Assembly (NCBI GenBank): GCA_964644695.1
Contig: CAZXWN010000015.1
Span: 1 to 64,000, forward strand
Length of the DNA: 64,000 nt
Direction: 5' to 3'
From: an uncultured bacterium
GTDB taxonomy: Bacteria > UBP4 > UBA4092
Positions 1 through 64,000 of this stretch are shown one piece after another. Position numbers and translations under genes: made by a program. The notes beneath the pieces were generated by a model. The model worked only from the letters and a program-made list of their open reading frames with translations, made no database searches and had not been told where the DNA came from. The first letter of the stretch is position 1. Every line of letters begins with the position of its first letter.

Positions 1-852
1 CATGCTCAGACAGCATCTCAGGCGAACACGGCCAGCAGTGCCTTATCGGCCGATAGTGCCCGTTACTTAACAAATGCAGCCAATATTGTTTCTGGAACAA
101 TTTCCGATAGTCGATTGAGTTCAAATGTTTCAATGACCAATAAATCAAATTATTGGGGTTCGTATACACAGCGATTTGGTGGGAAAATTGGAGTTAATTG
201 CCCCAATTACGGGTATGGATGGTTGGAAGTTGCCCAAGAAGGGTATTCACCCAATAATTTAGGTTATGGACAAATCATGTCTGTGGGAATACTTTCTACT
301 CGCCAAACTTTAGCCTTGGGCTATTCGAGTGGTAATGATTGTGGTTTTATTAGTGCAGGAAGAACTGGGATTGCCTGGACTAACTTATTGTTACAATCTT
401 GTGGTGGAAATGTGGGGATATATACCTATTATGGTCAACCCTCCGAGCGTCTTGAAATAGGCTCTGGAAACATCAAACTTGTCGGGGGGAATGTGTTGAT
501 GGCATCTGGATATACTGTAGATGGAGTAGATGTCAGTCAACAGAATGCAACATTTATTGGATCAACTGCTTCCCAAACTCTGACAGCGGCTACATATTAT
601 GATTGTGTGACCTCAGTAAATTATGTGAATGGTGGGGTCAATGTAGCATGGTCAGCTCCTTTCACAGAACCACCCGCTGTAACAACAGGAATTATTGCTA
701 ATAGTTATGACAGTTCTGTCTCATTTGATGTTCAGTGGACGAGTGTTACTGCAACAGGTGGAACTTTTAGAGTTAATCGACGTGCAAATTTTACATCAAG
801 TGAGGCCAGTACTAATGATGTGAAAGTTATGATACATGCTATTGGAAAATAA
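1..852 (+). CDS. Tail-fibre-like/adhesin protein, C-terminal part (5' truncated by the window edge)
   Basis: Frame is open from base 1 (HAQTASQANTASSALSADSARYLTNAANIVSGTISDSRLSSNV...). Contains NAANIVSGTISDSRL, GNVGI...PSERLEIGSGNI and TVDGVDVS motifs typical of tail-fibre-domain proteins; ends in a beta-rich lectin/gp53-like domain (FTEPPAVT...VTATGGTFRV). Confidence 0.6.
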   Translation, partial: HAQTASQANTASSALSADSARYLTNAANIVSGTISDSRLSSNVSMTNKSNYWGSYTQRFGGKIGVNCPNYGYGWLEVAQEGYSPNNLGYGQIMSVGILSTRQTLALGYSSGNDCGFISAGRTGIAWTNLLLQSCGGNVGIYTYYGQPSERLEIGSGNIKLVGGNVLMASGYTVDGVDVSQQNATFIGSTASQTLTAATYYDCVTSVNYVNGGVNVAWSAPFTEPPAVTTGIIANSYDSSVSFDVQWTSVTATGGTFRVNRRANFTSSEASTNDVKVMIHAIGK

Positions 853-865
853 GGAGAAAATAACA

Positions 866-1285
866 ATGACAACTCGATATATAACTTTTATTACCGCATT
901 ATTGGTTGTTTTAATGATGTCAGTTACTGCTTTTGCGAAAGATGAAATAGTTTATTCAACAATGACCGTCTTTAGTGTCTCAACATCAGAGAATGTATTG
1001 ATTCTTAATTCCGGTTGTGTTTTCAGCGTAGTGAGCCTTGAAAAGGCCCAACAGTTAAATGCTGTGGGTGTAGCGACGCTCTCAGAATCCACATCAAGTA
1101 AAGAATCGTCAATCTATACCTATGATTCAACCCGACAGGTTTTAACAGTTAAGGTACCTGAACTTAGAATTCAATTAGATTCTTTTATCAATCAAGAAGA
1201 AACCTATATGTTGGCTGTCCAGAGATACATTATTAAAAAAGTGGACCTCTATGCCAAAGAGATTTTAGCGGAACTTGAAAAATAA
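866..1285 (+). CDS. Hypothetical secreted protein
   Basis: AAGGAG RBS before ATG 866; signal peptide MTTRYITFITALLVVLMMSVTAFA; family not recognised. Confidence 0.6.
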   Translation: MTTRYITFITALLVVLMMSVTAFAKDEIVYSTMTVFSVSTSENVLILNSGCVFSVVSLEKAQQLNAVGVATLSESTSSKESSIYTYDSTRQVLTVKVPELRIQLDSFINQEETYMLAVQRYIIKKVDLYAKEILAELEK

Positions 1286-1319
1286 CATTTATGTATTGTA
1301 AAGGTGGGGAGCATAAATA

Positions 1320-4300
1320 ATGAAATATAAAAACTACTTAATACTTGTTTTATTTTTTCTTTTTCCACTAACCTTCTCTTACCCGGCTTGGTGGTGTACG
1401 TTTGATGTCCCGAGTATCAAAATTACATATCCTTTGAATAATTCAAATATAACGAGCACTGATACTGTATTTAAATGGGTTTCAAAATCACGAGTAACTT
1501 CTCTACAGGTTCGTATAAATGATTATTGGTATACTGCTTATCCAGTAGAAAATGATTGGGCTGAAGAGTATGCTGATATAGTTAAATTTGAAACGGATAT
1601 ATCATTACGCTCAGGACGAATTATTTTATTGCAACCTTATGATAGACAAGTGAACATAATTAAACTTTTGGGATGGTTAGATGAAGGCCCCCCCCCCCCT
1701 CCAGGGTGTAATTGTGGCCCAATATGGGAGACAAAAGCCCAAGCAGTTTTTAGAGTATCGCCTTCAAAAAAACATTATAATAAGCCAATTTGGGAGACAT
1801 TTAAGGGAGACCCTGTCAGCATTTCTAATGGGCATGTATTTATTCCTGAAGCAGATGTTATGTATAGTGATATGTTATTGGCTAGAAATTATGATAATCA
1901 ATATAAATATAATGATGGTTTTGGTTATGGGTGGTCATCGCCTTTTATGGTCAAATTGTTGAAGGAAACTGATGATGAATTGGTTTTATGTGATGATATG
2001 GGTCGTAGAATAGAATTTTGGTATGCTAATGAATCTTCCTATTATGGAAACAATCCCATGCGATATGGGGGTATTAAAATACAGAATGACCAATATATTT
2101 TACGAGACTATGAGAATAATACTTATGCTTTTGAAACAACGACAGGTCTGTTACAGTCTTTGATTAGCAATACTCAGGTGACAGTTGCGAATTATAGCTA
2201 TCAGAATAATAAGGTTAGTTCTATAACTGATCAATACGGCAAATCATTTTACTTTATGTGGGATGAACAAGAAAATATCCAAGAAATAAGATATCCAGAT
2301 AACTCAACTACTGGAAGGATTCTGAAATATCGATATGACTCTTATGGAAATTTGACCAGTGTTGTTAATTCAGTGGGTCTGCCTGTTAGTTATTTTTATG
2401 ATGACCCAACCACTCACTGGATAACAAAACGTGAATATGCCGGGCAAAGTATGTATTACCACTATAATGCATATGATAGAGCAACGGTTGTTTCTGGTGA
2501 TGAGGGATATCAATATTATAATTTCAGTCTGGATACTAGCACTATGCAGACGCTAGTGACTGATAAATATGGGGTATCAGAGTTGTATCAATGGAATTAT
2601 TTCGGTGTTATTGAAACAACCTATTTTAGTGATTCCTCAATGATTGTAAATGAATGGGATGGTAGTAGTCAGAACATTAGCCGGAATATTGATGAGGGTA
2701 ATAGAATTATTGATTCGTTTTATGATAGTGAATCTTTGCTGCGGTTTACAATACAATACAGTGGTGTTACAAATTTTTCGTATGTAACAACATATGAAGT
2801 GAATCCCGTATACACTGATATTACAACAATAACTGTTTCTTATGTGACGAGTTTTTCTGATAGGACCACTTTATATAGTTATAATGAAGAAACCGATACA
2901 ACTCCTGGTCGATTATTAGAGTCAATAACGGATCCAATCGGAAATATGGTTGTAAATTTATATGATTCATATGCCAGATTAACTAGTGTTTCATATTATA
3001 CAAATAGAGTTTATCAATTCTCAGAACAACTTTATTATGACCAATATGGGAATATGACTAGTTTTATTCGGCCCGATGGAAGTACATTTCAGGTGTTGTA
3101 TGATAATTTAGGGCATAGTACTTGTTATGTTTTTCCAACTGGTGAGCGGATTTTTTATTCTTTTGATGAATATGGTAATTTACTAACTGCCAGCAATGAA
3201 GTCGGACAGCAAACGATATTTGAATATGATGGTATGGATCAACTGGTTCGAACAACGAGTCCTGGAAATAGGGTGTCCGAATATATCTATGATGACCATT
3301 CAAATTTAGTTTCTTCTATTGATCCGGGTGGGCATGTAAATCAATATTATTATGACCAGTATGATCGTTTAACATGTTCTATATTGTGTGGAGCAGAAAC
3401 AACATGCTATTACTTTGATTCATATGATTTGATGACTGCATCATCAAATTCTAATGGCGTATATTCATATTATACGGTCGATTTAAAGGGGAGACCGTTC
3501 AAATCTATTAATGCTTTGGGTCAATATAGCCAAGTGTATTATGATACGGTAGGCAGAGTGACAGCACAAAGGTTGTTTGATGGGACTATTCATCACTATT
3601 GGTATAACACTTTTGGTGAAATGACTCAATTTACTTATGGGGGAGAAAATAGTACCAGTATATTAACGGGATCTCGATACTATGACTTGATTGGCCGAGA
3701 AACATCACTTTTCCTTCCTGATCGGGGGAGGGTAAATAAAGAGTATGATGTGTTCGGAAATCTCGTAAAATATATATATGGAAGTGATACTTCACAGTTT
3801 AGTTATGATGTTATGGGCCGCCGAACAAGTTATATTAGCCCCGCGGGTTTAGGCTATTCTTATTCCTATGATAGTTCAGGAAGACCCACCGAAATCATTA
3901 ATTGGGCAAATCAGACAACCCGATATTATTATGATTTGCTGGGCAGGGTCACTTCATGCCAGTATGCAAATCAAATCAGGACCCATGTTCATTATGATGA
4001 AATAGGGCAGTTAAATGAGATTCAATATTTAAAACCTAATGGATTACTGATTGAGTCTTTAACTTATGAATATGATACGGAAGGATTGTGTGTTTGGATG
4101 AAATCTTCATTGTCTGAAGAGACGACGTATTATTATTACGATACTTACCATCGATTGACAGGAGAGTTTAATCCTGGAATGGCTGGTGCAAATAAGGTTA
4201 GTTTAAAGAATACTGGAACAGGATCTTTAGGTTTCTCTTCTAATGCAGAATATCGGTTGATGTTAAGCGTAGGAGATGTCGTCAATGGAAAGTCCTTAAA

Positions 4301-5648
4301 CAATAATTACCGAGTCAAATTGGGACTGAATGCTAGTGTGGAACAAACAGGCAGGAAAGAATATTTGAATACATATCGTTATGACCCGATAGGAAACCGA
4401 TTAGAAATGGTCAGTGAAGACACATCTACATATTATGCATATGATGTGTTGGATCGAATAACCAGTTCCCATACCAGTCAAGATTCCACATTCTGGGAAT
4501 ATGATCAGAATGGTCAAGTAACACAAAAGGGTAGTTGGAATTATCAATGGAATGCTTCTGGACAATTAGTATCCGTTGGTGACGTGGAATATCGGTATGA
4601 TGAAATGGGTCGAAGAAATCTTCGAATATATAATGGCAGTACAACAGAGTATGTTTATGATGGATTGACTCCAGTTATTGAAAGAGTAAATGGTGTAACC
4701 CAGAAGATTTATACCTTAAATGGAGGAGTTGTTGGCCAAATTATTTCGGTACGAGAGAATGGACAGGATTATTATTTCAATTATGACCGACAGGGGAATG
4801 TCCGATTTATTACCAATTCTTCGGGGAATGTGATTTCACGATTTGAACAAGACGCATACGGGAATGTGATTTCTGTGTTTGGTAATGATCAATTCAATCG
4901 GCATTTTATTACCAAAGAGAAAGATCCTCAAACTGGATTATATTATTTCGGATCCCGTTGGTACGACCCGGAGACAGGGCGGTGGTTATCTCCCGAGCCT
5001 TTAGGATTGGACGGTCCCAATCTCTATCAGTATGGATTTAATGATCCAGTAAATAATTTGGACCCAGATGGCTATTTAGCTATTAGGATTAATGTGGAAA
5101 ACTATATGGTTCAAGTGGGAAAGCTAAAAGTGTTAGATTTTGAGAAGCGGATTATGGCTCCTCTTGGACATTCTGCTGTGGTGGCAATAGATGAAAAAAC
5201 TGGAAATGTAAGATACTATGAGTACGGTAGATATTCTGCCGGAGGGTCTGTGAAGGAAGTGACCCTTGATTGCAATAAAGTACAAATGTATAATGGCAAG
5301 CCAACCAGTAAATCATTGAAATCATTATATAAAGCAATATTAACTCACAATTCTGATAATAATAGTCACACTTTCATGAGAGGGAGAAAATACATACAAT
5401 TGGAAAGGATGTTGTACTTAAAGATGGAGTATTATCCTCTTGCCGATTACAATAAAGTTGTGAACTATTGCAAAAACATGGAGCGAAATAATTCTAATCC
5501 CAAGAGACCTCTTTATAACATCCTTAATCATAATTGTTTTACGTTTAGTGAGTCCGCTATAGTGGCAGGTTATTATCCTGCAACTATATATAGTTCTGAT
5601 ATTAAAAATGCGTCTATGATGAGTTTATTTTATATGCATCCTCAATAA
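1320..5648 (+). CDS. RHS/YD-repeat protein with signal peptide, DUF6531-like domain, RHS core and a papain-like (His...Cys) C-terminal effector domain
   Basis: GDPVSISNG and FGYGWS motifs, many YD repeats, core motif KEKDPQTGLYYFGSRWYDPETGRWLSPEP...NLYQYGFNDPVNNLDPDG; C-terminus has GHSAVV...YYEYGRY...YNILNHNCFTF. Confidence 0.92.
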   Translation: MKYKNYLILVLFFLFPLTFSYPAWWCTFDVPSIKITYPLNNSNITSTDTVFKWVSKSRVTSLQVRINDYWYTAYPVENDWAEEYADIVKFETDISLRSGRIILLQPYDRQVNIIKLLGWLDEGPPPPPGCNCGPIWETKAQAVFRVSPSKKHYNKPIWETFKGDPVSISNGHVFIPEADVMYSDMLLARNYDNQYKYNDGFGYGWSSPFMVKLLKETDDELVLCDDMGRRIEFWYANESSYYGNNPMRYGGIKIQNDQYILRDYENNTYAFETTTGLLQSLISNTQVTVANYSYQNNKVSSITDQYGKSFYFMWDEQENIQEIRYPDNSTTGRILKYRYDSYGNLTSVVNSVGLPVSYFYDDPTTHWITKREYAGQSMYYHYNAYDRATVVSGDEGYQYYNFSLDTSTMQTLVTDKYGVSELYQWNYFGVIETTYFSDSSMIVNEWDGSSQNISRNIDEGNRIIDSFYDSESLLRFTIQYSGVTNFSYVTTYEVNPVYTDITTITVSYVTSFSDRTTLYSYNEETDTTPGRLLESITDPIGNMVVNLYDSYARLTSVSYYTNRVYQFSEQLYYDQYGNMTSFIRPDGSTFQVLYDNLGHSTCYVFPTGERIFYSFDEYGNLLTASNEVGQQTIFEYDGMDQLVRTTSPGNRVSEYIYDDHSNLVSSIDPGGHVNQYYYDQYDRLTCSILCGAETTCYYFDSYDLMTASSNSNGVYSYYTVDLKGRPFKSINALGQYSQVYYDTVGRVTAQRLFDGTIHHYWYNTFGEMTQFTYGGENSTSILTGSRYYDLIGRETSLFLPDRGRVNKEYDVFGNLVKYIYGSDTSQFSYDVMGRRTSYISPAGLGYSYSYDSSGRPTEIINWANQTTRYYYDLLGRVTSCQYANQIRTHVHYDEIGQLNEIQYLKPNGLLIESLTYEYDTEGLCVWMKSSLSEETTYYYYDTYHRLTGEFNPGMAGANKVSLKNTGTGSLGFSSNAEYRLMLSVGDVVNGKSLNNNYRVKLGLNASVEQTGRKEYLNTYRYDPIGNRLEMVSEDTSTYYAYDVLDRITSSHTSQDSTFWEYDQNGQVTQKGSWNYQWNASGQLVSVGDVEYRYDEMGRRNLRIYNGSTTEYVYDGLTPVIERVNGVTQKIYTLNGGVVGQIISVRENGQDYYFNYDRQGNVRFITNSSGNVISRFEQDAYGNVISVFGNDQFNRHFITKEKDPQTGLYYFGSRWYDPETGRWLSPEPLGLDGPNLYQYGFNDPVNNLDPDGYLAIRINVENYMVQVGKLKVLDFEKRIMAPLGHSAVVAIDEKTGNVRYYEYGRYSAGGSVKEVTLDCNKVQMYNGKPTSKSLKSLYKAILTHNSDNNSHTFMRGRKYIQLERMLYLKMEYYPLADYNKVVNYCKNMERNNSNPKRPLYNILNHNCFTFSESAIVAGYYPATIYSSDIKNASMMSLFYMHPQ
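1688..1699 (+). repeat. C12 homopolymer inside the RHS gene (encodes GPPPPP)
   Basis: GGC CCC CCC CCC CCT read directly from the sequence. Confidence 0.9.
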
Positions 5649-5777
5649 ATGTGTTTGATTTTATAGAATACTCTCAAAGATGGGCTGTGGGGAGGGTCTT
5701 ATATACTCAAAGTGATGTTGTATATATGAATTGAAGTGTGTGACACTTTCTTAATATATATGCGATGATGAATTATT

Positions 5778-5817
5778 CCTGATTGTGGATAAGAGATGCT
5801 ATCCACAATCAGGTTTG
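5778..5817 (+). terminator. 14-bp perfect inverted repeat, probable terminator after the RHS gene
   Basis: CCTGATTGTGGATA-8nt-TATCCACAATCAGG followed by TTTG. Confidence 0.45.
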
Positions 5818-5849
5818 ATAGAGTATTCAGGCTTGGTTTTGGAGAATCA

Positions 5850-6221
5850 ATGATGTTTAAGATTAAGATACAGACTCATTTTGCGGCGGCTCATCAATTA
5901 CGGGATTATCCTGGTGATTGTGAACGGATGCATGGACATAATTATGGTGTGGATGTGGTTTGCCTGTGTGACCAATTGGATCCTCTGGGTATGGGGATAG
6001 ATTTCAAGTTTTTGAAGGCGGAAGTGAAAAAGGTCATTGAACAATTGGACCACTACAACTTGAACGAAAAACCCCAATTCAAGGACATCAATCCCAGCGC
6101 TGAAAATATTGCCCGGTGGATATATCGTACATTAAAACCTCTCGTATCGAATGACCGAGTCCAACTCCATGAAATAACGGTCTATGAAACAGATACTTGT
6201 TCTGTTACCTATTCAGAGTAA
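5850..6221 (+). CDS. queD: 6-carboxy-5,6,7,8-tetrahydropterin synthase
   Basis: FAAAHQL...CERMHGHNY, LDHYNLN, NPSAENIA, VYET motifs; GGAG RBS before ATG 5850. Confidence 0.92.
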   Translation: MMFKIKIQTHFAAAHQLRDYPGDCERMHGHNYGVDVVCLCDQLDPLGMGIDFKFLKAEVKKVIEQLDHYNLNEKPQFKDINPSAENIARWIYRTLKPLVSNDRVQLHEITVYETDTCSVTYSE

Positions 6222-6343
6222 CGGTGAATTGTTTCTTAGAAGTAATAAAAGTATTACTCTATTTTATTAACTATTGATTTGTAACTTAAATAAATACAAT
6301 CGTTTTGACTGTTTTGAAGCGGTGAAGTATCTTTTCTGGTACA

Positions 6344-6373
6344 TTGACAGCATCCCAGTGTACACCCTAGAAT
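6344..6373 (+). promoter_or_regulatory. Sigma70-type promoter
   Basis: TTGACA-18nt-TAGAAT upstream of the aminotransferase. Confidence 0.55.
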
Positions 6374-6460
6374 AATAGAGAAAAGCATTGAGGAAAATAT
6401 CTGGCAAAACCGCGTTAAACCCCACCCAACAAACTATATTTCCTAGAAAGGGATACTGCG

Positions 6461-7603
6461 ATGAATCTTAAAAAGTATATCGTTACCCCGGGCCCCGTGG
6501 ATGTACCGCCCCAAGTCCTTCTGGCGATGGCTCAGCCCATCATCCATCACCGTTCTCCGGAATACACTCCGATTTTCAAGGAAGTGAATGAAGGTCTGAA
6601 ATATGTATTCCAGACACAGAATCCAGTTCTGACCTTTGCCAGTTCTGGGACTGGAGCAATGGAATCTGCTGTGGTAAACCTGTTATCTCCAGGTGATACC
6701 ATGCTCGCCGTTAACAGCGGAAAGTTTGGTGAACGCTGGTGTAACATCGGGAAAGCCTACGGTCTGAATGTTATCGAAGAAAAAGTGGAATGGGGATACG
6801 CTGTTAAGGCTGAACGGATTGCTGAACAGTTGAAAGCCAATCCATCCATTAAAGCTGTTTTTGTTACTTTATGTGAATCTTCAACAGGTGCCTTATTAGA
6901 TGTGAAGGCTGTGGCTGAGGTTGTGAAAAAGACAGATGCCATCCTGGTGGTAGATGCTATCTCCGGACTCCTGACAACACCCCTGAAAATGGACGAATGG
7001 GGAATTGATGTTGTCGTGGGTGGTTCTCAGAAAGCTCTGATGGTTCCTCCGGGCCTCGCTTTTGCCGCAGTGAACGAGAGAGGTTGGAAATTGAATCAGG
7101 AATCAAAACTTCCGAAATTCTATTTCAGCTGGGAAAAAGCCAAGAAAAATCTTGAGAAAGATACAACTCCCTGGACACCGGCCATTTCTACTGTTTTCGG
7201 ATTGCAGGCCGCTTTGAAGATGATCAAAGAAGAAGGCATTGAAAATGTCTGGCATCGCCATGATCGTTTAGCCGCGGCGACACGTGCTGGTGTGAAAGCC
7301 CTGGGTTTGGAAATCTTTACCAAAGATGTTGCTCCGACATTAACGACTGTCTGTGCCCCAGAGGGTGTAGATGGAAAAGCATGGCTGAAGGTATTACGGG
7401 ATAAGTTTGGTGTGACTGCTGCTGGTGGTCAAGACCAGTTGACGGGTAAGATAGTCCGAATTGCCCAGATGGGTTATGCCGCCACCTTTGATGTTACGAC
7501 AGGCATATCCGTTATTGAGCTCTCCCTGAGTGATATGGGATATAAAGTCAATATGGGCGCTGGTGTGAAAGCTGCCCTGGAATATCTGGACCAGAATAAA
7601 TAG
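6461..7603 (+). CDS. Class V PLP aminotransferase (alanine-glyoxylate/serine-pyruvate family), probable phosphoserine aminotransferase
   Basis: TPGPV, SSGTGAMES, VDAIS and GSQKALMVPPG (PLP lysine); near serA. Confidence 0.88.
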   Translation: MNLKKYIVTPGPVDVPPQVLLAMAQPIIHHRSPEYTPIFKEVNEGLKYVFQTQNPVLTFASSGTGAMESAVVNLLSPGDTMLAVNSGKFGERWCNIGKAYGLNVIEEKVEWGYAVKAERIAEQLKANPSIKAVFVTLCESSTGALLDVKAVAEVVKKTDAILVVDAISGLLTTPLKMDEWGIDVVVGGSQKALMVPPGLAFAAVNERGWKLNQESKLPKFYFSWEKAKKNLEKDTTPWTPAISTVFGLQAALKMIKEEGIENVWHRHDRLAAATRAGVKALGLEIFTKDVAPTLTTVCAPEGVDGKAWLKVLRDKFGVTAAGGQDQLTGKIVRIAQMGYAATFDVTTGISVIELSLSDMGYKVNMGAGVKAALEYLDQNK

Positions 7604-7625
7604 AGATAAGATGACTGAATTAAAC

Positions 7626-7659
7626 GGGCTGCCGCTTGATTGCGGCAGCCTTTTGTTTT
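7626..7659 (+). terminator. Intrinsic terminator
   Basis: GGGCTGCCGC-TTGATT-GCGGCAGCCT followed by TTTGTTTT. Confidence 0.8.
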
Positions 7660-7673
7660 AGGAGGAAATGGAT

Positions 7674-8402
7674 ATGGTACGGAAAAAGATAATATTGGGA
7701 CGTCCCGTATCTTGTGAGGATATTGTGACCCGGTTGAAAAAGATGGAGAGTCCTTCCGACCGGGAGGGGATGGCACGGTTTGGAATTAATACAGAAAATG
7801 CTCTTGGGATTTCAGTCAAAAACCTGCGGGTATTGGCTCGTGAGATTGGTATAAATCATGAGCTGGCGATTGATTTATGGAACACAGGCATTCATGAAGC
7901 GAGACTCCTTGCCATGCTGATTGAAGAAAAAGAGAAGGTGACCCGAACTCAGATTGATGAATGGGTGGAAGTGGGGGACTCCTGGGATATTGTGGATCTG
8001 GCCTGTATCAATATATATCGCCATTTTGAGGAGGCCTGGGATTTAATGTCATCTTGGTGTCAGCGAGAAGAAGAGTATGTCAAACGCGCTGGATATTCAT
8101 TACTGGCCGTATTGGCGGTTCATGATAAGCAGGCTTCTGATAAGAAGTTTATTCAGACCTTTAAATTAATCAAGAACGCCCGAGATACTCGAAACTTCGT
8201 AAAAAAATCTGTCAGCTGGGCATTACGGGGAATTGGAAAACGAAATATGATTCTTCACGATGCGGCCCTAAACACCTCAGAACTGATGTCTGAATCAAAA
8301 GACCCCGGAACCCGGTGGGTCGGAAAACATGCACGACGGGAACTTCTTGATGAGAAGATTATCCTCCGCATCCGGAATAAAACGACTGGAAATCGGGCGT
8401 AA
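7674..8402 (+). CDS. DNA alkylation repair protein (AlkD-like HEAT-repeat family)
   Basis: GMARFGI, HEARLLA, SWDIVD, EEYVKRAG, RNFVKKSVSWALRGIGKRN motifs; AGGAGG RBS. Confidence 0.85.
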   Translation: MVRKKIILGRPVSCEDIVTRLKKMESPSDREGMARFGINTENALGISVKNLRVLAREIGINHELAIDLWNTGIHEARLLAMLIEEKEKVTRTQIDEWVEVGDSWDIVDLACINIYRHFEEAWDLMSSWCQREEEYVKRAGYSLLAVLAVHDKQASDKKFIQTFKLIKNARDTRNFVKKSVSWALRGIGKRNMILHDAALNTSELMSESKDPGTRWVGKHARRELLDEKIILRIRNKTTGNRA

Positions 8403-8494
8403 TCCTTGTTTATAGAGCATTTGACGGTCCTTAATTTATGAGATAATTAAGAATAAATAATTTGTTTTGTCATTTTGGGTAAAGGAGATAAATT

Positions 8495-10087
8495 GTGAAA
8501 GTATTAATCGCAGATCCGTTATCGGATGAAGGTTTAGCAGTATTAAGAGACGAGCAAGATATAGAATATGATGTAAAAACAAAACGTTCTGAAGAAGAAA
8601 TCCTCAAAGATATCCATGAATATGATGCAGTTATCGTTCGCAGTGAAACTAAAATTACAGCGGCTATCATTGATGCGGGAAAAAACCTGAAAGTTATTGG
8701 TCGGGCAGGGGTTGGTCTGGACAATGTCGATGTACCTGCTGCGACCCGACGCGGTATCATCGTGATGAATGTTCCCGGTGGGAATACTATCTCCACAGCC
8801 GAACATACCATGTCACTTCTTCTTTCCATGAATCGAAATATCCCTCAAGCGTTTAACGCCATGAAAGACCCCAATACAAAAGTTGACCGAAAGAAATTCA
8901 CCGGTGCTGAATTAAACCATAAGAAATTAGGCGTTATTGGGTTGGGCCGAATTGGAATGGAAGTTTCCAAACGAGCAGAAGCTTTCGGAATGGAAATTCT
9001 TGGATATGACCCTTATTGCTCCGCTGAAAAAGCAGAGTCTGCGGGAATCCGTTTATGTAATCTGGAAACAATTTATAAAGAGTCCGATTACATTACCGTG
9101 CACGTTCCCATGACGAAAGAAACCAAGGGCCTGATTGGTGCCAAAGAATTTGCCATGATGAAAAAAGGTGTTCGGGTGGTGAACTGTGCCCGTGGTGGTA
9201 TTTATGAAGAAGGTGCCTTGTTTGATGCACTGAAATCTGGACAGGTAGCCGCCGCCGCTTTCGATGTATTTGAATCAGAACCGCCTTCTCCGAATCATCC
9301 CTTAATGACCTTGAGTAACTTTATTTGCACACCCCATCTTGGTGCTGCAACAGCTGAAGCCCAGGTTCAGGTTGCTGTTGATATGGCACACCAAATCATT
9401 GATGCGTTGAAGGGCCGGATGGTTCGTAATGCCTGTAACATTCCAGCTATGGATCCTGAAGTCCTTACCCGAATTAGCCCCTATCTGTCTTTGGCCGAAA
9501 AGCTGGGTCGTTTTGCTGCCCAGATTGTTGAAGGCCGTGTGGAAGAAATGCACATTCGGTACTGTGGTGATGTGGCAACTTATCATGTTGCGCCCATCTC
9601 TATTGCTGTTTTGAAGGGATTCCTGGAACCGGTTTTACAGGACAGCATCAATTTCGTGAATGCTCCCTATATTGCCAAAGAGCGTGGTATTCGGGTTGTA
9701 GAGTCCAAGTCCAGTGAAACAGAAGATTATGCAACTTTGATCTCCCTCCATGTGAAAGTGAATGGTGTGGAGAGAATCGTTGCTGGTACTTTGTTTGGGA
9801 AGCACGATTGCCGGATTGTACGAATTGATGAGTACCGGCTGGATTGTATTCCCTCTGGTTATATCTTAGTCGTGAAAAATGTAGATGTTCCCGGGATTAT
9901 CGGAAACATTGGCAGTTATCTGGCGAAACAGGAAATTAACATTGCTGGTATGGCTTTGGGCCGGTTGGAAAAGGGTGGCCAGGCACTCACTGCTTTGAAT
10001 ATTGACGAATCGCTGACTAAATCACAGTTAGACGAACTTCGTGGTTATCCCAACATAACAGATGCGCGAGTGGTTGATTTAGACTAG
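8495..10087 (+). CDS. serA: D-3-phosphoglycerate dehydrogenase
   Basis: GRAGVGLDNVD, GLGRIG, NCARGG, TPHLGAAT, plus ASB and C-terminal ACT domains. Confidence 0.96.
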   Translation: MKVLIADPLSDEGLAVLRDEQDIEYDVKTKRSEEEILKDIHEYDAVIVRSETKITAAIIDAGKNLKVIGRAGVGLDNVDVPAATRRGIIVMNVPGGNTISTAEHTMSLLLSMNRNIPQAFNAMKDPNTKVDRKKFTGAELNHKKLGVIGLGRIGMEVSKRAEAFGMEILGYDPYCSAEKAESAGIRLCNLETIYKESDYITVHVPMTKETKGLIGAKEFAMMKKGVRVVNCARGGIYEEGALFDALKSGQVAAAAFDVFESEPPSPNHPLMTLSNFICTPHLGAATAEAQVQVAVDMAHQIIDALKGRMVRNACNIPAMDPEVLTRISPYLSLAEKLGRFAAQIVEGRVEEMHIRYCGDVATYHVAPISIAVLKGFLEPVLQDSINFVNAPYIAKERGIRVVESKSSETEDYATLISLHVKVNGVERIVAGTLFGKHDCRIVRIDEYRLDCIPSGYILVVKNVDVPGIIGNIGSYLAKQEINIAGMALGRLEKGGQALTALNIDESLTKSQLDELRGYPNITDARVVDLD

Positions 10088-10110
10088 ACAGTAATAAACT
10101 AAATATCTTA

Positions 10111-10142
10111 AAGGCGGGGTTTTTGTAACCCTGCCTTTTTTT
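10111..10142 (+). terminator. Intrinsic terminator
   Basis: AAGGCGGGGTT...AACCCTGCCTT followed by a T-run. Confidence 0.75.
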
Positions 10143-10198
10143 ATGGTATAAGTTTAACGACAGAAAGAATTGGTCGAACAAATTGGTGATGGGATGAA

Positions 10199-11026
10199 AT
10201 GATGAAAAATGTATGTTTATTTTGTTTGTTAATGTTGATGTCCATAACGGTATCGTCTAAAGAATATTCTGTTGTGGATATTTTAGGAGATAGTATTTCT
10301 CATGGTGTGAATCCCCAAGTGGGTGATAATTCAGGTTGGGTTCAAATGATGTATGGAACTTATGATGCCCAAAGTACTATCTATCAGATTTGGCCATCAA
10401 TTACTGCATATAATTCTGCTGTATCCGGGTCAAAATCTTCTGACTGGGTGAGTCCCAGTTATTCCCCCATGAGTACTCTTTTATCTCATAGGCCTGACTT
10501 GGTGGTGGTTTTTATCGGAGGTAATGATATCTTAGCCTATGCGGCAGACAGCGAATTTTCATTATCTGAGAAATCGACTTACCGCCAGAACCTGGGGATG
10601 ATTATTGATCGGTTACGGTCAAATACTCCACAGCCCGATATCCTGCTTGTAAATTACTATGACTTGTTTGATGGATATAGTTCTAATCTCCCTTCCAATG
10701 TGGGGCAGTACCGGGTATTGTCGCAGGCAGCTATTGATGGAAATCAAATAATCAATGATGTGGCATCAGAAAAAGGATGTGCCCTGGTTGACAGGGTATA
10801 TAGTTCCTTTATGCATCATTGTTATGGTGGTTCTTTAGGGGATACATCTCATCTGAGTCCTGATTATGTGAGGACTCCCTTAGCTAATTTTGATATTCAT
10901 CCAAATACCGAAGGCCACAAGGCTATATGTCGTATTATTTTTGAATATCTGCGGCAAATGAAGCTGGAGGGAAATACTGGTATCCAGAATCATATTAGTA
11001 CTTTTTTTGACTGTTTACTTCCATAA
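10199..11026 (+). CDS. Secreted SGNH/GDSL hydrolase
   Basis: Signal peptide; GDSIS, AVSGS, IGGND and DIHPN blocks. Confidence 0.88.
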   Translation: MMKNVCLFCLLMLMSITVSSKEYSVVDILGDSISHGVNPQVGDNSGWVQMMYGTYDAQSTIYQIWPSITAYNSAVSGSKSSDWVSPSYSPMSTLLSHRPDLVVVFIGGNDILAYAADSEFSLSEKSTYRQNLGMIIDRLRSNTPQPDILLVNYYDLFDGYSSNLPSNVGQYRVLSQAAIDGNQIINDVASEKGCALVDRVYSSFMHHCYGGSLGDTSHLSPDYVRTPLANFDIHPNTEGHKAICRIIFEYLRQMKLEGNTGIQNHISTFFDCLLP

Positions 11027-11298
11027 CGATTGAATGGCAATGGCTCCTTATTTAGACTATAAAAAAGGTTCATCAGATTTTAGATTAGTGTGTATCTTGA
11101 TTTATTAATCTGAATTCCAACGCAGTATTGTTTATCTATCTTCAATGAAATCAATTATTAATATTGCAAGTAGGGAAATATGTCTAGGAAAGAAAGAGTA
11201 TCTTTGATAAAATGAGAACTAAAAGTGCATAGTTTGCTCCGAAGAAATACGGGGCTTTTCTTTTGTACGGTGTCAGAAAGAGCTAAGAGGTCAACAAA

Positions 11299-12573
11299 GT
11301 GCCTGGAATCGTATGTATCGGTGTTCAATGGGGAGATGAAGGTAAGGGGAAAATCGTTGATATCTTAAGTGAGCGAGCTGACTTAGTAGTTCGTTATGCC
11401 GGCGGCAATAATGCTGGGCACACTGTTATTGTTGAGGGTAAAACTTATATTCTGCATCTTATCCCATCAGGAATTATTCGTGAAGGTAAACGCTGTCTGT
11501 TAGGTAATGGTGTTGTGTTGGATCCTATCTCCTTGTTTGAAGAAATAGAGACTCTGAAAAAACAGGGTATAGAAGTTGGTTCCAATCTGATGATTGCCCA
11601 GAATGCGCATCTCATTATGCCGTATCATCGTTTATTAGACGGGCTTCGGGAATCAGGAAATAGCCACAGAAAAATTGGTACAACCAAACGCGGCATTGGT
11701 CCCTGCTACATGGATAAGGCGGGTCGTGTGGGAATTCGACTGATTGATTTGATGGATGAAGCCTGGTTCAAAGAATTAGTCCGGATGAATCTGGAAGAAA
11801 AGAATGTTCTTCTGACTCAGGTATATGGTGAGAAGGCTTTAGAACTAAATGAAATTCTAGACCAGTATCTTCCACTGGCTGATAAATTACGGAAGTTTAT
11901 TGTTCCGGGTGAAAAGATTGTGAATGAATCTTTAGACCGGAAGGAATATGTTTTATTTGAGGGTGCCCAGGGAGCCTTATTGGATGTTGATTTTGGGACA
12001 TATCCTTATGTGACTTCATCAAATTCTGGAGTGACTGGTGTTTGTTCTGGATCCGGAGTGCCCCCGACAAAAATCACACAGATTTATGGTGTTGTAAAAG
12101 CTTATTGTACTCGGGTGGGTGAAGGTCCTTTCCCGACAGAATTACCTCCTGATGAAAATCAGATTATGCGAAATCGTGGCGATGAATATGGAGCGACCAC
12201 AGGTCGCCCTCGGCGTTGCGGATGGTTTGATTCTGTTGCCTCAAAATATACCTGCAGGGTAAATGGTGTCACTGATTTGGTGATGACCAAACTGGATATC
12301 CTGGATGAATGTCCAACAATTAATGTATGTGTTGGATATGAGCACAAGGGTGAAATATTAACTGACTTCCCATCTCGTGCGGATGTGCTGTGGGAATGTA
12401 AACCTGTTTATGAAGAACTTCCCGGATGGATGACTTCTACTGCTAAAGTTAGAAAACTCTCTGATATGCCGGATAATGCTAAAAAGTATCTTGATCGAAT
12501 TTCTGAATTATGTGGTGCTCCTGTCAGTTGGGTCTCTGTGGGTCCTCAACGTGACCAGACAATTATGGAATAA
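11299..12573 (+). CDS. purA: Adenylosuccinate synthetase
   Basis: QWGDEGKGK, GGNNAGHT, EGAQG, GATTGRPRRCGWFD, TKLD. Confidence 0.98.
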   Translation: MPGIVCIGVQWGDEGKGKIVDILSERADLVVRYAGGNNAGHTVIVEGKTYILHLIPSGIIREGKRCLLGNGVVLDPISLFEEIETLKKQGIEVGSNLMIAQNAHLIMPYHRLLDGLRESGNSHRKIGTTKRGIGPCYMDKAGRVGIRLIDLMDEAWFKELVRMNLEEKNVLLTQVYGEKALELNEILDQYLPLADKLRKFIVPGEKIVNESLDRKEYVLFEGAQGALLDVDFGTYPYVTSSNSGVTGVCSGSGVPPTKITQIYGVVKAYCTRVGEGPFPTELPPDENQIMRNRGDEYGATTGRPRRCGWFDSVASKYTCRVNGVTDLVMTKLDILDECPTINVCVGYEHKGEILTDFPSRADVLWECKPVYEELPGWMTSTAKVRKLSDMPDNAKKYLDRISELCGAPVSWVSVGPQRDQTIME

Positions 12574-12595
12574 GTTGTCAGTGTAGGAAAATTCA

Positions 12596-12625
12596 TTGAC
12601 GCTATAAATAAAAATCAGTTATAAT
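12596..12625 (+). promoter_or_regulatory. Sigma70-type promoter of the tRNA pair
   Basis: TTGACG-18nt-TATAAT. Confidence 0.6.
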
Positions 12626-12707
12626 TTTTATCTAAGCGGTTGTTAAAGAGGGTGATTAAAAACACACCTCAAAACCTGTCTCCAGACAGGTTAGCTGGAA
12701 GAGTCGT

Positions 12708-12783
12708 GGGCCGTTAGCTCAGTTGGTAGAGCATCTCCCTTTTAAGGAGAGGGTCGTTGGTTCGAGACCAACACGGCTCACCA
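12708..12783 (+). tRNA. tRNA-Lys(UUU)
   Basis: Cloverleaf: acceptor GGGCCGT/ACGGCTC, anticodon arm TCTCC-CTTTTAA-GGAGA, TTCGA loop, encoded CCA. Confidence 0.97.
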
Positions 12784-12842
12784 TCTTTACCACCGCTAAA
12801 GTGATTTGGATGCGAATATCGTGTCCGGGTAGTGTGGTTCAG

Positions 12843-12918
12843 GTCCCCATCGTCTAGAGGCCTAGGACACGGCCCTTTCAAGGCTGTAACAGGGGTTCGA
12901 ATCCCCTTGGGGACGCCA
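12843..12918 (+). tRNA. tRNA-Glu(UUC)
   Basis: Acceptor GTCCCCA/TGGGGAC, anticodon arm CGGCC-CTTTCAA-GGCTG, GTTCGAATC, encoded CCA. Confidence 0.97.
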
Positions 12919-13039
12919 TTTTATGGTGATGACCAACCACACTCGAAACAATCCAGTAATTTAATCTCAGTTCACACACACTCTGATCTAAAAAATCCAA
13001 ATTTTAGATACACTTTCTTGAGGAGGAAGGAATATAACA

Positions 13040-14149
13040 ATGGAAGTACAATTTTACGGCCATGTAAGACAATACCTCGCACATAAGGAAGAGTTTGATA
13101 AAGCCATTCAAGATGTTTTGATGGGCGGCGTCTATACTCTCGGTCCACAGAAAGCCAAACTTGAAGAAGAATTGGCTGCCTATGTTGGCAAAAAATATTG
13201 TGTTGCCTTAAATTCCGGTACAGATGCTCTTTGGTTTGCTTTACTGGGTTGGGGCATTGGCAAAGGCGATGAAGTTATCACCGCTGCCAACTCCTTCTTC
13301 GCTTCCGCTGAAGCCGTCTGGCTTACGGGTGCAACCCCAGTATTCTGCGATGTACGTCCTGACACTAACAATATTGATGTCACTAAAATCGAAGCTTTAA
13401 TCACCAAGAAAACCAAAGCAATCATTCCTGTGCACCTTTATGGTCAGCCCGCCGAAATGCGGAAAGTCAAAGAAATCGCTGATAAATATGGTTTGAAGGT
13501 TTTAGAAGATTGTGCCCAGGCTTTTGGTGCCAAAGGTGACAATTTCAAACTGGCTGAATTATCTGATGCATTAGCCACTTCTTTTATTACTGCCAAGAAT
13601 CTCGGTTGTTGGGGTGATGGTGGTGCAGTCTTTACTGATGATGAAAATCTCTACAAATACATCAAAAAGATTCATAATCATGGTTCTGAAAAACGGTCTC
13701 ACCACTCTGTCGGCTACAACAGCCGTCTTGATGAAATCCATGCTGCCGTTTTGCGCATCAAACTGAAATACATTGATCAATATAATGATCTTCGTATTGC
13801 TCGTGCTGCTGAATATACTGAACAACTTAAAGGTACTAAACTTCAGTTACCAGTGGCTCTTCCTGGATATCGACACATTTTCCATCTGTATGTTGTCCAG
13901 ACTCCGAAACGTGATGACCTTCAGGCTTTCTTAAAGTCCAAAGGCATCATTGCGTTAACCAATTACCCAATCTGCATTCATCAGCAGTCTGAATATCCAT
14001 TTGGTTCTGATTCTGATCCAAAACCAGTCGTTCCAAATTGTGAAAAGAATGCCGCTGAATGTCTCTCCCTGCCAATCAATCCAGAAATTACTTCTGAAGA
14101 AGTAAAATATGTCTGTGATTGCGTCAAGGAATGGGATGCCAAGAACTAA
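13040..14149 (+). CDS. DegT/DnrJ/EryC1/StrS family sugar aminotransferase
   Basis: NSGTDAL, PVHLYGQ, EDCAQA, SF..AKNLGCWGDGG, GYNSRLDE. Confidence 0.93.
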   Translation: MEVQFYGHVRQYLAHKEEFDKAIQDVLMGGVYTLGPQKAKLEEELAAYVGKKYCVALNSGTDALWFALLGWGIGKGDEVITAANSFFASAEAVWLTGATPVFCDVRPDTNNIDVTKIEALITKKTKAIIPVHLYGQPAEMRKVKEIADKYGLKVLEDCAQAFGAKGDNFKLAELSDALATSFITAKNLGCWGDGGAVFTDDENLYKYIKKIHNHGSEKRSHHSVGYNSRLDEIHAAVLRIKLKYIDQYNDLRIARAAEYTEQLKGTKLQLPVALPGYRHIFHLYVVQTPKRDDLQAFLKSKGIIALTNYPICIHQQSEYPFGSDSDPKPVVPNCEKNAAECLSLPINPEITSEEVKYVCDCVKEWDAKN

Positions 14150-14241
14150 GTTACAATTGACAAACTAAATGAACTTGATGGACCCGGACAGGTTGAGTGT
14201 TACCTGTCCGGGCCTTATTCTAAGAAAGGCAGAACACGATA

Positions 14242-15315
14242 ATGAGTGGAAAAGTTTACAAGGTAGCAATTGCCGGATGTGGCAAACGTGGCAAACTATA
14301 TGCCGATCAGTTTTTCAAAAATCCAAAATTTCAGGTAGTAGGTCTGACTGATCCTTTCAAGGATGCTGCTGTATCTGCTTCTCAAATGTGTGGTGATGCT
14401 CCAGTCTTTGATGATGCTGAATCCATGTTAAAAACTACTAATGCCGATGTTTTCAGTTTTTGTACTCCCCCATCTGTCCGGACTTCTTTGATTCAATTAG
14501 GTGTGGACAATGGTGTAAAGCTGATTGCATATGAAAAACCTATGGCTGACAGCATGAATGAAGCAATTAAAATTCGTGAAATTGTGAACAAAGCGGGTGT
14601 TAAAACTGTTCAAAGTCATCAGCGGAAATATAACGTTCAATTCCAAAAAGCCAAAGAAGTGATTGATTCTGGTGCTTGTGGTCGAATCCATACTGTCTAT
14701 GCACAATGTGGTGGTTGGTTCATGCATATGGCAACACACTTGGCTGATTATATGCGGTTTATGATTAATGAGGCGGATGCTGAATGGGTAATTGGTCAGG
14801 TTCATGGTCGTGAAAAGCTTACCGACAATCATCCATCACCGGATTATGCAATGGCCTTAGTCCAGTTTAAGGGTGGTATCAGAGGAATTATGGAGACTGG
14901 TTATTTATGTCCTGATTTCCCAGAGGTTGATTATTGGTGGCGAAAAGTTCGTATCGGTGTTCAAGGCACGGAAGGATTTGCGGAAGCATTTGTTGGTGGT
15001 GGATGGCGTTCCTGTACCAAGAGCCGTGGTTATGAGGGTTCAGATGAAGGAACTTGGGATGGTGATCATGAACAAGCTCCTTACATCAACGATATTGCAC
15101 GATGGTTGGATGGTGAGATTGAGAGTCATCCTTGTAATGGTGAAAGCGGATATAAGGATGTGGAAATTGCCATGGCCATGTTGCGTTCAGCAGCTTTCCG
15201 GAAGAAAATTGATCTTCCGTTGGGCCCAATTGATAAGGCTGAGCTACAACTTATGAACGAGATTATTCCAAATGAGGTTCCAGAAAAATCTGTTTGGGAT
15301 TTCTTAAAGAAATAA
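14242..15315 (+). CDS. Gfo/Idh/MocA family oxidoreductase
   Basis: N-terminal Rossmann motif IAGCGKRG and EKPM; adjacent to the sugar aminotransferase. Confidence 0.88.
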   Translation: MSGKVYKVAIAGCGKRGKLYADQFFKNPKFQVVGLTDPFKDAAVSASQMCGDAPVFDDAESMLKTTNADVFSFCTPPSVRTSLIQLGVDNGVKLIAYEKPMADSMNEAIKIREIVNKAGVKTVQSHQRKYNVQFQKAKEVIDSGACGRIHTVYAQCGGWFMHMATHLADYMRFMINEADAEWVIGQVHGREKLTDNHPSPDYAMALVQFKGGIRGIMETGYLCPDFPEVDYWWRKVRIGVQGTEGFAEAFVGGGWRSCTKSRGYEGSDEGTWDGDHEQAPYINDIARWLDGEIESHPCNGESGYKDVEIAMAMLRSAAFRKKIDLPLGPIDKAELQLMNEIIPNEVPEKSVWDFLKK

Positions 15316-15339
15316 CTAAAATTTTATTTATTATTCAAG

Positions 15340-15370
15340 GGAGCAACTTCATTGAGGTTGCTCCTTTTTT
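15340..15370 (+). terminator. Intrinsic terminator
   Basis: GGAGCAACTTC-ATT-GAGGTTGCTCC followed by TTTTTT. Confidence 0.8.
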
Positions 15371-15544
15371 ATTATTTAACTGGCTATAGGAAGATAGTTG
15401 TTGACTGTGTCTACATATAGGACACTTTTGTGGACACTCCTTTATCGTTAGTCAGGTGAAAATAAATAATATGAAATATAGTTGTGTTAATTTTATTGGC
15501 ATGCATATACTTTTCATATGTTTATTTTATTGAAGGAGTTGTTC

Positions 15545-17026
15545 ATGATTGAAAGGAAAATGTACAGAACAGATTTTATCCTTATTTTATTTATTATGTT
15601 TCCAGCTTTATTATTTGGGGCAAATAAAAAACTGGACAGTGTTTTCATTGCAATGAATCAATCACGGACTTCCTGGAGTCAGCACCATTGGGATGTTGAA
15701 TTTGAAAATTTGCGGTCTATAGGGATTAACACAGTTATTATTAATGCCGCCTGTACTGCAACAACTGCAATGTATCCGGGATGTAGTCTTGAAGGTGCGC
15801 TCATGTCAGGTAATGCTCTGGATAAAGTATTTCAGTCTGCAGATTCAACTGAAATGAAGGTTGTTTTAGGTTTGTATTATGACAGTGATTGGTGGACTAA
15901 AATGGCAGATACAACATACCTGCATCAATTATATGAGAAAAATACAGCTGTGTTTAATGATCTATGGTCTCGGTATAGTTCCAGCTCTAGTTTGATGGGA
16001 TGGTATATAGTACAGGAAATTGATAATAATATGTTTAAGTGGGAAGTTAATCGGGTGAAATTTGTCGATACATTTTTGCGACCGCTGACGCAAGATATAC
16101 ATTCAAAGACACCAGGTTTTATCATTTGTACTGCTCCTTATTTTTATCCCGCGGGTGCTTCTGCTAGAGATTATGGTGACTGGTGGATCAAGACTTTTAC
16201 AGATGTGCCAGATTTAAATTTATTGATTCCCCAGGATGGAATTGGAGCCGGTGGTTATTCTTTCAGTTTTGTAACATCATATTTTAATGAATTAAAAAGA
16301 GCATGTGATTCTACTGGACGCATAATGTGGTCAGACTTAGAAATATTTGATAATACAACAACATGGGTCTCAGCAAGTATTAGCAGAGTTACAACACAAC
16401 TGAAAATTGAAAATCCGTACGTTTTAGCATTTACCTGTTGGGAATATTCTTATTATATGAGCCCCTTAGAAGGATCTCTTCAAGAAAAATTGTATTCAGA
16501 TTATCTTCAATACTTATACGGAATTTCATCTGGATATAGAAACATTGCAAAGGGAAAGAATTATTCTCTTATCCCAACCCCTTCAATAACTTATTCGGAT
16601 AATGGCAATAAATTAACAGATGGGACGTCCTTTTTTAATTATCAGATTAACATTGGATGGTCCTCATCTACGGTTAATCCTGTAATTATTTTGGACCTAG
16701 GGGAAGTGAAAGATGATATTTTTGAAATCAGAGGGAATTCCATGCGATCGGATTCAGCTTCAGTAGATACTATCAAATTCATTGAATTGTCTATATCTAA
16801 TAACGGTTTAGATTATGTATATTGGGGACAAATGAATGCTATTGATACTAACGATCAATCCCTTAATATATTCCAATGGAAAGGTGATTCTATATCAACA
16901 CGATATATAAAAATGCTAATAAAAAGGTCTAGTAACCGCTGGGTGTTTATAAATGAAATTATTGTTAATCAGTATAATTCTTTAACTTGTTTGAGGGATT
17001 GGGATGATTATGTCTATCATGAATGA
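15545..17026 (+). CDS. DUF4434-type glycoside-hydrolase-like protein with C-terminal discoidin/F5-8-like domain
   Basis: Signal peptide; W..EF..LRSIGINTVII, GWYIVQEID, PQDGIG, WSDLEIF; C-terminal LTDG...IILDLG...RYIK...WVFINEI. Confidence 0.75.
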   Translation: MIERKMYRTDFILILFIMFPALLFGANKKLDSVFIAMNQSRTSWSQHHWDVEFENLRSIGINTVIINAACTATTAMYPGCSLEGALMSGNALDKVFQSADSTEMKVVLGLYYDSDWWTKMADTTYLHQLYEKNTAVFNDLWSRYSSSSSLMGWYIVQEIDNNMFKWEVNRVKFVDTFLRPLTQDIHSKTPGFIICTAPYFYPAGASARDYGDWWIKTFTDVPDLNLLIPQDGIGAGGYSFSFVTSYFNELKRACDSTGRIMWSDLEIFDNTTTWVSASISRVTTQLKIENPYVLAFTCWEYSYYMSPLEGSLQEKLYSDYLQYLYGISSGYRNIAKGKNYSLIPTPSITYSDNGNKLTDGTSFFNYQINIGWSSSTVNPVIILDLGEVKDDIFEIRGNSMRSDSASVDTIKFIELSISNNGLDYVYWGQMNAIDTNDQSLNIFQWKGDSISTRYIKMLIKRSSNRWVFINEIIVNQYNSLTCLRDWDDYVYHE

Positions 17027-17334
17027 TAGAAGCTATTCTTTCACCCCAAGTTTTTTTAGAAGAGTAATCACAGGACACCAGTTCGTAAAAGCGGATTGAA
17101 TTAAGTTTAACGCGATAAAAAAAGTAAAAAAAGCCAATGAGGATTAATAAAATAATACAGCCCTAAAATGATAAGGATAAAACTTCCGGAAATCAATCAT
17201 AACCAAGCATGCAAACTCATAGAAATGTCTCCTTTTTTACATTATATTAAGAAAAGGTTATTTTGTTGAAGTAGTATTTGGAACTATTACATAAAATAGA
17301 CAGTTATATCATCTTGATATTAAAGGAGCTAAGT

Positions 17335-18675
17335 ATGGGAAAGTCGAAGATGCCTGCATTGTTTCTATTAATGTGTTTATTATATAGTTCAGTTTTTTCT
17401 CTTGAGTTATTGTCATTACAGGAATCAATTAGAAAAGCAATTGATAATAATCCATCTTTATCTGCGATGTCAGCGCAAGTGTTGCAATCTGAAGCCGGTA
17501 TTGGAATCGCGCGAAGTCAATACTTTCCCAAATTGAATTTTACTCAGACTTTTCAGCGAACCAATAATCCTCCGCAGTCTTTTTTCTTTAAGTTAAATCA
17601 GCGTGATTTAAATATGATGACTATGGATTTCAATAATCCAGGAATTAGTACTGATTTTGAGTCGAAGTTGCAGGTTGTACAGCCTGTTTACTCTGGAGGT
17701 TTGATTCATGCAGGCTATAAAATGTCAAAAAAGGAATTTGAAGTCAATAAAATTAAATGGCGAAAAGCATTGGAAGATGTTTCTTATCAAACTAGCCGCA
17801 ATTGGTATCAGTTAATTATTGCTAAGCAGGCGGAAAATGTTGCGCGTAAGGCGTATAAGGATGCCCAAGAGCATGTCCGTATAACTCAGGCAAATTATGA
17901 TGACGGGCGTGGTATGAAATCTGACATGTTGCGAGCTAAAGTATTGTTGAGCCAAATGGAACAAAACTACATTCAATCTGAGACTCAGGTGGAATTGGCT
18001 CGACAAATATTTAATACAATTTTGGGTTCAAAAGAAATCAAGTGGGATGCAGAGGGTAAATTAGCTTTTTCATCTTTTTCAGCAGATCGGGAACAACTTA
18101 TCAATTATGCATTAACTAATAGATCCGAGGTGCTAGAAATGCATTTACTTCAAGACCAAGCACATTTAAAAAAAGTAATGGTTCAATCAGATTTTATGCC
18201 ATCAATTTCTTTGATTGGGCAGATTCAGCTGAATTCCTCAGATCTTCCATTTAAAAATGATGCGAATAGTTGGTTTGGAGCTTTGGTTTTTTCTTTTCCA
18301 GTATTCGATGGATTTGCTCGAAATTATAAATTATCCCAATCAAATGCGGGTATTACAGCAATAAATGAATCGCTAAATGATATGGTGAATAAGATTCAAT
18401 TAGATGTGAATAGAGCTTATCTGGAATTGAGATCTGCAGAAAATCGTATTAAGCTGACACAAAATAGTGAAGAACAAGCCGAAGAATCTTTGCGACTTAC
18501 AGAACTTCGATATCAAAATGGTTTGGCAACAATCACAGATGTCATGGACATGCAGACTTCTTTAAACCAAACGCGGCTACTGGCATTACAAGCACTGGCA
18601 GATTACAATCTGTCAATAATTGGGCTGAACTACTCAACAGGAAAGATGCTTAGCTATTATGACATTCAATTTTAG
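17335..18675 (+). CDS. TolC family outer membrane efflux protein
   Basis: Signal peptide, A..NNP.L, two TolC repeats, RYQNGLATITDV; first gene of the RND operon. Confidence 0.9.
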   Translation: MGKSKMPALFLLMCLLYSSVFSLELLSLQESIRKAIDNNPSLSAMSAQVLQSEAGIGIARSQYFPKLNFTQTFQRTNNPPQSFFFKLNQRDLNMMTMDFNNPGISTDFESKLQVVQPVYSGGLIHAGYKMSKKEFEVNKIKWRKALEDVSYQTSRNWYQLIIAKQAENVARKAYKDAQEHVRITQANYDDGRGMKSDMLRAKVLLSQMEQNYIQSETQVELARQIFNTILGSKEIKWDAEGKLAFSSFSADREQLINYALTNRSEVLEMHLLQDQAHLKKVMVQSDFMPSISLIGQIQLNSSDLPFKNDANSWFGALVFSFPVFDGFARNYKLSQSNAGITAINESLNDMVNKIQLDVNRAYLELRSAENRIKLTQNSEEQAEESLRLTELRYQNGLATITDVMDMQTSLNQTRLLALQALADYNLSIIGLNYSTGKMLSYYDIQF

Positions 18676-18706
18676 ATGAATTAGAAAATGGTGAGGTAAT
18701 CGGAAT

Positions 18707-19906
18707 ATGTGGCGTAATTTACTTGTGAAATTTTTATTCTTGATGTATGTAGTAAGTTTTTTAGGATGCAGTAAAGACACCCAAAATAATCTGGGTGTAC
18801 CTGAAAAATCAGTTAATGTTTTAACAATTACCGCTCAATACAAACAGACTCCTGACCTAGAATCTATTCCTGGAACAGTAAATGCAGTAGAAAATATTCA
18901 AATTGCTTCAAAAGTAATGGGGACAATCCTTAGCATAAAAGTCCAAGAAGGAGATACTGTTAGGATGGGACAATCTTTGGTAAGTATTGACAGTCGAGAC
19001 TTACAACCCGGTGTAAATAAAGCCGCTGCTGCTTTAGATGAAATGGATGCTGCCCTGACTGAATTACTAAAGATTGAAAGGGAATTGGACGCTTCTATTG
19101 ATGCTGCTCAAGCAAATTATGATTATGCGTCAACTAATTTCCAAAGATATAAATCTTTATTTGATAAGGACGCTATTTCCAAGGAGATGTTTGATGAAGT
19201 GCGAAGACAATATAGTTTAGCTGTTGCTAATTTGTCTGTAGTTAAGGCTAGAAAATCTGGATTGACCGATAAAAAAAATCAGTTGATATCAAAGCAACAT
19301 CAAGTTCAAGCCGATATGCAATTAGCAAAAACATATCTGGGAAATACCCAAATTGTATCTCCTGTGGCAGGAAGAGTGATTAGACGATTGCATGATCCTG
19401 GCTCCATGGCTGTTCCTGGTCAACCAATACTGTTAATAGAATCTGGTGGTTTTGAATTTATTGGGTCAATAAAAGAATCTCTTTCTGAAAACATCAGAGT
19501 AGGGGATTCTGTAAAAATTGATTTCAATAATTCAAAGGAATCTATAGCCGCTAAAGTGAGTCAAGTTGTGCCGAGTGTAGATGCAATGAGTAGAACAGTG
19601 AGAATCAAAGTTAGATTACCAAGGGGGATTAAAATTCAATCCGGTGCTTATGGAAAGCTTTTAATCCCACTAGGTAGTTCTCAAAAACTGATGCTTCCCA
19701 TAGATTCTGTAGTGAAGAGGAATTCTATTGAGGGTGTTTTTGTGGTTAGTGATGAAAATATTGTCAGATATAGACCTGTAAAAACAAGCAATACCGTGGA
19801 TAATCAAGTGGTAATAGTATCTGGAGTACAGGTGGGTGATAATGTGATATATCCAGTACCCCACGGCTTGAAGGAAGGGATGAAAGTGAAGGTTGACCGT
19901 GAATAA
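18707..19906 (+). CDS. RND efflux periplasmic adaptor (MFP), lipoprotein
   Basis: Lipobox FLGC, lipoyl halves ([25 protein letters not shown]) and a coiled-coil hairpin. Confidence 0.92.
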
Positions 19907-22900
19907 AATAGGATTTGCGGGCAAGGTTGCCCGTTTTTTTATTAATTCAAAACTAACACCACTTATTATTTTGACATGTCTTTTGCTTGGATTATTTGCG
20001 GTAGTGAATACTCCTCGTGAAGAAGAACCCCAAATCTTAGTGCCAATGGTGGATATCTATCTGCCATATCCAGGTGCTGGTAGTAAAGAAGTTGAGGAGA
20101 GGGTTACTACTCCGATTGAAAAATATATCAGTGAAATACCGGGAGTGGAATATGTATATTCTGTTACTCGTCCTGGAATGAGCATGTTGATAGTGAGATT
20201 TTTGGTTGGACAGGATCCTGAAAAAAGTTTAGTTAAAGTGTATGACAAATTAAACGCCAATATAGATAAAGTTCCTCCGGGTGTATTAGCTCCTCTTGTA
20301 AAACTAAAATCTATAGATGATGTGCCTATAATGAGCTTAACTCTGTGGAGTGACAAAATTGATAGCGCTTCACTAAGGAAGATTGCCTTTGAACTTGATG
20401 ATCAATTAAAACAAATTGATAATGTAGCTAATACCCAAGTTATCGGAGGGCAACGGCGACAATTTAAAATTCTTCTAAATCCTGATCAGTTGACTATATA
20501 TAATTTATCACCTCTATCTGTAGTGGAAAAATTACATGAATCTAATGTTGAATTACCTTCTGGCAATATGGTGAGTTCCAATGAAGAATTTAGAATAAAT
20601 TCAGGTGGTTTTATTGAGAATATTGATGAACTTAAATCTCTAGTAATTGGTGTACATAACAACAATCCTATTTATTTAAATGATGTTGCATCTGTGGAAG
20701 ATGATGTTGAAGAGCCTTTAAATTATGTGTTTCTAGGAATTGGTCCAGCCGGAAATGAAAAGAATATTCAGCCAAAATTTGAGGGAGGTACATATCCTGC
20801 TGTAACGCTATCCATAGCAAAAAGAAAAGGATCAAATGCAACTACAGTTGCAGAAAATGTGATTCATAAAATAGAGAATCTTAAGTCTGAGTTAATTCCT
20901 AGTGAGGTAAATATAACCATTACCCGCAACTATGGGGAAACAGCTCAGGAAAAGTCGAATGAGTTACTTTATCACATGCTCATTGCAACCGTATCAGTTA
21001 TAATTTTGATGGCTTTAGCTCTTGGGTGGAGAGACTCTTTAGTGGTTGCTGTCGCGATTCCTGTAACCTTGGCATTAACGCTATTCCTTTATTATCTAAT
21101 GGGATATACATTAAATCGTGTAACTCTCTTTGCATTAATCTTTTCTATTGGTATTTTGGTGGATGACGCTATTGTTGTAGTTGAAAACATTCATCGTTAT
21201 TTTTCCTCGAAAATCGGGTTAACTCCTATGGATACTGCCGTATCGGCTGTTGATGAAGTGGGTAATCCAAATATTCTTGCGACCTTTACAGTTATTGCTG
21301 CTATTCTTCCAATGGCGTTCGTGTCTGGTTTAATGGGACCATATATGATGCCCATACCTATTGGTGCTTCATTGGCAATGCTCTTTTCATTATTCATTGC
21401 TTTTATTATTTCTCCTTATTTATCTTTTAGAATGTTAGGTGAAACAAATCATAAAAATGCTTCACCTGATGATAAACTGGCTCACACTAAAACATGGGAC
21501 TATCAAATCTATGTGAAATTCATGACTCCTTTGATAAAGGTTCCAATTATACGTTGGTCTTTTTTAAGTAGTGTGATACTTCTTCTTGTATTAGCAATAT
21601 CGTTGGTATATTTCAAAGTTGTCAGAGTTAAAATGTTGCCTTTTGACAATAAAAGTGAATTTCAAATTGTAATTGATATGCCAGAAGGGAGAACGTTAGA
21701 AGATACATATCGTGTTACACATGAAATTGGATCCTATCTGGAAACGGTTCCTGAAGTTACTGATTTTCAAGGATATGTAGGAACTTCGGCCCCCTTTAAT
21801 TTTAATGGTTTAGTTAGGCATTACTTTCTAAGAAGTGAGTCGTACCAATCTGATTTACAAGTAAACCTTCAATCCAAACATCGTCGAAACACTCAAAGTC
21901 ATGATATTGCTAAGCGTATACGTCCTAAAGTTGTATCTATTGGTGCAAAATATGGAGCCAGAATAAAGGTTGTGGAGATCCCTCCCGGACCTCCTGTTAT
22001 GCAAACTCTAGTTGCTGAAATATATGGGCCTGATATAGATCGACAGAGAGATGTAGCAAAGCATGTTCGGTCAGTATTTGAAAAAACAGAGAGTGTTGTT
22101 GATGTTGATTGGGATGTAGAAGATGACCAATCCAAAATGTTATTAAAAGTTGATAAAGAAAAGGCAGCAATAAATGGCATCTCTACTGAAGCTATTGCAC
22201 GGACTTTAAATGTAGCCCTGAATGGATATATGGTAGGACTTCCAATGTTACCAGATGAAAAAGAGCCCGTTTCCCTAATGGTTCGGGTTCCTGTTGGAGA
22301 AAGATCTGATATTATGAGCCTTAAATCAATACGGGTTCAGAATGCATCAGGTCAACTAATTCCTTTATCTGAGTTGATTAGTGTTGAAAGTGGAATTGAA
22401 GATAAGAGTATATATCATAAAAACATGAAACGGGTCGTTTATGTGACCGGTGATGTGGCTGGTCGTGAAGAAAGCCCCGCATATGCAATTCAGAAAATGT
22501 CAAAGGAAATTCAGTCAATAAATACCCCTGAAGGGTATCAAATTGAAGAGTATTATGCCCACGCACCTTTTATGGACGATAAACTTGCCATGAAATGGGA
22601 TGGTGAAATGCAAATTACAATTGAAGTTTTCCGTGATTTGGGTATAGCCTTTGGTATCGTTTTGATATTAATTTATATTTTGGTGGTGGCATGGTTCCAG
22701 TCCTTTACTACACCTTTAGTTATAATGGCGCCGATTCCTTTGACATTGATTGGTATTTTGCCGGGGCATGCTTTGTTTGGAGCATTTTTTACTGCGACAT
22801 CCATGATTGGAATGATAGCATTAGCTGGAATCATCGTGAGAAATTCAATTATTCTGATTGATTTTGTTGAAATCAGGCGTAGAGATGGTTGGAAGTTAGA

Positions 22901-23249
22901 AGATGCTATTATTGATGCCGGTGCCGTTCGGTTTCGGCCAATGCTACTAACTGCCTCTGCAGTAGTTGTGGGAAGTTTTGTGATGTTGTTTGACCCTATA
23001 TTCCAAGGACTTGCTATTGCATTAATGTTTGGTGAGGTTGCAAGTACACTTCTTTCACGTGTAACTATTCCTATCTTGTATTATCTGGCTGAAAGAAATA
23101 GACAGAAATCCCATAATATATCATTGGTTAGTAGAATACGTGAAAATATGATACGCAGATTAAAAAAAGAAGATGCTGTGGAAAGTCATCAAAATGATGC
23201 TATATGTGGTAAGGAAATTAACTCTGAAGGTAAGGGGAGTGAAGAGTGA
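19899..23249 (+). CDS. RND efflux permease (AcrB/AcrD/AcrF family)
   Basis: [45 protein letters not shown] 19899 has the better RBS (TTG 19893 is the alternative start). Confidence 0.95.
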
Positions 23250-23545
23250 AACAGTTGATAATTATGTGCAGTGAATCTATTGCAGGACACGTGACACAGG
23301 TTTTAGATACTGTAATCCATATGGAGGGTTATGTGAGAGTTAGTGGAAGTGGTGTCAAATGTAAAGTGCCTGTCTCAGGAACTTATGAGGGGAAAAGTAT
23401 TCCATGGTCTGCAGAAGTATTTATTATGGCATTGCCGGAGGATACCGTTAAGATTATTACTGATGAACTAAAGCAATATGCAAACCGTTGCGATATTGCC
23501 CCGTGTTTGAGGATGATCGTTACCTCTATCGAAGAACTATTTTGA
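23246..23545 (+). CDS. PII-like small protein associated with the RND operon
   Basis: 99 aa, overlaps the permease stop (GTGA); GYVRVSGSG...WSAEVFI pattern resembles transporter-associated PII-like proteins. Confidence 0.5.
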
Positions 23546-23555
23546 AAATACTGAA

Positions 23556-24008
23556 CTAAAAAAGATTGAGTATATTGGTTAATTCTTGGATTGTCTTTTG
23601 TTTTGTTTGAGGCCCTCCTAACTTAAATAGCTCTAATTCAACATTTTTTCTCAAGCTTTCAGGTTCTATGGGTTTAGTTAAATACAACGTTGCCCCATGT
23701 TTATATCCATCTGCTATGTCTTTAAGTGAATCCATAATCGATAACATAATGACAGGTGTATTTTTATATTGCTCATTATTCCTGAAGTGTGTGCAAAATT
23801 CTAAGCCACTAATCACAGGCATTTGAGAATCCAAGATAAGAAGATCTGGCTCAATAAAGTTGAGATGATTCAGTGCTAGATTGCCATCTTCCAAGGTAAT
23901 TACTTCCATACCATCTTCAAGGCATATCTTTATGAATTCTAGAATATCTGGGTCATCATCAACAGCTAACACTCTAAAGCCATGAGTTGTGTTAAAAATA
24001 TGCTCCAT
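23556..24008 (-). CDS. Stand-alone response regulator receiver protein
   Basis: VLAVDDD, PDLLILD (phospho-Asp), YLTKP. CAT at 24006-24008 and CTA at 23556-23558 show the gene is on the minus strand despite the track label. Confidence 0.88.
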   Translation of the reverse strand: MEHIFNTTHGFRVLAVDDDPDILEFIKICLEDGMEVITLEDGNLALNHLNFIEPDLLILDSQMPVISGLEFCTHFRNNEQYKNTPVIMLSIMDSLKDIADGYKHGATLYLTKPIEPESLRKNVELELFKLGGPQTKQKTIQELTNILNLF

Positions 24009-24105
24009 AAAACAACCCTCCCGAGCGGTCCCTTTACTTCATTATAATCTATTTTGAATTAAGGAATCATCACGGAAGGGTGATTTGTTTTGATTTTATT
24101 GTGTT

Positions 24106-27100
24106 TTATTTGAAGGGTGTATACTCAATGTTCTGATGGTATTCCTGAATAGATTGAACATCCATATCTCCCTTTTGAATTGCTTCAATACCACGAATAG
24201 CTGCTTTAGCCGCAGCAATTGTGGTGATAACAGGGATTGAATGTCCAATTGCATTACGCCGAATTGATTTTTCATCATACTTGGATGAGGCTCCAAGAGG
24301 AGTATTGATAATTAACTGAATTTCCTTATTTAGAACATGATCAACAACATTCGGTCTACCTTCATTGACCTTCATAATGGTTTTACAGGGAACTTGTGCT
24401 TTAATGAGGCATTCAGCTGTTCCCTTTGTTGCCATAATTTGGAATCCTAATTTGTTGAGTTCCATGGCGATTTCAACAATGGCTTCTTTATCTCGATCAT
24501 TGACGCTGATAAAAACAGATCCGCTTTGTGGAAGAGTTTGATTGGCAGCTGCCTGTGATTTTGCAAAGGCTCGTCCAAAGTCGCTGTCAATCCCCATTAC
24601 TTCACCTGTTGATTTCATTTCTGGGCCCAAAAGAATATCCGTGCCGGGGAATTTCACAAAAGGTAAAACGACTTCTTTGACGGAGATATGCTTAAACTTT
24701 GGCTCGCCTTTGATGCCACAGTCTTCAAGTGATTTGCCAGTCATACACAGCGCTGCAGCCTTAGCCAGTGAAATACCGACACTCTTCGAAACAAAGGGTA
24801 CTGTACGAGAAGCTCTGGGATTAACTTCCAAAACATAGACATCATTGCCTTTTACTGCGTATTGTACATTCATCAGGCCTATAACATTAAGTGCTTTTGT
24901 CATCTTAAAGGTATAATTGCGAATGGTTTCAATCACACTGTCTGATAACGAGTAAGGGGGGATGCAACAGGCTGAATCTCCAGAGTGGATGCCCGCTTGT
25001 TCAATATGTTGCATAATAGCTCCAATGATGGATTTCTTTCCATCAGATAGAGCATCTACATCAACTTCAATCGCATCTTCCAGGAAACGGTCAATCAAGA
25101 TTGGATGTTCTGGTGATGCAATTATTGCTCGGGCCATGTAATTTCGAAGGGATGCTTCATTGTACACAATTTCCATAGCTCTCCCACCTAAAACATAAGA
25201 AGGGCGAACCAATACTGGATATCCGACTGTATTTGCAACTCCAACGGCTTCCTCGACAGAACGAGCTGTTCCATTAGGTGGACAAGGAATCCCAAGCTCG
25301 CTTAACAGGGCGCCAAATCGCTTTCGATCTTCAGCTAAATCAATGGAGTCAGGGGATGTCCCTAATATTTTTACACCAGCGGTTTCAAGTGGAACAGCCA
25401 GGTTTAATGGTGTCTGACCGCCAAATTGAACAATTACACCGAGCGGTTCTTCAACATCAATAATGTTTAATACATCTTCACGAGTGAGAGGTTCAAAGTA
25501 CAATCTGTCAGAAATGTCGTAGTCAGTAGATACCGTTTCAGGATTGGAGTTGACCATGATAACTTCATATCCGGCTTCACGGAGTGCCTGAACGCCATGG
25601 ACACAACAATAGTCAAATTCAATACCCTGCCCAATACGATTGGGGCCACCACCCAGAATGACTACTCTGGGTTTAGTCCCTCTCCTGTGTTCACTTTCAG
25701 TTTCGTAGGTGGAGTAATAATATGGGGTTTGTGCCTCAAATTCTGCTGCACAGGTATCAACCGTCTTGAATGTAGCAATAACATCCCACTGTTTTCTTAA
25801 CTGGCGGATAGCCTCTTCATCAGATTTCAGCAAGTACGCCAGTTGTCGGTCTGAGTATCCAAACCGTTTTGCTTCGCGAAGAACTTCAGGAGAAATGGTC
25901 TTTGTTTGAGAATCTGCACATCCAGGCATTCTGTATGTTTCCAGAAGATTCTCCATCTCAATAAGCTCTTCAAGATTTTTTATGAACCAGGGATCAATCG
26001 CTGTCTTTTGGAAAAGCTCTTCCCGAGTCATTCCATTCTTCAGAGCATGATGAATATAGAATAAACGCATGGCATTAGGTCTTGTAATATATTCATCAAG
26101 TTTGTCGAGTTCCAACAAGCCTTTGCCATCAGCACCAAATCCGAATCGTCCGATTTCTAAACCACGAATACCTTTTTGTAAGGCTTCTTTAAATGTTCGG
26201 CCAATGGCCATCGTTTCACCAACGGATTTCATTTGTGTATTTAAAGTGGTATCTGCCCCTTTAAATTTCTCAAAAGCGAATCGTGGAATTTTTACAACGC
26301 AGTAGTCAATGGTTGGTTCAAAACAGGCTGGCGTCAGTTTAGTAATATCATTTTTAATTTCATCAAGTGTAAGTCCGACTGCGAGTTTTGCAGCAATCTT
26401 GGCTATTGGGAATCCTGTAGCTTTGGAAGCAAGTGCTGATGAACGAGAGACTCTAGGATTCATTTCAATAACGACGACTCGACCATCTTTAGGGTTAATT
26501 GCAAATTGGATGTTGGAACCACCGGTTTCAACACCAATTTCCCGGATAACAGCCGCAGAGGCATCACGAAGTCTTTGGTATTCTTTATCGGTTAATGTTT
26601 GAGCCGGGGCAACAGTAATAGAATCTCCGGTATGGACACCCATCGGATCAAAATTTTCTATGGAACAGATGACGACGAAATTGTCCATCTTATCCCGCAT
26701 AACTTCGAGCTCGTATTCTTTCCACCCCAATACAGATTCCTCAATCAGAACTTCATGTACTGGACTGTTGTCAATTCCCCAGGTAACCATCTGGGAATAT
26801 TCTTCCATGTTATAGGCAATTCCGCCCCCAGTGCCGCCGAGGGTGAAGGAAGGACGAATAATGGCTGGGAACCCGATATCTGAAATACAGGCCATTGCTT
26901 CATCTTTATTGTGGACAACAGCTGATTTCGGTACTTCCAGTCCTATGCGTTGCATGGCTTCTTTAAATTTCAAGCGGTCTTCAGCTTTTTTAATGGCTTC
27001 AATGGTGGCACCGATCATTTCGACACCATACTTTTCTAATACACCGGATTCTGCTAATTCCACAGATGTATTTAGACCGGTTTGCCCCCCCAGTGTGGGA

Positions 27101-27360
27101 AGAAGTGCATCGGGTCGTTCACGGGCAATAATCTTCTCAACCATTTCCGCCGTGATAGGTTCGATGTATGTTCTATTCCCTACGGCTGGATCTGTCATGA
27201 TCGTGGCCGGGTTGGAATTGACTAAGATTACTTCATAACCTTCATCACGAAGAGATTTGCAGCCTTGCGTTCCAGAATAGTCGAATTCACAAGCTTGGCC
27301 GATGATGATGGGTCCTGAACCGATGATGAGGATTTTCTTAATGTCGGTGCGTTTAGGCAT
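24106..27360 (-). CDS. carB: Carbamoyl-phosphate synthase large subunit
   Basis: [30 protein letters not shown], duplicated ATP-grasp domains, MGS domain. Confidence 0.98.
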
Positions 27361-27584
27361 GATTTACCTGTCTGACCTCTTTAGCAAAGAGATTTTTTTG
27401 TTTATTCCGTGGGGCAGGAAACGCATATTTCTTTATACTCGACCTCCGTGCCACGGTCCGAAAGGTCGCAATACGCGTATCCTAATAATTTTACACTAGA
27501 TAAACCCTGTTTGTCAGGTAGGTTATCACGAAAAACCGTAACTTCATGGTACATAACAGTTAAAAATAGTTTTATATAAGGGCT

Positions 27585-27902
27585 TTATATGAACCAGGGG
27601 AAGGAATTTATAATGGGGGAAAGCGAAGGGTAATACCTTTGGATTGCTGTCAGTTCTCCCAAAAGAATAATAAAAAAACAAAATAGAAAGAAAATAATTT
27701 TGATAACGAAGAATTCGGCTTCCTTTTGTGCATTTCGCCACTCATTGGGAAGCTCATGCCAGGCTGGAGTATAAAATGTATCGAAATTATCCATAAAACA
27801 TGAAAATGAAGTGAAAAATGCGATAAATATAGCAATCAAGACTGGTATATTGCCAAGAATTAATAAGAACCATCCTCTTACTTGTAGAAGAGAGAAGACC
27901 AT
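27585..27902 (-). CDS. Hypothetical small membrane protein
   Basis: ATG 27902 directly after the wzz-like stop; two hydrophobic stretches; AT-rich. Confidence 0.35.
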   Translation of the reverse strand: MVFSLLQVRGWFLLILGNIPVLIAIFIAFFTSFSCFMDNFDTFYTPAWHELPNEWRNAQKEAEFFVIKIIFFLFCFFIILLGELTAIQRYYPSLSPIINSFPWFI

Positions 27903-27903
27903 A

Positions 27904-29181
27904 TTATTTATTGTCTTTGATGTGTGCCAAGAGAAATACAAAGAAGACTGATGCCAGTAAAGCAATGACTCCTACCGCGAGCACTCTGGGTAATCGGCGG
28001 GGACCAATCGGATTATCTGGGACAATGGCTTTTGAGGCAATCCGAATATCGTCAGATGTTTGGGTTCCTTTATCTGACAGATAGGAAATTTTTTCACGTT
28101 CTAACTCTGCATCTTCTTTTCTTTGGGTGATGGTGATAAATTTACTTTGCAGGGCAGCTACATCTCTTTCTAAAGCTGCGGTTCGAGCTTCTTCTCGGGA
28201 GATTTCAGGTTTTAATGATGCAGCTTCCTTATTGATTTCTTTAATCTTAGATGCCAATCCTTGTTTTCTGGCTTGAAGGGCTGCCAGCTCCTTTTTTACA
28301 TCATCTCCAGCTGTGGCTTTACCTGTAACTTCCTTGATTTTTAATTCGATGTCTTTCAGTTGTCCTTCATATCCAATCAAATGGTTTGTTTCCATCAATC
28401 CTGTGGAAGAAGGAATATCTACGCGAATATCTGTTGGTGAAGAGACGTTGGTTACATTATCACTATTTATCAGGTCTTGGGTACGGATTTTACCAACCAT
28501 ATCCCCAGTACTCAGATTGGTTTCTGTTCCTCCGGACGGGACCATATATCCCGATACAAGAGCACGAAGGGTGGCTTGCCTTTTCTTGGCTGCCATGAGT
28601 GATATCTTTCGGTTAATCAATTCAGATTGTTTGGCACTGAGTATTTGCTCCAACCGATCATATTCCTGCTGTAAAAACTGGTAAGTTTGTTCCGAGGCCG
28701 TCTGGGTAATTAAGGTGTATCGGTGGATAAAAATATTGCCCCAGGCATTTGCTAAATCAGCAGCTTCCCTGGGATTGTTAGTTCTGACATAAAGTTCAAT
28801 AATGGGTGAATATGTTTTCCGAAGATTGGTATCTTCTTCAATAAGGAGCCTGGCTTCTAATGAACCACGAATTGCATCGACGGAACATTTCTTTTCCCAA
28901 CCGAGTTTTGCGCGTAATTCTTGAGCCAACTCCGGAGATTCCAGAAGGTTTTTAATTGAAATCATGCTCAACCCTGGGGTATCCGGATCGGCATTGATTT
29001 TCATGACCTGAGGTTTCAGGGCCAGAAGGGTTGCTTTTGCTTCATACACTGGGGGAATCCGCCAGGCATGAATCGCCGCTCCAATGACACAAATCAGAGT
29101 AAAGATAATGATCCAAAGGGCCTTATCTTTCAAGACCTGAATATATTCGTGTAATTCGAGCGGCGGTTTTGGTTTATTCAT
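27904..29181 (-). CDS. Wzz/GumC-like polysaccharide chain-length determinant
   Basis: N-terminal TM followed by PPVYEAKATL, long coiled coil, A.VPDNPIGPRR and a C-terminal TM. Confidence 0.8.
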   Translation of the reverse strand: MNKPKPPLELHEYIQVLKDKALWIIIFTLICVIGAAIHAWRIPPVYEAKATLLALKPQVMKINADPDTPGLSMISIKNLLESPELAQELRAKLGWEKKCSVDAIRGSLEARLLIEEDTNLRKTYSPIIELYVRTNNPREAADLANAWGNIFIHRYTLITQTASEQTYQFLQQEYDRLEQILSAKQSELINRKISLMAAKKRQATLRALVSGYMVPSGGTETNLSTGDMVGKIRTQDLINSDNVTNVSSPTDIRVDIPSSTGLMETNHLIGYEGQLKDIELKIKEVTGKATAGDDVKKELAALQARKQGLASKIKEINKEAASLKPEISREEARTAALERDVAALQSKFITITQRKEDAELEREKISYLSDKGTQTSDDIRIASKAIVPDNPIGPRRLPRVLAVGVIALLASVFFVFLLAHIKDNK

Positions 29182-29190
29182 AAGTTTGTT

Positions 29191-30207
29191 TTAGAACAGT
29201 CCTGGATTTTCTTTCACCCAATTAAATATCCGAGTAATACCCTCTTCGACACTGATTTGAGGTTTCCAACCCAAGTCTCTCTGTGCTTTCCGTGTATCAG
29301 AAATGTAAACCTTCTGATCTCCTGGCCGCCAATCGCCGAAACTGACGGGTACATCATGTCCTAATAATTTCTTCAAGATAGGATGAAATTCATTCCAGAC
29401 GGAGAGTGTGTTTTCAATCCCGCCACCGATGTTATATATCTGACCCGCAGTCTTATCAATGTTAAGAGCCGCTAATTCCATGGCTCGGACCAAATCTTCC
29501 ACATACAATACATCGCGGACTTGTTTGCCATCACCATAGATAGTGATGGGTTTCCCCAGGATTGAGGCAATAATGAAATAGGCGACCCATCCCTGGTCTT
29601 CATTACCAAACTGATGGGTTCCATAAATACAAGACATTCGGAAAACGACTGACCTTAACCCGTAAATACGGCTGTAATCATGGACATACTGATCCGCTGT
29701 ACCCTTTGAACAACCATAGGGTGAATGGAAATCCAATCCTCTGGATTCAGGAACCCCGAATGGAAGTCCATCATATTCATAACGGTCATTTTTCTCAATG
29801 ATGTTCACATCTTCCATGCCGCCATATACCTTATTGGTCGAAGTAACCAGGAAGATCGGATTATCTCCGTAATTACGGGCGGCTTCAAGGGTATTAAAGG
29901 TCCCGAAGGCATTAATCTCAAAATCAGTCCGAGGATCGGTTACTGATGTGGTGACTGCGACCTGGGCTGCATAATTGTAAATAACTTCCTGACCTTTACA
30001 GGCCTCAGAAATTTCATTGTAATTCCGGACATCACCGATAATATAACGGATTTTATCCCCGTGATTTTCTTTCAACCAGGCGAGATTTTTATCTACACCT
30101 TTCCGGGAGAGGTTGTCAAAAATAGTAACTTCATGACCTTTAGACGCAAAATGATTTGCAACATGACATCCGACAAAACCGGCTCCGCCGGTAACTAAAA
30201 CTTTCAT
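29191..30207 (-). CDS. NAD-dependent sugar epimerase (CDP-paratose/tyvelose 2-epimerase-like)
   Basis: VTGGAGFVG, AAQVAVTTS, STNKVYG, SPYGCSK, FRMSCIYG, EDQGWVA. Confidence 0.88.
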   Translation of the reverse strand: MKVLVTGGAGFVGCHVANHFASKGHEVTIFDNLSRKGVDKNLAWLKENHGDKIRYIIGDVRNYNEISEACKGQEVIYNYAAQVAVTTSVTDPRTDFEINAFGTFNTLEAARNYGDNPIFLVTSTNKVYGGMEDVNIIEKNDRYEYDGLPFGVPESRGLDFHSPYGCSKGTADQYVHDYSRIYGLRSVVFRMSCIYGTHQFGNEDQGWVAYFIIASILGKPITIYGDGKQVRDVLYVEDLVRAMELAALNIDKTAGQIYNIGGGIENTLSVWNEFHPILKKLLGHDVPVSFGDWRPGDQKVYISDTRKAQRDLGWKPQISVEEGITRIFNWVKENPGLF

Positions 30208-30394
30208 GGGTCTAATCTTCTTTCACTTATTAGAATAACGAAATTGGGCAGGATCAAAACCCACCTCTAAGTTCAATCATATTATCAATACAGGGCTATT
30301 TATGCAAGAAAACAAGTGTTCACATTCTATTGTAAGAAAAATGGAGTAAAATAGGTGAATCTTTGTCCGTAAAATTTAATAACGAGGTGATTAA

Positions 30395-31192
30395 ATGAAA
30401 ATATTTATTAGTTCTGATATGGAAGGAACTGCAGGAATTGTTAACTGGCAGGAAACAGAACAAGGCAATAAAATGTATGACCATTTTTCCCAACAAATGA
30501 CCCGTGAGGTTGCGGCGGCGTGTCGAGGTGCTTTCGTTGCCGGAGCAAAGGATGTTTTAGTGAAAGATGCTCATTGTTCAGCACGGAACATCAACCCGGA
30601 AGTCCTTCCCCGGGGAACGAAAATCCTCCGAGGGTGGACCCGTAATCTATATAGTATGATGGCGGGGATAGATGACTCTTTTACGGCCGCGGTCTTTACC
30701 GGATACCATAGTCCTGCAAACTGGGATAATAACCCATTGGCACATACAATGACGGGCCAGATATCCTGGATCAAGATTAATGGAATCCAAACCAGTGAGT
30801 TGATTATCAATGGATGGACAGCCGCTTTATTTGGTGTCCCCCTGGTTTGTGTGACGGGCGATGAAGGGATTTGCCGGCAGGCTGAAGAAATCTTCCCTGG
30901 AGTGAAAACAGTCCCCACCAATTTAGGTGTGGGGGGAGCCTGTATTTCCATTCACCCTCTTGATGCCGTGGAACAGATTGAAGCCACAGTGAAAGAAGCT
31001 CTCTCTGGAGATATGTCACGATATAAGGTTCAATTACCATCCCATTTCTCCATGCAGATGAGGTTCCGTGAACATTCTCAGGCCTATTATGCTGCGCAAT
31101 ATCCGGGTGTGACTCAAATTGATCCTCATACCATCGGTTATGAAACGGACAGTTACCTGGAATTCCTCCGAATGTTTATGTTCAGTCATTAA
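30395..31192 (+). CDS. dppA: M55 family D-aminopeptidase
   Basis: IFISSDMEG, VKDAH, GYHS, LAHT, TGD motifs. Confidence 0.9.
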   Translation: MKIFISSDMEGTAGIVNWQETEQGNKMYDHFSQQMTREVAAACRGAFVAGAKDVLVKDAHCSARNINPEVLPRGTKILRGWTRNLYSMMAGIDDSFTAAVFTGYHSPANWDNNPLAHTMTGQISWIKINGIQTSELIINGWTAALFGVPLVCVTGDEGICRQAEEIFPGVKTVPTNLGVGGACISIHPLDAVEQIEATVKEALSGDMSRYKVQLPSHFSMQMRFREHSQAYYAAQYPGVTQIDPHTIGYETDSYLEFLRMFMFSH

Positions 31193-31266
31193 TTAAATCA
31201 TATATAAAAGTACAATCAAAATATTTATGGCATATAATTGGAAAATTCATATAAAAAGGATTCAAC

Positions 31267-31932
31267 ATGGATATTTCACTAATGTCTGTAAAGATACTTT
31301 TATTATTTACCCCTGGTTTAATTGTTACTTATTTAGTTAATTATTTGACAGTTCCAGCAGAAAAAAGTTTACATGATGTGATTTGTACTTCATTTATCTA
31401 TGGTTTTATATCATACCTAGTTTATTACACCCTCGTCTATTTTGCTGACGGTTGTAAAAAAATTGACGTTACTATTTTGGATTTTATAAGTAAAGAAACT
31501 GTTCCGATAAATTATGAGGAAGTATTCTGGGTCTGTATTGTTTCCGTGATAGTAGCTTTTATTATTTCATTTTGTATCAATAAAATGACTGTTTTACGTA
31601 TTGCTAAATTCCTGAGAATTTGCGAAAAAACTGGGCATACTTCAATTTTAGGTTTTTTAATGGATGTAAATGGCGATGAGTCTAGTCTAGATAAATGGGT
31701 GGTTGTAAAAGATTATCAAACAGGTTTGGCTTATTACGGATATTTGCAGTTATATTCAACTGCATATGATAAATTTGATGAGTTATTTTTAACAGATGTG
31801 GTAGTTTATAATAAGGATAGTGGTGATGTGCTATACGAGTCGGATGCAGTTTATTTGCCACGTAAAAGAGACCAGTTATCTATAGAGTGGAATGTAAAGG
31901 AACATGAGTACGGAGGAGAAGAAAATGAATAG
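31267..31932 (+). CDS. DUF6338-like membrane protein
   Basis: LLLFTPGL start, about 3 TM helices, then the soluble beta domain WVVVKD...YYGYL..YS...ELFLTDV......AVYL; family assigned from memory. Confidence 0.55.
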   Translation: MDISLMSVKILLLFTPGLIVTYLVNYLTVPAEKSLHDVICTSFIYGFISYLVYYTLVYFADGCKKIDVTILDFISKETVPINYEEVFWVCIVSVIVAFIISFCINKMTVLRIAKFLRICEKTGHTSILGFLMDVNGDESSLDKWVVVKDYQTGLAYYGYLQLYSTAYDKFDELFLTDVVVYNKDSGDVLYESDAVYLPRKRDQLSIEWNVKEHEYGGEENE

Positions 31933-32317
31933 AGTACGCACGACAAAATATTCTTGGAGTAATGTGTCAAAAATCTCTAGAAAGCTTCTTATGAAAACTA
32001 AAATACGTCTTAAAAACAATTCAATAGTAAAAAAAGATAGGAGTAATGCTATAGAAGGTGGTGTTAATCCTCCACAATTTATTCTCAGACCTTCTGGGAA
32101 ATATAAAAGGGGCTCAATAACTTGGATTACTTTTGGAAATACTATAGAAGATGGTGTTAATCCTCCACAATTTCCTTCCAGACCTTCTGGAAAATATAAA
32201 AGGGGCTCAATAATTAGGATTACTCCTGGAAATACTATAAGAGGTGGCGTTAATCCTCCACAATCTACTCCTAGACCTTCTATGAGACTTATAGGTGAAA
32301 AAATAAAAATGAAATAA
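31925..32317 (+). CDS. Small basic protein with three GGVNPPQ..RPS repeats
   Basis: GGAGGAG RBS, ATG overlapping the upstream gene end; 31-aa repeat period. Confidence 0.6.
   Translation: MNRVRTTKYSWSNVSKISRKLLMKTKIRLKNNSIVKKDRSNAIEGGVNPPQFILRPSGKYKRGSITWITFGNTIEDGVNPPQFPSRPSGKYKRGSIIRITPGNTIRGGVNPPQSTPRPSMRLIGEKIKMK
32045..32281 (+). repeat. 93-bp tandem repeat, about 2.5 copies
   Basis: Units start at 32045, 32138 and 32231 (AAT.CTATA.AG.TGG.GTTAATCCTCCACAAT...AGACCTTCT). Confidence 0.92.
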
Positions 32318-32392
32318 ATCTTAATTTATGCCAGCCTCTTTCATTGATATGGCGAAAAATGAAGGTTAATATAGTATCAGATAATAAGTATT

Positions 32393-32435
32393 AAACCCCT
32401 CCAATCAGATATTGGGTTGGAGGGGTTTTCTTTTT
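32393..32435 (+). terminator. Intrinsic terminator
   Basis: AAACCCCTCCAATC...GGTTGGAGGGGTTT followed by TCTTTTT. Confidence 0.75.
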
Positions 32436-32474
32436 GCAGAAAAAAATCTGCATATCATAAAAATAGAAAAATGA

Positions 32475-32503
32475 TGTCCACAGTTTCTATAATTTGGTGG
32501 ACA
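32475..32503. promoter_or_regulatory. Palindromic operator TGTCCAC-N15-GTGGACA overlapping a TATAAT -10 box
   Basis: Perfect 7-bp arms; TATAAT at 32488-32493; near-identical site at 15408-15436. Confidence 0.5.
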
Positions 32504-32539
32504 AGCTGGCTGACTACTTTCCTCCAGAATAGATTCAAC

Positions 32540-32583
32540 GATTCATTTACGGAGTTAGTCCGAGCAGGTCCGTGGATGATTCG
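32540..32583 (+). repeat. Hairpin element, copy A (5' leader of the 32615 gene)
   Basis: Shares 25 identical nt (TCCGAGCAGGTCCGTGGATGATTCG) with the reverse complement of 46966-46990. Confidence 0.75.
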
Positions 32584-32614
32584 AATACAGAAAAGAGAAT
32601 GGAGGAAGGTGAAA

Positions 32615-33133
32615 ATGAATCAAAGTATTTGTGTAACTGAAAAGATGGAATTAAGTAAATGGAGAGGATTGATTGAAAGCCGTCTTCAGAAACGGTTAGG
32701 TAAAATACCCGAAGAGAACTTAACTCGAGATCGTGTTTTGGCTGAATGTCGTTCCGCCGTGGATGAAGTCTTGGGGAGTCGATATGCCTCGGGTGGAAAG
32801 GTCCTGTTGACAGTCTATCCCCTGATGTCTTTGACGGCTTCCAAAAAGTTTCAAAGAGGGACAGAACCGCCGGTGGTATATGTTCGGAAATCAAAGAGAA
32901 GTGGACCCTATCAGAGACAATGGGTAAAGCCGAAAAATCCAGGAACCCCTTCCCAGCAGGCACATCGAGAACGGTTTCGGCAGGCCATGTTAGCCTGGAA
33001 ATCTGAAAGCCGTGCTACTAAGCAATACTGGGAAGGATTGGTTCGCAGGATGAAGGGAATGACCACTCAGGGATTATATGTCCGGAATTGGTTTAAGAAT
33101 CACCCATCAGTTATATCAACGGGAAAGACTTGA
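32615..33133 (+). CDS. Basic hypothetical protein with a virus-associated PLMSL.AS...P.NP.T..Q...R..F...W domain (putative nucleic-acid binding)
   Basis: GGAGGAAGGTG RBS before ATG 32615; C-terminal half PLMSLTAS...YQRQWVKPKNPGTPSQQAHRERFRQAMLAW...KQYW. Confidence 0.55.
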   Translation: MNQSICVTEKMELSKWRGLIESRLQKRLGKIPEENLTRDRVLAECRSAVDEVLGSRYASGGKVLLTVYPLMSLTASKKFQRGTEPPVVYVRKSKRSGPYQRQWVKPKNPGTPSQQAHRERFRQAMLAWKSESRATKQYWEGLVRRMKGMTTQGLYVRNWFKNHPSVISTGKT

Positions 33134-33200
33134 CCCTGAGAAGAGTTCCAATTAATCTTGATTCATCAATAAATCAAATAATTTTCTGTCAAAATAAATA

Positions 33201-34775
33201 ATGAATATGAACCGGATAAAATTAAACCATTGGATTTGGCCCCTGCTGATTATGGCTGTGGCATTCCTGTTTCGAATCTATGATTTGAATCAATATCCCC
33301 AGGGGTTGTGGTACGACGAAGCTATTCATGGTCTGGATACCTTACAAATCTATCAAGACCATCAACTCCCCTTATTTTTCAACACGGATAATCATCCTCA
33401 GGAACCCATGTTCAGTTATATATTGGCTGTTGGGTTTTGGATTTTCGGAGTGTCCGCATTTACTTTACGGTTGATTCCTGCCCTCATCGGTATTTGTACC
33501 GTAGTGTTGTTTTATTACTTTGTCCGCAGGTGGTGGGGAGGCAGGATGGCCCTGATTGCCGGCCTTCTTTTGGCCACCTGTAAATGGCATATGATGTTTT
33601 CACGATTATGTTTCCGGACAATATTGACGCCTTTCATAACAATTATGATGGTGTGGCTTCTCCTGGAAGGTATGAACAGGATTAAAGATAAGTTTCGATG
33701 GCGTTATTTCATCGTTTCCGGGATTTGTCTGGGACTGGGAATGTACACTTACATCTCATTTCGGATTATGCCGGTCCTGGTCTTTTTATTAGTAGCCCAT
33801 CAGCTGTTTCATACTCGACGGCAAGATGATTATGAGCCCCGCCTATGGAAAGGAATGGGACTGACCTTTCTCGTCGGCTTTGTTATTTTTCTTCCCTTAC
33901 TGATTGATTTTATTCATAATCCTTTTCACTTCTCCGGTCGTACCGATGAAATTACGGTTTTCAGCGGCGGATATGGAGAAGGGATACGAATGATTCTCTC
34001 CAATACTTACAAGACCCTTTGTATGATGGGGATACCTAAGTTGGGTGACCCTGAATGGAAACACAATTTTTCCGGTGAACCCATTCTTCCTTTGTGGTTA
34101 TTTCTTTTCTTGCTGGTTGGGATTTACCGGATGTTTCAGAACAGAAAAGACCTGCGGTTGGCCGCCATGGGATTGATGTTTGGACTTTATCTGGTCCCGG
34201 GTATCATGTCTCAGGGTGCTCCCAACAGTTTGCGTACTTTGGGTGCTGTTCCTGCGTTGTGTTTTATGACTGCGTATGGAATGGATGGATTATGGAAGAT
34301 TGATTTTTTAAATCTAAAATCATGGCTAAGAGTCGGTTTGGTCGTTGTGCTTTTACTGGGGGGAGGCGTATGGACCTGGCATCAGTATTTTGTCATGTGG
34401 GGTCCTGATACTCGAACTGCGCAGCATTTTAATATCAATGAATATCGGCTTGCCAGGTCAATTCATCAGTCAGATGTAAAGGCGGATTTTTATTTACAGG
34501 ATGTGTTAGCCAGCCAACCCACGATCCGTTTTACAGCGTATCCTGTGACATTAAAATCGGTAACAAATCTGAGTGAAATTCCTGCGCCTGAGTCTTTGGT
34601 TCGGGATGCCGTTGTAGTGTTCTTAAATCCCCGGATGTTTAACATGGAATCGAACTGGGAAGACCAGCTTTTATCTCAATATCCTCATGCTGAATTAATG
34701 GAATCCTCTCCATCTCCCTGGGTCCTGGCGTATTATATTAATGTGAACACACTTGGAAGGAATACCGCTCAATGA
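33201..34775 (+). CDS. GT-C fold glycosyltransferase (GT39/PMT/ArnT-like)
   Basis: FRIYDL...GLWYDEA loop after TM1, LRLIPALIG, many TM helices, periplasmic C-terminal domain. Confidence 0.82.
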   Translation: MNMNRIKLNHWIWPLLIMAVAFLFRIYDLNQYPQGLWYDEAIHGLDTLQIYQDHQLPLFFNTDNHPQEPMFSYILAVGFWIFGVSAFTLRLIPALIGICTVVLFYYFVRRWWGGRMALIAGLLLATCKWHMMFSRLCFRTILTPFITIMMVWLLLEGMNRIKDKFRWRYFIVSGICLGLGMYTYISFRIMPVLVFLLVAHQLFHTRRQDDYEPRLWKGMGLTFLVGFVIFLPLLIDFIHNPFHFSGRTDEITVFSGGYGEGIRMILSNTYKTLCMMGIPKLGDPEWKHNFSGEPILPLWLFLFLLVGIYRMFQNRKDLRLAAMGLMFGLYLVPGIMSQGAPNSLRTLGAVPALCFMTAYGMDGLWKIDFLNLKSWLRVGLVVVLLLGGGVWTWHQYFVMWGPDTRTAQHFNINEYRLARSIHQSDVKADFYLQDVLASQPTIRFTAYPVTLKSVTNLSEIPAPESLVRDAVVVFLNPRMFNMESNWEDQLLSQYPHAELMESSPSPWVLAYYINVNTLGRNTAQ

Positions 34776-36193
34776 TCAAAACCTGGATGAAAAAGTTAAG
34801 TCGCCTGGAATGGGCTCTATTTGTTTTTCTCATGTTGTTTTTTAGCTTTTTCTTTAATGAAAATCCTGGTTGGAACGTCTCCAGCCGAATGAATCTGGTT
34901 TATTCTATCGTTGATTTGGGGCGTTTCAATATTGATTATTATGTGAGTATGCCGGACTGGAAACGTGAATATAAAACGGAAGATTTATCTTTTTATGAGG
35001 GCAGTTTTTATTGTGACAAGTCTCCCATTCTTTCTTTCCTGGGTGTTCCTGTTTATTGGGTGTATGCGCAGGTCCATGATGTTTTGAATATTAAATGTGA
35101 TCCCTTGAAAGGTCGATATCCGGTTACTTTATTTACCGTTTCCTTGTTTACCTCCATTCTGGCAATCTTAGTATTCAGGATGTTAGGGGAGATACGAAAA
35201 TCGCCTCGAGACCAGTTGATGACGACTTTATTTTTCTCTCTGGGTAGTGTGGGTACTTGTTATGCCATCCTGTTTATGGCTCACCAGTTATCCTCGCTTC
35301 TGATTTTTCTTGGATTTTTCCTTGTTTACTATTGTTTGAAATTTTGGGATACCTGGTCCGATAGAAGAAAAGCAATCGTTTTGGCATCCGCAGGATTCAG
35401 TGTGGGACTGGCAACGGCGACCGAAACTCCGACGGCCATTGGAATGATAGGTATTACCATATATGCCTATTTTTCTCTCCCTGACCGGAAATATATGGCT
35501 TGGTTTGTACCCGCAGCCATCGTTGCCATGATTTTGCCCATGCCATATAACTGGGCCTGTTTCGGGAGTCCTTTCAGTTCTGGATATCAATACGAAGCTC
35601 ACCCTGTATTTCGGGCTGAAATGTCCCGGGGTATTTCTGGAGTAGGGCTTCCCAGTTGGACTGCCTTTTGGGGCATTACATTCTCTAACTACAGGGGATT
35701 ATTTTTTACAGCTCCTTTTCTTTTGTTTGCTTTCCCCGGTTTATATTATTGGTGGAAGAATGCTCCAGCTCGTAAGGAATTGTTATTATCCTTGTTTCTG
35801 ATTGTTGGATTTATTGGATACAACAGTTCTTATTGGGCCTGGTATGGTGGTTGGGCATTTGGCCCAAGACTTTTGGTCCCTATGGTTCCCTTCTTGGTTT
35901 TGGTTGCATACTATTATCTTCCCCGTTTAAAGTATCTGTTTTATACCCTGGGAATCATGTCTGTACTGATGCATGTCATGGTTCTACTGACAGACCCTCA
36001 AATTCCTGAATCCTACGATGCCCCTTTTGCTCAATTTACGATCCCCCGGTTTTTAGAGGGTAATTTTACGCGAAATATATTATCTGTCTGGGGATTGGAC
36101 CGTCGTGTCTCCGTAGTTGTTTTTCTGATTTTTGTCGTGATTGGAATCTCTTATCTTTATTGGCTGGCCGGGCATGACCCAAAATCGGAATAA
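34772..36193 (+). CDS. Polytopic membrane protein, GT-C-like glycosyltransferase
   Basis: NVSSRMNL, FYCDKSP, RGLFFTAP, WYGGWAFGPRLLVP; ATGA overlap with the upstream gene. Confidence 0.65.
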   Translation: MIKTWMKKLSRLEWALFVFLMLFFSFFFNENPGWNVSSRMNLVYSIVDLGRFNIDYYVSMPDWKREYKTEDLSFYEGSFYCDKSPILSFLGVPVYWVYAQVHDVLNIKCDPLKGRYPVTLFTVSLFTSILAILVFRMLGEIRKSPRDQLMTTLFFSLGSVGTCYAILFMAHQLSSLLIFLGFFLVYYCLKFWDTWSDRRKAIVLASAGFSVGLATATETPTAIGMIGITIYAYFSLPDRKYMAWFVPAAIVAMILPMPYNWACFGSPFSSGYQYEAHPVFRAEMSRGISGVGLPSWTAFWGITFSNYRGLFFTAPFLLFAFPGLYYWWKNAPARKELLLSLFLIVGFIGYNSSYWAWYGGWAFGPRLLVPMVPFLVLVAYYYLPRLKYLFYTLGIMSVLMHVMVLLTDPQIPESYDAPFAQFTIPRFLEGNFTRNILSVWGLDRRVSVVVFLIFVVIGISYLYWLAGHDPKSE

Positions 36194-36313
36194 ATCTTAA
36201 CTTGACGAAATAGTCATCTTTTTCTATGATGATTTGGGCTTTTATGCCCATTTATTAAACTTATTTGCAGTTCGGGGAAACATGAAGGTTCTCCCCGGGA
36301 AGGAACTAGTATT

Positions 36314-37417
36314 ATGGCAGGAGTAACACTTAAAAACCTTTGTAAGGTGTTCCAAGGCAATGTTAAAGCTGTTGAAAACGTTAACTTGGAAATCAAAGAC
36401 AAAGAGTTTGTCGTTCTGGTTGGTCCCTCTGGTTGTGGTAAATCTACAACCCTCCGAATGATTGCCGGTTTGGAAGAAATCAGCTCCGGTGAAATTGAGA
36501 TTGATGGCAAAGTTGTCAATGATGTTCCCCCCAAAGATCGTGATATCGCCATGGTATTTCAAAACTATGCGCTTTATCCGCATATGTCCGTTTATAAGAA
36601 TATGGCTTTTGGTCTGATGCTTCGTAAGTATCCCAAAGATGAAATTGATAAACGTGTTCAAGAAGCCGCCAAGATTCTCGGTATTGAAAACCTGCTGGAA
36701 CGCAAACCCAAAGCTCTTTCGGGTGGTCAGCGTCAGCGTGTAGCTGTTGGTCGTGCGATTGTCCGTAAACCCAAAGTATTCCTTTTTGATGAACCTCTTT
36801 CTAACTTAGATGCCAAAATGCGTGTTCAGATGCGGTCTGAAATCAGCAAACTCCATCTTCGTCTTCAAACTACTATGATTTATGTTACCCATGACCAGGT
36901 AGAAGCAATGACCATGGGTGATCGTATCGTAGTCATGAAAGATGGTTTGGTTCACCAGGTGGATTCCCCCATCGCTCTGTATGACCACCCAGTGAATAAA
37001 TTTGTTGCTGGATTCCTTGGGACTCCTCCGATGAATTTCCTTGAAGGTGGAATCGAAAAGAAAGACGGTAAGTTCTTCTTTAATGAAGGCACCTTCACCT
37101 TTGAATTGCCCGATTTCATGAATGATAAACTGGCCAATTATGATGGAAAAACCGTCATTTTTGGAATACGGCCGGAAGATATCCGAGATACCACTATGGC
37201 ATCTCAGGCCAAATACAAAGCTGAAGTTAAAGCAAAAGTTGAATTGGTCGAACCCATGGGCAGTGAATGTAACGTTTACCTGACCACAGGTAAAAATCCA
37301 TACAGTGCTCGATTAGATTCCCATGTCGATGTGAAAGAAAACACTGACAAGGTCCTAATCTTTAATCTGGACAAGAGTCACATCTTTGACAAAGAAACAG
37401 AAATTGCTTTGATCTAA
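36314..37417 (+). CDS. Sugar ABC transporter ATP-binding subunit (MsmX/UgpC/MalK family)
   Basis: [33 protein letters not shown]-terminal TOBE domain; no permease genes adjacent. Confidence 0.95.
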
Positions 37418-37444
37418 GTTGCTCTAAATTAAACAGTAAAGCCT

Positions 37445-37480
37445 AACCGGCTGCCTGGATGTTCCGGGCAGCCGGTTTTT
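37445..37480 (+). terminator. Intrinsic terminator
   Basis: AACCGGCTGCCTGGA-TGT-TCCGGGCAGCCGGTT followed by TTT. Confidence 0.8.
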
Positions 37481-37499
37481 ATATTATGATGAATTTATT

Positions 37500-38069
37500 A
37501 TGAGATGTTTTATAGCCATACCTCTTCCAGAGGATTTACGAAAACAGTTAGCCGATATTCAACGTCAGTTGAAACAGTTTGATGGCGATGTGACCTGGCC
37601 TAAACCCGAAGGTATACATCTAACGCTTAAGTTCCTGGGTGAAATGTCAAAGGAACAAATCGAAAGTATCACGAAAGTTATGTCTCGGGTGGCCTCCAAT
37701 CATCCCCAGTTCTCTCTGGAGTCTGGTGGAACAGGTTGTTTTCCTACGATGCAGCACCCTCGGATATTATGGGTAGGTCTTAATCAGGGTAAAGAGTCTG
37801 TTGTAAAATTAGCTGCGGCATTAGAAAAGGAACTCGTCCTGTTAGATATTCCGTCTGAAGCGAGAGCATTCAATCCTCATTTAACACTGGGTCGGGTAAA
37901 ATCAACGAATAATCTGGGCCCCATGATGGAGTATTTCCAAAAAAGAATCAAACCGGATTCTCATCGAATAAATGCATCAGAGATTCACCTTTATGAAAGT
38001 ATCCTCAAACCTTCCGGAGCAGAATATCGTATCCTCTACACTGCGACATTATCCCCAGAAACCCATTAA
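37500..38069 (+). CDS. thpR: RNA 2',3'-cyclic phosphodiesterase (2H family)
   Basis: MRCFIAI; two HxT motifs (HLTLKFLG, PHLTLGR). Confidence 0.92.
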   Translation: MRCFIAIPLPEDLRKQLADIQRQLKQFDGDVTWPKPEGIHLTLKFLGEMSKEQIESITKVMSRVASNHPQFSLESGGTGCFPTMQHPRILWVGLNQGKESVVKLAAALEKELVLLDIPSEARAFNPHLTLGRVKSTNNLGPMMEYFQKRIKPDSHRINASEIHLYESILKPSGAEYRILYTATLSPETH

Positions 38070-38122
38070 AAATCTGTTATAGTAACAATAACTTATTCGT
38101 TAAATTCAGAGGGTATAATCTT

Positions 38123-39868
38123 ATGCGATTTTTACGGATTGCCATGGCTCAAATCAATACTACGGTAGGTGATTTGGACGGGAATCTTAAAAAGATGGAT
38201 ATGGCTTTGGAAAAAGCCCAGGCAATGAAGGTCGATATTTTATTGTTTCCGGAACTAACCCTGACGGGTTATCCTCCAGAGGACCTTTTATTGAAACCCG
38301 AATTTATTCAGGACAACCTGGAGGCGTTGGATCGATTTGCCAGGAAGGTAACCGGGTTAGTGTGTGTGGTTGGTTATGTTGACCGTAAAGATGATATCTA
38401 TGATGCTGCGGCCGTGATTTACCAGAAGAAGGTACGCGGTGTGTATCATAAGATGTACTTACCTAACTACGGTGTGTTTGATGAAAACCGTTATTTTTGT
38501 GCCGGTCAGGAACCCTTGTTATTCCAATGGGGTGATGTCAGGTTTGGGGTTAATGTCTGTGAAGACATCTGGTATTCTGAAGGGCCGGCCTCCATTCAGT
38601 CCCACTATGGTGCGGATCTGTTGTTAAACTTGAGTTCTTCACCGTATCAGCGGGGGAAATCCAGTGTTCGCGAACAAATGATTCGGACTCGAGCACGTGA
38701 CCATGGTGTTTTCATTGCCTACTGTAACCAGGTGGGTGGACAGGATGAATTGATATTTGACGGGTGCAGTTTGATGGTGGGGCCTTCCGGGAGTTTACTT
38801 GGATGCGGAAAGGCTTTTACTGAAGATTTCATTGTAGGGGATATTGATCTGGATGAGGTCGCCCGAGTAAGGTTAAAAAATCCATTACGCCGTAAACAAA
38901 AAAAAGTCACTAATCCATCTCCTTCTATGGAGCCTCAGATTGTGGATTTACCAAAGTCCACGCATAAAGCCGAATTGAAAAGGGAACCCTTAATTTTCCA
39001 ACGGCACACATTCCCCAATCCTATCGCTGAAGTTTATGAAGCGTTGAAACTTGGTGTTCATGATTATGTGAGTAAGAATGGATTTGGTAAAGTTGTGATT
39101 GGTTTATCGGGTGGAATTGATTCCGCCCTGGTAGCAACTATTGCTGTGGATGCTCTTGGTGCGAAAAATGTATCCGGGGTATTCATGCCGACAAGATTCA
39201 GTTTTGATGCGAGTCGGGAAGATGCCGAAGGTTTAGTTAAGAATCTTAAGATTCGTTATCAAGAGTATTATATTGATGAGCTGTTTCAACAATATCGGGA
39301 TTTATTAGCGGATACCTTTAAGAACAAAAAGTGGGATACTACGGAAGAAAATCTGCAAGCCCGCATTCGTGGTAATCTTTTGATGGCTCTGTCCAATAAG
39401 TTCGGGTGCCTGGTCCTGACAACAGGAAACAAATCCGAAATGAGTACGGGTTATGCCACATTATATGGCGATATGGCTGGAGGTTTTGCCGTTATCAAGG
39501 ATGTTCCCAAAACGCTGGTGTTTGAAATTTGTCGTTATGTGAATCAAGTGGCGGGCTATGACAGAATCCCGGAACGAGTGATTACAAAGCCTCCTACAGC
39601 TGAATTGCGAGATAATCAGAAGGATACGGATTCTCTGCCTCCTTATGATGTATTGGATCCTATTCTGCAAGCCTATGTGGAAGAGGATAAAAGCTATGAA
39701 GAGATTGTTCAGATGGGGAATGATCCTGACATTGTTAAGAGGGTCATCCGTATGGTTGATATCAATGAATATAAGCGGAGGCAGGCTCCTCCGGGTATCA
39801 AGATAACCGCCCGTGCTTTCGGAAAAGATCGCCGGATGCCGATTACCAATCGTTACAAAGGTTTTTAA
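38123..39868 (+). CDS. nadE: Glutamine-dependent NAD+ synthetase
   Basis: Nitrilase domain (FPEL, KMYLPNY, VCEDIW) fused to synthetase domain (GLSGGIDS, ENLQARIR, TGNKSE, EYKRRQAPPG). Confidence 0.96.
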   Translation: MRFLRIAMAQINTTVGDLDGNLKKMDMALEKAQAMKVDILLFPELTLTGYPPEDLLLKPEFIQDNLEALDRFARKVTGLVCVVGYVDRKDDIYDAAAVIYQKKVRGVYHKMYLPNYGVFDENRYFCAGQEPLLFQWGDVRFGVNVCEDIWYSEGPASIQSHYGADLLLNLSSSPYQRGKSSVREQMIRTRARDHGVFIAYCNQVGGQDELIFDGCSLMVGPSGSLLGCGKAFTEDFIVGDIDLDEVARVRLKNPLRRKQKKVTNPSPSMEPQIVDLPKSTHKAELKREPLIFQRHTFPNPIAEVYEALKLGVHDYVSKNGFGKVVIGLSGGIDSALVATIAVDALGAKNVSGVFMPTRFSFDASREDAEGLVKNLKIRYQEYYIDELFQQYRDLLADTFKNKKWDTTEENLQARIRGNLLMALSNKFGCLVLTTGNKSEMSTGYATLYGDMAGGFAVIKDVPKTLVFEICRYVNQVAGYDRIPERVITKPPTAELRDNQKDTDSLPPYDVLDPILQAYVEEDKSYEEIVQMGNDPDIVKRVIRMVDINEYKRRQAPPGIKITARAFGKDRRMPITNRYKGF

Positions 39869-39876
39869 GAAAAACA

Positions 39877-39908
39877 AAAAAAGCCCTTCTCAATCGAGAA
39901 GGGCTTTT
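39877..39908. terminator. Bidirectional terminator
   Basis: AAAAAAGCCCTTCTC-AATC-GAGAAGGGCTTTT between convergent genes. Confidence 0.82.
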
Positions 39909-39926
39909 AATTTATGACTGTTTTAT

Positions 39927-40328
39927 TTACTCCGATTTAATGCTAAGGATTTGTTCCAGAGGCATTGCGGCAACTTCTCGGGCAAATACATCTAATTCTT
40001 CGTGAGTCCTTGGCTTAAACAAGGATTTCATATAATCTGTTAATTCGACCCTAACAGTCTGCCCTGTTTTTTTATTGGATATTTTTGCCATAATCTCAGG
40101 AGCCGTTGTTTGGGAGATATTCGCTTTTCCAAAAGTAGCGCCGGTAGAGAGTTGGAGACCATCAATAAAACACCGTGGGGGTGGAAGGTCAGGACATGCA
40201 ACCTCGACTTTCACTCCAAAATGTTTTTGAGCACCGATGAGTCTGATAGCTTCTTCGCCCGCTCGGTAACCCAGAACGAGATAAGGCCCAAGGTGTCCAT
40301 GAAAAGCAATGATTTGATTAAAATCCAT
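39927..40328 (-). CDS. FmdE (formylmethanofuran dehydrogenase subunit E-like) family protein
   Basis: FHGHLGPYLVLGYR and CFIDGLQLSTGATFGKANI. Confidence 0.85.
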   Translation of the reverse strand: MDFNQIIAFHGHLGPYLVLGYRAGEEAIRLIGAQKHFGVKVEVACPDLPPPRCFIDGLQLSTGATFGKANISQTTAPEIMAKISNKKTGQTVRVELTDYMKSLFKPRTHEELDVFAREVAAMPLEQILSIKSE

Positions 40329-40350
40329 TTAATATGCTCCAGAAAAAATA

Positions 40351-40959
40351 TCAGGCTGCAGCCATATTATTATGGCTGGAGTGTTTGTCAATCAAATAAA
40401 CAATCAAGGGAATAACTATTAATGCCAAAAGTCCCCCCGGAATCCCTTTTGTGACAGTTATCCAAGGTGTCTTAAACGCCCATAGTGTGCCTGCTGCCTG
40501 CCTGATTTCAAAAGAGGGATATAGTTCTGCCAGTGGGTGTCCAAATATAAACAAGTAAATCAGTAACGCAATTTTACCCGCTAAAATTCCAGCCAATACT
40601 GAATAATGAACGGGCCAGTTCCATTTGAAACGAGCTAAGGATATGACAAAGGCATACGCCAATGCTTCCGATGTCACCATCCAAATAAACGGCGGCGTAA
40701 AAGAGGGCATTCCCGTTTGCAATGCAGTTAGAAGTGGCAACAGAATCCCTACCGCAACAGCGATATAGGGTTCAACCATACAGGCCGCAAGTCCTATTGG
40801 AATGAATAGTGGCATCCACGCTGATCCCAGTGACAGCATGTGAAAGGGTATTGTAAAAAAACCGCCAAATCCTGTAAGGACCCCGGCCATAATCAGCCGT
40901 TTAGGTAGAGCAATATTTAATATACCAACATGTGTACTCATAATGATTATTCCATTCAT
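40351..40959 (-). CDS. ECF transporter S component
   Basis: P.FHML.LGS.WMPLFIP..LA, P.L.AL.TGMP...PP...M..E, G.PG.L..L..IP; about 6 TM helices. Confidence 0.72.
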   Translation of the reverse strand: MNGIIIMSTHVGILNIALPKRLIMAGVLTGFGGFFTIPFHMLSLGSAWMPLFIPIGLAACMVEPYIAVAVGILLPLLTALQTGMPSFTPPFIWMVTSEALAYAFVISLARFKWNWPVHYSVLAGILAGKIALLIYLFIFGHPLAELYPSFEIRQAAGTLWAFKTPWITVTKGIPGGLLALIVIPLIVYLIDKHSSHNNMAAA

Positions 40960-40965
40960 TGTAAC

Positions 40966-41568
40966 TTAAAATGCCGGAGGAGAATTATCACTGCGAGCTT
41001 GACATCTGACGACATCCCCATTAGATACTGTTCCGTTGGTTGGGTCATAAGTAATGTTTGATTTAATATCTGCACCACGATCGCCATCGGGACCACAGGC
41101 AGCCATTCGCCATTCGCCCCATCTGGGTTTCAATAAACTGGTCCATGCCGGTGGAGGTTGTGTGAAATTCGCCAAGTGCTGATTCAAATTCAAATAGTTA
41201 TATTCCCGGATAAAAGGTAGTGGTGTTGTTCCTCCCGTGGCAAATGGATCCGTAGGAATACTGCTCATATAAGCAATTGGAGTCGTTAATCCCCGTGAAA
41301 CGTATTCCTGCGGTCCCGTCATTTCATTGACGATGGCTGGATATTCAGTGGTATATGAAGTTCCGATGACTCGTCCATAGAGAGGGTATTCGTTATTATC
41401 CACCATATAACTCTCAATGGCAGTTGCCATACTCGCCATATCCGATTGAGTTCTGCTGACCTTTGCCCGCACTTGGGCAGCCAAAAAGTTTGGTATTGCA
41501 ATCGCTGCCAGGATAGCGATGATGGCAACGACAATCAGTAGTTCAATGAGTGTAAATCCCTTTTTCAT
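40966..41568 (-). CDS. Prepilin-type N-terminal cleavage/methylation protein (pseudopilin-like)
   Basis: MKKG/FTLIELLIVVAIIAILAAIAIPNF; LTTPIAYMSSIPTDPF, GPD and YDPTNGTVSNGDV. Confidence 0.9.
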   Translation of the reverse strand: MKKGFTLIELLIVVAIIAILAAIAIPNFLAAQVRAKVSRTQSDMASMATAIESYMVDNNEYPLYGRVIGTSYTTEYPAIVNEMTGPQEYVSRGLTTPIAYMSSIPTDPFATGGTTPLPFIREYNYLNLNQHLANFTQPPPAWTSLLKPRWGEWRMAACGPDGDRGADIKSNITYDPTNGTVSNGDVVRCQARSDNSPPAF

Positions 41569-41584
41569 GATGTTCCTTTCTAGT

Positions 41585-41611
41585 GTGATACGAATTTTAT
41601 AAAAGTAGCAC
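41585..41611. promoter_or_regulatory. Putative NikR operator overlapping the -10 box of the prepilin operon
   Basis: GTGATAC-N13-GTAGCAC inverted repeat (1 mismatch); minus-strand TAAAAT in the spacer; extra half-site ATAGCAC at 41626-41632. Confidence 0.7.
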
Positions 41612-41631
41612 GATATGCGAAAAAAATAGCA

Positions 41632-42060
41632 CTAAGTTTTAGTGGAGGTGATCACCAGCTTTCCATGTTTTACGCCTTTCATTCCGAGAAGTGCGTCAGA
41701 CATTTGCTTGAGTCTTGAACCAGGTCCTTTCAAGGCTATCACTTCCATACAATCGTCATGCGAAAGATGGACATGCAGGGTGGCAATAATCAAATCCCCA
41801 AATTCATGTTGGAAATGAGTTAGTTTATGAGTAATGTCATGGGCGTGATGATTATAGACCATAGTGAGAGAGCCTGCGACGGGAATGTCCGTCAAAGCTT
41901 CTTCTCGTACGAGCGCATCCCGAATCAAATCACGCAGAGCCTCAGACCGATTGTTGTACCCCTTCTGGGCGATGAGGGTATCAAAGCGGTCCAGTAAATT
42001 CTCTTCTATAGATACACCGAATCGGAACAGTGTACCTGCTGTTTCTTTATTGTGTGGCAC
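41632..42060 (-). CDS. nikR: Nickel-responsive transcriptional regulator
   Basis: RFGVSI...FD...GYNNRSEALRDLIR (ribbon-helix-helix), YNHH, HVHLSHDDCMEV (Ni ligands), GVKHGKL; GTG 42060 follows TTGACA-18-TACGAT. Confidence 0.95.
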   Translation of the reverse strand: MPHNKETAGTLFRFGVSIEENLLDRFDTLIAQKGYNNRSEALRDLIRDALVREEALTDIPVAGSLTMVYNHHAHDITHKLTHFQHEFGDLIIATLHVHLSHDDCMEVIALKGPGSRLKQMSDALLGMKGVKHGKLVITSTKT

Positions 42061-42176
42061 GATGCAAACAATCGTAGCAATAATAGAAATCAATTGTCAA
42101 TAGATAAGTTACGAAAAAATACGGGATGTTTTGACAGGTTTGATTTACTTCGATAGGATTCATAAAGAGGTTGGAG

Positions 42177-43445
42177 ATGTTTGTGAATAAAAAAAGTACT
42201 GAAAAATCCCCGGGTTTCTATCATCGTTTTCGTCTTTTTTATTTTATTTACTTCAGCAGTGTAGGTTGCTTTTGGCCGTTTATCTCCCTGTTTTTCAAAA
42301 AATTGGGATTCACGGGAAGCCAAATCGGGTTATTAATGGCTGTGGGACCGATGGTCATGATATTGATGCAGCCCGTGTGGGGCATCGTGAATGACAGGAC
42401 ACCTGCTGGATACAGTTTGGTTCGATTTGTTTGTGTGGGAGCCATTTGTGTAGCTTCGGGTTTCCTGATACCTGAGAGTTATTTGTTTTATATTCTTTTA
42501 ATGGCTCTGTTTTCCTTCTTTTCATATGCCATCATTCCGATGGTGGATACGGCTACCATTCAAGCTGTCAGAGGGACTCAAGTAAATTACGGTCAAATCC
42601 GTGCATGGGGCTCATTGGGTTTCTGTATTTTCTCGGTACTGGTGGGACAGATCTCCAAATACTCAGAAATGGGGAGCTTCTATCGATACCTTCATCCACA
42701 TATGGATTCCCAGATATTGAATAATATCGGAGGATTAGCCTTCTTCATTCCTGCCTATATTTCGGTTATGTTGATTGCTTTTGGATTAACTTTCACTTTA
42801 CCTAAAGTTGAAAAACCAAAACAATCCGGCCGTAATATTGGCAAGTTATATGTATTACTTCGCCGGCCTCGTTTCCTTGTGTTTTTGATTACGGTTTTCT
42901 TCTTTATGTTGACCATGAATTGTAATAGCTATTTCTTTTCTCTCTATTTTGATGGATTAAAGGGGGACACCGGACAACTGGGAATAGCACTATCCCTTGC
43001 GGCTTTGAGTGAGGTTCCGGTATTTTTCTTTGCCTCATGGCTGCTCAAACGGCTGAAGCCTCTCCAATTATTGGGAATTGCTGCCAGTACGGCTGCTTTA
43101 CGCTGGTACCTGTATACTCTTGTTGGTAATCCGCTTATGACCTTCCCTTTGCAATTTTTCCATGCCATAAACTTTGGTTCCTACTATGCGGGTGCGGTTC
43201 ATTTCGTGGATATAGAAACTCCTCAGGAATGGAAAACTACTGGCCAGACAATATTCTGGGCCGTAGGATATGGACTTTCTGCAATCATCGGCAGCCTTTT
43301 CGGGGGCTTTATTATCGAAAAATGGAATGTCATCATCATGTACGAGATTCTGTCGGTATTGGCATTACTGGCGGCTGGAGTGTTTTTCATGATTGACCGA
43401 ATATTTCCCAAAACAGATTCTGATACTATTCCTTCTGTAAGCTGA
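42177..43445 (+). CDS. MFS transporter (nucleoside:H+ symporter/MFS_1-like)
   Basis: 12 TM pattern, QPVWGIVND, YGQIRAWGSLGF, SEVPVFF. Confidence 0.88.
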   Translation: MFVNKKSTEKSPGFYHRFRLFYFIYFSSVGCFWPFISLFFKKLGFTGSQIGLLMAVGPMVMILMQPVWGIVNDRTPAGYSLVRFVCVGAICVASGFLIPESYLFYILLMALFSFFSYAIIPMVDTATIQAVRGTQVNYGQIRAWGSLGFCIFSVLVGQISKYSEMGSFYRYLHPHMDSQILNNIGGLAFFIPAYISVMLIAFGLTFTLPKVEKPKQSGRNIGKLYVLLRRPRFLVFLITVFFFMLTMNCNSYFFSLYFDGLKGDTGQLGIALSLAALSEVPVFFFASWLLKRLKPLQLLGIAASTAALRWYLYTLVGNPLMTFPLQFFHAINFGSYYAGAVHFVDIETPQEWKTTGQTIFWAVGYGLSAIIGSLFGGFIIEKWNVIIMYEILSVLALLAAGVFFMIDRIFPKTDSDTIPSVS

Positions 43446-43514
43446 TAGGTCGGCCAGGATTTGCTAAACTATTAAGGATAAAATTATCCAATCCACTTGA
43501 AAGGATTTTTACCA

Positions 43515-44720
43515 ATGAACCATATTGATTTACTGAAAGACTTATCTAAAAAGACTTCTTCCAAAATTGTCTATTTTGTAATGGATGGTGTAGGGGGATT
43601 ACCCACAGAATCTTCTCCGTTGACTGAACTGGAAACTGCCAAGACTCCTAATATGGATAAACTGGCTTACAACTCCAGCCTGGGTTTAAGTATTCCCGTA
43701 TTCCCGGGCATCACTCCTGGCTCTGGTCCCGGGCATTTAGCCATCTTTGGTTATGACCCTCTCCAGAATATTATCGGCCGTGGGGCGTTGTCTGCGGCGG
43801 GTGTGGGTTTCCAGCAGAGTGATGATGATGTGGCAGCCCGTATCAATTTCTGTACTTTAGATGCAGAGGGTAATGTGACGGACCGTCGTGCCGGAAGAAT
43901 TGCGACTGAAATCTGTGAAAAACTTTGTGCCAAACTGTCTCAGATTAAACTGGATGGTGTGGAAGTTTTTGTTCAGGCTGAAAAAGAACACCGGGCGATG
44001 GCTGTTTTCCGTGGTAAAGGATTATCGGATAAACTGGCTGATACTGATCCTCAGAAGACAGGTGTTCCTCCCAAAGCCGTTGTGGCTCTGGCTCCGGAAG
44101 CTGAAAAAGCGGCTGCCGTTATCAATGACTTTCTGGCCAAAGCCAAAGACGTTTTGAAAGATGATGTTCCCGCCAACATGGTCCTGTTGCGGGGTTTTGC
44201 CGGTAAACCGGTTATTCCTCAGTTCCAGGAAATCTACAAATTAAACCCTGCCGCTATTGCTGTGTATCCCATGTATAAGGGATTAGCTCACCTGGTCGGC
44301 ATGAAGGTAATTCCCAATCTTCAGACTCTCGAAGAACAAGTGGAAACCCTCAAGAAACTCTGGAATGATTATGATTTCTTCTTCATTCACTTCAAATATA
44401 CGGACTCCCGCGGTGAAGACGGTGATTTCAATGAGAAAGTGAAGATGATTGAGAAGGCGGATACAGCCATTCCCGAAATTCTGAAACTGAATCCTGATTG
44501 TCTGGTCATTACTGGCGATCATTCCACTCCGGCTTCCATGAAATCCCACTCCTGGCATGGTGTACCAACCCTGATTTATTCACAGTATGCCCGACGGGAT
44601 AAAGCGGCGGCGTTCAATGAACAGACCTGTGGTACGGGTTCATTAGGGAGTTTCGAAGCTAAGTATATGCTGTCACTGGCAATGGCCCATGCCATGAAGC
44701 TCGAAAAGTTTGGTGCCTAA
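43515..44720 (+). CDS. apgM: 2,3-bisphosphoglycerate-independent phosphoglycerate mutase, archaeal type
   Basis: DGVGG, TPNMD, PGSGPGHLAIFGYDP, DRRAGRI, TGDHSTP, HSWH. Confidence 0.92.
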   Translation: MNHIDLLKDLSKKTSSKIVYFVMDGVGGLPTESSPLTELETAKTPNMDKLAYNSSLGLSIPVFPGITPGSGPGHLAIFGYDPLQNIIGRGALSAAGVGFQQSDDDVAARINFCTLDAEGNVTDRRAGRIATEICEKLCAKLSQIKLDGVEVFVQAEKEHRAMAVFRGKGLSDKLADTDPQKTGVPPKAVVALAPEAEKAAAVINDFLAKAKDVLKDDVPANMVLLRGFAGKPVIPQFQEIYKLNPAAIAVYPMYKGLAHLVGMKVIPNLQTLEEQVETLKKLWNDYDFFFIHFKYTDSRGEDGDFNEKVKMIEKADTAIPEILKLNPDCLVITGDHSTPASMKSHSWHGVPTLIYSQYARRDKAAAFNEQTCGTGSLGSFEAKYMLSLAMAHAMKLEKFGA

Positions 44721-44735
44721 TCATTCAGAAAAGTC

Positions 44736-44772
44736 AGGCGGGATGCCCATTGGGTGTCCCGCCTTTTGTTTT
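44736..44772 (+). terminator. Intrinsic terminator
   Basis: AGGCGGGATGCCC-ATT-GGGTGTCCCGCCT followed by TTTGTTTT. Confidence 0.8.
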
Positions 44773-44977
44773 TAGATTGATTTCCTGACTGGAACGTAAG
44801 TTCGTGATTTGCTATATTAGATAGAACAAGAGCATAATTCGTTTCACCTCAAGAGCAGGGTTGAAACGAGGCTTTTTTTGTATAAGGACATTTACCCGTT
44901 TTATAAAATCAAACACACTTCAAATAAACGGCTTACAAAAACTACTCACATTTCCTTCTTAAGGAGTACCATGATTT

Positions 44978-46837
44978 ATGGAATGGTTATATAAGTTATT
45001 TACAGATCCGGAGAGCATTGCTCATGCCATTTTGATTATCAGTCTTGTGGCATCATTGGGTCTGGCCCTCGGAAGCATCCGAGTTTTTGGTATCAGCCTG
45101 GGGATCGGCGGCGTTTTATTTTCCGGTATTTTATTTGGGCATTATGGTCTTACCGTGAATACCCATATACTGGAGTTTGTTCGTGAATTTGGGTTGATAT
45201 TATTTGTTTACTCGATTGGTGTGCAGGTGGGACCTGGGTTTTTTGCATCCTTAAAGCGGCAGGGATTACCGTTAAATATTATGGCGGGTTCGATTGTTGT
45301 TTTAGGTGTCATTATTACAATCTGCCTGAACATCTTTGGTGGTATTGAAAAGCCGACGGCTGTTGGTTTATATGCCGGTGCGGTTACCAACACTCCTGCC
45401 CTGGCTGCTTCACAACAGGCCTTGAAAGATCTCGTTGAAAAAGATCCTACCCTCTGGAAGAAAAATGTTTCGGTAACACAAGAAACGAAACCCGTAGCCC
45501 CCAGTGAAGTGAAAACGGACATGGCTCTCTCCACCACCGCCACACAGAACACTGTGGCACAAGCCTCTACTGTAACTTCCGTATCTGCAATGTCTGCAGA
45601 AGCTGTTAATGAGGCGGAAAAATCAGCCAAAGAAGATGTCCTGAAGAAACCCAGCATTGGTTATGCCGTGGCGTATCCTTTCGGTATCCTGGGGATTATC
45701 TTTACCATGATTTTGATTCGGTTCCTGTTCCGAATTGACCCGAATCAAGAAGCGGAACTTTTCAAGAAGTTGACGGTTAAATCCAGCAACCTGTTACGGA
45801 AAAACCTGGAAGTAAAAAATCCAAATCTGGAAGGTGTTCGTGTCGATGCCATTCCCGGCCTGGAAGATTCCGAGGTGGTTATCTCCCGTATCATGCATAA
45901 AGGAACAGTTGATGTGGCTCAGCCGGATACCATCATCCATATTGGTGATGTGTTACTGGCAGTTGGTAAAAAAGAAGGGCTTGAATCCATCCAGATTGTG
46001 ATTGGTGGTGAAAGCAATATCGATTTAATGAAACAGCCTTCTCGACTGATTACCAAACGACTCATTGTGACCAAGAAAAGTATTTTGGGTAAAACCGTGG
46101 ATGAACTGGAATTCCTGGACAAAAACGATGTGGTAATTACCCGAATCAGCCGGTCTGAAACTGAATTCTCCCCTAATTCAAATGTGGAGCTGCAATTTGG
46201 TGATGCCGTTTTATGTGTCGGTACTGAAGAATCCATAAAGAAAGTTACTCCGGAATTAGGTAATTCCTTACGCCAGTTAAATCATCCGGAAGTCATCCCT
46301 GTATTGGTTGGTATTGCGCTGGGTGTTGTTTTGGGAAGTATTCCTTTAGCGATTCCCAATATGCCGGTTCCTGTTAAATTGGGTTTGGCGGGCGGGCCAC
46401 TGGTTGTCGCAATCATCCTCAGCCGGATTGGCCGAATCGGTTCACTGGTCTGGTATCTGCCTATCAGTGCTAACTTCATGATTCGAGAATTAGGTATCAC
46501 CTTGTTCCTTTCTGCAGTCGGTATTTTAGCGGGTGGCAAGTTTGTTGAAACCCTGACCAAAGGCGATGGGTTGTATTGGATGGCCTGTGCGGTTCTGATT
46601 ACCTTGATACCCATATTGATTGTCGGATTAGTTGGCCGGTATGTTTTGAAAACCAATTACCTGACTTTATGTGGTGTTCTGGCAGGTTCCATGACCGATC
46701 CACCGGCATTAGCCTTTGCCACCAGCATCGTTCCTACTTCGGATGCCTGTAATGTTTCGTATGCTACTGTTTATCCTTTAACAATGTTGTTGCGAGTCGT
46801 TTCAGCACAGTTGTTGATCTTATTCTTCCTGCAATAA
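44978..46837 (+). CDS. AspT/YidE/YbjL family transporter with two TrkA-C domains
   Basis: GLILFVYSIGVQVGPGFF, GAVTNTPAL, YAVAYPFG, GLAGGPL, GSMTDPPAL, YATVYPL. Confidence 0.92.
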   Translation: MEWLYKLFTDPESIAHAILIISLVASLGLALGSIRVFGISLGIGGVLFSGILFGHYGLTVNTHILEFVREFGLILFVYSIGVQVGPGFFASLKRQGLPLNIMAGSIVVLGVIITICLNIFGGIEKPTAVGLYAGAVTNTPALAASQQALKDLVEKDPTLWKKNVSVTQETKPVAPSEVKTDMALSTTATQNTVAQASTVTSVSAMSAEAVNEAEKSAKEDVLKKPSIGYAVAYPFGILGIIFTMILIRFLFRIDPNQEAELFKKLTVKSSNLLRKNLEVKNPNLEGVRVDAIPGLEDSEVVISRIMHKGTVDVAQPDTIIHIGDVLLAVGKKEGLESIQIVIGGESNIDLMKQPSRLITKRLIVTKKSILGKTVDELEFLDKNDVVITRISRSETEFSPNSNVELQFGDAVLCVGTEESIKKVTPELGNSLRQLNHPEVIPVLVGIALGVVLGSIPLAIPNMPVPVKLGLAGGPLVVAIILSRIGRIGSLVWYLPISANFMIRELGITLFLSAVGILAGGKFVETLTKGDGLYWMACAVLITLIPILIVGLVGRYVLKTNYLTLCGVLAGSMTDPPALAFATSIVPTSDACNVSYATVYPLTMLLRVVSAQLLILFFLQ

Positions 46838-46852
46838 CCTTTTGTATCTAAG

Positions 46853-46895
46853 AACGGCTTTTGGAAACTTCCTGTTTCTGAAAGCCGTTTTTTTA
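46853..46895. terminator. Intrinsic terminator, possibly bidirectional
   Basis: AACGGCTTTTGGAAAC...GTTTCTGAAAGCCGTT followed by TTTTT. Confidence 0.75.
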
Positions 46896-47010
46896 TTTCC
46901 TTCTTTTTCCCAAATCTCTTTCCCCCACAACCCTTTCCGTATCACTTAATATTCCATCTTCTAAACGAATCATCCACGGACCTGCTCGGAGCAGCTCCGT
47001 GGATTCTTTG
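46853..47010 (-). ncRNA. Candidate small RNA carrying hairpin copy B
   Basis: Minus-strand TTGGCA-16-TATATT promoter, 5' hairpin ATCCACGGAGCTGCTCCGAGCAGGTCCGTGGAT, no ORF, terminator hairpin at the 3' end. Confidence 0.35.
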
Positions 47011-47107
47011 GTTTAATATAATGAATTTGTTGTTTATGCCAAAGTATGGATACATCTATCATATGGAAATGATAAGTAGCTTGAAGGGATTTAGTTTGTA
47101 CTGAGCA

Positions 47108-47150
47108 ATAAAAAAAACCGGAGTATCTTAGGCTAACAGACACTCCGGTT
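47108..47150 (-). terminator. Intrinsic terminator of the 47167-48309 gene
   Basis: Minus strand AACCGGAGTGTC...GATACTCCGGTT followed by TTTTTT. Confidence 0.7.
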
Positions 47151-47166
47151 ATGAAGGTTTAATATT

Positions 47167-48309
47167 TTATTTATTTAATGAATTCACTGGAATAAAGAAA
47201 AAGTCTGCTGGCAGGCAGGAAGATCCCGGAGGTGAGAATTCAAACTGGATGGTGCCTCCTTTGGGTTGTGCCTGATACAGCCCCACCAGACATCCTTTGG
47301 TGGCTTCAACTAAGTGATATTGGTCAGCAGGTGTCAGATAGTATCCCGCTTTAGTTAGATTGTTTTCTGCCTTAGTTCCCACCACTCCCCCATATGAACA
47401 GTAATCAGCTCCCGCGGGTTGAGACATGACCACGACAGCCATCAACCGATTATCTGAACTGGTATAGGGAACCTCCACTGTATATAAAACGCCATAATTT
47501 CCAATGTTTTCTGTTTTGACATTAACAGAACTGTCGTAACCTTTGACCCATTTATCAATCTGTCCATCAGCCATCCGTAATCGTTGAATTCCATTTTTGG
47601 TATCAATCGGGGATGTCTTTACATATCTGTCTGAAGTAACAAAAATGCCTCGTCCAGCATTCCTGTTATTGGGAGGTAATAGAGTCAACTGACTGTAAGT
47701 TTTTAGGGTGTTTTTGGTTTTAACCATCCCTGCCATGATAATTTGGGTGGATTGGTGAGAGTAGATTTCATAGAACCCGTGAGCTAAATCCTGCCGTGCC
47801 GCCGGATTCTTCTCCCAAAAATCGTCCAGGAGTGCAGAACCCTTGGCGGGTATTTGAATGGTTTTTCGGTATGGCTTGGAATAAAAATCCAATAATCCAA
47901 CTTTACCGATTCGACCGTAAGCTTGTGAAGGTTTGATGGCCGCGCGACGATATATGGTAACCTTACCTGGCTTATTGGTCAGATTTTTAAGAATGATGGC
48001 GAATTTATAGTGGTTGGTCGGTGAATCATTCACATTGTATAAATAAACACGAGCTGTTTCCTCTCCCAGTGTTTCAGAACAACAAATCCCTTCATCCTTG
48101 AGATATTCGGGATTGTCACTGAAAACAATCCGAGGCCCTGAATCCTTAACGGTGAAATTCATGAAGTTATGTTGTGTGGTGAGTTTTCCAATGTATAAAG
48201 TATTGCCGACGGAAGTATTCCAGATGGCCTGTTCTAACTCAGCATTAGGCTCCATCGCCAAGGCCCCAACAGTTAATAACAATCCAGCCAATATGGATAG
48301 GTGTTTCAT
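47167..48309 (-). CDS. Secreted hypothetical protein
   Basis: Signal peptide; IVFSDNPEY...G....E......RVYLYNVN, GRGIF and GNYGVLY motifs of an uncharacterised secreted domain. Confidence 0.7.
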   Translation of the reverse strand: MKHLSILAGLLLTVGALAMEPNAELEQAIWNTSVGNTLYIGKLTTQHNFMNFTVKDSGPRIVFSDNPEYLKDEGICCSETLGEETARVYLYNVNDSPTNHYKFAIILKNLTNKPGKVTIYRRAAIKPSQAYGRIGKVGLLDFYSKPYRKTIQIPAKGSALLDDFWEKNPAARQDLAHGFYEIYSHQSTQIIMAGMVKTKNTLKTYSQLTLLPPNNRNAGRGIFVTSDRYVKTSPIDTKNGIQRLRMADGQIDKWVKGYDSSVNVKTENIGNYGVLYTVEVPYTSSDNRLMAVVVMSQPAGADYCSYGGVVGTKAENNLTKAGYYLTPADQYHLVEATKGCLVGLYQAQPKGGTIQFEFSPPGSSCLPADFFFIPVNSLNK

Positions 48310-48402
48310 GATTTCTCCTTTGTCCCTGATATATTTGAATACCCATAATTTTAACGGATATGTACTGAATCCGACAAAAAGAAGCCTGATTTAACTATAT
48401 TC

Positions 48403-48441
48403 TTTAAATAACGTCAATAATTCCTTTACATAGATGTAATA
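48403..48441 (+). promoter_or_regulatory. Pho box array upstream of phoB
   Basis: Hexamers TTTAAA (48403), TCAATA (48414), TTTACA (48425) and GTAATA (48436) at exact 11-bp spacing. Confidence 0.55.
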
Positions 48442-48474
48442 AATGGACTTATGCCCTATGTTACAATCAAAATC

Positions 48475-49155
48475 ATGGCAAAAATATTAGTCATAGAAGA
48501 CGAAAAACAAATCAGTGAGTTACTGGAATATAACCTCCGTCAGGCTGGTTATTTTGTTGAGTGTGCTTTTGATGGGCAGGATGGATTACAAAAGGCCAAG
48601 ACGATCAAACCTGACTTAATTGTTCTGGATTTGATGCTACCCAAAATTGACGGAATGGAAGTTTGTCGGAAACTGAAAAGTGAAGCTGACACAAAAACGA
48701 TTTCGATTGTCATGTTGACTGCCAAATCCGAAGAAATAGACCGTATTGTCGGGTTAGAGATGGGTGCGGATGATTATGTCACCAAACCTTTCAGTGTCCG
48801 GGAATTGGTTTTGAGGATTAAAGCTATTCTGAAAAGAAATGATACTGTTTTACCTGAGAGTAAGAAAATTGATTTACCGGATTTACTTGTAGATCCTGAA
48901 CAGCACCAAGTGTTTGTGAATGGTGAAGAAATTGTTCTGACGCATCTCGAATTCAATTTACTCCTGGCTTTGGCCAATGCCAATGGGCGAGTATTGACTC
49001 GTGACTTATTATTGAACAAAGTCTGGGGTTATGACTATTATGGCGATACTCGTACCGTTGATGTTCATGTTCGACGGTTGCGGCAAAAACTGGGTGTTGC
49101 CTGTGACCACATTCGGACTATTCGGGGTACTGGTTATCGGTTTGTAACTGAATAA
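48475..49155 (+). CDS. phoB: Phosphate regulon response regulator (OmpR/PhoB family)
   Basis: Receiver domain (IEDE, LDLMLP, GADDYVTKPF) plus winged helix (RTVDVHVRRLRQKL); precedes phoR and pst. Confidence 0.9.
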   Translation: MAKILVIEDEKQISELLEYNLRQAGYFVECAFDGQDGLQKAKTIKPDLIVLDLMLPKIDGMEVCRKLKSEADTKTISIVMLTAKSEEIDRIVGLEMGADDYVTKPFSVRELVLRIKAILKRNDTVLPESKKIDLPDLLVDPEQHQVFVNGEEIVLTHLEFNLLLALANANGRVLTRDLLLNKVWGYDYYGDTRTVDVHVRRLRQKLGVACDHIRTIRGTGYRFVTE

Positions 49156-49173
49156 TGTAATATAAAGCAGATT

Positions 49174-50943
49174 ATGTTCAAAACACTTCGCCAGCGATGG
49201 CTGTTTTATTTTATTTTACTTCTGATTCTGACGACAATTGTATTAGATACGGTTGTCCAGAAATCCCTCCGTGATTTTCTTCGAAACCTGTCTTTAATTC
49301 AATTGGAACGGGATACAAATCTGGTTGCTTTGGTCGTGGATAAAGAATCCCTTATCCTAAAAGATGCGGTGGATTATAAGAGGCTGGCGGATGAACTTTC
49401 AATACGATTGAAAGCAAGGGTTACCTTTATTGATGCAAAAGGAGTGGTATCCGGAGACTCAGATATTGCTCCTGAGAATTTGCGTGAAATTGAAAATCAC
49501 GCCAATCGGCCGGAAGTAATAGCTGCCTATAAAGGTGTCCCCGGTCGAGGTATCAGATATTCCCATACCTTAAAAGTAGATATGGCCTATGTTGCCATTC
49601 CGATGAAAAAAGGGGAGCAAATCGTTGGAGTTATAAGGGTGTCTCGGCCCCTATTTATAATTGATTCTATTATTCGTGATGTTCGGAAAATCCTCTTTAT
49701 TGGTTCTGTTCTTGCTATTACTCTTGCTTCATTAGTTGGTTTGTTTTTCATTAACCGGATGGTGAAACCGATTCGTCAGATGATTGAGGCGGCTCAACAA
49801 ATATCACAGGAACGGTTCTTTCATAAAATTCGTACTAATTCTCAGGATGAATTGCAGATTCTGGCAGATGCGCTGAATGTCATGTCGGATAAATTAGAGT
49901 CCCGATTCCGAAATATCCAGGAAGAGAAGCAGCAGTTGCAAACTATCTTGGCCAGTATGGCAGAGGGTGTCATGGTCATGGATAAACGGGGTCGAATTAC
50001 TCTCACTAATGAGGCTTTTCGTCGGATTTTCATGGTAAATGATCCCATTATTGATAAAACTCCGATTGAAATTATTCGTAATCCAGAAGTGGCTCAGGCC
50101 TTGATTGATGGTGTCAACAGTGGTCAAATGATCAAAAAGGAAGTTACGTTGGCGGGCAATTCTCCCAAGGTGGTTCGACTATATGCAGCACCTCTCTGGG
50201 ACGATGGAAAACAAGTGGGATTGGTGACTGTGTTCCATGATATTACGGATATTCGGAATTTGGAACAAGTAAGACGAGACTTTGTGGCCAATGTATCCCA
50301 TGAATTAAGAACACCATTGACTGCAGTTCAGGGCTTCTCTGAAACGTTATTAGATGGTGCTTTAGACCAGCCTGATTTTGCTAGAAAGTTTGTTCAGAAT
50401 ATTTATACTCAGACACAGCGGATGACAGCTTTGGTCCTGGATCTTTTGTGTTTGTCTCAAATTGAGTCCGGGAAAATCAGGATGGAGTTTATACCTACCG
50501 ATGTCCGCGATATGATTCGCAGTGCTTTAGAGGTTGTTTCCAGTAAGGCACAAAAGCGGAATGTTACAGTAGATATTCAGATGCCTGATGAACCCGTTAT
50601 GTTGAATCTGGATCGTAAGTATTTTTGTCAGGCACTGATTAATTTGTTAGACAATGCCATTAAATTCTCAGATTCGGGAATGATGGTGCAGTTACTGCTG
50701 AATGTGAAAGATGATGTCGTTACTATTCAGTTGATTGATACGGGGTGTGGAATCCCACAAGAGGATTTGCCTCGTATCTTCGAACGGTTTTACCGGGTAG
50801 ATAAATCAAGATCTGCTGAGACAGAAGGTACAGGCTTGGGGTTAGCCATCTGTCGTCATATTGTAGAAGTGCATCATGGAACTATTGCTGCTGAGAGTGT
50901 CCTTGGTAAAGGCACGTCTTTTATTCTTTCTTTCAAGCAATAA
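49174..50943 (+). CDS. phoR: Phosphate regulon sensor histidine kinase
   Basis: ENHANRPEV, HAMP, PAS, FVANVSHELRTPLT, NLLDNAIK, RFYRVDKSRS, GTGLGL. Confidence 0.92.
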   Translation: MFKTLRQRWLFYFILLLILTTIVLDTVVQKSLRDFLRNLSLIQLERDTNLVALVVDKESLILKDAVDYKRLADELSIRLKARVTFIDAKGVVSGDSDIAPENLREIENHANRPEVIAAYKGVPGRGIRYSHTLKVDMAYVAIPMKKGEQIVGVIRVSRPLFIIDSIIRDVRKILFIGSVLAITLASLVGLFFINRMVKPIRQMIEAAQQISQERFFHKIRTNSQDELQILADALNVMSDKLESRFRNIQEEKQQLQTILASMAEGVMVMDKRGRITLTNEAFRRIFMVNDPIIDKTPIEIIRNPEVAQALIDGVNSGQMIKKEVTLAGNSPKVVRLYAAPLWDDGKQVGLVTVFHDITDIRNLEQVRRDFVANVSHELRTPLTAVQGFSETLLDGALDQPDFARKFVQNIYTQTQRMTALVLDLLCLSQIESGKIRMEFIPTDVRDMIRSALEVVSSKAQKRNVTVDIQMPDEPVMLNLDRKYFCQALINLLDNAIKFSDSGMMVQLLLNVKDDVVTIQLIDTGCGIPQEDLPRIFERFYRVDKSRSAETEGTGLGLAICRHIVEVHHGTIAAESVLGKGTSFILSFKQ

Positions 50944-51020
50944 GTTGTAAGTATTATTTCCATTCTTTCCTGTATTATTTATATCCTGCCTTTTGGTTTC
51001 GATCTCTCCTTTTTGAATGA

Positions 51021-51078
51021 TTCACAGAATGTTACAGAACTAACTCAGATGCAATTATTCTGTAATCAGAATGTAATA
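51021..51078 (+). promoter_or_regulatory. Pho box array upstream of pstS
   Basis: TTCACA/GTTACA, then CTAACT (51040), GCAATT (51051), GTAATC (51062) and GTAATA (51073) at 11-bp spacing. Confidence 0.55.
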
Positions 51079-51122
51079 TGTAACACCTATTCTAATAATT
51101 GAAGACTTATAAAGGAGAAAAA

Positions 51123-51992
51123 ATGTATAAGAAAAATGTTGGTTTAATGAGAACTGTATTGATTTTGGCATGTTTGACGATGTCTGTTTCATGGGTTTTT
51201 GCAAAGGAAACTATTTCAATTAAAGGTTCTGATACTCTGGTCATCCTTGGACAACGCTGGGCTGAAGTGTACATGAAGAAAAATCCTGGTGTCCAGGTTC
51301 AGGTAACAGGCGGCGGTACAGGGACTGGCATTGCGGCGCTCATTAATGGCACTACAGACATTTGTGAAGCATCAAGACCCATGAAAGATAAAGAAAAGGC
51401 CGATTTGAAATTAAAACGGAAATCTGTTGCCAATGAGATCCCTGTTGCATTGGATGGTATTTCATTGTTTGTACATGCAAAAAATCCAATTAAGTCACTT
51501 ACCTTAGCGCAAATTCGGGATATCTATACCGGGGAAATCACAAATTGGAATCAGCTGGGTGGTCCTAATGCCAAGATTGTTTTATATGGTCGTGAGAACA
51601 ACTCTGGGACCTATGCGTATTTTAAAGAACATGTGTTGCAGGATGATGATTTTGTTCCGCAAACCCAAACCCTTCCAGGAACGGCCGCCATTATTAATGC
51701 CGTTGCCCGGGATCCGAAAGGTATTGGATATGGTGGGATTGCTTATGCCAAAGGGGTTCGTGCCGTAAGTGTAAGTAAGGATGCGAAGTCTCCTGCTTAT
51801 GCTCCTAATGAAGCAAATGTTGAATCAGGTATTTATCCTATTAGTAGATATTTGTTCTGGTACACTGCAGGAACACCAAAACCCAGTATTCAGAAGCTCG
51901 TTAACTGGGTCCAGACTTCCGAAGGGCAGGGCATCGTAAAGAATGTGGGTTATTATCCACTTCCCAAAAAACTGCACAAGAAATCCAAGTGA
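51123..51992 (+). CDS. pstS: Phosphate ABC transporter substrate-binding protein
   Basis: Signal peptide, IKGSDT, GGGTGTGIAAL, RENNSGT, YPISRYL; AAGGAG RBS. Confidence 0.95.
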   Translation: MYKKNVGLMRTVLILACLTMSVSWVFAKETISIKGSDTLVILGQRWAEVYMKKNPGVQVQVTGGGTGTGIAALINGTTDICEASRPMKDKEKADLKLKRKSVANEIPVALDGISLFVHAKNPIKSLTLAQIRDIYTGEITNWNQLGGPNAKIVLYGRENNSGTYAYFKEHVLQDDDFVPQTQTLPGTAAIINAVARDPKGIGYGGIAYAKGVRAVSVSKDAKSPAYAPNEANVESGIYPISRYLFWYTAGTPKPSIQKLVNWVQTSEGQGIVKNVGYYPLPKKLHKKSK

Positions 51993-52022
51993 TTAGATTA
52001 AAACTGGAAGGCCTTCCAAACC

Positions 52023-52970
52023 ATGGTTTTATTTAAAAAGAAGATTCGTTGGACCGAATTGGTAATTGAAAACACGATACGTCTGACAGCCTGGACATCA
52101 ATCCTGGCAATTGTATTGATCTTTCTTTTTGTGGGGAGGGAGGCTATTCCCATATTTACAAGTTCGGAAGTAAAACAGGAAGCCAGTATCCAAAAGATGT
52201 TTTTGCCACAACAGTTTCGGCCTGATCGCCCACCTAAATTAGTGTGGCAGCCAGTCTCCACTGTCCCCAAGTATAGTCTTTACCCTCTTATAGTCGGAAC
52301 TCTAAAAGTAACTTTAGTAGCTATTTTATTTGCTGTGCCCTTGGCTATTGCTGCTGCTTTATATACAGCGGAATTTGCCAAACCCAGACTTAGAGAGATT
52401 ATTAAGCCGGTGATTGAATTGTTGGCCAGTATTCCATCGGTGGTTATAGGTTTTTTCGCTCTTATGGTGTTGGCCAGCATTATCCAGAGTATATTACATC
52501 TGGATTACAGGCTGAATGGAATTAATGCAGGTATTGCTTTAGGCTTGGCAATTATTCCTGTAATTTATACTGTCTCTGAAGATGCTTTGAATTCAGTTCC
52601 CAGAAGTTATAAAGAAGCTTCGCTGGCAGTTGGAGCCACTCGATGGCAGACTGCATGGAAGGTTGTATTGCCTGCGGCATTTCCAGGGATTGCCGCTGCA
52701 GTCATCCTGGGATTTGGAAGGGCCTTCGGAGAAACAATGATTGTCTTGATGGCATCAGGAAACGCTGCTGTTGGCAACTGGGATTTTACTCAATCCGTCA
52801 GAACCTTATCTGCAACTATTGCCACAGAACTAGCCGAAGTAGTTCATGGAAGTGCTCACTACCATGTACTGTTTTTCATAGGAGTCTTTTTGTTCATTAT
52901 CACTTTTGGAATTAATTTCCTGGGCAGTTGGTTTATCTCAAAATTCAAATCGAAATTGTCAGGAGTTTGA
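52023..52970 (+). CDS. pstC: Phosphate ABC transporter permease
   Basis: ELLASIPSVVIG, EASLAVGATRWQ, GRAFGETM. Confidence 0.95.
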   Translation: MVLFKKKIRWTELVIENTIRLTAWTSILAIVLIFLFVGREAIPIFTSSEVKQEASIQKMFLPQQFRPDRPPKLVWQPVSTVPKYSLYPLIVGTLKVTLVAILFAVPLAIAAALYTAEFAKPRLREIIKPVIELLASIPSVVIGFFALMVLASIIQSILHLDYRLNGINAGIALGLAIIPVIYTVSEDALNSVPRSYKEASLAVGATRWQTAWKVVLPAAFPGIAAAVILGFGRAFGETMIVLMASGNAAVGNWDFTQSVRTLSATIATELAEVVHGSAHYHVLFFIGVFLFIITFGINFLGSWFISKFKSKLSGV

Positions 52971-52976
52971 TTCGTT

Positions 52977-53912
52977 ATGCTGTCAAAACGAATATCAAAT
53001 TATAAAACCCGACTTTGGAGTGGGTTGTTTGAGAACCTGACCTTGGTGGCAACTCTGGTTATTTTAGCATTGTTGTTTATTATCCTGGGCAATGTTGTGT
53101 GGTTTGGTTGGAAGAGTATGACCTGGAGTTTTCTAACGACTTCACCTTCTGATGGAATGACAGGGGGAGGGATATTTCCCTGTATCGTCGGAACATTAGC
53201 TCTGGTACTGTTAATGACCGTTATGGCTATTCCTTTGGGAGTTATGACAGCCATTTATTTGAATGAATATGCGGGAGATAATTCTCTAATAACTAAGGTT
53301 GTCCGGTTGGCTGTCAACAATTTGGCCGGCGTTCCCTCAATCGTATTTGGATTATTTGGTTTAGGTTTCTTTGTGTATTTTGTGGGGTCGCAGATTGATC
53401 AGCAAGTACTGCGCTTAGGTCCGGATGCCAGTCCAGTGTGGGGTCAACCTGCGCTGATATGGGCTGCCATGACAATGGCACTGTTAACTCTGCCTGTTGT
53501 TATTGTTACGACGGAAGAAGCTATCCGAGCAATTCCCAGAGATATTCGTGAGGCCAGCTATGCTCTGGGTGCGACAAGATGGCAAACTATTTATAAGGTA
53601 GTTTTACCGCAGGCTCTTCCTGGTATTTATACAGGAGGGATATTAGCAGTAAGTCGTGGTGCAGGTGAGGTCGCTCCCATCTTATTCCTGGGTGCTGCCT
53701 ATTTTTTACCAAACTTACCTTCTAAAGCGACAGATCAATTCATGGTATTGGGTTACCATGTTTTTATCCTTTCGACGCAGTCACCGGATGTTGAATTAAC
53801 GAAACCTATTCTCTATGGGACGGTTTTAGTCCTGTTACTCCTGACATTCACACTGAATTTTATCGCCATAATAATCCGTAGCAAGATTCGCCGGAAACTG
53901 CATAATGCTTGA
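52977..53912 (+). CDS. pstA: Phosphate ABC transporter permease
   Basis: [44 protein letters not shown]. Confidence 0.95.
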
Positions 53913-53923
53913 GGAAATGCCTA

Positions 53924-54814
53924 ATGAATGAACTTTTGGTCCGCGATGATGAGGAAACTGAAATGAGCCAGAATACACCGGAAATTACTGAACAACGGAG
54001 TATGAATAGTGGGGCTTTGTCACGACTCGTAAATTCTGTTGCCAGTGAATTGGCTGACTGTAAAATTAAAATGCAGACAAATGAGTTAGGTGTGTTTTAT
54101 GGGAATAACCATGTTTTGCATAAGGTGTCCTTGCGGATTCCCGAAAAAATGATTGTGGCTCTTATTGGACCTTCAGGCTGTGGTAAATCAACTTATCTGC
54201 GAACATTAAACCGGATGAATGATTTGGTGCCTGGTTTTCATAAGGATGGCAGTATTTTACTTGATGGAACGGATATCTATTCAAAAGAGATCGATGTTAT
54301 AGAAATTCGCAGACGCGTAGGAATGGTATTCCAAAGATCAAACCCCTTTCCAAAATCAATATTTGATAATGTAGCTTATGGGCTTCGTATCAACTACAAA
54401 TTATCTGTGAGTGAACTGGAAGATCGTGTGGAATACAGTTTGAAATCAGCTGCGTTGTGGGATGAAGTCCATGACCGGCTTCATCACTCGGCCCTAGGAC
54501 TATCTGGCGGACAACAGCAGAGGCTTTGTATTGCCAGAGCTTTGGCAATTCAGCCGGAAGTGATATTGATGGATGAACCGGCATCAGCCCTGGATCCGAT
54601 TGCTACGGCTAAAATTGAGGAGCTGGTTCTGGAGCTTAAGAAAGACTATACAATCGCCATCGTGACACATAACATGCAGCAGGCGGCCCGAATCAGTGAT
54701 TATACGGCGTTTTTCTGGCTAGGGAAACTGATAGAATATGACCAGACTGAAAAGATATTTACCAATCCAACTCAGAAACTAACCGAAGACTATGTAACAG
54801 GGCGGTTTGGTTGA
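53924..54814 (+). CDS. pstB: Phosphate ABC transporter ATP-binding protein
   Basis: [35 protein letters not shown]. Confidence 0.97.
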
Positions 54815-54830
54815 TATAAAGGGAGTAAAG

Positions 54831-55487
54831 ATGCAAAGACATTTTGATGATGAACTGCAGCATTTAAAAGAACAACTCCTTTTGATGGGAGGAAGTGTCG
54901 AGACGGCTATCAATAAGAGTATTCGCGCACTGACAGACCGTAACTCCGACCTGGCACAAGATGTTATCGCCCATGATGAAGATATTGATCAGATGGAGAT
55001 CTCCGTTGATAATGTCTGTCTTCGACTTCTTGCCTTGTATCAGCCGACGGCAGCAGATCTCAGATTCATTACAGCGAGCATTTTAATCAACAGTAATCTG
55101 GAGCGGATTGCTGATCAGGCGGTCAATATTGCGGAACGCGCACTGGAGCTGAATCTACAACCCATTTTAAAACCTTTGATTGATATTCCCCGCATGTCCA
55201 GAATTGCTGAGGAAATGACCATGAAGAGTCTGGATGCTCTTGTGCAGCGGGATGCCGACAAAGCCAGAGCTGTTCGGATGATGGATAATGAACTGGATGA
55301 TCTCAATGAGCAGGTGTTCAGAGAATTGTTGACCTATATGATGAGTGATGGGAGTACGATTACTCGTGCGGTTCACTTGATATTGATTTCCAGGAGTCTG
55401 GAACGTATTGGAGATCACGCCACGAATATCGCTGAGGAAGTAATATTTATGGTGGAAGGGGCTGTGGTCAAACATTCGGCCCGGTAA
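54831..55487 (+). CDS. phoU: Phosphate signalling complex protein
   Basis: QPTAADLR, LERIADQAVNIAE, LERIGDHATNIAE. Confidence 0.96.
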   Translation: MQRHFDDELQHLKEQLLLMGGSVETAINKSIRALTDRNSDLAQDVIAHDEDIDQMEISVDNVCLRLLALYQPTAADLRFITASILINSNLERIADQAVNIAERALELNLQPILKPLIDIPRMSRIAEEMTMKSLDALVQRDADKARAVRMMDNELDDLNEQVFRELLTYMMSDGSTITRAVHLILISRSLERIGDHATNIAEEVIFMVEGAVVKHSAR

Positions 55488-55503
55488 GTAAAATAGAAAT
55501 AAT

Positions 55504-55538
55504 AAAGAAGCGGTCTTGTGAGGCCGCTTCTTTTTATT
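55504..55538. terminator. Bidirectional terminator
   Basis: AAAGAAGCGGTCT-TGTG-AGGCCGCTTCTTT followed by TTT. Confidence 0.8.
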
Positions 55539-55548
55539 TATCGCACGT

Positions 55549-56736
55549 TTAACTGTATATCAAAAAGGGTTTTCGGATCTCTTTGAACTGTTCACTGTCA
55601 TGTACCCACTCATTCCAAACCGTCTCTATGGACACTCCGGAAGAAATAGCTGTTCGGACCCGGTCTGAACCTAACAGATTATCAATGAAAAACCGTTCAT
55701 ACTTGATCCATTCAAAATCATTACTAAATAAATGATTAAGGGCATATAGGACATGAAGTCCTGTCAGTGTGGGGATAAATTGATTGCGGTCTAAGACATG
55801 AACCTGGATTCCATGACAAACCTTCTTTTCGTTTTTACTATAAAACGGCGTGAAGAAGGTATGGCGAAACTTCATGCCTGGAAGATTTTTCTCATTAAGA
55901 TAATCGGTCAACAAATCCGCATCAATATAAGGAGCACCGACCCACTCAAAGGGTCGGACTGTGCCTCGGCCTTCAGAGAGATTCGTTCCTTCAATAAAAC
56001 ACATTCCGGGAAAAACAATTGCTGTTTCAAGAGTGGCAAAGTTGGGAGAGGGTGGGATCCAGGCAAGCCCCGTCTGGTCATACCACATGGAACGAGACCA
56101 ATCCTTCATCGGAATAATGACCAGGTTTTCCCCGTTATAGTCTCCACTGACACCGGCGATATATTCCTTCATACCCAGGTTGAATTGGGCATTATAAAAT
56201 CTGGCTAATTCCCCCTGTGTGAGGCCATAGCGGATAGGAATAGGACTGTATCCGACAAATGTTCGAAAGTTCATATCCAGAATACTACCTTCTATCTGAT
56301 TCCCATTGATAGGATTTGGCCGGTCTAATACAATAAAAGTCTTATTTTCCTCAATGCAGGCCTCAGCTGTATCCAGCAGAGTTGAAATGAACGTGTAAAA
56401 CCGAGCTCCGGAATCCTGCATGTCAATAATAACGACATCAACATGAGATAGCATCTCAGGGGAAGGTTTATGGTTATTTCCATAGAGAGAAAAAACAGGT
56501 ATCCCTGTCTTTGCATCGGTGTAGGAATCGATCGATTCCCCTTCCTTTGCGGCGGCTCTGAATCCATGTTCCGGAGCAAAAATGGCAGTCAAATTGACCT
56601 TAGCGTTGACAAGCGCATCGACATTTTGGATCAGGTCTCTTGTAACCCCACTGGGATTGGTAATGATTCCCACCCTTTTCCCTTCAACAATACTAAGATA
56701 AGAATTTAATAATTGTTCTAAACCGGTCGTAACCAT
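55549..56736 (-). CDS. namZ: DUF1343 family exo-beta-N-acetylmuramidase
   Basis: GKRVGIITNPSG, FAPEHG, DMQDSGARFYT, LDRPNP, PPSPN, EGTNLSEGRGT. Confidence 0.9.
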   Translation of the reverse strand: MVTTGLEQLLNSYLSIVEGKRVGIITNPSGVTRDLIQNVDALVNAKVNLTAIFAPEHGFRAAAKEGESIDSYTDAKTGIPVFSLYGNNHKPSPEMLSHVDVVIIDMQDSGARFYTFISTLLDTAEACIEENKTFIVLDRPNPINGNQIEGSILDMNFRTFVGYSPIPIRYGLTQGELARFYNAQFNLGMKEYIAGVSGDYNGENLVIIPMKDWSRSMWYDQTGLAWIPPSPNFATLETAIVFPGMCFIEGTNLSEGRGTVRPFEWVGAPYIDADLLTDYLNEKNLPGMKFRHTFFTPFYSKNEKKVCHGIQVHVLDRNQFIPTLTGLHVLYALNHLFSNDFEWIKYERFFIDNLLGSDRVRTAISSGVSIETVWNEWVHDSEQFKEIRKPFLIYS

Positions 56737-56924
56737 GTTATCTCCTTATTTCGAAAGAGTGTTCATTAAAAACTCCATCATTCTATCAAATCTTGCAAGT
56801 CTGTATCAGATAGTCGTCCATACGCCGTTCGGGGCTTTAATATTCCCTGTTTTTTTTTGGTAAAAAAGCTGGCAGGGCTTGTCAAAGATGCGAAAATGTG
56901 TTATTTGTTTTACAACCTTAAAAT

Positions 56925-57479
56925 ATGGGGGTAAGAATCATGTTGTTTGGACCTAAGGTAAGGTTATTGGTGGTGCTTCCTCTTTCAGACTTCGATGAAG
57001 AGGAATACAGGGAGATATTAAGGGCCTGTAAAGAGGTAAAAATCGGCGTGGAGATCGCCGCATCTCAGGGGCAAACCTGTGTGGGTTCAGGGGGGACCCG
57101 GGTCAAACCTCACACATCGCTGGATCGTGTGGATATGACTCGGTATGGTGGTTTGGCTTTTGTTGGAGGGTTGGGTGTCAGGGACTATTTCAATAATTTG
57201 TTATGCCATCAGTTGGTACGCCAGGCCTTGCAGATGAAGATGGTGGTCGGGGCTATTGATTATGGACCGATGATTTTAGCTCGAGCGGAGGTGTTACGGA
57301 ATCGCCGGGCTACAGTCCATCCCACGGAAGAAACCCATTTTGTTGCAACAGGGAGTATTTATGAGAATGCTCCGACGGTGATTGATGGGCAGCTCATTAC
57401 TGCACAGGACCATCACGCGTCCCGTGAATTTGCGGATGTGATGGCGGGTGCAGTCTTAAAAACCAGCGTTTTAAAATAA
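56925..57479 (+). CDS. DJ-1/PfpI family protein lacking the nucleophile Cys
   Basis: DFDEEEY, FVGGLG, GAIDYGP (Asp in place of Cys), IDGQLITA. Confidence 0.8.
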   Translation: MGVRIMLFGPKVRLLVVLPLSDFDEEEYREILRACKEVKIGVEIAASQGQTCVGSGGTRVKPHTSLDRVDMTRYGGLAFVGGLGVRDYFNNLLCHQLVRQALQMKMVVGAIDYGPMILARAEVLRNRRATVHPTEETHFVATGSIYENAPTVIDGQLITAQDHHASREFADVMAGAVLKTSVLK

Positions 57480-57496
57480 TCTGAATTCGATTTGTA

Positions 57497-57535
57497 AGAG
57501 TTACTCAGGTATTAATTCCTGGGTAACTCTTTTTA
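57497..57535 (+). terminator. Intrinsic terminator
   Basis: AAGAGTTACTCAGG...CCTGGGTAACTCTT followed by TT. Confidence 0.7.
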
Positions 57536-57615
57536 TTTAGAGTATCCGGGAAACTTTTATTTTTTCAATTTGTTATCATTAATAATGAAATAGATATCAT
57601 TTTTAAATGTGAGTT

Positions 57616-58431
57616 ATGTCTATGTTGAAAGATGTACAGAGTGAAATTGATGTCCGTGGACTGGCCATAGATCAGGTCGGTGTCAAAGGTGTGCGTTACC
57701 CCATTGTTGTTTTAGATAAGAAAAATGTGAAACAACATACCGTGGCGACGATTAATATGTATGTAAATCTACCGCGTGAGTTTCGCGGCACGCACATGAG
57801 CCGATTCATAGAAGTATTGGAAGCTCACCGGGGTGAAATTGCGATTGGACGGATTGAAGCCATCCTGATTGAAATGAAAAGTAAACTCAAAGCCAAGGAT
57901 TCATTTATTGAGATTGAGTTTCCCTATTTCATTGAAAAGAAGGCGCCTGTTACCAAAGCTAAATCCCTCATGGAATACCAGTGCAAATTTATCGGAAAAC
58001 ATAACAGTAATATTGAGTTGTTGATTGAACTCAAGATACCTGTATCGACATTATGTCCCTGTTCAAAATCTATCAGTGACCGGGGAGCTCATAATCAGCG
58101 CGGGATAGTGAAGGTGACCTATGAGTCCCGGGAACTGATCTGGTTGGAAGATATAATTCATGCGGTGGAAGGTTGTGCCAGCAGTGAACTCTATACACTT
58201 CTGAAACGACCGGATGAAAGATATGTCACCGAATATGCCTATGATCATCCGACCTTTGTAGAAGATGTGGTCAGGAATGCGGCGACTGCATTGTCCAAAT
58301 TTGAGGGAATTGATTGGTTCCAGGTAGAGGCTGAGAACTTTGAGTCGATCCATAACCATAACGCATACGCCATGATTTATACCCACAGTTCAAAGAAAAA
58401 AGATATTGCTGAACCCGAATCCACAAAATAA
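57616..58431 (+). CDS. folE2: GTP cyclohydrolase I type 2
   Basis: DVQ, IDQVGVK, GTHMSRF, LCPCSK, GAHNQR, KRPDE, FVED, ESIHNHNA. Confidence 0.95.
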   Translation: MSMLKDVQSEIDVRGLAIDQVGVKGVRYPIVVLDKKNVKQHTVATINMYVNLPREFRGTHMSRFIEVLEAHRGEIAIGRIEAILIEMKSKLKAKDSFIEIEFPYFIEKKAPVTKAKSLMEYQCKFIGKHNSNIELLIELKIPVSTLCPCSKSISDRGAHNQRGIVKVTYESRELIWLEDIIHAVEGCASSELYTLLKRPDERYVTEYAYDHPTFVEDVVRNAATALSKFEGIDWFQVEAENFESIHNHNAYAMIYTHSSKKKDIAEPESTK

Positions 58432-58473
58432 CAGTGAGCAAATCAGATAACGGTTATTGTTCAACAATAGCCG

Positions 58474-60114
58474 TTATTTTATATCCAGGGGTTTGAACTG
58501 AGCCCCATCAACAAACAAATCAAAGAAGTCTTCTTCCTGTTCTAATTCGATATGTTCAATTTTTCGGACAAGATCCTCGACTTCCTGCCGTTTGTTCTGA
58601 TTCAATAATACCTGTCGTGCACCTTCCAATGCGGCATTCCCGATTTTCTTGATCCGGTCAAGAGGGAACGGAGGAATCAATCCTATTTCAATAGCATGTT
58701 CTGGGTCGATATACCAGGCAAATCCACCCGCCAGATAGAAAGTATGGATATCTGACAGATGAAGTCCATATCTTCTTAACAGGATCTTTTGTCCGGCAAT
58801 ATTGGCTGATTTGGCCTGAGCAAGCTCAGAGATATCCGCACGGGAAAAGGTGATTCCTCGATCTTTTACGACCATGAAATAGTTACTGCCATCATGGAAA
58901 CGGCCTAACTCATCCATCAACGCGTTACTTTTGAGCTCAGCCAGAAGGTCAATCAATCCCGAACCGCAGAGGCCATAAGGTTTTCCCTCGCCGATAACAT
59001 GATAATGTACCTGACCCTCTTTGATGGAAACCTTCTCAATCGCACCTTCCACGCCAGACATTCCATAGGTAATTTTCCCGCCTTCAAAGGCCGGACCGGC
59101 TGGGCATGATGCGGCAATGATGCGGTCCTTATTCCCCAAGATAACTTCTGTGTTTGTTCCAATATCGATCATCATCAGGGGTTTGTCACTTTTATCTATC
59201 CCCAGTGTGAGAGCGACAGCGGCCGTATCTGCGCCAACATGACAACCAATCAAGGGCAGGCCATACACCTTTCCCTGAGGATGAATGAATAAGCGAAGGT
59301 CTTTAGCGGTCCGCAGGAGGGATGTGGAAGAAATAACTCCATCTTCAAAATCATATTGAGTAAGGGATTTATAAGGACTGACTCCGATGGTCTCGACATC
59401 TAATCCAAAGAAGATGTCCCGCATGGTGGCATTACCCGCCAGAACTACCTCATAGATTTGTCTTCGGTTCACCGGGAATTTACGGATCTCCTGATTCAGA
59501 AATGAAATAATGGTGTCGTGTAATCGACCTTGATGATCGGATTGATGGTCATAAGATATTCGGTGGAGGACATCGGAACCGCCATATTTCTGAGGATTCT
59601 CAAAAGAGGATACGGCTATCGTTTGTCCCGTTTCCAAATCCACCAGGTTGATGACAACGGTTGTTGTTCCCAAATCTATGGCTAACCCGTATAAATGGCC
59701 CTCATAAGAATCAATCAATTCCTGACCCCAATACACATCATCACCTTTACGATGGGTCAGGGGGGTCAATTCAACTTCGGCGATATTTCCCTGTTGGACG
59801 ATTTGTAATGAGCCCTTGAAAGTCTGGCAATGAATATCAACATTATTCCAGGCCACTTTCGCCTGACAGGCCAGCCGGAAGTATTGTGGATTGGAATCCG
59901 ATGACATAGGTTTCAGGAAAGATTCTCTCTCCGTATAGGGAGAGAGGGCTTCTATTCCCTGTTTGATTTCGATGAGGCATTCCCGGCAAGTCCCGACTCT
60001 GCCGCAGGAGGAGGAAATATGTTTATAAGCGGACTCTGTCTGGTCCGCATGGTCAAAGAGAGTCTTTCCGGGTTGCAGGTCTAGTATTTCATCATTGATA
60101 TAGAGTTTAGCCAT
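58474..60114 (-). CDS. ASKHA/DUF4445 [2Fe-2S] protein, RACo-type reductive activator of corrinoid proteins
   Basis: CGRVGTCREC...RLACQ, AIDLGTTT, DIGTNTE, AGPAFEG, GLCGSG, LAGGF, GNAAL. CAT at 60112-60114 shows the minus strand despite the track label. Confidence 0.9.
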   Translation of the reverse strand: MAKLYINDEILDLQPGKTLFDHADQTESAYKHISSSCGRVGTCRECLIEIKQGIEALSPYTERESFLKPMSSDSNPQYFRLACQAKVAWNNVDIHCQTFKGSLQIVQQGNIAEVELTPLTHRKGDDVYWGQELIDSYEGHLYGLAIDLGTTTVVINLVDLETGQTIAVSSFENPQKYGGSDVLHRISYDHQSDHQGRLHDTIISFLNQEIRKFPVNRRQIYEVVLAGNATMRDIFFGLDVETIGVSPYKSLTQYDFEDGVISSTSLLRTAKDLRLFIHPQGKVYGLPLIGCHVGADTAAVALTLGIDKSDKPLMMIDIGTNTEVILGNKDRIIAASCPAGPAFEGGKITYGMSGVEGAIEKVSIKEGQVHYHVIGEGKPYGLCGSGLIDLLAELKSNALMDELGRFHDGSNYFMVVKDRGITFSRADISELAQAKSANIAGQKILLRRYGLHLSDIHTFYLAGGFAWYIDPEHAIEIGLIPPFPLDRIKKIGNAALEGARQVLLNQNKRQEVEDLVRKIEHIELEQEEDFFDLFVDGAQFKPLDIK

Positions 60115-60263
60115 AATATGTGAAGGTCCGAATAAAAAACAGGGGATCCACCCTGTGATACAGATTCAATTTCTTTCCATTATATAGCAGGAGAGGATAG
60201 GGGCCCAAAATGAAACCGGTCCCGTTGATACGGAACCGGCGATAAATCGTTATGAAGGAAGGA

Positions 60264-60707
60264 TTATCTTTTCTTGCTTGTTTTGGCGGCGGCAGGTTTG
60301 GAGTTGGTTTTAGGCCGGCTTTTCTCTAACCATTTTTGATGCCGAATATAGAGGGCTTCAAGCTGGCTGTATAATTTGGGATTCCCATGAGAAACTCTTT
60401 CCTGGGAGATCCATGAAGCCATCTTGGTCCAAATCAGAGGGAAATTGGGTGTCGTCGCTTGATAAAATAACTCTTCATTGATAAGACCCTGATTCACAAA
60501 AGTGGCGGCCATTTCCCAGTAATTGCCCGTTAACTGGATATAATACTCTTCCTCTGACTCCGCTGGATATTTTCGTACCTTATCTTCCCAGCTATGGGCT
60601 TCGAATTGATTGATATACCATAAGGAAGCCTTACGATAGAGCGGATCATTCCGTAATGTGTAGAGCTGTAAGAGTAACTCGGCATCTTTTACTGTAGGTC
60701 GAGCCAT
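60264..60707 (-). CDS. Hypothetical protein (DUF4760-like)
   Basis: DAELLLQLY.LR, YWEMAATFV..G.INEELF; GGAGG RBS. Confidence 0.6.
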   Translation of the reverse strand: MARPTVKDAELLLQLYTLRNDPLYRKASLWYINQFEAHSWEDKVRKYPAESEEEYYIQLTGNYWEMAATFVNQGLINEELFYQATTPNFPLIWTKMASWISQERVSHGNPKLYSQLEALYIRHQKWLEKSRPKTNSKPAAAKTSKKR

Positions 60708-60847
60708 GGGCGTTATGCCCTCCTTCCGATTGGAATTGGAGTTTTTTTATCATCTATTAAATTTTGAAAGATTACCGTTTTTATGACTGTTGGACTTATC
60801 TCGTGCACCGGGATGGACCCCATCAGTCCTTCCTGGTCCTTAAAATT

Positions 60848-61339
60848 CTAAAACTGAGAATGACCTTCTAAAGCTAAAAGCTGTTTTTTGATAGATAACC
60901 CGGCACTGAAACCACCCAATGAACCCGTACCGGAGATGACTCGATGACAGGGAACGACAATCAAGAGGGGATTCCGGCCTACCGCCCCTCCAACCGCTCT
61001 GGATCCCTTCGGATTTTTGACGCGAGCGGCCAACTCACCATAAGAGACTGTTTCTCCAAAGGGTACTTTGATCAACTGATTCCAAACTCTCTGTTGGAAC
61101 GGAGTTCCTTCGGACAAATCCAGTGGAAAATCAATTTGACCGGAACATCCCTTAAAATATTGTTTCAGCCATTTTATGACAGGTTTGAAATGGGAAGGTG
61201 AATGAATCCCTCTAAACTCTTGATTTTGAGACGGTTGAGGAATATGCTGGAGTTTATTAACTCCTTTTCCCAAGTCTTCCAAGAGAAGGACTCCTATTGG
61301 ACTCTCCCATATTTCATACCTTATTTTGGCTGTTGTCAT
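60848..61339 (-). CDS. ogt: Methylated-DNA--protein-cysteine methyltransferase
   Basis: SPIG, GTPFQQRVW, SYGELA, RAVG, NPL.IVVPCHRV. Confidence 0.94.
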   Translation of the reverse strand: MTTAKIRYEIWESPIGVLLLEDLGKGVNKLQHIPQPSQNQEFRGIHSPSHFKPVIKWLKQYFKGCSGQIDFPLDLSEGTPFQQRVWNQLIKVPFGETVSYGELAARVKNPKGSRAVGGAVGRNPLLIVVPCHRVISGTGSLGGFSAGLSIKKQLLALEGHSQF

Positions 61340-61508
61340 ATTATTCCCAAAAGTTGAGTGAATCGTATAACAAAATCTGAAAAAAAGCAAGAGGTACAGC
61401 AATTTATTGAATTCTTCTAACTTTTATTAAATCAAAGACTCACCCCTGTTTTAATTTAGGCCGATTTGGATTAATCTATTTATGGAAAGGAAATGGGACT
61501 CAAAACCA

Positions 61509-62228
61509 ATGAATATATTTGTTTTTATACCTACTTATAACGAAAAAGAGAACCTGGAACTGTTGGTGCGGGATATCCTGACCCGGAATCCAGAATTTAA
61601 TATCCTCATTGTAGATGATTTATCACCCGATGGGACGGGGGATATTGCAGACCTTCTGGCCCGTGAATATCAAAATCAAGTCTATGTCCTTCATCGTGAG
61701 GGGCCCCGGGGCAGGGGATGGGCAGGAATGGCGGGGTTCCAGGAAGCAGTTCGGCTGGGTGCGGATGCGGTTATTGAAATGGATGCTGATTTTTCACACC
61801 AGCCCCAATATTTAGGTGCTATTGCGAAAGCATTGGAGACCCACGATATCGTCATCGGGTCTCGGTATATTCCCCAGGGTGGAACGGAAGGATGGGGATT
61901 GAATCGGAAAATCAACAGTTGGGTGGCGAACCAGCTGGCAAAAAGAGTCTTGAATTTACCTTTTAAGGATAATACTTCCGGATATCGTGGATTCCGGAAA
62001 GAAATCCTCAATAAACTTCCCTGGGATACTTTCATCTCCCCCGGTCCCTCCATCTTACAGGAGATGTTGTATAACGCCCTTCCTCATAAACCGAAATCAG
62101 TGGAGATACCGATTATTTTTATTGACCGGACTCGGGGTGAATCGAAAATCTCCCTGAAAGTCATTTTGAAATGGATCCAATCCATGATACAGGTCAAGAA
62201 GAATCGTAAGAAATATTTGAATAAATAA
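61509..62228 (+). CDS. GT2 polyprenol-phosphate mannose synthase-like glycosyltransferase
   Basis: IPTYNEKEN, VDDLSPDGT, EMDADFSH, GSRY, DNTSGYR, F.DRTRGESK. Confidence 0.88.
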   Translation: MNIFVFIPTYNEKENLELLVRDILTRNPEFNILIVDDLSPDGTGDIADLLAREYQNQVYVLHREGPRGRGWAGMAGFQEAVRLGADAVIEMDADFSHQPQYLGAIAKALETHDIVIGSRYIPQGGTEGWGLNRKINSWVANQLAKRVLNLPFKDNTSGYRGFRKEILNKLPWDTFISPGPSILQEMLYNALPHKPKSVEIPIIFIDRTRGESKISLKVILKWIQSMIQVKKNRKKYLNK

Positions 62229-62239
62229 TCTCAAAACAG

Positions 62240-62277
62240 AAAACAGGGAGGTCCATTAAGGACTTCCCTGTTTTTTT
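62240..62277. terminator. Bidirectional terminator
   Basis: AAAACAGGGAGGTCC-ATTAA-GGACTTCCCTGTTTT. Confidence 0.82.
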
Positions 62278-62303
62278 ATTCTCAGGTTATAAGGGATGAA
62301 TAC

Positions 62304-63050
62304 TTATCGGCGGCAATACTGGACGACTTCTTTATAACTCAAATCTCCACCGAAGATATCCAGAGCGCTGCCGATGGTAACATGGAGTTTCCCACCGGAA
62401 ATCTCCTTGAATTTATCCAGGTCTTCGAGTGAACGAACGCCGCCGGCGTATGTGGTGGGGATAGAAACCCATTGAGTCAGATGATGAACGAGTTCCTCCT
62501 GCATACCACTGCGTTTTCCTTCGACATCCACCGCATGAATCAAAAACTCATCACAATAGTTTTCCATTTGACGGATGGATTCAGCATTTACCTCGAAATT
62601 ACTGATCTTTGTCCATTTATCGGTAACGACAAACCACTTGTCATTACATTTCCGGCAGCTTAAATCAATGACGATCCGCTTTTTCCCTACGCGGTCAATA
62701 AGTGCCTGTAACCGATCCATATCCAGTAACCCATTATAAAAAATATAAGAAGTTACAATGATGTGTGAAGCTCCCGCCTCAAGATAATCGTTGGCATTAT
62801 CAAGATGGATGCCGCCCCCCACCTGCAATCCTCCGGGATAAGCCTGTAACGCTTTGATCGCCGCCTGCTCATTCCCCTGGCCCAGCATGATGATATGTCC
62901 ACCCTTCAATCCATCTTCTTTGAAGAGTTGTGCAAAATAGGTAGAGTCCTGGGTCGCAACAAAGTTTTCCACTAATTGTTTTCCCAGAGTACTGCCGACA
63001 ATTTGTTTTACTTTCCCATCATGTAAATCAATACAAGGCCTGAATTCCAT
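62304..63050 (-). CDS. hisA: ProFAR isomerase, eukaryotic (His6)-type
   Basis: FRPCIDLHDGKVKQIVGSTL, GGHIIMLG, LQVGGGI, DLSCR, HAVDVEG, TIGSALDIFGG. Confidence 0.9.
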   Translation of the reverse strand: MEFRPCIDLHDGKVKQIVGSTLGKQLVENFVATQDSTYFAQLFKEDGLKGGHIIMLGQGNEQAAIKALQAYPGGLQVGGGIHLDNANDYLEAGASHIIVTSYIFYNGLLDMDRLQALIDRVGKKRIVIDLSCRKCNDKWFVVTDKWTKISNFEVNAESIRQMENYCDEFLIHAVDVEGKRSGMQEELVHHLTQWVSIPTTYAGGVRSLEDLDKFKEISGGKLHVTIGSALDIFGGDLSYKEVVQYCRR

Positions 63051-63093
63051 TTTTTATATTCCTTAAAGAAAACTTTTATCTGATGATGAATGA

Positions 63094-64000
63094 TTATTTC
63101 TTTTTATTTTGATATTCGATGATAATACTTTCCAGCCAGTCAAACAGCCGGTCATACTCAACCAGAAGCACATCGACCAGGGGCCGTTTATTATAACGAA
63201 GCCATAAATGTTCGAAATCATTTTTAATTCGCTGTAATAAGTGTTGCTGTTCCCTCAGCGAGTGGATAAAGGCGGCCAGTTCCCGGTTACAAACTTCGGT
63301 ATTGATTGAAGTGTCCGACAGGAGTTGATCCAGTTTTTCTTTCCGGGGGATGTATAAAATCCGTTCCGATAACAGTCTGGCGCGCAGCAGGGTCATTTGG
63401 AAGATGTCCAGATGGTCCTGATGACGGGTAACGGCTTGATCTGCCTTCGCCAGCAGGGATTCACCCAGGTGATACTGTTCCATTAATCGTGATGCCAGTT
63501 TGTCTCTGTCTGTGATGAGTTTTGTACATTGCTCGTTAAATCCATCACGCCAGATAGAAATAGCAGTGGTCGCATAATAGAATTTGAAATCATGATTCAG
63601 GTCGCCCAGCAGGTGGGTCAACTGAACAGGAGTGGAGTCTTTTGCTCCATAAAACACCTGGGCAAAATGGGTATCCCAATGGTCTGGGATATCCCGGTCA
63701 GGATTCCATCCGGTTTCAGCTGACAGGGCGTAGAGGTACAAGTTACTTTCCCGGAGGGATTCGCCGCCGAAGTCCGCCCAGGCGGATTGGATCATCCCCA
63801 GAGCCCCTTTTTTATATCCCTGTCGGACCAGTTTGAGGTTTGATAATGCTTCTTCAATATCGGGGAAGATTCGCCCCCAGCAGTGGACACCGGGACTGAC
63901 GATTTGTTTAAATCCCCACTGGTTGAAAGAATCGACCCGGTCATAATTTTCCCGGGGGATATAATCCCAGTTCACCATTACGATGTCTTTGGGTAATTTG
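63094..64000 (-). CDS. Glycoside hydrolase family 20-like protein, C-terminal part (5' truncated by the window edge)
   Basis: Frame open to the edge (KLPKDIVMVNWDY); GALGMIQSAWADFG, AETGWN, then a helical C-terminal domain. Confidence 0.65.
   Translation of the reverse strand, partial: KLPKDIVMVNWDYIPRENYDRVDSFNQWGFKQIVSPGVHCWGRIFPDIEEALSNLKLVRQGYKKGALGMIQSAWADFGGESLRESNLYLYALSAETGWNPDRDIPDHWDTHFAQVFYGAKDSTPVQLTHLLGDLNHDFKFYYATTAISIWRDGFNEQCTKLITDRDKLASRLMEQYHLGESLLAKADQAVTRHQDHLDIFQMTLLRARLLSERILYIPRKEKLDQLLSDTSINTEVCNRELAAFIHSLREQQHLLQRIKNDFEHLWLRYNKRPLVDVLLVEYDRLFDWLESIIIEYQNKKK

Follow-up and report, generated by a model that had tools for sequence, protein, structure and literature searches.

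Why would a gene for a nickel-responsive repressor stand at the head of an operon whose first product looks like a pilin? The arrangement lies in a 64,000-nt stretch of DNA from an uncultured bacterium of the UBP4 lineage (the window), which an earlier note had read as a nikR-linked operon headed by a pilin-like gene; both the layout of the locus and its synteny in relatives bear that reading out. We asked what the proteins are, whether the association holds in other genomes, and how far the evidence reaches toward a role in nickel acquisition.

Layout of the locus and its candidate NikR operators

On the minus strand the order is nikR, a 7-N13-7 inverted repeat lying over a -10 box, a pilin-like gene, an S-like gene, fmdE and a terminator, and each element listed in the earlier note (nikR, the repeat, the -10 box, the three genes, the gaps and the terminator) was found where it had been placed. 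The features are as follows.

42054..42100, minus strand: candidate autoregulatory NikR site with a nikR promoter-like site (TTGACA-18-TACGAT, 10/12 positions with a TG, from a promoter scan)
42080-42054, minus strand: half-sites TTGCTAC-N13-GTGCCAC overlapping the nikR promoter-like site, a candidate autoregulatory operator
41632..42093, minus strand: nikR, coordinates for the longest ORF (the start is more probably GTG 42060); Ni-responsive ribbon-helix-helix repressor
41594..41621, minus strand: promoter-like TTCGCA-16-TAAAAT for pilin-S-fmdE (9/12 positions, a consensus match only)
41585..41611, minus strand: candidate NikR operator ahead of the pilin gene, GTGCTAC-N13-GTATCAC in the minus-strand reading
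40966..41568, minus strand: GspG-like pseudopilin gene (200 aa; class III signal peptide, enlarged head with the clade-specific His131)
40351..40959, minus strand: gene for an S-component-fold membrane protein (202 aa, or 196 aa from 40941), a candidate inner-membrane nickel permease
39927..40328, minus strand: single-domain fmdE (133 aa, no signal peptide), a candidate cytoplasmic nickel acceptor
39879..39908, minus strand: intrinsic-terminator-like hairpin closing the operon (13-bp stem and T run)

For the longest ORFs, the gaps are 6 nt between the pilin and S genes and 22 nt between the S gene and fmdE; the first becomes 24 nt if the S gene begins at its second ATG (40941), a start suggested by a near-identical database entry of 196 aa. 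An Rfam search found no riboswitch or leader: eight of its nine sub-threshold rows lie on or adjoin the terminator hairpin, and the ninth is a snoRNA model at 39640-39703, outside the operon. A metatranscriptome (n = 1) contributed two contigs of 151 nt that map to fmdE and to the 5′ end of the pilin gene, respectively; we do not take them as evidence of expression because they are too few and the pilin 5′ region is near-identical in all paralogues. Other runs labelled "RNA" are probably DNA, and the habitats named in run records are sludge and biogas.

The regulator carries both expected NikR domains (PF08753, 105.8 bits; PF01402, 31.1 bits) and scores 175.8 bits against NF003381 (cut-off 105). 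Its sequence includes HVHLSHDDC, with further His residues upstream, a possible counterpart of the high-affinity nickel site of E. coli NikR (His-x-His...Cys plus a His of the neighboring chain).

Position and conservation mark the repeat ahead of the pilin gene as a candidate operator. GTGATAC-N13-GTAGCAC (41585-41611) occurs once in the window and in 0 of 100 shuffles, its arms are complementary at 6/7 positions, and it covers the spacer and -10 box of the pilin promoter-like site; an exact 6-nt seed repeat search missed it because each arm's mismatch sits mid-arm. According to Rodionov et al. (2004, PMC545781), the delta-proteobacterial NikR signal is GTGTTAC-[N13/14]-GTAACAC, 27–28 bp long, with half-sites recorded in either orientation. 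The candidate pilin operator departs from this signal by one mismatch per arm. At the equivalent position upstream of the pilin gene, GT(AGC/GCT)AC-N13-GTAT is present in 5/5 UBP4 genomes; the right arm is conserved across UBP4 only as GTAT, and the left arm in the window's own genome (G000) is flipped relative to its relatives. Sites of the 7-N13-7 type also precede nikR in all five, for example GTGTTAC-N13-GTGTTAC in G003. Scanning the 3.07-Mb genome with the published signal at up to two mismatches gave 30 sites, vs. 53–65 in three shuffles, which is no enrichment and defines no regulon; the best match (one mismatch), at window position 2764, falls within a coding region and is surely chance. 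Because the motif alone is not enriched genome-wide, the case for an operator rests on its nikR-adjacent position and its conservation in relatives, which together make 41585-41611 a candidate NikR operator of the delta-proteobacterial type.

Known NikR-linked uptake loci share this arrangement in part. In delta-proteobacterial nik(MN)QO and nikKMLQO systems, as in UBP4, nikR adjoins uptake genes and the operator is of the 7-N13/14-7, GTGTTAC/GTAACAC type, and those operons include extra exported proteins with no assigned role, NikK and NikL (PMC545781). Unlike them, the UBP4 operon has no NikM/CbiM (PF01891), NikQ/EcfT (PF02361) or NikO, and its accessory is a pseudopilin instead of NikK or NikL.

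The pseudopilin, S-fold and FmdE proteins

The product of the first gene has the fold of a pseudopilin. Its class III signal peptide, MKKG/FTLIELL, is recognized by PF07963 (33.7 bits) and TIGR02532 (37.7 bits), and like GspG, EpsG and PulG it has Gly-1, Phe+1 and Glu+5, the same long N-terminal helix (residues 7–58 of an AF2 model with pLDDT 91) and a matching head fold (EpsG, Z 8.1, rmsd 2.5 over 99 residues; PulG, Z 7.4), the head being about 60 residues larger than theirs. Structure comparison of the head returned pseudopilins only, and a sequence search of solved structures returned nothing for it. We rejected the protein as a true GspG: it scores 54.3 bits against the GspG equivalog TIGR01710, under the cut-off of 88.85, and its neighbors are nikR and the S-fold protein instead of a gsp cluster. 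Unlike GspG, it is encoded in a nikR operon, away from secretion and pilus clusters.

The pilin family is greatly expanded in G000, with 37 scattered matches, the operon pilin being one of about 28 paralogues. Other paralogues adjoin secreted hydrolases or binding proteins (GH20, phosphodiesterase, SBP_bac_1, BNR), T2SSF proteins adjoin other pilin genes, and the genome has one prepilin peptidase match and four secretin matches. In a quick tree search, a branch with an SH-aLRT value of 98.7 separated 25 rows, five of them UBP4 and the other 20 belonging to a second phylum, from the rest of the tree, including the 27 other G000 paralogues. Because the similarity search preceded the labelling of the clade, some of this coherence follows from how its members were chosen; what carries information is the set of paralogues that the branch excludes. 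His131 is present in 22/25 clade members vs. 0/39 pilins outside the clade. The members without it, L090-L092, have no nikR, FmdE, transporter or box, L092 carrying solely a downstream methyltransferase. Cys189 occurs in 12/25. His131 is the sole clade-specific candidate ligand in the head, a thin basis for a putative nickel site, and metal binding by pseudopilin heads has a precedent in that a PulG structure entry is titled calcium-bound. The clade is small: of 1.84 billion representatives, five match at E ≤ 1e-30. A metagenome scan with the pilin head yielded two loci, one a near-identical copy, and no further context.

These properties also suit a pilin that is nickel-regulated and stands outside uptake, either as a pseudopilus variant secreting a nickel-scavenging or nickel-dependent exoprotein or as a surface structure remodelled in nickel starvation, with the S protein and FmdE alone handling nickel. 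The fold is that of the major type II secretion pseudopilin, whose known job is secretion, the paralogues in G000 stand beside secreted proteins, and the head has no clear nickel site. We return to this alternative below with the gene neighborhoods that weigh against it.

Import by pilin-type proteins has parallels. The competence pseudopilus (ComGC-type), together with a secretin, takes up DNA, and in the Sulfolobus bindosome sugar-binding proteins have pilin-type signal peptides with ordinary binding-protein domains behind them. Both resemble the role proposed for the UBP4 protein in using a pilin-type protein for import, not export or adhesion; we know of no case in which either serves metals. 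A bindosome-type binding protein was rejected for UBP4, the head being pseudopilin-like and matching no SBP family in Pfam. Our literature search found no paper connecting pilins with NikR, and the pilin-like part is without a described counterpart in metal uptake.

The second gene encodes a membrane protein with the fold of an S component. It scores 32.6 bits against PF12822 (cut-off 30.7), and the top 19 structural matches of its model (pLDDT 84.8) are all S components, with Z of 14.8 for RibU, 13.6 for PanT, 13.3 for ThiT, 10.7 for NikM2 and 10.5 for CbiM; a sequence search of solved structures found nothing. The gene is single copy in G000. The earlier note had called the protein an ECF S component, but membership in a shared ECF module is not supported: PF02361 (EcfT) has no match in G000 (98.67% complete) or in three of its four relatives (G001, G003 and G004), and G002 has one. 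NikM/CbiM proteins are defined by an N-terminal Met-His metal-binding arm; the N-terminus here reads MNGIII/MSTHVG. As PF01891 (NikM/CbiM) matches neither this protein nor anything in G000 and the structural Z values for NikM2 and CbiM are no higher than 10.7 and 10.5, assignment to NikM/CbiM was rejected.

S components can work alone, as do the solitary transporters BioY and BtuM, which lack an ECF module (PMC11109136). The UBP4 protein shares their fold and would likewise have to work without a module, its substrate presumably being nickel where theirs is a vitamin. Unlike BioY and BtuM, S-like proteins pair with FmdE (5/5 UBP4 genomes) or with a methyltransferase. A profile scan of genome contigs with the S alignment found three loci, all of the UBP4 lineage, and so brought no new context; the wider S-like family was found in 35 of 396 sampled genomes outside that lineage. 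In the 25 wider loci that we read, FmdE adjoins the S-like gene in three, nikR lies directly upstream in two, and one SAM methyltransferase family adjoins it in 14, with a fusion of the two proteins in one case. Within the S family H40 and E98 are invariant and M84 is nearly so.

To our knowledge, no PF02663 (FmdE) member has an established function. The third gene belongs to this family (72.8 bits, cut-off 22.9; best structure match 2gvi, E 1.7e-9) and, like B8FYU2_DESHY (2GLZ), consists of a single alpha+beta core domain, without a zinc ribbon. It keeps the HGH motif and the distal Cys (H10, H12 and C53, invariant in 10 sequences), and G14 takes the place of the Cys in HGHxCP, which would be the third ligand, leaving three of the four ligands of the His/His/Cys/Cys site of 2GLZ. 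According to Axelrod et al. (2010, PMC2954224), that site held mixed Zn and Ni at a Zn:Ni ratio of 2.6:1, an unidentified ligand occupied a position close to the equivalent site of 2GVI, and most PF02663 genes adjoin metal-ion transporters, as this one adjoins a candidate. A signal peptide is present on FmdE in 3/7 second-phylum loci that bear it and in none in UBP4, so lineages may differ in where FmdE acts along the pathway. Complex prediction for the S protein with FmdE scored 0.00 vs. a mark of 0.32 and is uninformative in either direction.

The S protein and FmdE bear on the form in which nickel might be taken up. The operon could import a nickel complex (a nickelophore or Ni-amino-acid chelate) and not the free ion. 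The pilin and S protein would recognize the organic moiety of the complex, and its processing in the cytoplasm would fall to FmdE or, in relatives, to the SAM methyltransferase. The S model is nearer to vitamin-type S components than to NikM2/CbiM, the methyltransferase association (14/25 loci) hints at chemistry on an organic ligand, Gly14 in place of Cys leaves space in the FmdE site for an outside ligand, and the ligand near the homologous site in 2GVI points the same way (PMC2954224). However, the operon has no chelator biosynthesis gene, and H40, E98 and M84 would suit a bare ion equally; we consider a complexed substrate unlikely.

Conservation in UBP4 and in a second phylum

The order nikR-pilin-S-fmdE, whose conservation the earlier note had proposed to check, is kept in 5/5 UBP4 genomes from two families, between which the pilin is 62–76% and the S protein 37–53% identical. 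One might suppose a lineage accident, in which one of many pilin paralogues from an expanded and scattered family happened to insert between nikR and a vitamin transporter unconnected with it. That idea is close to refuted: the order is held in every genome of the lineage, the operon pilin falls in a clade apart, marked by signature residues, and the link of the pilin to nikR and FmdE recurs in a second phylum at loci that have no S gene.

In that second phylum, 20/75 genomes have a pilin-head match at E ≤ 1e-30, and the in-clade loci pair the pilin with several kinds of partner. Among these 20 loci, nikR adjoins in 6 (matches that rest on a G353 nikR query and Pfam), FmdE lies directly downstream of the pilin in 7, a ZnuA-like gene and an ABC ATPase lie downstream in 3 (one ZnuA-like gene Pfam-scored and two, in L081 and L082, recognized by visual inspection of translations), one locus has an ABC ATPase upstream, and two have an S-like gene downstream; a T-component-like fragment in L078 and a methyltransferase in L075 were also recognized by visual inspection. 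Immediately ahead of the pilin gene, TCA[CT]ACG-N11-CGT[GA]TGA occurs with at most one mismatch in 8/20 loci, with looser palindromic variants in 3 more; at the same tolerance G000 has 0 such sites (one strand, 3.07 Mb). At least one such feature is found in 15/20 loci, a methyltransferase only in 2 and none in 3. Judged by its neighborhoods, the pilin clade is linked to NikR-type boxes and putative metal-uptake genes in the second phylum.

The same loci bear on what the pilin might do. The earlier note had placed it in the slot of a solute-binding protein or outer-membrane receptor. The first of these is now weakened because in the three loci with a ZnuA-like protein and ABC ATPase directly behind the pilin that protein already fills the slot. 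The pilin may instead act like an outer-membrane receptor in G000, where four secretin matches but no TonB-dependent receptor were found. The alternative that the pilin stands outside uptake sits poorly with the second-phylum pairing with four kinds of partner (FmdE, ZnuA-like/ABC, ABC ATPase and S-like), with the frequent position of the pilin as first gene after a NikR box, and with the absence of a conserved candidate gene for secreted cargo adjoining the pilin; we judge it distinctly improbable.

A candidate nickel supply line

The genome needs nickel: G000 (98.67% complete, 3.07 Mb) encodes a [NiFe] hydrogenase large subunit and HypA. A search of G000 limited to the importer families CbiM/NikM, NiCoT/NicO, HupE/UreJ and EcfT gave no match, nor did a search for TonB-dependent receptor barrels. 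The pilin-S-fmdE operon is probably this bacterium's nickel supply line.

The metal itself could be another, such as cobalt or zinc, or the unit could protect from metal excess, with NikR merely cross-regulating it. ZnuA-type proteins, which adjoin clade members in three loci, are classically Zn or Mn binders, and zinc was the predominant metal in the crystallized FmdE site (PMC2954224). Against this, the regulator is a full NikR, over its equivalog cut-off, NikR-type palindromes precede the pilin in 8–11/20 second-phylum loci, the genome's need for nickel is matched by no other searched importer family, and the operon has no efflux-type gene. We regard service to another metal as very improbable.

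On balance we favor, as reasonably likely, a NikR-repressed nickel acquisition unit in which the pilin is an extracytoplasmic accessory, the S-like protein a solitary permease and FmdE a cytoplasmic acceptor. With sufficient nickel, Ni-NikR would occupy the 7-N13-7 operator that covers the -10 box, blocking pilin-S-fmdE transcription, and a second NikR site over the nikR promoter would provide autoregulation; when nickel is scarce, the pilin, S protein and FmdE would be produced. The genome's prepilin peptidase would cut the pilin after Gly4, and a resident pilus or type II secretion-like machine may use it as an extracytoplasmic accessory, aiding nickel or a nickel complex toward the inner membrane either via a secretin across the outer membrane or as a membrane-anchored periplasmic binder. 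The S-fold protein would then move nickel over the inner membrane without an ECF module, and FmdE would receive it in the cytoplasm and pass it to HypA and hydrogenase. We infer each binding and transport step of this model from the locus and its relatives, and capture of nickel by the pilin head is pure inference on our part.

Extended beyond UBP4, the pseudopilin clade may form the outer part of nickel uptake in diderms without TonB-dependent receptors, a proposal that we hold only tentatively. Nickel, free or complexed, would be drawn in from outside by a NikR-controlled pseudopilus acting through a secretin, in the manner of DNA uptake by competence pili, and handed to the importer that each lineage possesses, be it a solitary S-fold permease, an ABC system of the ZnuA type or an ECF system. 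FmdE would be the common cytoplasmic or periplasmic acceptor, and the other paralogues, encoded beside hydrolases and binding proteins, would be variants of this import device, each dedicated to its own cargo.

The passage of nickel through the envelope is unexplained for many uncultured anaerobes that have hydrogenases but lack textbook importers, and this locus supplies three testable candidates for it: a pseudopilin, a family of solitary S-fold permeases and FmdE. The S-like permease family was present in 35/396 broadly sampled genomes, or about 9%, and no function has been assigned to the FmdE family in the years after its structures were determined in 2010. The large expansions of pilin-like genes in several phyla thereby gain a first concrete, regulated function to test.

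Layout and conservation of the operon

The arrangement reported in the earlier note is borne out: four minus-strand genes lie in a row, and the repeat, promoter-like site and terminator-like hairpin are all present. They encode NikR, a GspG-like pseudopilin (the pilin), a membrane protein of S-component fold (S) and an FmdE-family protein.

42080–42054, 7-N13-7 site over the nikR promoter, TTGCTAC-N13-GTGCCAC
41632–42093, minus, nikR as the longest ORF (PF08753, 105.8 bits; NF003381, 175.8 bits, cut-off 105)
41585–41611, repeat GTGATAC-N13-GTAGCAC, occurring once in the window and covering the spacer and -10 box of a promoter-like TTCGCA-16-TAAAAT
40966–41568, minus, pilin-like gene, 200 aa (PF07963, 33.7 bits; TIGR02532)
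40351–40959, minus, S, 202 aa (PF12822, 32.6 bits, slightly over the cut-off of 30.7)
39927–40328, minus, fmdE, 133 aa (PF02663, 72.8 bits)
39908–39879, strong terminator-like hairpin downstream of fmdE

For nikR, a GTG start at 42060 is more plausible than that of the longest ORF, and an Rfam search found no family accounting for the operon leader. The genome (3.07 Mb, 98.67% complete, candidate phylum UBP4) was compared with four other UBP4 genomes, and nikR-pilin-S-fmdE occurs in identical order in 4/4 of these. An MFS_1_like transporter (42171–43445, divergent from nikR; PF12832, 243.8 bits) recurs in only one relative (G001, locus L032) and so probably lies outside the unit.

The repeat by itself is not identifiable as an operator from its sequence, since the published NikR signal, given as GTGTTAC-[N13/14]-GTAACAC (PMC545781), has fewer sites in this genome than in shuffles at ≤2 mismatches (30 versus 53–65); a match closer than the operon repeat lies at window position 2764, inside a large repeat-protein gene. 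(The protein encoded at 1320–5648 has 1442 aa, with numerous YD/RHS-type repeats and a distinct C-terminal part; two small ORFs precede its gene.) The case for a candidate operator at 41585–41611 comes from position and conservation, not from the motif alone. The nikR-pilin interval carries GT(AGC or GCT)AC-N13-GTAT at the equivalent place in 5/5 UBP4 genomes, with the left arm flipped in the window's genome; NikR half-sites are on record in both orientations (PMC545781). The nikR promoter is likewise overlain by a 7-N13-7 site in 5/5 genomes, reading GTGTTAC-N13-GTGTTAC in relative G003.

A specialised pilin and its recurrence in a second phylum

The predicted model of the pilin is confident (pLDDT 91) and its best structural matches are major pseudopilins (EpsG, Z 8.1, rmsd 2.5 over 99 residues; PulG, Z 7.4); its score falls below the NCBIfam GspG equivalog cut-off (54.3 versus 88.85 bits). 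Matches to it number 37 in the genome; about 28 are full-length and share the same N-terminal helix, residue for residue, as well as a YDPTNGT motif close to the end. A prepilin peptidase is encoded too, and secretins gave four matches. The full-length paralogues are spread over contigs C1–C20 (loci L002–L027), often in tandem arrays of 2–4; example loci are C2:43971–45897, C2:242878–245611 and C3:231530–234182. Their neighbours are mainly secreted hydrolases, binding proteins and pilus or secretion genes, among them GH20 hexosaminidases, an ABC sugar-binding protein, a phosphodiesterase, and Golvesin_C/NAGPA, BNR and DUF5689 proteins. The operon pilin is a specialised member of this set, and across the five UBP4 genomes its identity is 62–76%, versus 37–53% for S.

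Members of the operon pilin's clade are few (5 cluster representatives at E ≤ 1e-30 among 1.84 billion). A head-domain profile found a single high-scoring copy in each of two genomes from an unrelated family, where nikR and a pilin-FmdE pair diverge and the S gene is absent. Of 75 genomes of the phylum to which this family belongs (the second phylum), whose proteins submitters label Sumerlaeota or Hydrogenedentes, 20 have head matches at E ≤ 1e-30, and 20/23 pilin loci fall in the clade of the UBP4 operon pilins. In a quick maximum-likelihood tree these 25 pilins (5 UBP4 and 20 second-phylum) form one side of a branch (SH-aLRT 98.7), with all 27 other paralogues from the window's genome outside it. 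His131 is found in 22/25 clade pilins versus 0/39 outside pilins. Within the clade the UBP4 pilins are not one group, as those of G003 and G004 join a second-phylum subclade (support 87); gene transfer between phyla would fit this placement, which may also reflect weak tree resolution.

Among the 20 in-clade second-phylum loci, nikR adjoins the pilin in six and FmdE lies immediately downstream in seven, while an S-like membrane protein follows the pilin in two and an ABC ATPase precedes it in one. The palindrome TCA[CT]ACG-N11-CGT[GA]TGA (≤1 mismatch) stands close upstream of the pilin in 8/20 and looser palindromes in another three. In swapped order, its half-sites are the ones that make up the NikR signal of enterobacteria as given in PMC545781; one strand of the window's 3.07-Mb genome has none at ≤1 mismatch. 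At least one of nikR, FmdE, transporter, S-like or palindrome features occurs in 15/20 loci, a methyltransferase only in 2/20 and nothing in 3/20. The three clade members without His131 have no adjacent nikR, FmdE, transporter gene or box; a downstream methyltransferase is the sole feature of one. Judged by these neighbourhoods and motifs, the putative pilin-nickel link recurs outside UBP4, in another phylum.

Three of the 20 loci have a ZnuA-like binding protein and then an ABC ATPase downstream (one Pfam-scored, two by eye). The earlier proposal that the pilin takes the place of a binding protein is a poor fit, since such loci contain both.

Two second-phylum loci have further particularities. 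In one genome the gene immediately 5′ of nikR-pilin (L087:2855–3343, minus) encodes a secreted protein of 163 aa that contains repeated motifs rich in Cys (CC..., DCSAAKCG...) and may bind metal. The FmdE gene 3′ of the pilin at L078:1916–2580 is in two overlapping frames, which reflects a frameshift or else a mistake in the assembly.

The S-fold protein, FmdE and the proposed nickel unit

In a structural search with the S model (pLDDT 84.8), the first 19 rows are S components of ECF transporters. EcfT had no match in the window's genome or 3/4 UBP4 relatives, and S there cannot belong to an ordinary ECF transporter; for biotin and B12, S components are known that carry out transport on their own (PMC11109136). 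The vitamin-type matches (RibU, Z 14.8; PanT, 13.6; ThiT, 13.3; BioY, 12.0) score higher than NikM2 (10.7) and CbiM (10.5), and within the S family H40 and E98 are fully conserved and M84 almost fully. The main rival to uptake of the nickel ion is that the cargo is a nickel complex.

The close S family is tiny (12 proteins, the next match at E 1e-16); a profile including distant members finds S-like proteins in 35/396 sampled genomes outside the UBP4 lineage. In 25 of these wider loci (L105–L129), FmdE is adjacent in three, nikR lies immediately upstream in two (L108 and L109, nikR-S-methyltransferase), one SAM methyltransferase family adjoins S in 14 (fused once, L127), and eight have none of the three beside S. 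S and this methyltransferase form a widespread two-gene module, and the same family lies downstream of clade pilins in L079, L084 and L092.

The function of the FmdE family is not known. The paper describing its three solved structures reports a His-His-Cys-Cys site, with zinc and nickel bound in one crystal, and states that the majority of family genes adjoin metal-ion transporter genes (PMC2954224). Of these ligands the operon FmdE retains the two His and the distal Cys, and Gly takes the fourth position. UBP4 sequences have no signal peptide; of seven second-phylum loci carrying FmdE, three encode one and the other four a His-rich start.

Genes for a [NiFe] hydrogenase large subunit and for HypA are present in the genome, and searches covering CbiM, NicO, HupE/UreJ and TonB-dependent receptor barrels gave no match. 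We found no paper that brings together NikR and pseudopilins, that links prepilin-type proteins to nickel and NikR, or that connects DUF1559 to nickel; FmdE and NikR were co-mentioned solely in one methanogen genome paper, on an unrelated question.

We favour, with moderate confidence, a NikR-repressed nickel acquisition unit, in which every step of binding and transport is inferred. NikR would repress pilin-S-fmdE, S would be the permease, working independently of an ECF module, FmdE would be the acceptor, and the pseudopilin would be an extracytoplasmic accessory to nickel acquisition, possibly with a role at the outer membrane.
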